From Intoshia linei (lineage: Eukaryota; Animalia; Orthonectida): a DNA stretch of 64,000 nucleotides. Position 1 is the stretch's first letter. Every line of letters begins with the position of its first letter. Location of the stretch: contig LWCA01000044.1 in the NCBI GenBank assembly GCA_001642005.1, forward strand, positions 3,858 through 67,857, written 5' to 3'. This document shows, one piece after another, positions 1 through 64,000 of this stretch. Under the pieces are notes generated by a model, which searched no databases, had not been told where the DNA came from, and saw nothing but the letters and a program-made list of their open reading frames with translations. Both the position numbers and the translations under genes were made by a program.

Positions 1-188
1 TTACATTTACATAAATTGTATCTATAATATTACAGACAAAAGATTCAATATTAAAGGTTACATTTAAAATTATATAAAAGCAAATAATGATATCCATCAA
101 TTTACTATATTTTATATTGTCTTATTCTATTATTTATTTTAATCACTAAATATTTTTGTGTTCACCTTTGAATCTTGTGAATTATATA

Positions 189-674
189 TTATAACATTAA
201 AAACTTACTTTCCATATTTGTTGAAGTTGCGTATAATATACCAAAAGTAAAGGCTATTAGGATTATTGTGACAATAAAAATTAAAAAATTTTTGGTAGTT
301 ATCTTAAAAAATGGTTTTTTCTTTGATTCAATTTTTTTTTTAGTAAAAAATGAGATTTCTTTATTAGATTTTAATGTATTACAATTGATATCGTGATGAG
401 TATAATTTTTGTTGTGATTCTTAATTATTTTTTCTCTTTTTTGAGTAAACATTTCATTCAATTGTCGACATGTATACGTCTGATTAGGTTCATTCAACGT
501 ATCTGTGCAGTAAATGGGAGACTGAGATGTACATTGATTAAAGTTGTATATTATATCCTTATCGTAGAAATTTTTACATTGATTTGGTTTAAATGTACAT
601 GCTTCTCTGTTATTTAATAAATTCTCTTCATATAAATTACTGCAATTACATTTTTTTGACGAATTTTGTGACAT
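189..674 (-). CDS. Exon of an unknown membrane protein, probably continuing toward or beyond the window start
   Basis: 161-aa ORF with a Lys-rich stretch followed by a hydrophobic segment (FLIFIVTIILIAFTFGILY). A GTAAGT donor near 208 suggests splicing to further exons. No family recognised. Confidence 0.5.
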   Translation of the reverse strand: MSQNSSKKCNCSNLYEENLLNNREACTFKPNQCKNFYDKDIIYNFNQCTSQSPIYCTDTLNEPNQTYTCRQLNEMFTQKREKIIKNHNKNYTHHDINCNTLKSNKEISFFTKKKIESKKKPFFKITTKNFLIFIVTIILIAFTFGILYATSTNMESKFLML

Positions 675-1925
675 TTCAAAATATTATTTTATTTTCGATA
701 TACATGTATATTTGTTTTTTGCTTTGAATAAAAATCTTGCAATGTATCATTAGTATGGATATCAAGTAGTAATCATTTCATCATGATTTTATGGTTGACC
801 ATGATTAATAAAAAAGAATTTAATTTTTAACACCTTGAGTAAATCTTTTCATGTAAATTTTTTATTTATTTTTAATATACACTATTTTAGTATCCTTACA
901 ATGATGAATTTAAAGATTATTTTATTATTCCATTCAATTGTTATTTGCATTGGTATTTATGTCTCGAAAACTATTCAACTTTTTTGATTAATGTGCAATT
1001 TTTACAACTGATTGTGAATAATATAAGCTAAAACAGTCCAAAATAAATAAAATTAGAATATTTATGAGTTATAACACCCACATAATTGTCCGACTTTTAA
1101 ATTACGCTTGTCGATGTAATTTTTACTGAATAACAAGTGAGACTTGACAATGAATTACAATATACTGTAATTTATAAACATTTACATGATAATTCTTTTT
1201 AGTATATCGTACATTGTAACAGTATTGTTAAGTTTTTTAGTATATTCATAAATTTATGTTTTTAACAATAACTCATGAATGAAGTAGTGCAAAATAAATT
1301 AAATACAATAACATTATCGCTCCAGGGAACCTATTTTCGGCATTACGGTGAAATTTAATAACAAACAATTACTATTGTGATTTAACATGACGAAAATTTT
1401 TATTGATTCCGTTACATAGTTCAAATTAAAAATTTGTAAATGTATAATGAATCAAAAAAATACTTAATTTACGTCTAGAATTTTAATATATTTTGTTTGT
1501 CATAAATCTGTATACACCCATAAACAAAATATTTAATAAAATACTAATTGACTTATAAGTAAGAGGTTCATCTAACAACTTGAATTATTTTAATGATGTA
1601 TTAGTAATACAGTACCACTTTGTCACATACATGTATTATCCACTTCGACAACCCTACTTTAATATACATTTTGCATTATTACGGAAAGATTATTTAAATA
1701 TGAATCAATATCATCAGTGTCACGTAATCTCGTAATTATCGTTTCCCAATCTTTTGACTTTTTCTAGCCGGTAAATATGTATAGCTATATTATCAGGCCA
1801 GTAAAAACGTGGTAAATTAAAGTCTAGAACCGTCTTTAATAACCGTGGCCCAATCTTTCTCTTGGAAAACGATTTTTCGGAAACATAAAATATAATAAAA
1901 AATAATGAAAAAATTTTTTAAATTA

Positions 1926-3067
1926 CCGTATTATTCTCTCTATAACTCGCCATTATTGGGTTTATAAAAAATTGGCGAGTTAAAGAATTTAAAACTATAG
2001 AAACAGTACATCAAACCTTTAAATTAAAGCTTAAATTGTAATTAAATTAAAATAAAAATTGTAATGAGCCATTCTCTGTCTTAAATTAAAAAAACAATAA
2101 ATATAAATTATACACTACCATATTTCTTTTTACTTATTTATATTGTTTGTTAGTTTGATTTGTATACTATCAATATATTATTAAATTATTATAGAAAATT
2201 TAATATTATCGATTTATTTAGATATTATGACGTAAAAAAATAAAATATACTATATTTTAAAATACATTCTCAAAAGGAATGCACATAACCACACCAATTT
2301 TGACTAAAAAAGTAATACCAACATGGTAAAGTGCAGAAAATTAAACTCTATCGAATGTGCGTAACAATGATGCGGTTAGTATTTAAAAACATGACTTAAT
2401 TATTAAAATATTTAATTATTTGTATTAATTAGAATTATATGATTATACTTAAATTAATGTTAATTAAAGTTTTAATTTATTAGAACCTAGAGATGAAACA
2501 CCGTTTTGTCGTTATAATTTACGATTTATTAATACAATAAATGTATAACGTAAATATTAAGTTCAATTTGTAACGCCGTAATAATTTTATGCGTATTTTG
2601 AACCGAATTTATAATCTAATTACAAGAATATTTTTTTAAATTTCGGATATATCTGTTAACTACGTTCTTATCTCACTATTCAATATATTACAAACCCAAT
2701 TAATTAAATATTTATAGGAATCATCAAAAAACAGATGTTCAAATTTTATCATATTTTTTACGCGTAACGCCGTAACGGTTTTTAACTGTAAATATACGGT
2801 TTAATATTTACTTATATGTAACATCGTGCAAATAACTATGTTGTACGATGTTATGCGCGCATTTTAAGTCTATCCATAAGTATGGGTCTTGGATACTATT
2901 TCCTGTAGGTCACTTAAATTGAAATATTTATATTTTATTTGCTAGAGAATGGTTTTTATACAAGTTGTAAAATTTAATACTAAATAACTTAGCTTCTTTT
3001 GAAAAACTTTAAGTTTATATTTTTTTAGTTTAGTTTAAATTAATGGGGAGTTGTGAAGAGAATACTG
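1926..3067. mobile_element. Tc1/pogo-type MITE, with probable nested insertions
   Basis: Left end TA|CCGTATTATTCTCTCTATAACTCGCCA and right end TGGGGAGTTGTGAAGAGAATACTG|TA. Same terminal family as 62803-63284. Confidence 0.6.
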
Positions 3068-3245
3068 TATAATAATTGTCGTGTCGCATGAAGATAACGA
3101 CGCATGGGAGTAAAATTTTGTTTTTTTGTCAAAAACTATTTTTATAGTTTCGTGTATTCCTCTCTCTTCCAATACCCTATACATCTTCCCTAACCCATTT
3201 ATACGGTTGCAATCTCTTAATCTAATCTTGTTCTTTAATTTCTCT

Positions 3246-3326
3246 AAAAAATTTGGCAGGTAGTCGAACCAAGGAATCTCCGATTATACTTCATCATAGT
3301 AGGCACTGTGCTAAATCGTCGTTACA
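3246..3326 (-). promoter_or_regulatory. tRNA-like Pol III cassette (A box, B box, T6) at a TGTAAC terminus
   Basis: Minus strand reads TGTAACGACGATT-TAGCACAGTG...GGTTCGACTA-CCTGCCAAA-TTTTTT. A-to-B spacing is 43 nt, close to tRNA geometry, but there is no intact cloverleaf. Confidence 0.5.
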
Positions 3327-3388
3327 TATTTAAATTTTTTTTTTAAAAAATTATTAACATTTTTATTTATATTTGAATTTTTATATTA

Positions 3389-4664
3389 TTAGGTGATTCA
3401 CAAAGTTATGTCGTTTTTATTGATACAATTGATTAGAGACGCTATTTCACCGATAAGATTTCACATATTTCCAAATATAAAATATTTTTTAACAATCATG
3501 TGTACGACCACATCAGATGAGAACGTAATTTATTTAAATCTACATTTATTCAATCGCCATTGTGCGAAATATTTTAATGATTTTGAGGGACATTTACGTC
3601 ATATTTTACTGTATAAGTACTTTAAGGACCTTAGTGCAGTGGTAGCTACCAAAAATATATGTGATGTGTATGGTAAGGATGTTTTAAATGACAGAAAATG
3701 TCAAAGATGGTTTAAAAGATTTCGAAATGAAAACTACACTTTAATGGATTTTCAACGTTCCGGTAGACCTTCAACTGTTAATATTAATCAAATAAAAAGT
3801 GAATTGAAAAAATCTTCAATTTAAACATATCAATCGCTTTCCATTGTTGCCAGCTGTTTAAAAAACCAGTGCCTATAATTGTTTGAAACGTTTACAAAAA
3901 GTCAATAAGTTTGGAATATGGGTATCCCACTTATTAACGATTCAACATACATTAAATAGAAAAAACATGCCAATTATTACTAGCCAGACTAAAAAATGAA
4001 CCGTTTTTAGAAAATATTGTGACTGGTGATGAAAAATGGATACATTGTGATAATACTAAATTGAAAAAACAATGGCATCTTCCCAGGAATCACCGATATT
4101 GATTCCAGAACTCCATGGTAAAAAGGTAATAATGAGTATTTGGTGGGATATGAAAGGTATACTTTATTATGAGTATATTAAAAACAAAGAAACCATTAAT
4201 GTAAAAAATTATTGCGAACAATTGGATAAATTGACCGATGCAATGTACCGTAAAAGACCTCGAATGTTCTCTAAAGGTAATATTATTTTATTACATGACA
4301 ATGCTAGACCTCATACTGCTATAAAGACTAGATAACATTTAATGGACCTTAATTATGAGGTATTAGATCACCCACCATATTTTTCAGACATTGCTCCTTG
4401 TGACTATCACTTTTTTAGGTCGATGAGTAACCATTACCATGGAAAAAATACGATTCAATTGAGCATTTAAAATCTAAGATTGATACCTTTTTGACAAATA
4501 AAAGCCAGTTTTTTTCAAAATGGAATTAAGAAGCTACCGGAACGTTGGAGAAGAATTGTTGAATGCAATGGAGAATATTTTGTAGAATAAAGGTTAATCA
4601 AAATTGTTATTATAGAAGTTTTAATTATAGTTATAAAAACGACATTACTTTGTTAATGACCTAA
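3389..4664 (+). mobile_element. Full-length mariner (DD34D) transposon with an inactivated transposase
   Basis: 31-bp TIRs (TTAGGTGATTCACAAAGTTATGTCGTTTTTA; 3 mismatches), TA duplication at both ends, 1276 bp long. Motifs WVSHLL, VTGDEKW, LLHDNARPH and HPPYFSDIAPCDYHFF are split by stops and frameshifts. Confidence 0.95.
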
Positions 4665-5417
4665 TATGTTTATTATAGTCAATAAATAAAAATTCAATTA
4701 TTCTAATTATTAAAAAATTAATGTAAAAAGCCCCTTTATTTTCTGTTGACCAAAAAATTTAATACAAAAAAACCCATTTTGTAGTTTGCTCAAAAAATCA
4801 ATAAAAATAAAAAATTAAAGTAAAAAACCCTTAATAAAATGGTAGAATGGATCAATTTCATGAAATTAAATTTACATGTATATGTGGAATGCCTTCCTCA
4901 AAGGGTTATTATATTTCTATCTATAATAAATTGTATTTTTTTTCTAGTTTTCGTTCTACTAAATTTTTCCACAACTGCATCAAAATCGATATTATCGGCA
5001 TCTCTTTTGATTATAACGGAAAAAATTCATATATCGACAATTTTAATACCGATAATTTAAATTAAACTGGTGTTAAACTCCGATATTAAATTAATAGATA
5101 TAAAACGTAAACAATGATAACAAAAATTATTCAATAAACTCAATTTGATGGGTCCGAGAAAATTTTTTTTAATTTTACTCAATGTTAATATACAAATGAA
5201 AATATTTTAATGCACATTTGTCACACCAGGGACGCCCTGTACCCACCCATATCCGCTACGCATAGGTTGTACATCATTTATTTAGAATTATGACAATTTA
5301 AGTTCCCAATATTTATTGGAAATAAAAAAAAATATAAAACAATATTAATTATATTTCTTAAAACAATAAATTTGTAACAATATCAATACATATTTTAAAA
5401 ATAATGATTCTTGGCTA

Positions 5418-6885
5418 TCATTTTTTTTGAGATTTCAATATCAAATTTTCAGATTGTAATCTAAATAATAAATTTACATAATTTAAGTTAATAAATACAT
5501 AATATATTTATTATTATTCATTGAATAATTTTTTATCAGCCCTGGTTAACAATAAAAATTCCATATTACTAATAATATTAACAACATTTTTTCTAAAATG
5601 AAACACGTAGTTAATAAAAATAGGATAACGAGCTTATCGAAAAAACTGAATAATTGAAATTATATTATAAAATTAATTATGAACATTTAAATTAAATTTT
5701 AATGCATTGATTGACACTATATTCTAATGTATGGTATTCAAACATTTTTAAAAGTATATGTTTCAGAAATTTAAAAATTATTTATTAATGCAGATGTCGA
5801 AAATTCTTTTTAGCACCAATCCCTGTATAGCAGCAAAAAAATTTGTTCTTAATATTTGAAAAATAATTAAAAATATCTTGAGACACCAAGGGTAGAGTTT
5901 CATCCACCAAAATACAAAACCAAAGCTAATTTTCCCATACTCCATAAAATTTAAACCATAATAAATTTTTTATGCTAGTTTTATCATGTACGGTACTTTA
6001 TATTACAAAATTTCAAATCAAATCAAATATTTATAATGTTTTATTATTAATTGGTGTATTTATGGTTACATTATCGAATGTATACCACGCGAAGGATTTA
6101 ATTGAAAATACCCAAATAAATTATATGATTAACTAAAGTTTTTCAAATTTCAAAATTTGAGAGTACCGTGGTGAAAATTGACTAAAACACTCAAAATTAA
6201 AAATTTTACAAAAAATAAAAACTGAAATAAATTACTTAATTTCAATTTCAACGAATATTATTCTCAAAAACATGTAAAAATGTATAAATAAAATATTTTA
6301 CCTAATAACACTTTCATTTAATAATTTGATTTCATCTTCATAATTGGCGCATTGCTTCTCTAATACCTTTGCGTATTCTATTGTTTTCGTTTCTTTTTCT
6401 TTTCTCATGCTAAATATTAAAAATAATTATTTTACATATATAATATGCCAGAAAAAAAAATTATTTGATTACTTTCTGGATTTTTTAGCAGCTTCGTTGT
6501 TAAGTTTTCGCTTTTCATAATATTTTGCGTCCTTTTTATCTGCAGACACTGGTTTACATGGACGTCTCCGTTTTTGAGGTAGATTTTTCATGAGTATATT
6601 TGAATGATTGGACGGTTCAGTTTTAAATTTTTTATATATATGGTTATATAAATGTGATATATCATTAGTAGTAGAGATGTTTTTCTTTTTTAAATTATCT
6701 ACTATATCATTCAGTGATTTTTTGCTAATATCGTTAATTTTTCCATTTTTTACAGATTCACTTTTTCCATTTTCTTGTGGCATTAATAAGGACATATTTA
6801 AAGTTCCTGGTTCATTTAATGTAACACCATTATGATTTTCAACATTTTCTAATGTTTTATCTTGGGTATTTAAATCTTCATTCAT
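5418..6885 (-). CDS. PAR-family bZIP transcription factor (HLF/TEF/giant/NFIL3-like); exons 6885-6473, 6409-6302, 5460-5418
   Basis: Basic region KKDAKYYEKRKLNNEAAKKSR. GT-AG splicing continues in frame into the zipper NMRKEKETKTIEYAKVLEKQCANYEDEIKLLNESVIR-LQSENLILKSQKK*. Confidence 0.85.
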
Positions 6886-8810
6886 CTTGCAGCAGTATAA
6901 TATGCTTATACTTAATGTTTACTATTAAAATTTGTGTTTTGTTTTTATAGACAAATACAGTTTTGGTTAAAACAACGCAATAATGATTTTGTTCTAGAAT
7001 TCAACAATACTTGATAAATGACCAGTTTATGTTTGTTCCTATTTTTATTCTAAATTGTATTATGATATAACTCCAAGTAATTCGATTGGTATTCAATTAT
7101 TTATAGAACAAGGAATATAAATGTTACACGTACAATTCCAAATTTAATTAAAATACGTGATTACCATGCAATCAAAATATGTTATGTCATAATTAATTAT
7201 ACGTTGGAGATAATCAACAAATTTATACAAAGAAAGTGTTGTCCACTACTATTGCATAAACGGACTTATAAACAAAGTTTAGCAACGGCTGGCTATTAAT
7301 ATTTATTGTGTAAATCGATTATGTCGCATTCTAGTGATTCTTAAATATAAACTCATGTAGAATAACATTTGGACTAATGTCCATTTATATAGATGTGGGA
7401 CAATTTAAGTTTAATAAAATACACTATAATGTATTAATTTTCGATTTATCAAATAGTTAACATTTTTCTGTTACACTTACCATTTATAATTATAATTATT
7501 TAATGTATTTTAGTGTACACTTTACTGTTACAATAATTGAAATTTTACATTCATGAAATATTTACAATATGAGATAAATAACTGTGATTAATACACATTG
7601 AATTCGTTGAAAATTTAGCCAATACATTTTTATTAATAAAACATTTATATATACAGCCGTTCATTTTAGCCATACATATCGAACCTTTCTTAAATTGTAA
7701 CAAATATCAATTCAAGTACTAAAAATAAAATTTTGTTGTTTTGATAAACATAACAGTTAACAATTATTCAGCAATTTATCGTACCAGAACTACACATGGT
7801 ACTACACACTTAATTGTATAACATATCATAGTTATTGATATAATAGAAATCAACGTATCCTAAATTGTATCATCACAATTTGGATCCAACAAGCTATAAA
7901 TTCTATAATCCAGAATTTAAGTTAACGATGAAATTATTCAAGCGTGTAAGGGCCATTGTAACATTAGATAATTAATTCTTAAACTAAAATAAGAATATAC
8001 ATGTTCAAAAGTATATACAATCAATTTATATACATATAAAAATTTACGTATTAGAATAATCAAAACTGTTTTAATTTTATTTATTATAATAATATTTTAG
8101 TAGGGCATTTTATGGAAAAAATTTTTTGATAAAAATTAAAAATTAGTTTTTTTTGGTAGCTTATTTTTTACCAAACTTTGCTGCGGTATTTTAAATGTAC
8201 ATTTTAAACAAAGTAAAATTAAGTATTTATGAACATTTATGTTCAAACAAACTATGATGAAATACGTCAAAGTTTGGTGATAATAATATTAATTAAACCC
8301 CTTTGAATTTGGAACAAAAATATCGTTAATAATAAATATATCGCCAAAATTGTGTAATATTAATTGTATTTAATAAAATTAATAGTAATATAATTATATA
8401 TAATGTATATTATATTATTTATTGTAGTACAGCGGTTACAAATGGGGAGGGGGATAGGATTCAGCAAGGGACTCTGATATTCCACAATATTTAAGATGTA
8501 ACTTTATTAAATTAGTATTTAGGGCCCTTAGAACCCTTCACTTAAAATTTAAAATAATATTTGAATTTTACCGATAAACAGCTCAGAAATTGTGATTTAT
8601 AAAATACAAAATTTTTATAAATACACTTTTTGGAATATTTAGTACATTTTATAAAAATTTGCATATGTTTTTCTAATAAACAATGGGGCATACAATATAT
8701 TCATACGACTAGGGCCTAGTCGTTTTTGGGGCCAATTTTGTAGTATATTATTAACAATAGCGTATAGAAATTACAATATAAACTAAATCAAATATTACTG
8801 TATACTAATA

Positions 8811-8813
8811 ATA

Positions 8814-8857
<44 letters not shown>

Positions 8858-8862
8858 TATAA
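8811..8862. repeat. (TAA)n microsatellite
   Basis: Direct run of AAT units. Confidence 0.9.
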
Positions 8863-10824
8863 TGGTTTAAGCTGTCCCTGATTAAATTAAAATTTTATTG
8901 TAGACATTATAAAATTTTGATATACAATGTAGTAAAGATACAATGCATATTTAATATTTTTATTTTTCGATCCGGTTTTAAACCGAGTTTAAATTTGTTC
9001 AATCGATCTTAAATCGGTTTTTTGGAAACACTAATTACTATTTTTCTAAAATTCTTTAAATAGGGTAATCCAAGCACATAGCGAGTGAAAGTCATAAATA
9101 AATTTTGCAAATTTCGCGGGCCGCAACAATAAAAAAATTTTACGCAATTATTTCATCATTCCTCCTCTCTTAGTTTTGTGCTTTTACCCCAATTTCAAAA
9201 TAATTTTTTGCTCTTCGACTGCTTATTTAGATTATAAAAATATTTATTTTAAGTTTATTAACACACTTATTCACATTTTATTGATCATTGCCGTTATATC
9301 GATGTCGATTTTGGTTGTGGACATTTGTAAGCAAGCATTAAGTGTCTCACCATTAGATCAAGTATAAGTGAAAAAAGTAAAAATTTACGGTTTACAATAA
9401 TATTATAATTATTGTTAATAATAGGTATAATAGTGTTACTCACAGATTTATCAGAAAATTACTACGAGTATCATGATATAAATATTACGCCAATTACAAA
9501 TATAATTAGTATTTTATAAAGTCATAAAATTAGTTTTATAAAATTTAATTATCTAAAAAGTTGGAAATTAAGAATAATGAGTACAGAAAGACACAATTAT
9601 TTCTAAAAAATTTAAATTTATGTCAAGTTATGTGGTAATTATGATATTTCTGTAAACAAATGTTATCAAACGGTGCACCTGTCGCATTTTTGCGTCTCAG
9701 CAAATGTTATGTGTGTTCAGCTAAATTGAAAACGAGTATACACCATTTCACGGACTGTCAGTTAAATAAAAATTTTTGATTTTTCTTTTAAAACAAATTT
9801 TTTTGGTAAATTTAAAAGTGTCAATTTAGGTTTAATAAAATTAAAATCAACAAATCTAGTTTGAAATTCCACATCAACGTTCAATATATACAATTTATAT
9901 ATAAGGTGTATATTATACATCCTAACTTATATAATTATATCAATAGCATATCTTAACTTATATAAAAGGCTACGCGATTTTTGTTTGTGTGTGTTATGCT
10001 TTATTTACAAAACTACCCGTCTTAGAATTTTTTAAAGACCACATTTCAAATACAGTTTTTGTCGGAACGCATATTAAAATAAATTTTAACCTCCCAATTG
10101 CACATCTTACGGGTCAAAAACCCCAGTTGTCTCTCTTTTTGAAAATCAAACGAATTGAAGAATTTAAAAAAATATATACGCTGATGCGGATTTTAAAATC
10201 ATAAACGTATTTTAATCTTTAATTTAAATCGTATTTTAGTGGGTTTATTTGTTTTTAATACGGCGTTTTATTTTAAACTGTATAAACGTGGCTACTCGGA
10301 TATATAGTTACATAGATTCTATTTTCTAGACAATTATTTTCAGTGTGGCCCATTACCCGAAAAAAATTCATAAATCAAATTAATAATTCATAGATTGAAT
10401 CAAACTGAAATATATGTACAAACCAGTACAAAATAGTAAAAAAAATTTAAGAATGAGGCAATTAATTAATTTTTATATAAAAATATAAAAGCAAAAAAAT
10501 CCAATTCGCCCTAGATAATGATTCATTACACTCACTCACACAGAGTATTGAAATTGAAATTTTTTTCTACATTGAACCTTTGTGATGAGTCATTAACTCT
10601 TAAATGAATTATCAAGTCTAAAGAGAAAAATTACGTTAAGAAATCAAATAGATTATAACATGTATTAAACCAATTTATGGTCTTCTTTTACTTGTTAATG
10701 TTAACAAACATTTTTTCTTCTACTACGAGTCGATTTCAAAGATAATACTGTTTGTCTAATAATTCCGATAAAGAAATCATATAAAATACATTTGCTTTAT
10801 AACTTTTATTAACATAATTATAAT

Positions 10825-12606
10825 TTAATAATCAAATGTAGACTTTTTAGAAGTAATAGTTTGAGGGGTATCAAAATTTAAGTCATACTGCATATTTTGA
10901 AAATTTGGAGTTCTTTGATTAAGATTAACACAATTTAGATTAATTGGATGAGGAGCATTGGCAGAATAGGAAGAATCATAATTAACCAAATTCTGGGGGT
11001 ATTCATAATCTGTATAACCATAAGATTCAGTACAAACCGGTAAGTTGTTAAAATTGTTCAGTTTGCTTGAAGGTAAAACTTGTTTAGCATTTGCTACATC
11101 TATATGATCAATGATAATTTTTTTAGAGGACGGTTCACCAATAGTATATTCACTTTCAGGTGGGATATTACAACGAATAGGCAAATTTTCGTGTGTTAAT
11201 TTTTTATAATTGTGCCTATTTGTATAATTAATATTTTCAAAGTTGAGATTCTGCATTGAGTTTTCGGTGGCATTATTGAGACTTTGTAAATGTTTTTGCT
11301 TATCACTGTAGTTTACTTCTTCTTTCAGAGGTGTATTTTCGTCAAAATTAGATTGGCAAGGTGGAAATTGGTTTCTCTCATAACTGGGCAAAATTGGAGA
11401 ATTGTCACTAAAATATTGTCTTGGACTATTATTTGAATCGTCTTTTTGGGACACTGATAAACACTTTTCTTGTTCTCTTCTTCGTAAACATGCTGCCCTA
11501 GGATTCATATTTCTACGTCTCACTTCTGACTCAAGACTTGTTATAATGTTAACTGCATCTTGTAATATCATTAATTTAGTGGATACTTTTCCATTATTAC
11601 CGGTATGTTGAGATACCATTTTACCCAATTCTTTAAATGCTCCATTTATATCACGGACACGTACTCTTTCTCTTTGGTTGTTTATTTTTCGTCTAATTTT
11701 TTCTTTTTCAACTTTTGCAGTTTTACCCATAACTTGATGAGAATTATCAATATCTACATGATTGAGTACTTTTAAATAATCTGAATTTTTAAGTTGCTCA
11801 CAATTTGAATTTTCATGTTCTTTATTTGATATCAATTCCACGTTATTATTAAATTTATTGAAATTCATAATTTCAGAATCAAATTTGCACGCTTTATAAG
11901 CCACGTTAGTTTTTCTATTGTTTAAATTGTCCACATAGTTACCAGTAAAATAATTTTCAATTTTTTTCGATTTTATTGAACTGTCTTGTGGACAATTATT
12001 TTTAAAGTTTACATTTTCAGTTTCATTGTTTTCAAAAATAAAGTGTGGATTTTGTGTTGGTGTATGTTTTGTTGGATCAGAATCAGTAAATAATTTACTG
12101 CAGGTTGAATCATCTAATCCCCAATCTTTTTCTTTGTACTGGTTTGTTTTGGCAATAGCAGTTTGATATGCATTATTCATTGATGTATTTAAAGGGCTAA
12201 TTAGGGGATTTGATAAATTTATCAAGTCTTTGTTAATGTCGACTTTAGAATTGTATTTACATGCATCATGGAAATTTTGAAGTACACAGTTCTTTTGTCT
12301 GTTTTGGTCAAAATTGTCGAGTTTTATTTCGGTAGGAATAGATGCATTAAATCCACATTCTGATATAGATGGATACGGATTTGTCTACGTTTTAATGAAA
12401 TAAAACTTATAAATGTAAAGTTTACCTCAATGAGTGAGTTTATCTGTGTCATTTCATCTGAGCCAGGAAACTTTTGTTCAAATAAATTGGAATTCATCCA
12501 TGATTTGATGGTTTGGTTTTTTTCAAATTCTACAAATTAAATAAAACGAAAATACTAATTTACCTCGCAATTCTTCAGGTGTATTTGAATTTTTTTTTGG
12601 GTACAT
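10825..12606 (-). CDS. Class I bHLH E-protein (daughterless/TCF3/4/12-like); exons 12606-12564, 12529-12426, 12384-10825
   Basis: b[29 protein letters not shown]...[39 protein letters not shown] is diagnostic of E-proteins. Introns of 34 and 41 bp join the upstream exons in frame. Confidence 0.92.
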
Positions 12607-14988
12607 GAAAAGAAAAATTTATCAACAAAATAAAACAATTAATCACCTAAATCAAGTAAATTTACATCAGAAATAAATTAAAAATAATAAACAAGTGTCA
12701 TAAATTGTTATTCGATATACATTTATTGAAAACACATTTCGTTTAGAGCAAAATTAAAAATTTTAATTACCAATTTAGCAGCATTACAAAAACAAAGAGA
12801 AATATATATGTTAAAGCAAAACTGAAAATAAAATGTACAATAAATTCCGGTTTAGATTGCTATAAATATATTTTTCATTTGACCGCAGTAACGCATACAT
12901 GTATCCAATATTTAGCAATAAAATCTCAAAAATGACAGCTGTCACCATCTGAAATGACGAAAAGTATTGTAATTTTTTTTAAAGCAAAAATGCTTAGTGT
13001 TTTGCCACAAATAAATAAATAATATTTTAAAATTAGCCTCAAGTAGCGTAAAATGATTTTAAAAACTTTTTAATTTTGACATTTCAACAATAGATATTAA
13101 AAATGTTTCATGTAATATTGCTGTACAGTGTACATAAATGTATAAATTGCAAGTTTTTTTTATTTTTCAAAATAAGTTAACTTGATGACTTTATTATGAT
13201 AACTTTACATAGAACAAAAATAAAAAGCAGCATCTTGTTTTTCATATTTTAAATAAATCAGAATTAATAACACCTCCTCTAAAGCAACAAAGTATTATAA
13301 CTATCAACAAAATATGATAATCAATTAACAATCAATATAAAATACTTAATAATGTTATGTATATAAGTTTAATGCCTCAGATCTAGAAATTTTTGTGGTA
13401 AGGTCTAGTACAATTTTTTGAAATATAACTTACATTCTTTGTTTTATAAAAAATAATGTAGACCTACGATATCACGATAATTTTAGTTCATACACTAATA
13501 GCTTAAATAAAAATCACTGCCATCAAACAAAATTGAAATAAATACAAATTTTCACTGCTTGATTTCAAGTAGATATAGCAAAACATATTATATGTTGATA
13601 TAATGATAGCATAGAAATACGAACATAATTTTTTTCTATTAATATTTTAGTATCAATTTTTTAAAATTAAATGATATAATAATCTGAGATCTCGCACCCT
13701 AGATGAGAGTATTCCCTCTGTGAATCCATCATGTATAATTTAAATTAGTGATTTTTATTGGTTAATAGTGATTACAGGTTTAAGACTAAATTCAAGGCAT
13801 AAAAGTGTATAATTGAAAAAATTTGTTATTTGAAATTTTAATTTGTAAAAATTTTAATGAAAAAGTTATTATAAATTATTTCTGCTGTAAATCGAAAAAT
13901 CATTTTTGAAAGCTACACATTAAATGTCACCTAAAAAAAATTATATAACTGTACTATACAACTGTACAACAATCTAACTAACTAAAAGTATTTATATTTT
14001 TCAAATAAATAATATTTTTTTCTAATAATGAAGATGTTTTTTTAGAATATACCGTTATTTATTTGATTTTGCTGGAAAATAAAAATGTTTGATTTTACTG
14101 GAGCAGGGTAGTTATTGTAATCCATATAGACCTTGGAGATCATGGTTCACAAACTGATACCAAGTAATTATCGGAAAATTCTACAGAATGACTCTAGAGA
14201 TTATTTCCTGAGAAAAAAATGCGCATGTGTCTATTTCTGAAATTGACATTTTCACTGTCAAAAAAACATTATTATTATCATTTTAATAATTACCAGTATT
14301 GTGCAAATTTTTGCATTAAAAAATAAAATTATTGAGATTAAAATTTTTTTAGAAATTCCAAAAATCTTTAATCTTCTAAAAATCAATATCTAAATCTGCA
14401 ATATAAATTGTAGTAGTCAAACGAGGTAACTTGCCAGTTTCTAGATGTTATTGTCATTTTAAATTGACTGATTAAAAAATTCATAGGGGTATTGCCAATG
14501 GTCTACAGTATTGGTTCAGATTGGGGTTTTGGGGCAAAACTATATGCCTTGGAGTCCGTGAGATTGAAATATAATATAAACTGATATTAAAATTATTTTT
14601 AATTGTAATCGTATATCCTGTATTTTTTCGTTAACAAATACAAAAATATAATGTAAATGTTAATGTAAATAATAATCAAACCAAAATAACCACTTTCATT
14701 ACAATCAGTAACATCAATTAAATAATTATATTTTTACGATTTATTTGTTCAAAAAAAATTTTTTTCATAGTTTGTACCGCAACAAACATTTTATTGTGAT
14801 GTAGGACGAGGCTTAAAATGTCTGAAAAAAAAACAATTTTTTTAAAAATTTTTAAGTTTGGGTAGGGGAATATGTGAGAAAATTTGTAAAAAGGGGCAAT
14901 TGGGGCAAAAAAATTATTTTCGTTTAATTGTGTTTAATAGTTTCATGTCCATTATTATGGAAATATCGATTCATGAACAAGTAAAAAG

Positions 14989-15748
14989 TAGTGATTGTGA
15001 TTTCCCGAAAAATTAAAAATCAAATTTCCCAGGAAAAATAAAAATTATATTTTTATAGAATATATAAAATATGTAGAAGCATTTTAGAGACCTTAATTAA
15101 TTTTAGAAACAAAAAGAAATTTAATAAATGGAATAACATGAATCTAGATTGAAATTTACAAATTTAATTAGAAAAAAATTTTATTTATTTTAGATGATTT
15201 TGAAAAAGTATTTCAAAACACACATAATATTGATAGATTCGTGTTTTAAACGCGTTCTACGTTTTTTAACGAAATTAGAAGCAGTAGAGAAATTTTTTTC
15301 ATTTTGTGTTGACGTAGGTTGAACGGACATAAGGGCTTCCTTTAATTTTAACAATCTTGATGATAGCGTTCCACTTTTTAACAACTCATAATATTTTTCA
15401 AAATAATAATGGAAAAAGAAGATAATCCCCTTAAGCTTTAGTAATTTGTGGTTGGAATAAAGTTTTTAAAAAAGTACTGGAAAAAGGATATTTTTCCATT
15501 AAGGACTGATAAATTGGATTTTATATTTGTGGTTTGATAAAATGGATTTTTTTCATAACATTTTGTAAAATCGGATTTTTGAAAAAAATATCGGTGTAAG
15601 ACAATTTTTCCATGAGGGCTTAAAATGGTAAATTTTAAATATTATAATATAATCATATTTTCATAGTAATAACAAACATAAATCAAATACAGGTATGTCT
15701 CAATTTTTTTCGAGAAATCCCGGGAATTTTGTCCCGGCACAATCGCTA
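14989..15748 (-). mobile_element. Internally deleted hAT element retaining the C-terminal dimerisation domain fragment
   Basis: ORF 15190-15384 contains SVQPTSTQNEKNFSTASNFVKKRRTRL (hAT dimerisation-like). Ends are TAGTGATTGTG and CACAATCGCTA. The 8-bp flanks GTAAAAAG and CCAAAAAG match at 6/8. Confidence 0.75.
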
Positions 15749-17356
15749 CCAAAAAGTAAAATTTTTAACTTTAAAATATGATTAGCGACTGTAATATGGA
15801 TGATTTACAGATAAGATAAAATTACGACATATTGTACAATAATTTAAATTTTGGTCATAAATGATGTAATGATTAATTAGAGCAATTTAAAAAAAATTCG
15901 AAAAAGGAGAGGAATTGTAAAAAAAAATTGAGACCATTAATCTATAGTATAATATTCTTGACAGGTCCATGAAAAATGTTATAGTTAACATGTAAATAAT
16001 TTAAGGAAATAAAAAAAGTGAAGATAAAACTTTTTTCATTTGTCAAGATATTAGTTTCTGATAGTGACATTTACGACAACGATAATTAATTTCAAACGAA
16101 TTAATGTCCCAGAATATATATTTTTTTAATTTTAGGGCTGATTTTATTTTCAATAAAGGTGAAAGTGGGTTTTGTCCCTGAAAGACTCAATTCGTAAAAT
16201 GACATTTGCGATACTGCATCACTTTTGAAAGCCTATATTAGCAATTGGGTTTTTTAAATCTTGGAGTGTTAATTTTTTAAATAAACGGCAACACACACAT
16301 ATTACATTCAAGCGAATGTAATGTATATCAATTTTTTTGGTGTTCACAGGTTTTTTCAATGCGGTCGTATGGATCCACAGCTAAAAAGAGTTGAGAATGT
16401 CTGGTCTACAGAACAAAACATAATCTGAAAAGTTGATTCCTTGTTTACAATTAATTATCCATATTTATCAAAAAAGCCAAAACAGGAATTAACTTATTAT
16501 GATCAGTTATTACAACCTCCATATAATCTGAACCACAAAAATTTCAAATGGGTCAAAAAAAATTTGGAAGCCACAAAGCCTTAAAATATCATCATAAAAA
16601 AGATTACAAATATTAAAAAAAACAACGTATGAAATACATTGGACATAATAAATAATTATTTAAATTGACATCACTACATAAAATAAAGTTTATTATGGTA
16701 TTCAAATTGGGTAAAACAGCTATTAGAAGAACTATACCCTACCTGGAAAAAGATCCACTTTATATAAATGAAAAAATTAAAATATTAATGTTCTCGTACA
16801 TAACTAAAAAATCTCCGTTTTTAGCTAGCTTGGAGAAATGTTCTGGATTATAGTAAATTTTTAAATATAAATGTTAATAAAATTCAAAAACTTTTAGTGA
16901 TTTCATCTACTGGAAAATCCCACAAATTATGTACCAAAACTCGCAAATTCAATTTTTATTTTTTCATGACAAATCAAAAACAGCTTATATTGAAGCATTC
17001 ACAGGTGTCTTAAAATGATAAAATAATAAGAAACCTTTAGATAAAAAGTCAATAATTATGGACTGCTTCGATAAACCCAAGGATATTATACACACTAAAT
17101 TTATTGAAAATTTTGCATCTCAGTTGTCCAGTATTTTTCATATTTTTACAGGCTTTTTAGAAAAAAATTACAAAAAAATACAGAAATGTATTCTAATCCT
17201 GCAATATTTGGTTACGATTATAATAGACATTGCATTTGTGAAATTAGTGATGCTTGGCCATGTCCACGACTTACTCCTATACCTAAAATGATGCGAGGAA
17301 AAGAAATTATGAAGAGTTATATGGAAAAGTCTGCCAAATAAAATTTTACATGTATT

Positions 17357-18815
17357 TTACAAATTTTTCGAGTTTGATTGCGTGTTTTCCACTTCTTCGT
17401 CTATTCTTGGTGATGTAGTCAAATCATAATCTGGTGGAGGAATAAAAAATGCGGAATTGCAGGTAGTACAAGATGTCGGAGATGTTCTTTGCAGTGCAAG
17501 GAGGTTAGTTGATTCCACTGGAAAAGATGTATTATGAGCATCAATCGAAGAATAACAATTTTGGTTATGAACCATTTTATTTTGTTTGTGATTATTTTTG
17601 AACAATATTTTTACTTTTGGTCGTTTATCGAGCCATTTGATAAGTTGACTCGGATTACTTTGATTTGGTACAATCGGTGTATTATGTCTACTGCCAATGT
17701 AAAAATTTTGGCAAGAATTTGGGTTTTGTATAACCTGGAAAAAAGTATTCGGATTTTGTGCAACATGTTCCCTGGCTAGTGGTTTTATTATCGCCGAGTG
17801 TCGTAATTGAGGAATATGCACGTGTGTAATATTAGGATATTTCGGAAAACTAGAATTTTGTGGTAGGTAAGTTGTATTATAATTATAACTCGAATTTTCC
17901 GGGTATTGCATATTGGTGGGGTTAAAACCATTGGATGTTTTTGGATAAGATTGACGACTATTGGGTGTGCTATATGATTGTTTAAGCTTCATTAACTTTT
18001 CACTGAAATTTTTGACTATATTTTTTTTTCGACATAAAGTATTCTCTTTCGTATGATTCATATAACGGCAACAAATATACAATAATAGAAAAATGAGAAG
18101 AATAGGGCATATAATTATGCTTATAGCTGAGATTGTGTTCAATTTCCCCCACCATAAATTGGTTTTTTTCCCATTTCTAAAATATTATTAAATATATATA
18201 ACAATACAGAATTATCTTTAATTCGCCAATCCTCTACATCGCATATTTTTTTTTTCAAAAATTTTATAATAAAATTCAATATATGGTCATTTCGTAAAAT
18301 TCTCTATTATGTCAAGTCTTAAGATGGGACTCTCAAAATTGGCAAACTAGAGAGAGAATACTGCATTTCATAAATTAAATCAGTTAACCTAAAAAGATCT
18401 ACCGTCATATATACTATTAAATTACAAAAACTTACAATGGTGTCGTATACTGTTGGATATCATGAAATGAATATGAGTCGTCGTGTGCATTACACCGAAA
18501 CGTACCTAACGATTGCATATATCTACAACACAAATCTTGGGAATCGTTAAATTTGCAACAACAGTATTGGTCCCTGTCTGTTGGAGCACTAGTTGTGCAA
18601 ATGTGAGTAAAATTGGCATAAATACTTTTTGTACAACCGACGTTATCTTAAAAAATTTTAAAAAAAAACAAAATATTTTACCATTTTTATAACACATAAA
18701 CATCTGTTGCCTCGAACAAATAGCTAAAATAAATCATAAATTTCATAAAAATAACTGATAATTTACCATTCAATGAAATTACTAAAGATAAAAACACAAT
18801 GCCGCATATGTTCAT
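17357..18815 (-). CDS. Shisa/WBP1/VOPP1-like type I membrane protein (middle exons unresolved)
   Basis: Signal-peptide-like start MNICGIVFLSLVISLN, Cys-rich exons (QYCCCKFNDSQDLCCR), a TM segment ending in YICCR, and a Pro/Ser/Asn-rich tail with PPPDY. Confidence 0.6.
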
Positions 18816-21099
18816 GTTGATATTTATTTTCGCCCAAAGTGAAATTATGGAAAATACTGACAGACCAATCTGCTGTTAAAATTAGTCGACTTTAATTCTC
18901 TACTGACATTTAATTTCATTTCATAATTGTGGTTAAATTCGTTGTATTTTCCACGTAACACAATTATGTATGTATTGGATCCTGTTAGATAGCACAGTTT
19001 TTATTATTGATTAAAAGCTATAAAGCAAACATTAAGGAATCCGGAAATGCAAACTAAATTTAATTACTGATTTTAGCGAGATAATGACATAGTGCTCCAA
19101 ATTTTAATTAATTTGATATTTCTTTTATACGACGTGAATCACGTGATATAACAGAATAACATACATTTGTGATTAAAACTATGTAAATCAGTAAACAATG
19201 ATCACTTTACATTGTAATACACGAAAATTCAGCTTAATTATACTAAAGGTGTATTTTGAATGATAATGAATGTACATGCATTTATATTTAATTCCGAAAT
19301 TGATAAAACAAGTGGATACATCTAAGTTTTTACATTTTATAACATGAACTGTTTAGAACTAACGCATATTATTTTCATATCATAGCATATGATAATAATT
19401 TGCACTTTAGGGTATAACGATAGAAAAATGTCAATCACACTATCATATTTCATATTGCAATTTACAATTAAATAATTTAAAATCTCTAACTCATGTATAT
19501 GTATCCTGAATAAATATTTAACATATTCCGTAATCAAAAATTAAGGAAAATTTATTTTTATTAATTCTTAGAGGGTTTTCTAAGATTAAATTTTAAGTTG
19601 ATTTTTATGTCAATTTCGATTTATTATAATATAAATAGGTTAATTATCATTCTAAATATAAAAATATCTTCAACAACTAGGTGAAATATTATAATGTCAC
19701 TTTTTGTTTAATTTAATTTGTACATTGTATATGGGTGGGATTCCATTATTTTTTATCCATTCTTCAATATTTTTTCAAAATGTCGTTGCTATAAAGCACA
19801 ACTTTCTAAAACTGTGCGATTTCTATTAGATATATGCTGAGTAAATTGTGCTCTATTTTTTCATATTTTATACCTTTGTGTTTATGTATCTTGTCTCCAT
19901 ATATTCAAGCTAATTCCTTCTAATTGCGTTAACGAGAATTTTAAATAATAATTACAGAATTTCTAGATGTTGATTATCCCAAACCTAGACGATCGATACA
20001 TTATTATTTAAAAAATCCCAGTTTTATCCCATCATTAATATAATTTAACAAAAAGTACCATTTCTAAAAAAACCCTAAGGGAAAAATTAACTTTTACCGA
20101 TATTTTTTTGAAAAACATGATTTTACCAAATCTTAAAAATAAAATATCTTATTCCAACCATAAAATAAAACTTCAATATTACCAACGCTTTAGGAAAATA
20201 TCCTATTTTTTAATATTATTTGAAAAATCCGATTTTACGATCTTATGATCAAAAATGAAATTTTACCATCCCTCAATATTTTTATCATATTATATCATCA
20301 TACATATCATCAATTATATTTTTCCTATATTTTTTTGAAAAACACGATTTTACTAAATCCTATGATAAAAACCCTCAATTTTTTCATCAATTTTTTATAT
20401 TTCATGTTTCCATTGTTGTCCAAAAAAATAAATATTTTGAAATGGCGATCTGTACTGTATTTAAACCGGGAACAACTCCATTATTACAATGAAAAAATGG
20501 AAATATTTTTATTTTTATTCAGCTTAACCTACAGTATTGGAAAAATTATTAGAAAGAATTTATAAATTTTAATAAATTGTTCAGCATAGTATATTTAGGA
20601 CTTTAAATAAATATATAATGTAATGAAATTATCAGTGAATATCAGTTAAAAGTATAGTATATTATCAGGTTGTTTGATTTTATATAATTAATAATGAACC
20701 ATTGTTATCATCAATAATCAATAGTAAAATAAAATGTTTTGCGTATCGAAAGTTTTAGTATCATAATGATGCTAGTCGTTTTAATTTAAAATTAGACGGA
20801 ATTTTTGTACATCAGAAAAATTCACAGTTTATCAGGATTTTTTTTCGTTAACGAGGAATTTCGCTAAATAGAAATTATTCTGTAATATTTTCTTAAATAT
20901 AATAATTAATTATGGTTTTAATATCCGTGCATATCTCATTCATTTCATTTCAACGTCTATTTCATAATAATCATTTAATTTAGGGTATCTGAGTTAACAA
21001 CAGAGAGAACATTATTATTTTTGAGTCAGGTATTTTTGCTTTTCTAAAAATATAAATTTTTCCACTTTATAATTTACTAAATATTTTTGGCTTGTATTT

Positions 21100-21480
21100 A
21101 TCGCGTCAGCATTTTAATCCGTAAAGTGTCCGTATTTTAGAATGTTTGTCAGTAGAAATATTGAATTACTAGTTGATATAATGAATTTTCAGTATTTTAG
21201 GTGCCAGTTGACAAGGTGTCAGTATAAATAATTAATTGTCAGTATTTAAATTGGAAGAGCAGTAAAAAAAATAATTTTGTCAGTACTTTAAATATACTGT
21301 CAGTATTTAAATTAAAAACTGATAAATATGTTTTTGAATACTGAAAAAGTACATTTTATTACTGATATTTTAATATTTACACTGACAATTTTTATTGAAA
21401 ATACTAAAAATTTTGTATTAACATGTAATTAACAGTATTAACAGTAAAATACTACCAGTATTTTAATTAAATACTGACAA
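21100..21480. repeat. Foldback-like array of TGTCAGTA motifs, about 20-bp period, direct then inverted
   Basis: TGTCAGTA or close variants near 21146, 21216, 21237, 21278 and 21298, then TACTGA(C/T)A near 21339, 21360, 21381 and 21472. Confidence 0.7.
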
Positions 21481-22617
21481 ATAAAATACTTCCCAATAAT
21501 TTTTTACTAAAAAATGGGGGTTTTTGACATTAAAGGACTCAATTGCTGAAAATGAAATTTGTCATAAAACATCAATGTCTAAAAACCGTATTAGAAAGGG
21601 GTATTCATAAAACTCAAAGCCTATTACTTTCTTAAATAAATGGTAATAAATAAATAAATAGACATCTATAAATTATTGCGATTTATTTATAGGATACAAT
21701 GTAATTGAATATTAAATTATGCTATACATTGTAAGTCTTAAATATAAGACATTAATTTATTATTTTTGAAATCGCATGAAATTGACATTTTGGCATAAGG
21801 GTTAATTGTGGTTATTTTAAAATTTATTAAATATTTATAAAAAAGTTACTTAAACCATTTTATATCGTCGGTGAAGCAGCGTTTATATTTTTTAAATATA
21901 TCCGAGAATCAAATATATTTCAGTTTATTTACAAATTTTTAATCAAAAAAATAATTTAATGTTCGATAAGTTCGAATTTCGGACAAATAAAAATATAACC
22001 AACACATAAATGGATAAATAAATAATAAATAAAGTAATGTATATAAGATATTCAACGATTATAATAATAACATAATTATAATAATTACAATTATAACTAA
22101 ATTATTAAAAAATTATTATTTTTTAGTTTTGCTTTTTTTAGACACAATTTTGATAATAGTATTAAAAATAGAATCAGGAAATATTCAAAGGGACGATTAT
22201 CATCATCGAAATTAATCTAGGCAGTAAATATAAAATTCAAAAATAGGGTAATTTATTTCTGATTTTGATTTTATCGTAATTATTGTCATTTATCTAAAAA
22301 TTTATTTATTTTTTTTAGTAGCCTATTTATTTACTCATTCATTTCTATCTATAATAGATTTTATTGTAAAAATGTTAAAATTATAGTAAAAATGAATTTT
22401 ACAAATTACACTACGTCATCCCTTTCTGAAGAATGTATTTAAATTTAAAAAATTCAATCATAACTTGATACACTAACCTGTTATGCAAAACAATATAAAC
22501 ATAATATTTATTAGATAACTTTACTATGATATCCAAGAACAATCGATTTGTTTGCTAATTTCAACTTAACAATTATAAATTAAATGACAAAATTGACGAA
22601 ATATAACTAAAAATTGT

Positions 22618-25600
22618 ATGTATTCAATTGAAGAAGAAGAATATGATTTGTTATCAGATTCCAAGTATAGAATGTACACCAGTTACATTGATAAGGCATT
22701 AAAAAATTTTGAATATAGTAGTGAATGGGCAGATTTGATTTCCGCCATTTCTAAAATAAAAAAGGTAATTTTTTCAATTAATTTATTGAATTTGGTGTAC
22801 ATATTAATTTAATATAGAATTACTTTAAACCCCTTATTTTTTAAGGAAATTATATAAAAATTCTGTATTTTTCATGTTTATTTAATTTTACTTCATTTAA
22901 TGTTTTCATCAATTATTCTAACGTCGTACCATAAATTTTTAACTATTTGTACAAATAGATACAATTCCTGAATTGAATGCCAATTTTGAATATTCTATCA
23001 ATTTTTACTTAAAATATTGTTTTACTAATTTTTAATTTTCACTTTTTTTATAAAGTAGTTTAGCTAAAAATGTATGTCTGTTTGAGTATTTTTGTTTGTT
23101 ACTATTTATTTAAAAAATTAAGTGGAGTAGAGTTTTAAAAATACCAATTTCTAATACAGTTTTTTAAATGTGAAATTTTATTTTCAGAAATTGAGTTTTT
23201 CCGGGTCAAAACACCAAGTATCCTTATTTTAAAATCAAACACGTCCTAAAATTAAAAAAATATTTTTTTATTGAAAATCAATTTAAAAATTTGATTTTAA
23301 GTAGCCAATTTAAAGCATAAAAAAGAAAAAATTTCAAATTTGCCATTATTTTAATTAAACATTAGTTTAAATAAAATCCCGTTGACGGGAATTAGAATGT
23401 TCACTAGGTGAGGGTTGTATTGGATGACATTTTGAGAAAAATATATTTTGAACATTAATAAATTGATTACATCTATTAAATTATGATACTTGAATGGCTA
23501 AGTTACTTTTTTTATTTAAAAAAAAAATGATGCAATAATTGTATTTTGTGATGAAAATGAAAATTATTTTTTTCGAAAATAATATTTAAAAAGACTAATT
23601 ATAAATGAAATAGATTATCGCATCATATGGTCAATATTCTGAAAGTATTCCAAAGTTGTCTATTATAGCAAAAAGATTAGGCCAATGTTTGCATCCAGGT
23701 CTACCTAGTGGTGTGCACCTGAAATGTTTGGAAACTTATGAACTAATTTTTTCTCAAATAAAGCCAGAAATTTTGTCTGAAAATTTATTTATTTTTGCTT
23801 CTGGATTATTCCCAGTAATGTCATATGCAGCACTAAATGTAAAAAGTTATTTATTGGGTATTTATGAAAGATATTTTCTTAATTTGCAGAAATCATTACA
23901 ACAAGCATTCCCAGGATTGTTGGTAGGATTATTGGGAGGATTGGAAGAAGGTTCTCAACATAATAAAAGAGTATTGGAATTAATTGAAAAATTTTGTAAT
24001 TGTGTTGGAAAGAGATTTTTTTATGATAAACTCTGGTTGTGTGTTTCAAACAATGCATCTATTCGCTATAATGCCCTTCTATACGTTTTGGCGCATTACA
24101 ATCGGCGATTGTCGATGGATGATCAAATTGATATTATGGGTTATTATATGCATAATTTTGTTTCTTCCATTTGTTATTGTTTTAGTGATTCAAATATACT
24201 GGCTCAACGAAATGCTATTGAATTTGTGATGAATGCAATACCAATCCATTCTCATATATTACTTCATTCTGATATGACTAAACTTATGGCGTCAGCTATT
24301 AAAATTCTCTTGCGAAGAGATATTTCCCTCAACAGACGAATTTTTTCCTGGTTTCTAGCAAATAGTAGATCTGAAAAAACTTCGGATCAAACAAACTATT
24401 TTGTTCACAATAGTCGTGATATGTTGGTTGATGCTTTAACAGAACACATGCATTCTTGTTATACTTTATTTGATTTAATATACGAACGAAATTTGGGTGT
24501 AGATGAATTTAAAAAAATTGAAAATCAAAATGATTTTAATAATTCTATTTTAAAATGTGTTCAACTTGATCCAAAAATGATTGATAAAACTTTGGTAGCT
24601 TTTAGAATTTTGTCAGTTCTCATTAATAATACCATTATTAAAGATAATATTATGCATTTTATGTTTTTACGACTTTTAGAATTTACATTTGATTGGGTTT
24701 ATTTGAATTCTTTATTTCATATTGATTCTCGTTGTTTAACTTTTAACAAATTATATTACAAACACAAGTACATATCAGTAGAAACTACCCATAGCGGTGA
24801 TTGGAATTCTTCTAACGATAGTTTAGAGTTGAATTATAAAGAAAACATTTTAAGTGAACATTACAAGAATGGGCGGAAATATATATCATTCAACAAAAAT
24901 TTTCAGGAATTGATTGATGAGGATGGTAGATTGAAAAGTAATTTAAATATGACTCTTGTCTGTTTATATTGTGATGTGTGGTCAATAGATGAATATAAAT
25001 ATGAATTTGAGAGGAAGGATCTTAATGGCCTTATTAGAACAAAAAAATATAAAACATTTGATGAATTCTTGATAAAATCAAATGATGTTTCAAAAGTTTT
25101 AATCAACAATTTTAAATTAATTCTAACAAGTGTACAACCAAAATCCATGATTGATATCTTAATTAATCGATTTAATATTATCATGGAAGGTTTAAATAGT
25201 TGTATAGTAAGTGATGATGAAATGTCTTTTACAAGTTCAAATACTATAAATTCATTCTCTGTCCAACATTGTGATGATAAAGAATTGGTCAGTTATTTGC
25301 AATTAAATAGATATTGCAATGCAATTCGTTTTTTGATTAGAATGGTCATCCAAGAAAATGAGTCAAATATTTCAGACAATTTATTATGTTATTATATGAA
25401 ACATACATTGGTTATGGCTAATAAATGTATAGATAAACTTGTGGTCACTAATATTGTCAACTTGAATTTTTTGTGGATTGCAATATTGCAAAAGATTGAT
25501 TGTAAAATGGATGATTGTAATATAACATCATCTTCAAGTCTCATGCAATTTAGAAACTTGTATATAAAATTTGCTAGAAATGTATTGTCAAGTATTTTAA

Positions 25601-28600
25601 AAGTGGATGCTAATAAAACGAGAACTATTACACAACTGATTAATCAATTTACGGGTACATGCTATTCTGGTGAATATATAAATGATCCAGTAACTTATGA
25701 TGTACGAATGGTTTTGGGAACAATTACGACTCTTTTGTTTGACGTTATTTTTAGGTTTTTTAATGATGATACTTATATAAATAACGATGATGAAAAAGGC
25801 GAAATTATTGTACAAGAGATTGCAAAATTGTGGACGTTATTTTTAACGGTTTCTATTGTACACACTAATCCAATTGTATACATATGGTCCATTGAAACGT
25901 TACTAGATTTTGGTAAATTTTTATATAATGAAAGACGAGACAAATGTTTACCGGAAAAAATAATTACTTTAATTAAAGATGAATTTGATGTAATTTTTGA
26001 TACAAATTATTTTTCTACAATTCTAAAAAGATTGTGGGATTTACTTGGCAATACAAATGATGTAAATATTGTTCTAACGATTTATAACGTCGATTCAATC
26101 AATAATTTTAAATTGATGGATACAATAATTCTAAATCATCTGAAATCTGAATTATTTGAAGATCGTATACAAGCTTGCCAAATCTTTGTTAATTTTTGGA
26201 ATATATTTTTACAAATTTCTGAATATAATGAAAATCTCAATATAATTTTTATTACGCAAAGTATACAGTATATGGTCAATATTTTATCTGATGTAGATGA
26301 TGTTTGTTTCAGTGTTGTAGAAAGCTGGGTTTTAGAATGTTTTAGAGAAAATAAAATTTCTTTTATTATTGACAATTTGTTGTTGGTTTTATTGAATGAT
26401 TCTACGAAACGGTATTCTATTTTTTGTGAAGAGGGAAGTGAGCAATTTAAAAAGTGTTTTTTGGTTGATGTTACGAAATCACACTTAGAAAATAAGTCAA
26501 AATGTCAGAATGTTGAAAAACCTTTTAATAAAGATGATAATGAAATGGAAAAAAATCCCATAGAGTCAAAAATTGATACCCCTATAATAAATACCCCATT
26601 GGCGGAACCTGAAAATGAAACATCACCTGATAATATTGTAGATATGTTTGAATTTAAAACATTTGATGCGTATTTACAAAATATTAACTCAATTGATTCA
26701 GGATTTAGTGAAATGTTTTTCTCTGCTCCAATTAAAAAACGATATTTAAGTTACTTGAATCTTGATAGAGTTGCATGCATGTATAATCATTTACTTTTCT
26801 ATTATAAAACTCCTGAATTACAAAATTTATCAAAGTCTTTAAAATGCTTGGAATCTTTCTTTGATTTGGATGCTATTTTGATTGTCAACAAATTCGCTAC
26901 ATGCCCTTTTTTTGATTTAAGTGAAGGATCCACAAAAGTATTATGCCCAATTCTTGAATCTATGATTTCTCATAAATGTTCAATAATTCTGTCAATTTTT
27001 AAAGACATTTCGAAATATTCCATTCCTTCATCAAATACCATTGATTCAGATAAAATTACTTCACTTAATAATCACATTTGTTCAAATTTAACAAAATTAA
27101 ATACCCACATGAATTATTTAGACATTTTGTTGCAAACGCTTATCAATTTTCTAAGATCTTTCCCACGTGAAAAAAATTTAAATGGTTTCACCTATGAAAA
27201 TGAACAATTTAAAGTTCGGATATGCAAAATTTTGTTAAAAATTTTTCAAGGAATGTTTACCCTCATTTCAAACAATGACAACTTTTATCCACAATATTAT
27301 TATGATATTTTGACTCGTAATGATACTCAAAAATTACTTATTTCTGTATATGGTTTTTACTTGTTTCAACTCACAAATATATTAAAAAATGATTACAAGT
27401 CTAGTAATTCATGTATTTTAAATTGCAAAACAATATTGAAATATTTGGTTTTCATGTTTAATATTTTTATCAAAATTGAGCATTATTATTTCAACAATAA
27501 TCCTTGTGATGAAGCAAGCTCTGAAAAGAGTGGTGACAGTAAAAAAGATATTTCTGCTGGCGTAGGTGAAAGTTTATCCAGCTATTTGGATTGCCCTAAT
27601 ATGTCTTGTTTGTATGTGATTGTTCCAATTATTACGAGTAAAATATTTGTAGCGTCCCTTTTACGAACGTTTGAATATTTCGAATTATTTTCGTTACAAG
27701 TTTGTATATTGGATACCATTATTGATTGTCTCCCATATTTTAATAAGCAGCTTGGATCATTATGTACAACCTTTTTAGTTTGTATTTTCAAAAATATTAA
27801 CAATCATGTTTCCAAATTGGACGAAAAAAAAATTTGGATTATCTCAATCTTGCTAAAATATGTAAAATCTATTTTTAATTTTTTTATGACTGAAAGTGTG
27901 AAATTTAATGGAAATGATTTTCAAATGAAAAATATTATTTCTTATAAAAACTATATTACTAAATTCAACATATTAAAATGTAAAGAAACTAAAAAAGTAC
28001 ACATTATTAATGCAAGGAAGCAAGTTTTCAAAATTTTACCATCAATTATATTTTCTTTGGTCAATTTATGGAATATTTACAATACAAATTTGTTTAAAGA
28101 AATTCAAAGTATTTATATGGATTATGATTTTTTTATATTTATTGTTTTGATCAAAGGATCAGGAAAACTTTTTACATTGGATGACTAAATATTTTATATT
28201 GTGGTTTAAAGTCTTTGTACGTAAATAATAGTTAAATAATTACATTCGGATAAATCATTTGTTTTTGGTACGTGGATCCATTAGGATTTATATAATGAAA
28301 ATTTACCATTTTTTTAATTTATTAGACAATGTGTATATAATCTTAAAAATAAAGTAAAAACAGTACAATCTTAAAAATTATTATAAATAGCTTAAATTTT
28401 AGAAAAAATAAAATTTAAATAAAAAGCTTTCGATGAATAAAAAAGTATCAATGTTGTATTAATAATTAATGGCATGAGCACTTTAGAAACATATTTCAGA
28501 TGAATTTTATTAATATTGAAAAAGATTGTAATAAATATAAAAATAATAATGACAAAGTGGTACTTTTATTAATTCGTTGTAGTTTAAATTTTAAATGTTT

Positions 28601-31600
28601 TGAAAATGAAAAATTGCGAAGCAATAAAAAAATCCGAAGGAATCAATTATATAGATTTCCATCCATATGTCTTTATTGGAAATGAATAGACATTAAATAC
28701 ACATTTTATTTGGAAATTGTAGGATGATTATTTACTTTTTCATTTTTAAATTTAAATTAAATTAAATTTTAATTCAAAATTTGAAAAATATTGATTGATA
28801 ATATATTAAAATTATTATTATTTTTCACGGGAATGCGTAGATTTTTTAAATTTAAAAATTTGTATTTATATCAAATCGAATAAGCTCTATCAGAATCATC
28901 TTTTTTTTAATTGTACGACCGTTAATTATTTCAAAGTTTTGTTTTAATAAAATAGTTTCGAAGTAAAAAAATTAATATTAAAGTGTTTTTTTGACGATGA
29001 AGGCGACACTTAATCAGATTGAAATTTTTTTGTGTGTTAACTGGATATAACTGTATAATTCATTTTTTTTGAATTCTAGGGTTGTTTTCATTTTTAAAAA
29101 AAAGAGTAATCTGGGTTTTTGACCGTGAAAATTGTCTTTTTATCTGTTACTATTTATGATAATGCTTATGAATTTAAAAACCATGGCAGAATTTATGTTG
29201 TATAAAATTATAAGACTATATTAAATTTTACAGGAAAGGGTAAATTATGGTTTTGGCCGTGAAGATATAAGATTTTGAAATTGAAAATTATCTTAATATT
29301 GATGAATATAAAACTTTTCATTAGAATGTGTAATTTTTATAATTCTAGAACGGGTTTTTAACGTTGAAGGACTCAATTTCTGAAATTGAAATTTGCGATA
29401 AAACAACACTCTGGAAAAACGGTTATAAGAATATGGAATTCTTGGACACAGGACCGTGGAGAGCCAGCATTAGGCCAAATCAGTTGGAAATTTGTAGCCC
29501 AGATAAATTTTTTTTTATAAATAGGGTCCTCTATAGATTGCTTAATCGGTCGTTTATTGCCTAAAAATTAAAAATAACAGTTGCAAATCGCATTAGTCAT
29601 GATAATTTTGACATACTTAAGAAAATTTCCAACAGTACCTATTAATGAATTAAAATATTAGGCCCTCATGATTGTAGACCCGGGTCATATGGACCTAGCT
29701 CCATTGTCGACCATTCTTCTTGGGCGTATGGTTGATAAACACACGAATTTCATCCTCAAGGTATATAATTCATTTTATTTTTGTGTTTTTTATTTGCAGC
29801 ATAGTAGAAAACCTTAACTCTGTTTTGTTTATCAATTTTCTCTGGCCGCATATAGTTTTGCTGGGCGCACCGGTTGAGAAACACTGCTATAATGGGTCCG
29901 AATTATAAAATATCAAAATTAGAAAAACTGCTTATTTTTTCAAGTGGTGAATTTTTGTAGGTTTAGAATTTAAATAAATACATGATTTTATAAACTGCCG
30001 TTTTATGTGGTCACTTTTGACTTGGCATTGTATTTGTAATTATAACTGTATTATTTAGAATGTCAAATTACGAAACGGTCTATTCTTTCTAATATTGGAT
30101 CAATCATAGAAGTAATATTATATCATGATTCAATTACATGCATAACAGCATTTTCTGTTGTATGGGGTGAACTTTCAATTGGAAAAAGAATTAATTCTCC
30201 AATTGAATATATTATTCCTTCAATAACCAAAGAACAGGAAATGATTATTACTTTTCTACAATCGCTGGAATGTTTTCCGTGTAACAAGTTTTTTGTAGCA
30301 ATTAAAGACGGAATTAAAAATCCATTAAAAGGTCTTTATTCTTCAACGACCTCCCATCTCAATAAAACCTATATAAATAAAGTGCAAACACGGAAAACGT
30401 CTTTAGACATTTGTATGCTACGAATGTTTTATTATTATATTTGCAAATTAGACACTGGTTTATTTATTAACCATTGGAGTGTATTATATAAATTTTATAA
30501 AGATTCAAGCAATGATTTGGAAAAGCCTACTTGTATATTTGTATTAATGTATTCATTTGTGGACATATCAGAACGAATGAAAGTAAGTGATTCAAACATG
30601 TATAAAGAACTTCAAGAAATCACCATTAAATTAATAGAAAAAATTAATACAATTATTTCGGCTTTATTAGAAAACACAACTTGGATTAGACGCAGTTTAA
30701 TTGTCAAAAATTCAGTACAAGTTGATTATAATGAATACCCTGAAGATATGAAAAAAATTCCAAAAAATCGTGAAAATTATAGGATGCGATACAGTGTCCA
30801 GGGCATAATGGCTTTAGTTGACTCATTATCTAAGCTTATGGACATTGTCTTTACTAGTGAGGATAAAGAAAAAACTGTTCCAATTTTAACTAGCGTATTA
30901 ACCAATGTGTTTCCGTTTTTGAGAGCAAGGTCTTGCAGCAATATACCTGCTTTCAGAGCTTCTTCAAATCTTTTGAGAAATTTATCAGACTATCAATTTT
31001 CACGCAAAGTTTGGAAACGAGATATTTTTGAACTTTTTAACGACTCATCTTTTTTTCAAGTCGATGAAACTAGTTTTAAAGATTGGGTCATAATAATTGA
31101 TAATTTGATGAGCAATGATACTACTACATTTAGAGAACTTTTGACGCGTCCTCTTTCAAGTCAAAAAGCAGCACTACCTCTTTTTATATCCAGGGAACAA
31201 GAAATTGAACAACGGTGTGCTCACATTAAGCGTATATCTTTTGTTATATATAGTGGAGAAATTGACCAGTACTACAAATACTTGCCAGAAATTCAAGAAA
31301 AAATTACAGAAAATTTAAAATTTGTATCTCCTTTTATATTGAACGAAATTTTCTTTTGTTTCAGAATAATTTTACTTAAATTTTCAAGAAACCTGGTTTC
31401 CATTTGGCCAATTATTATATATGAACTTACAAATGCTTTAAGCATCATGCACCAATTTTTAAGGGCAAAATACGATGACGATGATTCTCTTAGACAGAGA
31501 ACAAATTCTATTATGAAAATTAGTGGAATTGATTTGAACGCAAAAGCCTGGAAGTATGCTTTTTTGGGAGCCGTTAAATTATTGAATTTGTTGATTGATA

Positions 31601-32025
31601 TACCTGTTACCCACCTCCCTCATTTTCAATTTTACAATTGGGCTTTTGTTGATTTGAATCAGCAATATAATGAATCTACGGAGAGTCCAGGTGTAAGTGA
31701 TATAGATTATTTTACTGATGAAACTGTCAATACTAAAGAAAATAAAAAGTATTTTATACCATACACGTTAAAAATTAACCAATTATTACAAAAATCTAAA
31801 AATAATACTAAAGATCTAGTTTCTAAAAAATTAAATTACGCCAAGTTAGTTGAAAGTTTTATACCAAGAGTTTCCATTAAATCTATCGAAGAATTATCAC
31901 CTTTTTTTGAGAATATTTCAGACAGAATTACTAGAATAAAACCAAACGATGAATATCAAATTTACGAAAATATAAACATCTCGACTTATCTCAAACCTCA
32001 TGAATTCTTAGAACCCTTCAATTAA
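22618..32025 (+). CDS. DOP1: Dopey/DOP1 (pad-1) trafficking protein; exons 22618-22764, 23614-~28108, 30059-32025
   Basis: N-terminal Dopey domain ([41 protein letters not shown]) and a conserved C-terminus (VFPFLRARS, IIDNLM, DQYYKYLPEIQE). Splice phases are compatible. Confidence 0.95.
28250..29440 (-). mobile_element. Partial copy of the non-autonomous Helitron family in Dopey intron 2
   Basis: Long blocks align by eye with 60760-62130, e.g. TTATTAGACA...AAAAATAAAGTAAAAA and GAAGGAAT.AATTATATAGATTT. Boundaries approximate. Confidence 0.7.
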
Positions 32026-32067
32026 TTGTATAATTTATTTTGTATAGTCACATTACATTTTTAATAT

Positions 32068-34262
32068 CTAATAATTGTCTAATAATCTTGCAGATGGATC
32101 TACATTATCTGAAAATGGATGCCTCCAAAAAAATGGTATTATTTGTGAACGATTTGGGTAATGTTTTTCAAAAATTTCTCTATAATAAAGACTTTCTTTA
32201 TCGTATGGAGTACAATGTTTGTATTTTTGACATTTTTCCAAAAATTCATCATCGCTGTATCTACTTTCAACAAAATCTTTAATGTAATTAAATGCAGAAT
32301 ATTCCTTTTTGGCAATTCCATCAGAAAATGCTTCTTTTCTCCGCCACAGTAATTCTTCTGGTAATATATCTGAAAAGGCATTTCTTAATATCTGTTTTTC
32401 CATTAATTTATATTTTTCCTTACTCCAAGCTGCATCTCCTTTATCTAAATATAATGTAGTCACTACATGTTAATTTCCAATTAATTTGATCATAATTTCG
32501 CCTTTCTAAATTTTAAGCTTTAAGGATTCTTTACACCCCATTTTTAAGTCATAATATTAAAACTAATACATTTTTTCAATAACACTAGTATTTGAAACTT
32601 AAAAATCTTCAATTGATAAATAGAGCATCGGTTACACAATGCAGGTCTGCAGATCATTACCGGGTTCCTATGAAAAACCTATCTGTTTATGGTAAAAATA
32701 ATTTTATAACCATTAAGGTGAAAAAGTGGATTTATATCACCTAAATTTTAATTTAACTTGGTAAATTTTTCATTAAGACCGGTAGTGGTCCGCGGACGTC
32801 TACAGTATTTTGGAAACGCTGACTTAATATGTGCAATCAATAAATAATTGTAACCGAATTTTAATCGATATGTTGCTTCCATTTTCTGATCAAATCTTTT
32901 ATATTCCCCAGGAATACTCATAACATAAAGGAGCAGGTTTTTATCGGCAAAAGGTACACGAGCATCGAGAGTTGCTGATGAAATGGTTTTGTCACTTCTA
33001 AGTACATCAAAGTATTGTATATTATTTAGCATTTTAACATTCTCTTGGTCAAGTTTATCACCACATTCAGTTTTACCGAAACCACGATACCCTCCAAAAA
33101 TTTCATCTGACACGTCTCCACAATATATAACAATATTCTTACCAATCTTCTTAACAAATTGAGATACCAAATAATTTCCTATCGATGCACGAACAGTAGT
33201 AACATCATAAGATTCTATTTGATATATTGTCTCATCGATAGCGTCAACATATTCTTCTGGGGTAATTAATAATTCATGGTGATCAGTTCCAATGTGTTCT
33301 GAAGCTATTTTTGCATAGTGCAAATCCTCCGAACCTTTCAAGCCTACTGTATAAGTGTGTAATGGTTGATCATAAACTTTTTTAACTAGAGCAGTGATAA
33401 GAGTAGAGTCCAACCCTCCAGATAAGATACACCCAATTGGTCGATCACTCATGAGTCGCTTTCTAACTGCACCTAGAAACAACTTTCTAACGTTTTTGGC
33501 TATTTTTAAGCAATTTTTGTCAATATCAGCGTCCAATGTGTCGATAGTATAATCAAAAGGAGCTGGTGAATCTTGGTTATATTTATTTATCCAAAATGGG
33601 TCAATATGTGATTTTTCAAATCCATCTTTAACATCAAAATAGCTGAAAAATTTTCCACTGCTTGAAGTATAATAAGAACCAACCGGAAACATCATAACGT
33701 TTTCTAAATCCTCTGGGATGGCTTTCATTTCTGATACGAAAAAATGATTATCATCCTCAACATAATAATACATGGGTTTTATTCCAATAGGATCTCGAGC
33801 CACTATATATTCACTAGATGTTAAATCCGCTATAACCAATGAAAAAGTTCCGTCCAAATGTGACACTGTTTTTTCTATCCCAAATTTGAAAAACATTTCT
33901 AAGATTATATCGCAGTCGCAATTGGATGTTATTTCTAGGTTGTATCGTTTTTGTAAATCTTTATAATTATAAATTTCTCCATTTACCATACTCCCATATC
34001 GATGACCTTTTTTTGCAAATTTTCCACTTTGGCTTTCATTCGTAATTTCGTTTTCGGAACCATTATACGATTTAAAAAAAGGCTGCATGGAGAATTGATC
34101 CAATCCTACAATGGTCAATCTATGAAAACCCAAGGTTATTAATCCATCGCAAAATTGTTCATAATAAGTGTTCTCTGGACCTCTATGATATAGTCTTTTA
34201 AAATATTTTTCTAGTGTTTTCATACTATATTTACGACCTTTGTAAAAAAAAATTCCGCACAT
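32068..34262 (-). CDS. ASNS: Glutamine-hydrolysing asparagine synthetase; one intron at about 32462-32855
   Basis: MCGIF N-terminal nucleophile, HRGP, NGEIYN, RDPIGIKP, LSGGLDS, RVPF, LLWRRKEAFSDG and DPSAR motifs. Exact splice sites are uncertain. Confidence 0.93.
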
Positions 34263-35371
34263 GTTCGTTTTCTTCTCTAGATGATGAGTTGTTGCAACGA
34301 TATTAAATTTACGATTTTGATTTTAAATTAAAATTTAACTGGTTTATTTGTTAATTAATACGTTTATATTGAATTTCAAAAATTATACGTGTATAATTAA
34401 AATGAGTTTTAAAAATAGTTAAAAAGTATTTAATTGCACTATCATATAACTAACTTACACGACATAAGTTCAGAATCTGAATTCGATTACTTGTACAGAG
34501 TTGCCAGACATAAAGTTATATTCTACATTTAAAAACGATGATTTTGAAATCTGTATTTTTGATGTGTACAGTGTACAGTTGTGTTTCAGTGAAATAGTTT
34601 CATAAATTAATGATAAATTTAATTGAATTTATTAGAAATTTTGCATCTTAAAATTTTTTTTATCAAATTTAATATTTACGAGAATGTTTTACGGTGATTT
34701 GATGATTATTTAATGAAATAATTGTTTTTAGCGTAAATTTTAGATTAAAAATCTCTAATCTTATAAAATAGCCAAAATTTGAATAAAAATTACAAATTTT
34801 AGTAAGTAACAAAATTGTAACATTCTTGTAAAGAAGTCGATTATTCGAATATGTATTTTATTATTTACAATTATTTAATAATTAATAATAATATTGTAAA
34901 ATAATTTAAAATAATAATTAAGATTCTTCAACAGTACAGTAACGTATAGTATCAATATGTATTTAGTGAATACTACAATTCTCATGGATTCTCAATGACA
35001 AAATAAATAAAAATTATTAGTACTATTCGTATAAAAGTTCAAATTTTAAATTAAAATTTAAGTTTAATTCATCAAAATGTATATGTTTCCATGATTAAAT
35101 TTAAAATTATTGAATTAAATTGTGACATTTATGGAATGACTAATTAAATGTATACTTATGAAATTGGAGTCGTTTTATAGAACTGCTCCGTGGAGCAATT
35201 TTCTGGCAACTCTGCACTGCCGTCGATTTCGACGGCGTCGAATATTATCTTGCATTATTATTTCAAATATAAGTTTATTTAATCAACATTTTTATATCAA
35301 AAAAATAATTGTACAATTTAATATAATTAAATTTAACTTTAAATACTCTATTCATAAAAATCATCTTTATT

Positions 35372-36521
35372 ATGATTAAAAATAAATATCAATCTGAAAA
35401 ATTATCATATTGCATTGTATGGACGTCTATTCCAATGTTATCGTAAATTTATAATAAATTACAGTAGGGAGTCCCTACTATGGACAAATTAAGGGCACCA
35501 TGTTTTATGTAGTGTAACCATGTATAATATACAAATATTTATAATAAATAATAATAATTTACAGTTTAAAATTTAAACCATGTAAATTGCATCGAAACCT
35601 TGTCGAACTATGAGTATGATTATAATTTATTTTGAATTTAAATGTAGATACATTTTTCCACTAATTGGACATGTTGGAATTTGCAACTCAAAAGGCCAAA
35701 TTTGTGATTTTGTTGGAGGTGTCAATATAGATAATTTTTCTTTTGGCAGACCACTAAAGTAATGTAATTGTGACTAATGAAAATTAATTCTAACTCGTAT
35801 TATTTTTTATAATTTAGATACACCCGATTATATCATGACGAAAATGTTAATGCTGAACAATATGACAAGATGATTGACGAGTCAAACATGATTTATGATA
35901 AAAAAAACGTTTATTTTATTTATTATTCTTGTTTCTTTTTTCTTTAATTTGATCGTACCTTGGCAGTAACAACCCAAGGATGAACTCTCGATCGTGTCCA
36001 TGTGTTAATCTTTTTGAGACAATTCTAATTTTAAAAAATTGGAAGCAAAAGTTTTAAATTTAAATTCTCTAAAAACTCTATTAGAAATTGGGTGTTTTAA
36101 CTATAGGAATCTTAATTTTTTAATTAAACGGTAACACAGGTGTTCATTTTTATATATGTTACCGTCAAAGTGAAAATTCAGGCAATTTGCAAACATTTAT
36201 TTACATTTGTAAGTAAATGATGTAAATTTAATAGCACAACCTATTTACGACAAATTGCTACGATCATGTATGCTACGCTTTAAATTTGCTTGGTTATCAA
36301 GATAAAAAATGGACACGAATTCAACTAGCTTTCTTAATGATGCGGAAATCCCACTACGTCGAGTAATTTTAATTTTAAATAATATATTTTATTTTTAATA
36401 TAAAAAATTCATGATTTTTTAAATTTTTTTTAGTCAATTTGCGAAAATTGCGACATATCTACCTTTCTTAATTGTATTAACTTTAATTATTATTACTCTA
36501 TATTTTGTTACTAAATTTTAA
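35372..36521 (+). CDS. TMEM222: TMEM222 / RTE1-like (DUF778); exons 35372-35442, 35648-35758, 35818-35908, 36235-36362, 36434-36521
   Basis: Not in the ORF track. The spliced translation gives YCIVWTSIPMLS-YIFPLIGHVGICNSKGQICDF...FGRPLK-Y...HNLFTTNCYDHV and a C-terminal TM segment, and all junctions keep frame. Confidence 0.88.
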
Positions 36522-36535
36522 AATTAAAGTTTAAT

Positions 36536-38562
36536 ATGAAACATGTTTATACCCCGCTATGGTGAATGACGTAATAAACTATATTAATCAATGTATCAAA
36601 TTTACATATCTTTAACAGTTTTAAATTATATAAATTCTGGTCTAAATAAAGAGACAATTTTGATTGGATTCTACCGTGAAAATACATTACACATTCTACC
36701 CATTCAGTATTCCAATGATCCGTTCTGGAAGAATTTAAATTTAAAATTTTGTAAAAAATTTAATCAGCACATTAAACTCATCAAAATTAAATTCAAAAAT
36801 ACCAATGAATCGTTTTTGTATGTGAATCATCTAAAATTAAAAATTATACTGGAAACCAAATACCCTTTTATCAAAAAAGTACACTATAAAGAAGATAAAT
36901 TCAACCTCGATTTGTTTTCCGATTACAGCACAAATATTTTTGTTTATCGTGAAAGTATATTTTTGAATAGATTCAAAATATTCAATTGCCCAAAACACCA
37001 TTCTGATCAATGTTTAGAAATTTATTTAAAAGAATTTAATTATCTTTCATTTTTTCTTTTTAAATATTTTAAAATTAATATAAACAAATTGAATGATTCG
37101 AATGGCGAAAAATCAAAGCAAGAACAAACTGCTGCTAAAATGCAAACACCTTCCAAAAAAGAAAATGTTTTAACAATTTTGAATGGGTATGATATTATGA
37201 ATTTAAAATTAATAAGTAATAAAATGACTCATTTAGAATTTCAAAGTTTTTTTATTCCTTTACGCACAATTACAATTTGTATGTTCAATTCAACAAATGT
37301 ACATGTTTTGTAGAGTAAAAATGTTTGTTTCCTAATAAAAAAACTTTTAGACGATTGAACATAATTCTACAAATATCTATTGATATTTTTTTCGGATCAT
37401 TATTTTATATTTTGCTCAGTTATTCAAATTACGAAAAATACATTTTTTCTAATCTTTACACCTCAATGCAGGTACATTTGTGTAGTTTCTTTTTATTTGC
37501 ATTTTTTTAGATTTTAGAATATTACATTATTAAAGTTGTCGATAATATCATCAAATCGGATCAAATTGCTGGCTTGAAATTAAATTCAGAGTTGACTCAT
37601 TTTTTTGGGATTATCACAAAATATCAAATTGGATTTCAAAATTGTGTTAACATTTTTTCCTCAATTTCATTTTTGTTTAGATATTTATGTTAATACGCTG
37701 TACTATTTTGTCAATTATTTTAAATATCTTTCGCTATCATGTAATTATTTTACAAAAAATATACACACATAAAATGTATCATTTTTATGTATATTTAGGC
37801 TTTATTGGACTAAGTTTTTATGTTAGTCTTTGGAGGGACGTCATATCTTTGGCGTTTTTTTCTATCAACTCTCTTTATTTCATCATGTGCATGTATTTTT
37901 TCTTCAATATTGAATTTTAATTTTAATTTTAGGATATATTATTGTTTTATCAAGACAATGCAACACATGTGTTTATTATTTCTCGGTAAGAAACGTAATC
38001 CTTTGAGAAATCGAGTAGATTCTCTAGAAAGTTCGCAGTATAAATTATTGATGGGAACTCTAATTTTTACAATTTCATTATTTTTGATTCCAACCATTGT
38101 TGTTTTTTATGTACTCGTTATTTTTGTAATTTTTTTTATTTACCTTTAATTGTTGATTAATATTTTAGGCAAGATTGTATTTTTTAATAATTGATTCACA
38201 GATTTTATTGGCTATAGAAAAACTGCTTAGAAGAATTAAAATTGGAAATATTGTTCTGTACATTTTTTCGCCCAATTATTTAAATGGTAATTTTTATTTA
38301 TTTCTAATGTTTTTTAATTTCACTTAATTTTTATTTTTAAGGAAAATTTGTTCTCAGAAATAAAAGTTTCAGTCAAGATTTACGCATTTACGAAATTATT
38401 GTTTTTTATTGTTTATTATTAATATATTTTGTTTAGAATCAAAAACCATCTTTTCTTAGTATTGTTAGGCATAAAAAGAAAAATATATTGACCAAGTTAG
38501 CTAGTTGTATTTTTAGTATGCTTACTGGAAAACCTTTGCATCGATTAAATTATTATACTTGA
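36536..38562 (+). CDS. PIGQ: GPI-GlcNAc transferase subunit Q (Gpi1), multi-exon; start uncertain
   Basis: AGLKLNSELTHFFG and FLGKKRNPLRNRVDS...LLMGTLIFTISLFLIPT are Gpi1 motifs. The last exon ends LTGKPLHRLNYYT*. Confidence 0.85.
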
Positions 38563-38929
38563 TTTATATTTATTACGATTAAAGGTCCCGTTGTTATATA
38601 TGGGTTGTTGAATTGACTATACTTTTTTTATTTCAAAATGAGAATAACAAAATTCAAAATGATATATTTTTAATATATTGAAATTTTAAAAGGTTTAAAA
38701 AATGGAATGATAAATATCACAATTGTAAAGTAATTCTAAGAACTTGTACCATTCGTCTCAAATTTAATTTAATTATTAAAAATTGCAGTTTTCCAACATC
38801 TCAATAATCTTGTATACACTTTAAAATCTATCAGACATTAACCTCAAAATGCATATAATTTCGTAAATAAAGAGAAAAGAAATTTTACTTTAAGGTTACT
38901 TGAATTACAATCTCAAAATTCAAATATAG

Positions 38930-39110
38930 TTTTCATGGATGAAACTAATTTTAATTTACTTATTTCAAGAAAAGAAGGTATATCGCTACGCGGTGAGCGC
39001 ACTTCAGTGGACAACAATATGGATAGTATATTATAAATTCCAAAATTTGCTGAACATACATTTTTAAGGCTTAGACCATACAGCCCTATGCTCGACCCAA
39101 TTGAGACTGA
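38930..39110 (+). pseudogene. Tc1/IS630-like transposase remnant
   Basis: Translates to FMDETNFNL and LRLRPYSPMLDPIE (DDE catalytic motifs), with most of the intervening sequence deleted. Confidence 0.65.
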
Positions 39111-39246
39111 GGTCAAATAAACAGATCAATTGCAGTTCGCCTTGGTGAGGTATTACATTGACAAGAAAAGTTATCTATGACTTAATCAAAAGTACGTTCT
39201 CTATATCAGTTCATGAGAGAATCTATGAATTAAATTAATATATCTA

Positions 39247-39581
39247 CTACTGTCTTTTCTCGATTATAAGTTTTCTTATATTTCAGAGTAGAAGGGAAAA
39301 TGCTTATAATCAAAAACAAGCAGACTTTTAAGCAGACCTTGAAAAATATAAAAAATACACTAAAAGTTTTTTTCTAATTAGTATAAACTTATAAATTAGA
39401 CATTCTATTGTATGAAGGAAGTTATTTTTTAGAAATAAATTGATATGTTGTCTATTTTTTTATTTAAAGTTCTTTCTTTAGAACAAGCAGAAACTGCTTA
39501 TATTCAAATTTTATTTAGTTAAAAATTTCACTGAAAAATTTGTATTTCAAGGGTCTGATTATAATCGAGAAAAGACAGTAG
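39247..39581. mobile_element. Tc1/mariner-type MITE
   Basis: Perfect TIR CTACTGTCTTTTCTCGATTATAA with TA flanks on both sides. Confidence 0.85.
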
Positions 39582-40001
39582 TATCAATTTTATTGCTAGT
39601 ATGAGCAGATACATATACCATCACTACAATTGGAAGACAACATCTTAATTAATAAATATTTATTGTTAAAAAAATTTATCATTTTGAAATTTAATATTAT
39701 GGTTTTGAAGTTTACTAATCTCAATATGAATTTTGTTATTATCATTTTGAAATTAAACAGGTATAATATAATCAATCTTTCTACAAAAAAAGTATTGGTA
39801 CATTGTGATGTATTACAGCGAAACTTGTTTAAGTACAAGTGAAAAATTCGTGAAAATTTGCAATTGTAGAGGCAATTTATAGGTGATAGGCTATCACTTA
39901 TAGCACATGATAAATAACAATAGAAAGGTTGTAAAATTAAATTTTTTATGATAAATTGTAAAATACAATTTGCAATCTATTTTGTATGTATCAATTATGT
40001 C

Positions 40002-40371
40002 TATGGGCGGATTCAAGGGGGTGCAGAAGGTGCAGTTGCACCCTACATTTTTAGTTAATGTTTTATAATGTTGATTAATGAATTTACAATACTTCATCCA
40101 AGAAGACTGGACCTAATTGATTTAGGATTATTTAATGAACAAAATTAATTTTTTTTTTTGTGCTGATCATTTTTTTATTTTTGCGAAAAAATACAAATTT
40201 GGAAATAATTGTATAACAACCTTTAAATGAAATTAAAAGAGACGCTTTAAAATCAAACTAGACGCCTTGATATTAAAAGAGACGCCCTAAATATTTTTTC
40301 GTCTTCGGCGAAGTTAAATATATTGCTCTCTTCGCTCGCACCCCATTAACTAGCCTCTTGAGTCCGCCCTA
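40002..40371. mobile_element. hAT-like MITE
   Basis: Inverted ends GGGCGGATTCAAG and CTTGAGTCCGCCC, with subterminal GCACCC motifs. No clear TSD. Confidence 0.6.
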
Positions 40372-41827
40372 GATGTTATATCATTTATTGATATGATATC
40401 CAAATATATATGGATTTCAAATTAGTCGGTTCAATTGTATAACAAAATGTTAAATAATATAACTTTAATTTAAACAATATTACAATTAACCAGTCACTGT
40501 ATAGATTGTATAAAAATTTTAAGGCGTAATACTTTCGAATTAACCAGGATAATTTTTACTTGCACTTCAACGAGTTTCACGTTATTTAATTATTATTTAC
40601 GATTAAAATTATCTCTATTTAGTCGCGTTTAAAAAAACCAAGACATAATATTTTCTATTATTTTTCATATAGTCGTCAATAACCGTGTGAGTTCCACTGG
40701 TCGCACTGATTAGAAAATGTACATTTATGTTACTTTTTTTCGTCATTCGTGTTTGTAATAATTACATATTGAAAATCGCAAATTGTTGCAATTTGAATTA
40801 CTAAACTTAAATAATACTATTATTCATTGATAAGTTTATTTTACATTTATTACAACTCTATTCCATTTTCCGTAATTAAAAGGAGTTTCATTAAACTAAA
40901 TAAATAATTATTAATTTTATATATTTTAAAATGTCAATTAATATTAAACGTAGTGGGTCCTAACGGTGCGCCGCAACACTCTAGTATGCCACAAGACAAA
41001 ATTAGGTGCGTCACGAGATTTTTAACTAATTTCAAAAATTGAATAAAATTTACAAAAAAAATAATAAAATAATACCAAATGCAGGATGGTTAATTTAAAT
41101 TTATACACTTCAACAAATAAATTACTCAACGTTTCATAAAGTCATTTTAATAATGTTTAAGCATCTGGGTCTGCATTTTTTATAGGAGAACATTCAAGCA
41201 AAATCCATTCAAATTTTTCGGGAAAATCGATTTGATGTGTTAAGAGTTTTTTTACCATATTGGGTGTCCCGTCAAGTATTTCATTAATTTTGAGTGCGCT
41301 TCAACATTAAAAAATTTGGGAACCACTGATCTAACGAAAAAATTTAACTTGAGAATTTACATAGTGAACCCAAACCGCCATGCTCGAGATACCCAGAATC
41401 AAATATTTTTAAATGTGCTGAATCTAGTAATTGTAATTATAATTAATGTATTATTCCTTTAATTATAATTATAAACACCTAATGTATGTAAGCCTAATAA
41501 GTGTGATACCGTGAAATTAAAAAATTAAGAGTCGTAGAATTCAAAAACCATTTCTAATACAGTTGTCTAGAATGATGTTTTGTATCACTTATCATATTTT
41601 CAGAAATGGAGTGTTTCATTGTCAAAAAACAATCTACACTTTTAAAGTAACTATTGGACAAATGGCGTGGAAAGCCATCAGTTAGGCCCGGGATAGATAG
41701 AAATTATAGGCACCACATAAAAAATTTAAATTTAAAAAATTAAAATATAAACCCAAAATTAATATGTAACCTATTAAATTGATAATTTTCCATTGTGAAA
41801 CTAAATTTATCAAACAAAAGTGGTTTT

Positions 41828-44800
41828 TCATTGATGAGAATTTGTCGTATAAGGTCTAAATAAGAATAAAGACCATAAAAAAATTAATTTACAGCAACTT
41901 GTAATCATTTTGTATTGTTTTTTAGATACACATAATTTTTGTAAAAATTCTACATATTTATTAAAAATATGAATTAAATCTACTCCTTTAATTTCCATTA
42001 CAGTTGAATTCAGGATTGTTATTCCCAACTAAAATAATTAAATTTAAAATTTGATTAAAAATAACCTTTGAAACTTTTTCATTGTTTTCATTAATTATAT
42101 TAAATAATAATTCCAGAATAAATCTAATCAATTTTTATTAAAATTAATAAATTTTTCAATGTACAGTCAAACCTCTCAATACCGCCATTGCGCCATACAT
42201 ATAGTGGCGGTATTGAGAGGTATGACTGTACGCTGTACAATGTTGCACAGATCCGAACTCACCGTACCGAAATCAATTTTCGGGTCTTTTAGTCTTTTAC
42301 AAAATTTTAGTTAAATGAGGACGTTTATAAATATTAAAAAAAATATTTTTGAATATTATAACTATTTTGCGTTTTAAATTTAACTAAACGTCCAGAGTCG
42401 TGGAGCGATGATTAGGGTTATATTATGAATCATTGTTTGCTAAATAATTTTTACGTTTCTACATGTGATTTTCGAGGTGCTCGATCACGGTAGGTTCGGT
42501 TCTGATATGAATTGACTAACAATAATGAATATACCTTTTATCAAATTGAACATAAGTGTTAATGAGATTCTTAATAAAAATTAGAATTTGAATCAGATTT
42601 TCTTGGTCCACCTTGTCAAGAATGTACAATAGTTCTAAAATATAATGATAAATATTCATTGATTTGAATTATATTAATAATGTACATATATACTGTAATT
42701 GACGTAATAATTGTTATATATTAATAATTGATATAATAATGTAGTTGAAGCTATGTATGTTATATACCAGGCATTATCAATCCTTTCTTACTGTCTACCC
42801 TATGATGATATTGAAAAAAACCTGTGGACCAAAAAAAATTATATACATTACATCCTTTACTTATATAAAATTTTATGTGTTTGTGTTACCATTTATTTAA
42901 AAAAATTACAATTGGCAATAATGTTTTTCAAGAGTGATACATCGAAAATGTCATTTACCGAAATTGAGTTCAATTCAGTGTAAAAAACCTAATTTCAACT
43001 TATGTTACGAATAAAATTTACTTTTTAACTATTTTTAAAAAAGGGGTAATTTGTGTTTTTGATCATGTAAATGTACGTTTCTGAGACTGACATTTACAAC
43101 AATGTGAATGATTTTAAAACGCGTCCCAGAATTTATGTTTTTAAGATTCTAGGCTGATATTGTTTTTAAAAAAAAAAGAAATTTGGTTTTTGCCCTGGAG
43201 GCCTAAATTTCGGAAAATGAAACTTGCCTTAAAACATCACTCTCATCAAAAACTGTATTAAAAAGTGGCTTTTTTAATTCTAGGACTGTTCATTTATTTA
43301 AATAAACGTAAAACACAGACACATACCCACCAACACAGACATCCAATTTTATATAAGTAAAGAATTATACAAAAAGTTGTTACAACGTTTTCGCCGTGGA
43401 CTCCATGAACCCTAAAAAATAGTAAAATATGAATCCATTGAGTAATCACATGACAAAAGAACAAATATTTATGGTCTCTAATGATATCAATAATCTAAAA
43501 TGTTTTTATTGATCCAGAACGCTACGTGGTCCATATGGACAGTATGGGTAACGATCTCTGAATTAGTCTATTAATAATAATACCAGTATAATGCTGAAAG
43601 ATTTCACGTATCAATTGATCAGTTTCAGGGTTTGATTCAAAGCATAAATGAATACAATATAATTTATTAAATGTAGTCAATAATTGCAAATAAATGCTTT
43701 TAGCTAAAACACATTCAACCTGAAATAAACGGGTAATTGTATTATAAATTTCTTTGCTTTTTTCAGATAAACATTTTATCACACAATGTAAATATTCTGG
43801 ATAGTTTTTCCATTTTTCATTTTTTGATTGGATATGAATAGAGTACTGAAGATGAACAAAATAATTTACACAATTGGGAATAGATTTTAACAAAATTAAA
43901 ATATTGTCAATTTTTTTATTTTCCTTTTTATTTAGCTGTTTGATGAGACATAGAGATAAATCAATCATGTTAAATAATTGACAAAATATTCTAAATAAGT
44001 TTTAGTTTAATATATTAGTTTTATAACTTTGAATTTATTTCCAGTTTTTTTTCAAATTTGTTAAACATGACAAATGGAACCAAAATAAATCCATCAAATA
44101 AATCGGTTATATGTTGTCTAAATAGTTTTATCAATAGAGTTTTAAAAAGAAAGTTTAAACTTTAAATTGATCTAGTATAGATAGTATATAACATGGCGTA
44201 TAATTAAAATGGCAAAATATAACAAAATGCATCAGTATTTTTATGTTGAGTTAAACGTACGTTTTAAAAAATTAATAGACCAGATAAAATTCAATATCGG
44301 TAATAGTTTGGTAGTCAATAATTTATATGTAGAGTATTTTAGCTTTGTTTAGAAAATAAATTATTTACGCTAATAAAAATCACATTTTTGTTTTTGCCCA
44401 TGAAACTCTGTTTATAAATTTTAATTTGCTCGTGTATTGTATCGGTTAACATAAATAAATGGAAAATACCCATTAGAATTATTTCCAATGTCCAATACTT
44501 TGACAATTATAGTAAAAAATAGCTTTGTCTCGTTGATGTAGCAATGTTTGCATAATTTAATGGACTAATTTAATAATGTATTATTGAAAACATAGAATTA
44601 CACTGTATAAATGATATAAACAAATTTCCACAAATCCAATTTCGCTATCAATATATTCTGTTTCTTTTTTTGAATCTATAAAATTAATAAAATGTAGAAA
44701 TAAATCAACATTTTTATTAAATTTATCAACAAATTTATTGGAGTTTTCCTAAATTATATAATTACAAAAAACAATTTTTTTGGACAAAACTTTTATATTT

Positions 44801-47800
44801 AAAAAAAAAGTAATTCATGATTTTAATCATGAAGATATAAGTTTCAAAGATTGAGATTTACGGTAATGAAACATTACTAATGTTAATGATTTAAAAAACT
44901 TTTTGGAATTTATGTTTTTTTTAAATTGTAGGACTTTATTTTAATTATAAAAAGGGTAATTTTGGTTTTTAACCCTGAAGGACTCAATTGCTGAAATTTT
45001 AATTTGCGATAAAACATCACACTGAAAAGACTGTATTAGAAAATGAGTTTTATTTAATTCTAGGAATCTTAATTTTTAATTAAACTCTAACACAGATTTT
45101 CATTTTTGGATAAGTAAAGAATTGTGACAATTAGGGCAAGTCAAATGATTGAAATTCTAATTTTGATATGTTAATAATAATCAACATAACATTACAATCG
45201 TTATAATACCAATATTATGCATATTAATTGGCCAATTAAAATAATTATTTATTTATTTTTTTTTAATTAAATTATAATTTAAAAAATTTTAATATAACGT
45301 AACACGTGAAAATGAAATGATAAAAATTTATATTTAGAATTCAATGTATAATGTACCTCATCAAATATATTTTGAATATAAAGTTTAAATTTTGATATAA
45401 TTTTGTTTGAATCTTTTAGTGGTTGAACTTGTTTAAGTTCATATATCATTTTGAAAATGTCAACTTCATCATAAAGACTTGAATTATTAATCATGTATTT
45501 TGACAACAAAACATCAATTAAATAATACTAAACATTTCAACAAATTAAATATGTTATTAATTATCAATTATTATTATCATATTTTAATAAATATTATACC
45601 GAATTATTATCCAATGTTAGATTATTGTATATTTTTATTAATTTATTAATGTTTTTTGGAAATTTTAAACTAAATTAAGTTATTTTTCATAAGCAATGAC
45701 TATAAAATGTGTATATTATACATATATCAGGACTGTGGATATCCAGCAGTAGCTCCGGTTAACCCAGTGATTCCCCTCCTGTGGGTATTTACCCACTAGT
45801 GGGTAATCGTGAAATTTGTTCCAACAAATATGCATTTTTTTGATTTTTTTGTATCGCATGCACACTGTGCATTATTAAATGCATTGCACAGTAACGTATA
45901 AAATATAATTTTTCCCATTAAGTCCTTCAGGGTCAAAAACACCATTTCCCCTTTATTTTACTATTTTGTAAAGTTAGTCTTTTAAAAAATTTTAATTAAA
46001 GTTTACTACAGTGGTCGCTCCCTAAATTAAACAGTATCTAAATACACTCAGCGATTACTGTACATGGTAAGAATATACATTCCCGCTCTTGAACATAAAC
46101 ACAATTTATTGTTATTTTTCTCATAAATTTGTTGTAATTTAATTAATTTTATATATATATGTAATTTAAGAAATTTATAAGAAAATGCGAGTTCTTCAAT
46201 TTGAACAATTCCTTTATTTTAAAATTTTGATTTTTCTCATAAATTTCACAATAAATATAGTATGAAATAATTAACTACAGTGTTCAATCTCTAAAACTTG
46301 AACACCATCCATTTTTTTGCAGTTAGTGTTCAATTTAGAGAGCGATCACTGTATTAAAAAATTTATATGGCTTATTCTAAAAACCTGACCATCCAAAATG
46401 CATTTAAACAACATAGTGGGTAATATCAAATAAAGTACTATAATATGGGTAATGTAATAAAAAAGGTTGGGAAATACTGGGTTAATCAGTCCACTCATGT
46501 TAATAAACCGGCACATTTCGGATTTTGATATATCCATGGTCCTTTATTTTAAAATACAAATTTATATATCCTTATTACTCTTCAGTTAAGTTTGCATCAA
46601 AATTTTCAAAATTAAAAATGTAATTAATCCATTTTAAAATGGTGAAATCTGGATTTAATTCATAATTTTCACTTTTTATCTAAATTTATTAGTTGTTTTT
46701 GAAATTTTTGAAATAATGATGAAAATTACCAAATGTGTACATATTGTATTGATAGATTTGATTACTTTAATGTTTTCATATATAAATTGAATATTATCCA
46801 AAATGTCCCCGTTTACAATATCAAATAGAATTAAGAAAAACTAAATTACATTATTTAAAATTAAACATTTTGTTTTCTGTTATGGATAAATACAGACAAA
46901 GTACAATAGACTTTATTATGGTGTCACATTTTTTGATAAATTATAGAATCTAATGTATGTTTAGTCTAAAGTATTTAGATTCTAAACTTTAGAGTATAGT
47001 GTTTTCATTTATAAAATATTAATATTAGTTCAAAATAAAAATATCTATATATACTTTTTCGAGTTGCGCACACCCAATGCCGAGCCTACTATACCCAGAC
47101 TCCGCTTTTAGCGAGGTACTAGACGATATTTATGTGGTATACTCTTTATTATCTTTATATTATAATTATATAATTATCATTTTTTTTATACCTTGATCCC
47201 CAGTAAATAAAATAATTTTATAAAAAATATATGAATATGTAGAAGGCTGGTCAACTATAGAAATGTCGAATCGTATATTATTTACTATATATTATATACT
47301 ATTATTTTTAATTCAATAACCTTATACATATTCTGTCCATTATAAGATATTAAAATTTTATTAAATTGACTTTCTAAATCATTTTCTTGATATTTATTAG
47401 TTAAATTATTCATCACGTCAATTCCAATCTAAATGTACATTACAATATATATAAGATGCACGTGATTGATATGTAGAGTCTATATCAGTGCTTTTTAACC
47501 TTTTTACTTCAAGGCACACAGGTGAAACACATAAAAATTTCTGATATATCTTAAATTTTGATAAAAAAAGCACATCGATATTCGAAAATGTGCAAAGATT
47601 AAAAGAATAAAAATGTAAAATCGTATAATGTATTGTAATTGTAATTAATGAATAAAATCAAAGAATTATCAATGTAAAAGTTTGAAACTAATTTTAAAAT
47701 TCGATTACTTTATTATATTATTATTCAACTTATATTGTAATAATAACTAATAATTATGAGTCATTAATAGTTTATTACTTTTTAAAAAAACTTTTTTATA

Positions 47801-50800
47801 AAATAAATTCAAATATCTTCGCGGTATACCTCAATACTACTCACGGCGCACCATTGCACCGCGGTGCATGGGTTAAGAATCACTGGTCTACACTAAAATG
47901 TAACATTAAATTACATCAGGTTGACTAGACTTTTGCAAAAAGTTCAATTTTTCCCAAACCGATTCAAAAAAATGACTATATTCTAAACATGTTACATTAT
48001 AAAATAAAATGTTAATTTATAAAACAATTACCATTAGATTTAATAAAGTATTTTGATATTAATCCTATAAACAAATGAATTTGACTTTGCATTATATCGG
48101 ATATCATGGTATGCAAATCTTTATAACTCGATTTGTTAATTAAATTATAAATATCCATAATATTTTCTTCAATGTTATCAATAGAAATATTTGACATGTG
48201 TTCATTTTTCAGAGAGTATATTAAACAATGAATAAATTTTTCAATGTATTTTACACATTCCAAACTAATTTTAAAATTATAGATATTAATTAATGGTTCA
48301 TTCAACTTTCAAAAAATATTTAATTAAAGATTTGGTTTGCAATAGAATTTTTTTAAATTAAAAATTTTTAAAATTTGAATTTTAAAATGGGTTTTTAGGA
48401 TTTTTTTTTGAACCAAACTTGCCAGAGGGGTTTCTTAGAAATTTTTTTAAACCAAACTTTCAAGGGGGGTTTTAAGATTTTTTTTTGACCTATACTTTAA
48501 GGTTGGTTCAAAAATAATTCATAAAAACTCCCCTTAAAATTTATTATTCAAATACAAAATTATATATTAAATATACTAGTATCATATAAATATAAATTAA
48601 CCTAGCGAATAACGAAGGTTTTAATGTACATATACATTATGTAATACATATTATGTATATTTAATATAATGCAACGTGTATTATTAAACCCTATGAAAAT
48701 ATAATTTTAAATTACTCAACGTGCTGATTCGAATTCAGATGAACATTTAATGAGATGGAAAAAATTTTAGTGATTCCATTAATAAAAATATTTATATCAT
48801 TTATATTAATTTTAATTTCTGTATCCGTATTTTCAACATCAATATAAGCCACATTTATGAGATTATAATATAAAACGGTCATAATTTTGATGGGTGAAAA
48901 TAAAATGACTAATTCTTCCAATAAACTGGAATGTGTGCTTCTAAATTTTTGATTTAAATATTAATAAAGTTATTATTAGTAGTTATTCAACAATGCGAAT
49001 TTTTCGCAGGGTTGTGGAGAGCCAAGAGTGAACCGGCCAATGAAAATAGTAAGACCATACACCGACATTGTTCTAGATTTCTAGGATTAATATTTAAGGC
49101 AGAGTTAATAATTTTAAAAAGTGTTCTACTATTTATTTATTATACACTTATTCTCTCCAAATAAATTAAAAAAATAGGATCACAAAATGTATTTAAAATT
49201 TTTTACATAAATATTACCAAAATAAAATTAAATAGAAATAATTCATTTTAAATTAAAATATAATGTGAAATGACTAGTTCATGATGAAACAAGTTTGAGA
49301 ACCACTCCTTTAAAGGATTTATAATAATGAATATTAGAATTTATTATTTGATTTATTTTTTTGTAGAATTAAAAAATTCCACCCTCGGCATAGCTAGGTT
49401 CTGTTTATACCAAGTATATAACAGTCAATCTAGTCTACAATATAGTAAATCATACGCTAATTGAGAAAAAAAATTGGCCAACATTTCTAAAAATTTTTCA
49501 AGGCGTTCATTAACACAATTATTTTTAGTGTTTTGAATGAGAACTGACGTTGTGGTAATGATGAAGTTGAAAATGTTTTCCTTATTAGCTTCATCTCCAA
49601 CATATATAGATTCAATTAAATTATTAAAAATTTCAATAATCTAAAATGAAAATTATGATTCCCATGTTTTAAAAATATTTATTCTTTTACAATAAAATAT
49701 TATAGTATATAATATATTAAACTAGATCCCAATAAATATACCAATGTTTATTATAATTATAATATTTATTATTATATATAAAATGGTTGGGAACAGCAAA
49801 TAAAAATCAATCAAATTAAAAAATTACGTTATTTGGTTCTTTTTCTACTTTCTATAATTAAATATAAAAAATGCAACGAAATCGTTACGTTATTTTCATT
49901 GAACATGTCAGTATAAACTTTACCGGCTCTCGCAAAAAGGTGAGTACCAGGTAAAGTATTTGGATCACATTTAGACTCGAATTGAGCATTTCTTTTTCTA
50001 GTTTGAGATTGAGTCAAAGTCTGAGTAAAAGGGCTCTTTTTCTCCAAATCATCAGGATTTACTAACAATAATATAAACATAGATAATAAAAATGATACCA
50101 TAAACACAATCCGCGATAAAAGGGTGATAAAGTAAATCTGGCCACGATAATCGTTCATTAGGATTTTTATTTAAAATATTTTGTAAAAAATCTTTAAAAA
50201 TTGGATTGATTTCCATGGACCAATCAATCGAACACTTTCTAATTATATGAACTAATCGAAATATGCTATTAGTATAAAATGGAGTTTTTCCCACATATAA
50301 TTCATAGATTATGCATCCCAGTGCCCAAATGTCCTAAATTGAGTTAAACACGTTAAATTTTACATTTACCGCTTTATGGTCATATGGTTTTTCTTCAATT
50401 AATTCAGGTGACATGTATAATGGAGTTCCTTTGATAGAAGTTAATACTAATGTATCCATACTCATACTTCTCGCAAACCCAAAATCACAAAGTTTGACTA
50501 CAGATTTACCACACAATAAAATATTTTGCGGTTTTAAATCACGATGAAGTATTCTGTTTGCATGCAAGTAGTATAAAGCTGACACTAATTGACATGCTAT
50601 GTTTTTTACTTCAGATTCACACAATTTTTTGTCATCTTCCAAAATTTGAAATAACTCACCTTCTGCATAATCTGTTACTACAATAATGTCCGTTGCAGTT
50701 TCAAAAGAATCCAACATTCTAATTATGTTTGGATGGTTCAAAGTACACACAATTTCAATTTCACGTCTTAAATTTGTTAATTCATCTAGACGTCTTCCTA

Positions 50801-50921
50801 TTTTTGGAATAAATTTTAGAGCTACAATTTGAGCCGTGTATAGCTTTCGTCCTTTGTATACCTTACCGAACGAACCCTCTCCAATTAAATTTAATATTTG
50901 ATAGTTCCGTACTTTTTTCAT
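41828..50921 (-). CDS. STK36: Fused/STK36 serine-threonine kinase; many small downstream exons, 3' extent tentative
   Basis: [44 protein letters not shown] and [16 protein letters not shown] 36-bp intron leads into [12 protein letters not shown]...[12 protein letters not shown]. Minus-strand exon-like blocks continue down to about 41.8 kb. Confidence 0.88.
42164..42228. mobile_element. 65-bp pogo-type micro-MITE
   Basis: TA|CAGTCAAACCTCTCAATACCGCCA, 17-nt spacer, TGGCGGTATTGAGAGGTATGACTG|TA (1 mismatch in 24). Confidence 0.85.
42853..43363. mobile_element. Element bounded by two inverted Helitron-family 5' ends
   Basis: TCCTTTACTTATATAAAATT on the left and AATTTTATATAAGTAAAGA on the right, with imperfect inverted arms longer than 100 bp. 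Confidence 0.6.
46009..46351. mobile_element. Tc1/pogo-type MITE
   Basis: TA|CAGTGGTCGCTCCCTAAATTAAACA ... TGTTCAATTTAGAGAGCGATCACTG|TA. Confidence 0.8.
47486..47885. mobile_element. hAT (Charlie-like) MITE
   Basis: Ends CAGTGCTTTTTAACC and GGTTAAGAATCACTG. The 8-bp flanks GTCTATAT and GTCTACAC match at 6/8. Confidence 0.75.
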
Positions 50922-51524
50922 TTGTTAATCATAGAAACATATCAACATTGATTATTGGTTAAATCACCAAGATTTTGTTTATCATCTTTTTAAAATGCAT
51001 TAAACCAAAACAAATGTATTGCTAACGGAAATAAAAATTTAACTGTGCGTAGTACAAATTAATCAATGATATGAATGATTATAAAAATATGTGAAATTCT
51101 AAATCATTACAATTGTAATGACATAATAACTAATAATGGCGTAGAGTACCATTATAATATTGTATAATATACAAATATTAATATATTGAATATCTGATTT
51201 TTAATTATTTATTATTAGTTTATATATTAATTTATTTTCTAAAATTATGCAAAAAATTTTTTATAATAATTTAATTGTAGTATAGCTATAGTTTATTCTT
51301 TGAATGTATTTATATAATTCACTTTTAATAACTTTTGAATTTCATCAAAAACTCAATTTACGCCATAAACATAATACAATGTAAAACTTTTAAAACACCT
51401 TGTGAATTATGATATACTGTATACGGCTCTAAATCTTGAGAATTAATTCATACCTAACTATTATACATGCATTGAGTTAAATTAAGTAACTTGGTTAAAA
51501 TAAACACTAGTATACTCGTTAAAC

Positions 51525-54500
51525 ATGATAAACGATATTCTTCGGATAAAAATTATCAGTATTGGCAATATCAGTTCCGGAAAAGTAATTTAATTTCAAT
51601 TACTATTTTACTATATTTTTAGAGTTGTGTTATTAAGCGATTCTGTGAAAAACGGTTCGTTTCTAAATATATGCCAACGATAGGAATTGATTATGGAGTG
51701 ACGAGGTTATATAATATAATTAATGTATTATTATTAAAATTTGAAAAATACACGCGTGTTCTGTGTTTGTTACCATTTAGTTATAAAACTAAGAATGTTA
51801 CAATTTAAAACTATATAATTTCTAAAAGAGATTATTCCAAAGAGTGTTTTATCGCAACTTTCAATTTTTGAAATTTACTTATTTACGGCAAAAAATGTAT
51901 TTTACTATTTTTTGTCATTTTTAAAATATATCCTTCCCAGCAATTTTGCAATTAATGTAAGCCTGTCTAGATGAATAAAGTTCATTGAACGTACATGTAT
52001 AATAACATAATGTATAAGTTTTAGAAATTTTTATATATGATGCAGATTCCCAAGACCCGTGATTGGGAATAAATGTAATTTAATAACAGAAATTCAATCT
52101 GAATGAAAAACCCACGACCAGAAAACTCCATCTATCTTTTAATTCAGAATTATGTAGTCTTAATGAGTAATGGCAATTTAATTAATTTTTAATAAATAAA
52201 TGTAATAATTATGATTATCATTTTATTCAATAAAAAATGGGGTCTACTTAAATCCAACCATTTTTACTAAAAATCCAATTTTATCAACCCTTAAGGGAAA
52301 AACCCACTTTTACAAATTCTTTAGGGAAAATTCCACTTTTATCAATGCTTAAGGGAAAAATCCATTTTATCAATCTCTAAGGGAAAAATTCATTTTCACA
52401 AACCCTTAAGTACAAATTCCAATTTTATCAAGCTTTAAATGAAAAATTCCAGTTTTACCAACCCTAAAAGAAAAAATGCAGTTAAGGTTTTAACCTTTTA
52501 GGGTTGGTAAAACCGGATGTTTCGTTTTTGGGTTTGTAGAGGTGGGTTAATCCCTTAAGGGTTGGTAAAACTGGATTTTTCCCTTAAGGGTAAGTAAAAG
52601 TGGAATTTTCATTTTTTAAGTCTAAATAAATGTAAAAATTGTTTTTTTAACTCATTTTCCATCATCAAGTTGTTCGACTTAATTGACGGTTTTGATTGAC
52701 CTAATATTTCGTATATTCCTATATTCGAGTTGCGCTCAGCATTTTAAATATCCTTTTGAAAATAGTATATAAAAATTTAAATTTACCTTTATTTTTTTGC
52801 AAAAACAACATTGTTGTAGGTTGTCATAGTTTATATTTTATGGTATCAACACCCACGCTTAACTATGCAATTCAATTTTTAAAATTTGGTTCTAGCTCAA
52901 TTTTTGTGGTTTTTATCGACATTCAAATATCGGATAGATTGAAAATTTTATAAACATTATTCCATAAATAACTGAAATTTGAACGTCCATAAAAACCACA
53001 AAAATCGAGCTAAAACCAAATTTTAAAAATTGAATTGCATAGTTAAGCGTGGGTGTTGATACCATAAAATATAAACTATGACAACCTACAAAAATGTTGT
53101 TTTTGCAAAAAAATAAAGGTAAATTTAAATTTTTCTATACTATTTTCAAAAGGATATTTAAAATGCTGAGAGCAACTCGAATCGGCATCTTTGCAACACC
53201 CCATTCTAGATTATTATATATATCATGATAATACACCATTTACGCATTAACCGCCCTTAATTCTTTGATGGGTGTGACACCCTAATGGAGATGGAAATTA
53301 GAAATTACATTACTAATTACATATCTATGGCAGCAGTTGAAACTTTTTTGTAATAAATTATTATTAATCAAATGTAAAAATCACAATACTTGATGTTCTA
53401 TTTATTGAAATAAAATATAATTTTAGTATATAGAGCTTCTACTGTATATTATTTTCCAAAATTGTTGAAACTTTCATAGTTTCTCAAAAATAAAAAAATG
53501 AAATATTTACAAATAAATTCGATTTCTTTTTCAAAATTTTTTCGACAATGACGGTCTCTCCAATCTGTATTAAACATAAAAAATCCAGAAATGTATGTGT
53601 TGATTTAGACGGGCTTAAATCAATGGCAAAATTTCTGAAAGGGGGTATAAATGTAATGTTTACACAAACAGACAAACGCTTTTACAAACTTTTACACTTT
53701 ATATGTAATAATTCAGTTAATTTAATTTTAATGTAGATTGAATTATGATGGTAAAGAAATTAGAGTAAATATTTTTGATATGTCTGGCAATCCATATTAT
53801 CATGAAGTAATAATTTAAAAAATGAATTAAACATTTCACATTGTAACAAAACGTTTTATGTAACTAGACCTAGTTTTAATAATAGCATACCATAATTTTA
53901 TTTCTTCGGTCTGAATTTATGGTTTGACTAATGTTTATCACATTGAATTTATCAATTATAATTATAATTGCTATTGGTTCTAATTTGTTAACAAATTGAA
54001 AGTAAAATGGTACATATTAATTTGAATATTTTAGATAAGAAACGAATTTTACGAAAATACTCAGGGGATAATGCTATTCTATGATGTAGCAAACCGGAAA
54101 TCTTTTGAAAGTTTGAATCAATGGGTAAAAGAAGCCAAAGGAGAAATCGATAGTGAAGATTTGAATAGTACTGCATTAATCGTTATAGGGAACAAAGTAA
54201 GTGTGTTTTTAAAATGCAATTTTTGTGTAGGTAGATAAAAACAGAATGGTATCAAGGAATGAAGGTGAATGTTGGGCATCACGTTATAAATTTCCGTATT
54301 TCGAAACTTCTGCTAAAAGTGGAATTGGAATAAACAACGCATTTAATGTAATTAGAATGAGTCTAATCTGGATTTATCTTCAATGATTATTATCAGAGCC
54401 GAACCTACCCAGCTCGACACCATTCCTCAGGGGTTCGAAAAAAATTTTGTAAAATGGGGCCTTCGTGTTTTCACATTGAGCATTTAAAAAAATATTTTTA

Positions 54501-56765
54501 AATATCATAACTGTGAAATCCTGGCAGAACAGAACCTATCAAGCTTGAGGTCACGCGAAATAGAAAATAATGTTGCATATTTTTTTACAAATGATTAGTT
54601 GTCATAGAGATCATACGCAACTATCCAAGACTATTGACTTAATATTTTAAATTTAATACACAAAGTAGTTATGATATTTTAGAATCTAGTATATATTTTT
54701 TAATATTCAACTTGTAAAAATGACGCCCATTTTACCAAAATTTCGTCGAGGCCCTGGGTAGCTACTAGCTGGGCTTATATATTACTACGAATTGAGTGCA
54801 TCAAATTAATAAATATTCGAAGCTCGAGTATGATATGTTCTACTCTGGTAATTATGAAAAATAAAGTGATAATTTATATTCTGATATTGTACTACAGGGT
54901 GTACCATTTAGAACAGTGCACTTGTTAAAAAATTTCATATTATGAGTGCACTGACGAAATAAAGAACAAATCAACTGTATAAAAACAAGTTCATATTAAT
55001 TTTTTGAAATGTTAACCACGAGTGAAAGAATATTTTTTGTTTAGCTATTAATCGAGTTTAAAACATGCCATACTTCATTTATATCCATGAATTGGTTAAA
55101 TCAAAAATTCGACGAAAAAATAATATCAAAAAGTATATGGTCACCAAAGTCTATTGAACTAACGCTATGTGATTTTTATTTGTAGGGAACAATAAAATCT
55201 AAAATTTATAAAAATTCCCCTTCAAATATAGAATCCGGAAAAACCAATATCATTAACAGTATTAACTCAATTAGCACTCAAGAATTATCTAATGTTTACA
55301 ACAATTTCCTTAAACGCATTCATTTATGTATCCAATCTGATGGTGGTCATTTTGAACAGCTATTGTGAATTAAATAATTTTAAGTTTCTAAATTTTTCCT
55401 AAATACGTTAGATAAATATCCAAATAATTTTATTATTGAGCAAATTTAATTGTTACAGTCAAAATGTTTTTTGATAAACTTGTTATTTTCAAGTGCAGTT
55501 TTAAATGGTAGACACTGTACTAAAACATAAGTCAAATGAGATTATGCCTGCATGAAATAGCCAATAATCCCATTATAAGATAATTATTGAGTAAATTTTT
55601 AAATAAATATTATACGACGTAGTCGATTTTTTCAAGGGGGTGTTGAAAAAATATATTACTAAAAAGGGGGCGGTAGACCAAGTAAGTTTGGGAACCACTG
55701 ATAAAGAGTATTTCTTATATAATTATGAGAAACCAGTCCATTTAAAAACTATAAAGTTTTAAATAAACGACCATCGACGTGTACTAAGCAAACTTAATTA
55801 TTGGATATGTCTGAGAGTAACACCCTAATACACATAATCAGGACCGTGAAGAGTCAATAGTGGGCCTTGGAAAGATGAAAATGCTATCCCTCTATACAAC
55901 ATTTTTAAGGTTCCTATATTAAATATTTAATCCAGCGGGTTATAAACCTTTTTTCAGTGTTACTTTCTGAAGTAAAAACATTTCTAAAAGAACGTATTAA
56001 TTTTCAAGTGTTTCCCATGACGACATAGTCGCCGCATATGGCCCATCTCTAAACGGCTCTGCACATAATATAATGTAACCATAATTCATACTTATAGTGT
56101 ATCATTAAAATTATTATTGACAAAATCAAAGCTGACATACAAGAAACGATACCTGGAAGTTTAAACGCCAAACCAGCCTATTCTGATGAACAAATACGAA
56201 TAATAAGCAGAATTATAAATAAATCCACTTCAAACCTTCAAAAATTGGGACTACAACATGGTGCCACAATGTAAATTTATTGAACTTTTTTTCGCGTACA
56301 TTGTACAACACTTTTGATGTGCTGTTTTTTTATCAGAAAACTCATTTTGTGCGTGGATGTATTTTGCCTTTTGATGGAGCACCAACTAAAAATTATCAAT
56401 ACATTTATCTTTATCTCAACACAAATTTGATTTTAGGGTAAGCCCCATCGCAAATAAAAATATGACGGTTACATCATTGAAAATTTTTAGAATGCTTCAC
56501 TATTTTCTAGGACACATTATCCACTGTGACCAGGTTAGCAGAGGGTGAGAATTAGAACCGATCATGCGATATTATCAACTCATATACACAATTATTCAAA
56601 ATTAAATCATTGTCATAAAAGATAATTAAATTTAGACAAGAAATTAAACGAGCATACAGAAAACTGGCCATACTTCTTCACCCTGACAAAAGTTTAGCAC
56701 CGCGAACTGCAGAAGCGTTTGATCAATTAACCAATGCTAAATCACAACTTTTGAATGATTTTTAA
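51525..56765 (+). CDS. DNAJC27: Rab-like GTPase with a C-terminal J domain (RBJ/RJL family), about 7 exons
   Basis: Not in the ORF track. Spliced translation: IKIISIGNISSGK-SCVIKRFCEKRFVSKYMPTIGIDYGV...NIFDMSG...IRNEFY...VIGNK-VD...YFETSAKSG...KRAYRKLAILLHPDK. Confidence 0.92.
52255..52615. repeat. Minisatellite of about 30-bp units (AAAAATCCAATTTTATCAACCCTTAAGGG), direct then inverted
   Basis: About 8 direct units up to ~52480, then about 4 inverted units. Related units occur at 15420-15630 and 20065-20380. Confidence 0.8.
52723..53182. repeat. Long near-perfect inverted repeat (arms about 206 bp, spacer about 48 bp)
   Basis: ATTCGAGTTGCGCTCAGCATTTTAAATATCC... is mirrored by ...GGATATTTAAAATGCTGAGAGCAACTCGAAT with only a few mismatches. 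Confidence 0.92.
54895..55517 (+). mobile_element. Deleted Tc1/mariner element with a C-terminal transposase remnant
   Basis: TA|CAGGGTGTACCATTTAGAAC ... GTTTTAAATGGTAGACACTG|TA. WSPKSIELTLCDFYL*GTIKSKIY resembles WPPRSPDLTPCDFFLWG, and the remnant ends CIQSDGGHFEQLL*. Confidence 0.85.
55839..56061. mobile_element. hAT MITE with a perfect 8-bp TSD
   Basis: CACATAAT|CAGGACCGTGAAGAG ... CTCTAAACGGCTCTG|CACATAAT. Related left ends occur near 29449, 45728 and 49007. Confidence 0.85.
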
Positions 56766-56873
56766 ATATATATCATGTAAAATAAAACTTGATATAATTA
56801 TAACAACGAGACTTATTGATTTATTATTGATTATAATAATCTCATATAAAACGTTAACAAATTACAAAACGCT

Positions 56874-58006
56874 ATGAACAATTTTGAAAATATTACCAAA
56901 ATTGGCGAAGGAACTTATGGAACAGTCTACAAATGTTTGTGGATAAAATGTAATAAAATTGTGGCTGTAAAAATGGTTAATCTTTTGGACGATGAAGTAT
57001 TAAAATGGCCAATATATTTATAAAATTAATAGGGCATTCCAAGTTCTGCATTTCGGGAAATTTGTATTCTACATGAACTAAACCATGAAAATGTTGTGCG
57101 GTAAGTCAAAATTACATTAATATAATAAATTAGTCTTTACAACGTAATCACCAATGTGGAGCAACTACTTATGGTGTTTGAGTATTGTACATTGGATTTG
57201 AAAAATTATTTTGATCAGTTGGAAAGTCCTATATCAAAAGATTTAGTCAAGGTAAATACCATCAATACTATAATTAGATTGATAGCAATTTATGTATCAA
57301 CTCATGTGCGGATTAAATTACTGCCACAAGATGAATGTAATACACAGGGATTTAAAACCTCAAAACATACTTCTTGATAAAAACTATAACATAAAATTAG
57401 CCGATTTTGGTTTAGCACGGGTTTTTGGCTTACCAGCAAAAGCGTATTCATCAGAAGTAATAAAATTAAATAATAAAACTTGATATAAATAGGTTGTAAC
57501 ATTGTGGTATCGACCGCCAGATATTCTATATGGAGGAAAGATGTACTCTACAGCCATAGACATTTGGTCAGCTGGATGTATATTTGCTGGTAATTATTTT
57601 ATACTTCTTACGATAGTCTAGTTTTTTAAAGAAATGAGCAATTCTGGAATAGCAATATTACCTGGAAAAGATGTAAATGATCAATTAAAACGAATATTTA
57701 AGTATTTTTACAGTTTAAGCATTACTATAATTTTAAGGCTTTTTGGTACACCTACTCAGAAAACATGGTCAGATATGATTTACTTGAATGAATATAAATC
57801 ATTCCCGTCGTACAAGACTAATGTCAGATGGAATCAAATTGTACCAGAATTATGTTCAAATGGCATAGATTTATTGCTAGTATAACTAACTTATATTAGA
57901 TTTATTTTATTTTTAGAAACTCATGGTATGTAATCCTAAAAATAGAATTTCGGCCCAGAAATCTTTGAATCATAAATACTTTGAAAGTTATAAAAATCAA
58001 TTATAA
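56874..58006 (+). CDS. CDK5: Cyclin-dependent kinase 5-like, multi-exon with micro-introns
   Basis: [57 protein letters not shown] and [10 protein letters not shown]. The first four introns are 33-36 bp. Confidence 0.88.
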
Positions 58007-58009
58007 AAT

Positions 58010-60402
58010 TTATTTTTTTTTTGTTTTATACAACTTTGCTTCATATTGAGCCAAAGACATATAATTTGTGATTTTAGCAAAAGATGCAGCATATTTTGAA
58101 GTAGATTTAGGTACTACATTGCTGGCAGATACTTTTAATAAATTAATAATATCTGCATCGGGGGGTTCAAAAGTTTTTTTCTTTTTCTTTTTACGTTTTT
58201 TATTTGACTTTTGCAATGGGTCAATTTCACTGTTATCAACTTTTAAAATAATTTCTTCAGTTGGTGGAAAAGAAGGAAAATCTTTATTAGTCATCATGAA
58301 TGGTTCAGCGACATTATTTTTTTTGATTTTAGTCGCTATTTTTTCTTTTGGTTTAAGACTAAATGTACAGGTATTGTGTAGTGTGATTTTCATTATTATC
58401 GAAATATTAATTCATAAACATGTATAACATTTAACTTTAAAATAGGATTAGTAACTGTAATATGGATAATTTAAAGATATGCACAAAATTACGACGCATA
58501 GTATAAGTTAAAATTTGGTAATAAATAAAATAATGATTGGGGGAGAAATTTAAAAAAAATTCAAAAAATAAAATTTAATTATAAAAAAGTTTGAGAACCA
58601 CAGCTCTATAAGTTCTTTTTAATGACTATCATAAACAAAAATTCACTTGCCAATTTCATTTTTTTACTAATTAGAAGTCAATTGATTACGTTTTTTATCA
58701 AATTTTTAATAGATCCCAGTGTTAGAGTCATAATGTTCTATTTGAATTTTTGATGAAAAATGTTGCCAATTATATCTTACATTTTATCAAAAAAAATAAG
58801 CTTGAAAACGTATTATTTATGAGATAACTTCATCGTGTATTATTCACAAACTCATAATAACAAGAAATATAATAATTTAATGGTTTTTATTTAAAAAATT
58901 AAATTCCGTTAACAAGTGTACTATGGGAAAAATTTCATATTAACGAAATTTCCAATCCCTGGTAAGGACTTAGAATTTACCATAGATTCCTTAAAAAAAT
59001 TTAAAACGGAAGTAATGTAATATAGCGCTAGCCACATTTCTCCGGTTTGGACTTATGTTTAAATTTGACACTCAAAACAGTTAATTATTTTAATATAATA
59101 AATTAAATATGGATACCAAGAATTATTCCATTTTGCTAAACATTAATAAATTAAAATAAATGAATTTCATACGTGTAGGTTTTTCTGTGCAAAGTGAAGG
59201 AAATTCGCTATAGAATAAATTATTTTTTTGAATAGTACTATAAGATGGATTTTCACTATTAACCCTCCATTGACCGCGTAAATTTATTTTGTTATGAGTG
59301 GATAAAGAAGCTGATGAACTAGGAGTTTTGACACAATTGGATTCAATTTTCTTTTTTTCGCCAATAACAAAATCAAACTCATCTTCATTTTTTTGAGATT
59401 GACTAAACCTGAGTTGGTGAAGTGACGGAAAATCTTGTTCTGAATATTCATACCTGGATGGTGGATCACTAAATACTTTAGTTGTGACTGGTTGATACAT
59501 CTCATTATTATAAATGGTTACACCTGGAATAAGATTGGTTGGTTCAGTAGGTGTAACTGTACTTGAAAATTTAAAAGTTGAATATTCAAGTCTTTGTTTT
59601 TGAGAAAGCTTATCTGAATGACATTCTATTAAATGACAGTGATAATCATTCTGAGTTTGAAATACATTGGAAAAATGTTCCCTTTCACAACCATCAAGGC
59701 TACACATGTAATGTTTTGAACTAAAATGTAATTTTAATTCTTCATATGACTCAAAGAAGGTAACATTGCTTTCAGAAAAATCACAAATAAAGCAGTTGAA
59801 ATGATTTCGCCGATTATGTTGTCGATAATCATCTGAATCAAAAAGTTCTAAATTGCAAAATGAACAAAATCTATGGCCCGATAACTTGTCATTATAATTG
59901 AAAGTATGATCACGTAGTTCCTTTCCAGTGTACAGTTCATGGAATCGAGGGAAAATTTTAATATGGTCGACACAAGTCTGACAATATGAACGATTATGAC
60001 ATTGCATGTGTTTCATTAGCGCGGGCATACTGCTAAAATCTTCCTGGCAAAAAGTACATTGATATCTTAATAAAAACAATAATTTGCTTTTGCTCCATTC
60101 ATCCAAATGTATTCCGCAAAAAATCATTAAGTTTCCTAGATTTACACTTTCGAATGTTTTCATTTCAGATAAAAATATTATAACATCCATTTCATCCCTA
60201 CACACGGAACACCTTTTTGAATGACACAAAAGTCGCATAGTTGCAGCACATTTGATACATACAACGTGATTACACTAAATTTTAATAAAAAATTTAAATT
60301 AAAAACTACACTTCCAAATGCAAATATGTCTATGTTATCAAAGCATATTGGGCATTCTAGTATTTCGCAGTTTGATGATGTAGTATTATCTATTTCACTC
60401 AT
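58010..60402 (-). CDS. ZNF598: ZNF598/Hel2 ribosome quality-control E3 ligase
   Basis: RING CPIC...GS-CNHVVCIKC..MRLLC..KRCSVCR across a 35-bp intron, C2H2 fingers (GHRFCSFC, HFNCFICD, HFSSKHYMC) and repeated DFPSL/EFPSL motifs. 3' exon joins are approximate. Confidence 0.88.
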
Positions 60403-60570
60403 TTTATATAAAAGTTCAACTTGCTATTTCAAAAATACAATAAAAATATTTTCAAATTGGTTATTTTTGGTTGCTAACGTTTGACAAACAAGAATCTTGT
60501 TGTCTTGTTACAAGAATTCACAAATGAAACGATTTTAATTTAAACTTTGTAATGTACAATTATATAATTA

Positions 60571-62251
60571 CTAGCTTGGCAGTTTTGTACTACGTACAAA
60601 CAGCACCTAGCTCTGCCGAGGGCACTCTTTTATTATACCAAAAAAATAAATTCACGTTGAAAATCTAACTTAAAAATTCTACTATTAACTATTATCAATC
60701 CTTTGTTTTGTTTTGTTAAAATTTGCGTAAAGAATTTAAAAACAATTATTATTCCATTTTTTTAATTTATTAGACAGAATGTGTGTATAATATTAAAAAT
60801 AAAGTAAAAATAAGTCCAATCCTAAAAATTGTCATAAATAGCATAAATTCCAGAAAAAATAAAATTATAAAAACATTGTCATTTTCAATGTGATGTAATA
60901 TATTCACAGTCCTCGTCACCTATTACAGTACTCTTTAAAACTGTCGTTTTAAATTAGACATTTCTAGTGCCATATGAATGATATAATTTATATCTATCGT
61001 TATAACACAGCACAAATACAACTTCCATTAATCCTCCTGCATTATTTATACCCTTATAAAAATTTGTGGATTGTTTCATTCGTTATTTTAGAATCTAATT
61101 TTATAACGCTAATGTATGTCGAAGACTGTCAGTATCAATTTTAAAACATACTTAAAAATACAATTGTGTATAAATAATTAATTGAATCTTCACTTTATAT
61201 TTATATTTTAGTCGAATTTTACCATTATTGCAAAGGATTGTAATATAAAAATGATTGATGTTAAAAATGTTTCCATACTTTTGGCCTTTTTTTGTGAATG
61301 TTACTTGTCTTTTTACCATTTTATGTTAAATTTGTAACAATTATCATTAAAAAAAATAACGTTTCAGTTAATATAAATTTAATTTTATAAATTCGTTGGT
61401 GTAGTGTTAAAATTTGAAGATTATAAAAAATGTTTGGAAAATGGAAATTAAAAATTGCGAAGGAATGAATTATATAGATTTTCACCCATATGTCTTTGTA
61501 ATGATTGGCAGATAAGAACTTTGATAAGTTCATCCTAAATAAAAAGATGTCCAAATCTCGATTCGAACCTAGCCACGCAGATTACAATCATATGACTATA
61601 ACGACTCCGCCAGGCAGACATCACAAGTCAGTTATATCAAAAGTATATATTCGAATCTCGATTAGTATAATAGGGATATATCACTACAGTCTTCATTGGA
61701 AATGTGTAGACGTACAATACACATTTTTTTTGAAATTGGATCAATATTTATATTTTCAATTTTTGATTTTAATCGAAATATTTGAAAAATATTGGTTGAT
61801 AATATATTAAAAGTATTTTTCACCCGGGAATGCGTAGATTTCTCGTTGAAATTTTGTATTTATATCAACTGGAATAACCTCTATCAGAATAATTTTTTTT
61901 TTTTTAATTTTCAGACCGTTAATTATTTCACATTTTTTGTTTTAATAAAATATTTTGTAAAAAAAATATATATACTAAAATGCTTTTTTGACCGTAAAGT
62001 CATCACTTATTCGGATTGAAATTTTCTGTGTGTGTTAACAGGATACAACTGTACAATTAAAAAAAGAAGGGTAATTGTGGTTTTGGCCATGAAGATGTGA
62101 AATTGGGAGGTTGAAATATATCTTAATATACGTCCCGAAAAAAACTGTAATTGAAATGTAATCTTTAAAAAATTCTAAGATGGGTAGTTATTTAAATAAA
62201 TCTGAACACACACACAAACAAAAATAGCGTCGCATTTTATATAAGTTAGGA
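60571..62251 (-). mobile_element. Complete non-autonomous Helitron
   Basis: Minus strand begins A|TCCTAACTTATATAAAA...(GT)n and ends with a hairpin (CTGTTTGTAC..GTACAAAACTG) followed by CTAG|T. Matching 3' ends lie at 49383-49433 and 63355-63407, and matching 5' ends near 9920 and 9950. Confidence 0.75.
61497..61688. mobile_element. Solo-LTR-like 192-bp insertion containing a tRNA-like Pol III cassette
   Basis: GTCTT|TGTAATGAT...ATCACTACA|GTCTT. The empty site CATATGTCTTTATTGGAAATG is present in the paralogous Helitron copy near 28665. Confidence 0.8.
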
Positions 62252-62802
62252 TAATTGTAACAAAATGGTCATTTACGTTTTTGGCAGTGAAGGTGCCAAT
62301 TTTTGACAATACACGAGTCTTGAAAAATATTGTTAAAATCAGTGTTTTTTAAATAAATGGTTGCAGACAAAATTTGTCTGACAATCAAATCAAAATATAT
62401 TGGCTTTTGTATATAAGTAATGAATTTTTACTAAGAGTGTAATTATAAAATATTAAAACAATCATAACAATTTATTAGCCTTTGGCAAGTTTATTGATTA
62501 TCTCTATATTTGAATGAAGGTGTTAATGAACTTTCATTCGAATCTATTGAATCCCAGTCTGTATCATCTCGAATACTGTCCAAAAAGGTCAAATTTTTTT
62601 TTTCCATGTATTTTTTCTGTTTAATATAAGTCTCTTTTTTCATCTAAAAAGAAATATTTATAGCTTTTAGTAATGTGATATATAAAAACCATTGTACCTG
62701 TTTTCAACCATGCTTGAATTATTTTTAAATTGTAGGATGAATATTTACATTTTTAATTTTAATCCAAACATTTGAAAAATATTTATAGATAATATCTTAA
62801 TA

Positions 62803-63284
62803 CAGCATTCTCTCCTCAACTCGCCAACTCTATAACTCGCCAATTCTGTATTTCAGCAAATCATTATTACTTTAATATGGAAATATTAACATTTTATTCT
62901 ATAACTCGTCATAAATTTAAAATATAAAACTAAAAGTTTTACAACCATTTTTCAAAATTATTTACGATTTTATGTACTTAAGTTTTAAATCACGTTGTAA
63001 TTTAAAATGCTTCTAAATCGCAAAAGAAAAATTACATTTTTAATAAGGCAGATGAATAATAAATTTATTTCAAAAAGGGATTCTGTATATTACGCTTACA
63101 AAAAATTGTTTTTATATTCTATTCTATTTACTGATTTACTAAAATTAGTAACTTTACAATTTACATTTTATTGCAATTTAACCTTCAATTTAAAGGTTTT
63201 ATCTGCTGATTATATAGTTTTAAATTCTCTATATCGGCAACTTTTTCTAAATCCCAAGAATGGCGAGTGGTAGAGAGAATACTG
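62803..63284. mobile_element. Tc1/pogo-type MITE
   Basis: TA|CAGCATTCTCTCCTCAACTCGCCA ... TGGCGAGTGGTAGAGAGAATACTG|TA, with internal ATAACTCGCC repeats. Confidence 0.8.
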
Positions 63285-64000
63285 TAATTAAATATAATGA
63301 TTACTTGTAAGTTATAAGTAAAAAACTTATTTTTTTGGTTGAATTAAAAAAGTCGCCCTCAACAGAGCTAAGTGCTGTTTGTACAATGTACATAACAGTC
63401 AACCTAGTCCAATAATATAATTTTCTAATGATCAATTTGGATGAATGAGGCCACCATTCTACAAAAATTTCGTCGAGCCCCCTCTCCGAAGAGTAGTCTC
63501 AGGTACAGTAGGTTTCGATACTGACGAATAGGCTAATACATAGTCAGTGACTATATATTACATGGAATATAAATACAAACATATATTACATTTAAATCTT
63601 CCATATCATTTTCATTTTTCTCTTCCTATATTTAATAAAGTAAATAATATCCCAAAGTCGAAATTGGTAGAATTTGCAACTTGCAAGTTGCAACAGTTGT
63701 CAAATTTATTATTTATGTCAATACATAAATTTGACGTATCATTTTTTGTTATGTTATGATATTTTTTAAAAACTAGACAATGACGATTAACAATTAGAGT
63801 AAAGAGTATACGTCAATTTGTAAAGTTTTTTTGTAAATTGTCTCTATTGTAAACGATTTTGTTAAAATTATTTTATATAAATTAATTTTTTTAACCAAAC
63901 TTTTAAAGGGTCTTAAGCAAGGGGTGTCAATTATGCGGCCCGCGTCATAATATAAATTTTTATTTTTTATAACAATTTTTTACACATATTTCTTATTTTA

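Follow-up and report, generated by a model that had tools for sequence, protein, structure and literature searches.

A 192-bp insert in the genome of the orthonectid Intoshia linei belongs to a family of more than 100 copies, which we read, with somewhat better than even confidence, as the solo LTRs of a Helenus-like (TRIMp3) non-autonomous LTR retrotransposon. The unit is non-coding and carries in its middle a tRNA-type cassette with A and B boxes. Its LTR nature is likely and not proven, with one two-copy structure among the more than 100 copies. The insert was found in a stretch of 64,000 nucleotides of contig LWCA01000044.1 (positions 3,858 to 67,857), here called the window.

The insert and its empty site

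The insert (window 61497-61688) starts TGTAATGAT and ends ATCACTACA, thus having TG..CA termini; the features read in it are collected in Table 1. A preliminary description of this DNA had reported a 192-bp insert with such ends and GTCTT on both sides, and a paralogous repeat copy near 28665 that lacks the insert and has GTCTT once. Both observations are borne out by the sequence, the empty paralogue reading ...CCATATGTCTTTATTGG... at this point. Aligned with the majority sequence of its family, the window insert is 93.75% identical and free of gaps. The unit ends pair as a short imperfect inverted repeat (7-8 of 9 bp), and the 5′ terminus is the best-conserved part of the unit, with 2.1% divergence across copies.

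Table 1. Features of the insert, its flanks and the empty site (window coordinates; the sense of the unit is the window minus strand)
Feature	Position	Strand	Comment
Left target-site duplication GTCTT	61492-61496	.	Sequence read; single GTCTT in empty paralogue
Right target-site duplication GTCTT	61689-61693	.	Sequence read
192-bp mobile unit, read as a probable Helenus-like TRIM solo LTR	61497-61688	-	
Unit 5′ terminus	61680-61688	-	Sense orientation TGTAGTGAT
Unit 3′ terminus	61497-61505	-	Sense orientation ...ATCATTACA; family majority ...ATCGTTACA
tRNA-like body (closing stem, D-, anticodon- and T-arm-like segments)	61546-61622	-	Sequence read
A box	61602-61612	-	TGGCGGAGTCG; family majority TGGCAGAGTGG
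B box	61559-61569	-	GGTTCGAATCG, also written GGTTCGAATC(G)
T5 run, Pol III terminator-like	61541-61545	-	Directly 3′ of the tRNA-like body
Anticodon-arm-like site, unit positions 97-107	61582-61592	-	Majority TATAATTGTAT; here TATGATTGTAA
Empty target site GTCTT in paralogous host-repeat copy	28669-28673	.	Without insert

The repeat that hosts the insert (window 28300-29100 and 60754-62058) is widespread. Over half of the ~70 loci retrieved contained pieces of a probe of ~800 bp from it, and the same repeat is nested within two copies of the 192-bp unit (L034 and L035). A target preference of the unit for the host repeat was rejected, since the repeat occurs in more than half of all fetched loci. 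The empty copy sits between two long open frames (window 23656-32025) that match DOP1/Dopey domains (Dopey_N, TPR_DOP1 and DOP1_C), and is presumably intronic.

Copies, duplications and age

The 192-bp query was searched against the 41.6-Mb assembly (3520 contigs) and gave 144 first-look candidates genome-wide, of which the best 40 scored 87-100% identity, nearly all of them at full length. The whole-genome search scores the best candidates only, and the copy inventory is a lower bound. A majority-rule sequence of the unit served as search probe only. Pattern scans allowing up to three mismatches matched the 5′ end 83 times, the middle from B box to T5 run 65 times and the 3′ end 65 times; reversed-pattern controls for these three patterns gave 0 matches in the genome.

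When 30 copies were aligned together with their flanks, the ends proved sharp and constant (TGTAGTGATATATCGC... and ...CCAATCGTTACA, read in the direction of the tRNA relic). A perfect 5-bp duplication borders 19 of 32 independent full copies, and at least four of the five positions agree in 24 of the 32, while the duplication extends to 6 bp in none (0 of 32). In the control, where flanks were paired across different copies, 4 of 992 match. The duplicated sites follow no consensus and have a G+C content of 42%, as compared with 25.6% for the window. An A-rich or simple-repeat tail is absent from the unit. These data show repeated amplification of the 192-bp unit, inserted by an enzyme that cuts the target with a 5-bp stagger and recognises the TG..CA ends.

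Sampled copies differ on average by 4.6% from the majority sequence and by 7% from one another (93% pairwise identity); the family looks old and inactive. Almost all copies are solo units. The preliminary description had named three outcomes that would speak against its proposal: a single-copy element, variable ends without duplications, or a tRNA cassette confined to one LTR. Instead, the genome searches gave more than 100 copies, their ends are constant with 5-bp duplications of differing sequence, and the cassette is present in every aligned full copy, so the unit is not a SINE that landed in one LTR.

Some copies have a further history. A unit insertion with the duplication AGTGT lies within a repeat starting TAGGGTGTCCAC (L043:4583-5026; also L042, L044, L045, L046 and L051). 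This repeat was later amplified with the unit as a passenger, at no fewer than six loci, and the passenger subfamily has an altered B-box region, AGTTCGGATCC. Among five nested insertions into the unit, three (L034, L035 and L038) hit one 16-bp AT-rich stretch at unit positions 91-106, which lie between the A and B boxes.

The tRNA-like cassette

The cassette occupies positions 70-148 of the 192, with the tRNA-like part at 70-143 and the T5 run at 144-148. The A box, B box, closing stem and T5 run that had been described on the minus strand of the insert can all be read there. The A box of the window departs once from TRGCNNAGTGG and that of the family majority, TGGCAGAGTGG, matches it perfectly. 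A gapped pattern of A box plus B box has one match in the window and occurred in 0 of 100 shuffles, and the two boxes stand at canonical spacing in every aligned full copy. Divergence of the T5 run across copies is 2.5%.

The closing stem, GATGTCTG/TGGACATC (61622-61615 and 61553-61546, minus strand), is 3 nt off the canonical tRNA register relative to the boxes. With the register fixed by the boxes, 6 of 7 acceptor pairs form in the family majority, and all arm segments have canonical tRNA length; most of the pairing in the D, anticodon and T stems is lost.

As a tRNA gene, the cassette is called by neither of the programs used. The Rfam tRNA model (RF00005) gave no match at E up to 10 on stretches of 241 and 601 bp containing the insert, ARAGORN found no tRNA in the window or in 44 copy-bearing loci, and none of the genome's 61 Rfam tRNA matches is located at a unit copy. 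The minimum-energy fold of a family copy close to the majority is a long hairpin with no cloverleaf (z -1.9). A variant copy with a possibly better T arm (L032) was considered and set aside as just a variant. No 5S match appeared in the Rfam scans of the insert stretches, and the boxes are of tRNA type. Across copies, conservation of the A and B boxes does not exceed that of the remaining unit, as expected of dead copies. The cassette is a decayed tRNA derivative that retains only promoter-like boxes.

Search for two-LTR structures

Locus L014 is the sole two-copy structure with one shared duplication among the more than 100 copies. It consists of a 94-bp internally deleted copy, a spacer of 146 bp and a full 192-bp copy, the two copies being co-oriented; the deletion in the former lies between two AATCGAGATT direct repeats. 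TCGCG flanks the composite on both sides, for which the chance expectation is ~1 in 1000, and neither copy has a duplication of its own. A polypurine tract, GATGGAGA, abuts the TG of the 3′ copy.

The last 105 bp of the spacer, together with the unit start, recur at two other loci, 95% identical at L070 and as a degenerate copy at L071, and a purine tract precedes the unit at both (GATAGAGA and GATAAAGA, respectively). Within these 105 bp, a stretch of 80 nt shows weak similarity to unit positions 121-192 (z ~3.5 against shuffles). It closes with TCGTTACA, the sequence in which the unit itself ends on its 3′ side; next come A, TGGTTCATTG, TTTTGT and the purine tract. Judged by its letters, the order TCGTTACA, A, TGGTTCATTG, purine tract is the canonical geometry of LTR end, primer-binding site and purine tract. 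With two copies inside one duplication and a purine tract before the 3′ copy, L014 looks like a TRIM. The spacer has 3 genome matches in all and was therefore rejected as a multi-copy internal region; the junction patterns of L014 are unique in the genome.

Two other kinds of candidate were tried and rejected. Combining the three pattern scans to look for paired LTRs around a coding region yielded a single co-oriented pair, 12 kb apart on contig C2705; one member is truncated and the other is a solo copy bordered by a TTGTA duplication that belongs to it alone. Spans of 376-1870 bp running from a 5′ end to a 3′ end (L034-L038) are single copies split by nested insertions.

The fragment at L070 (L070:541-792) measures 252 bp and comprises the 3′ part of the spacer plus unit positions 5-152, stopping at the T run. 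The frame of a decayed reverse transcriptase (YLDD motif, RVT_1), which runs on the opposite strand, is broken by this fragment, and no duplication borders it. It may be a captured cDNA of element RNA, in which case its boundaries would hint, weakly, at RNA ends near unit positions 121 and 152.

Candidate primer sites

Paired LTRs with a primer site and a purine tract had been proposed as something to look for. L014 supplies one candidate pair with a purine tract, and no TGG-type primer site stands directly beside its 5′ copy. What stands there is a different candidate: the 11 nt with which the spacer begins are exactly complementary to unit positions 97-107 (shuffle p 0.0015, at this single locus), which fall in the anticodon-arm-like region. 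The TGG-type candidate, TGGTTCATTG, lies farther on in the spacer, after the LTR-end-like TCGTTACA. Scanning for the 11-mer target plus NC gave no overlap with a tRNA gene among the first 100 of 147 matches.

The element could thus prime its own reverse transcription, the 11 nt past the 5′ LTR pairing with the anticodon-arm-like relic of the same LTR; we consider this quite unlikely. The primer would be an LTR-encoded Pol III transcript cut in the anticodon loop, or element RNA folded back on itself. The self-primer of Tf1 has a length of 11 nt. The 11 nt of L014 resemble Tf1 self-priming, and the anticodon-region priming of copia, Ty5 and fungal Helenus, in being complementary to the anticodon-arm-like region of the element's own LTR; they differ from these in being a candidate at a single locus, in that the complementary site is internal to the LTR, and in that a canonical TGG-type candidate also lies in the spacer. 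Anticodon-loop priming has been described for Copia-type elements and for fungal Helenus (PMC10886601). The earlier suggestion that the tRNA-like part is the element's own primer source therefore keeps one 11-nt complementarity, in L014 only, and meets a rival TGG-type site nearby. Self-priming, if true, would supply the role of the tRNA relic for which Kojima looked in Helenus without finding it.

LTR retrotransposons of the genome

Integrase-domain (rve) matches number at least 221 candidates genome-wide. The LTR elements of the genome are overwhelmingly not Copia, since Copia-type reverse transcriptase (PF07727) matches only ~five loci. No similarity to the unit was found at 12 integrase loci, nor was there an autonomous partner with sequence in common with unit or spacer. 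A unit copy 620 bp downstream of an integrase fragment on contig C2751 was rejected as its LTR, having its own GACAA duplication.

A 179-bp element is nested in one unit copy (L038:1070-1248), with the duplication TAGTC or AGTC, and has 19 genome matches. Three contigs (C491, C1612 and C935) have it 300-450 bp downstream of an rve match, consistently oriented. The TGTAA.. element has the termini (T)GTAATAATAT...CCTTACA, which are similar to those of the unit, TGTAGTGATAT...CGTTACA; beyond the termini the two elements show no similarity. The 179-bp element is a true short LTR and may be related to the element that mobilises the unit; linked as it is to rve, it tells us that short LTRs of such size exist in this genome.

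Weighing the explanations

Under the reading that we favour, the element would have been copied via RNA, with reverse transcriptase and integrase supplied in trans by an autonomous Gypsy-type LTR retrotransposon of the genome, and LTR-LTR recombination would have left the solo LTRs. The tRNA relic would act as a promoter, or as a module that binds TFIIIC, and not as a working tRNA. Because the T5 run would stop Pol III inside the element, Pol III alone cannot make a full-length template, and full-length RNA probably arises via Pol II or read-through. The idea of an LTR/TRIM family that captured a tRNA gene is accordingly likely in its first half, given the LTR-type ends, the multiple copies and the L014 composite; as to its second half, the cassette is a promoter-like relic in which no model finds a tRNA gene. 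Several observations count against solo LTRs. The sole two-copy structure has a deleted 5′ copy and no adjoining TGG-type primer site, an autonomous partner sharing sequence with the unit or spacer is missing, and published animal Helenus duplications are 4 bp where here they are 5 bp.

The main competitor, to which we give a small though appreciable share of belief, is that the 192 bp are a complete MITE-like DNA transposon whose short TGTAR termini are recognised by an integrase-related DDE transposase (Ginger2/TDD-like or similar), with the tRNA relic as captured cargo. Almost all copies do stand alone, their ends are 9-bp imperfect inverted repeats of the TGTNR type, and TGTNR termini are found in Ginger elements and 5-bp duplications in TDD-4 and TDD-5 (PMC2836005). 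The at least 221 integrase-domain matches may include Ginger types beside those of retrotransposons. A 160-bp derivative also fits: it consists of unit positions 1 to ~134 plus an inverted 5′ terminus, so that the same terminus stands inverted at both ends, and neither the T5 run nor the normal 3′ end is present. It occurs at two unrelated loci (L039:1036-1195 and L040:1043-1202), one of them with a perfect TTCTT duplication, and its spread is more easily explained by DNA-level, cut-and-paste mobilisation that needs the termini only. Since its junction sits in a near-palindrome, AATCNNGATT, the derivative could have arisen twice. Even the L014 composite could be two neighbouring copies moved by their outer ends. 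Yet these two copies are direct, not inverted; the purine tract abuts the 3′ copy, the spacer has an LTR-end-like motif followed by a TGG site, and spacer sequence accompanies the unit at three loci. The inverted repeats of Ginger elements measure 40-270 bp against 7-8 of 9 bp here, and metazoan Ginger2 makes 4-bp duplications at RTATAY, whereas the sites here are 42% G+C with no consensus (PMC2836005). Nor did a search, which was not exhaustive, find a longer element with the unit's termini among the more than 100 pattern matches.

Two further readings concern the cassette. That the box likeness is not of tRNA origin at all, the unit being an ordinary short LTR or MITE with chance box-like strings, would agree with the lack of a tRNA model match at E up to 10 on either stretch (241 or 601 bp), with the hairpin fold (z -1.9) and with boxes conserved no better than the remaining unit. 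We nonetheless think it very unlikely: the A box matches at 11 of 11 positions and the B box at 10 of 11, every arm segment has canonical tRNA length, 6 of 7 acceptor pairs are in register, the T5 run begins 3 nt past the discriminator position, and the joint A/B-box pattern turned up in 0 of 100 shuffles. Conversely, the whole unit could be a tRNA-derived SINE with an internal Pol III promoter, copied by a LINE via target-primed reverse transcription, as its canonically spaced boxes, the T5 run after them and its SINE-like size might suggest. This reading is already contradicted by the anatomy of the unit and has hardly any probability left. The tRNA-like part begins at position 70 of 192, away from the 5′ end, and the T5 run at 144-148 would stop a Pol III transcript 44 nt short of the element end; the unit lacks an A-rich or simple-repeat tail, and its duplication has a constant length of 5 bp, next to TG..CA ends.

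Comparison with known elements

Helenus elements (Kojima 2024) are TRIMs with tRNA-derived sequence in their LTRs, known from fungi, one plant and six animal phyla (PMC10886601). They are recognised by an A box TRGCY..YGG and a B box GGTTC inside the LTR; the boxes are conserved, and the relic is mostly no functional tRNA (PMC10886601). Published lengths range from 311 to 1263 bp, and some families survive only as solo LTRs and fragments (PMC10886601). Animal Helenus have 4-bp duplications and Gypsy-type primer sites for tRNA 3′ ends, while the duplications of fungal and plant Helenus are 5 bp (PMC10886601). Kojima saw no complementarity between the tRNA-like part of Helenus LTRs and the primer site (PMC10886601).

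The family described here shares with Helenus a short non-coding unit, a decayed and non-functional tRNA relic in the putative LTR that keeps its A and B boxes, TG..CA ends with a duplication (5 bp) inside the 4-5-bp range, survival nearly only as solo units and, in L014, a polypurine tract just upstream of the 3′ LTR. An intact element would have been ~530 bp long, inside the published range. It differs from animal Helenus in its 5-bp duplication and in the absence of a TGG site abutting the 5′ copy, and from Helenus in general in that a single two-LTR copy is found here and that this copy, L014, shows an 11-nt complementarity to the LTR.

Other known elements are less close. Cassandra, a TRIM of plants whose LTRs contain a 5S rRNA unit (PMC10886601), likewise has the Pol III promoter and terminator of a small-RNA gene in a non-autonomous LTR element, but the relic here is of tRNA rather than 5S type and the host is an animal. 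SINE2 elements are similar in size (~200 bp) and in having a decayed tRNA head that contains A and B boxes, but here the head is internal, the tail is missing, the duplication is fixed at 5 bp beside TG..CA ends and the terminator falls within the element. Ginger2/TDD elements have TGTNR termini, 5-bp duplications in TDD-4 and TDD-5, and inverted repeats of 50-180 bp (PMC2836005); our unit matches them in terminus type and duplication length and departs from them in its inverted repeat of ~9 bp and in the direct-repeat composite with a purine tract.

The preliminary description had seen in the insert a possible tRNA analogue of Cassandra. As a novelty this is superseded: such elements were published as Helenus in 2024, and Helenus, Cassandra and Ajax are together named TRIMp3 (PMC10886601). 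Our literature search found no later paper extending Helenus.

Significance

The unit is most likely a new example of the Helenus kind and involves no new principle. Since the capture of small-RNA promoters in LTRs was already established, the gain is incremental. In annotation, the more than 100 copies should be treated as retroelement relics and masked, not labelled as SINEs or tRNA pseudogenes. To a small, AT-rich animal genome the finding adds a family of LTR type that bears the relic of a Pol III promoter, and it indicates that such families can persist almost wholly as solo units. Confirmation of the 5-bp duplication and of the unusual arrangement of primer sites would extend what has been published on animal Helenus.
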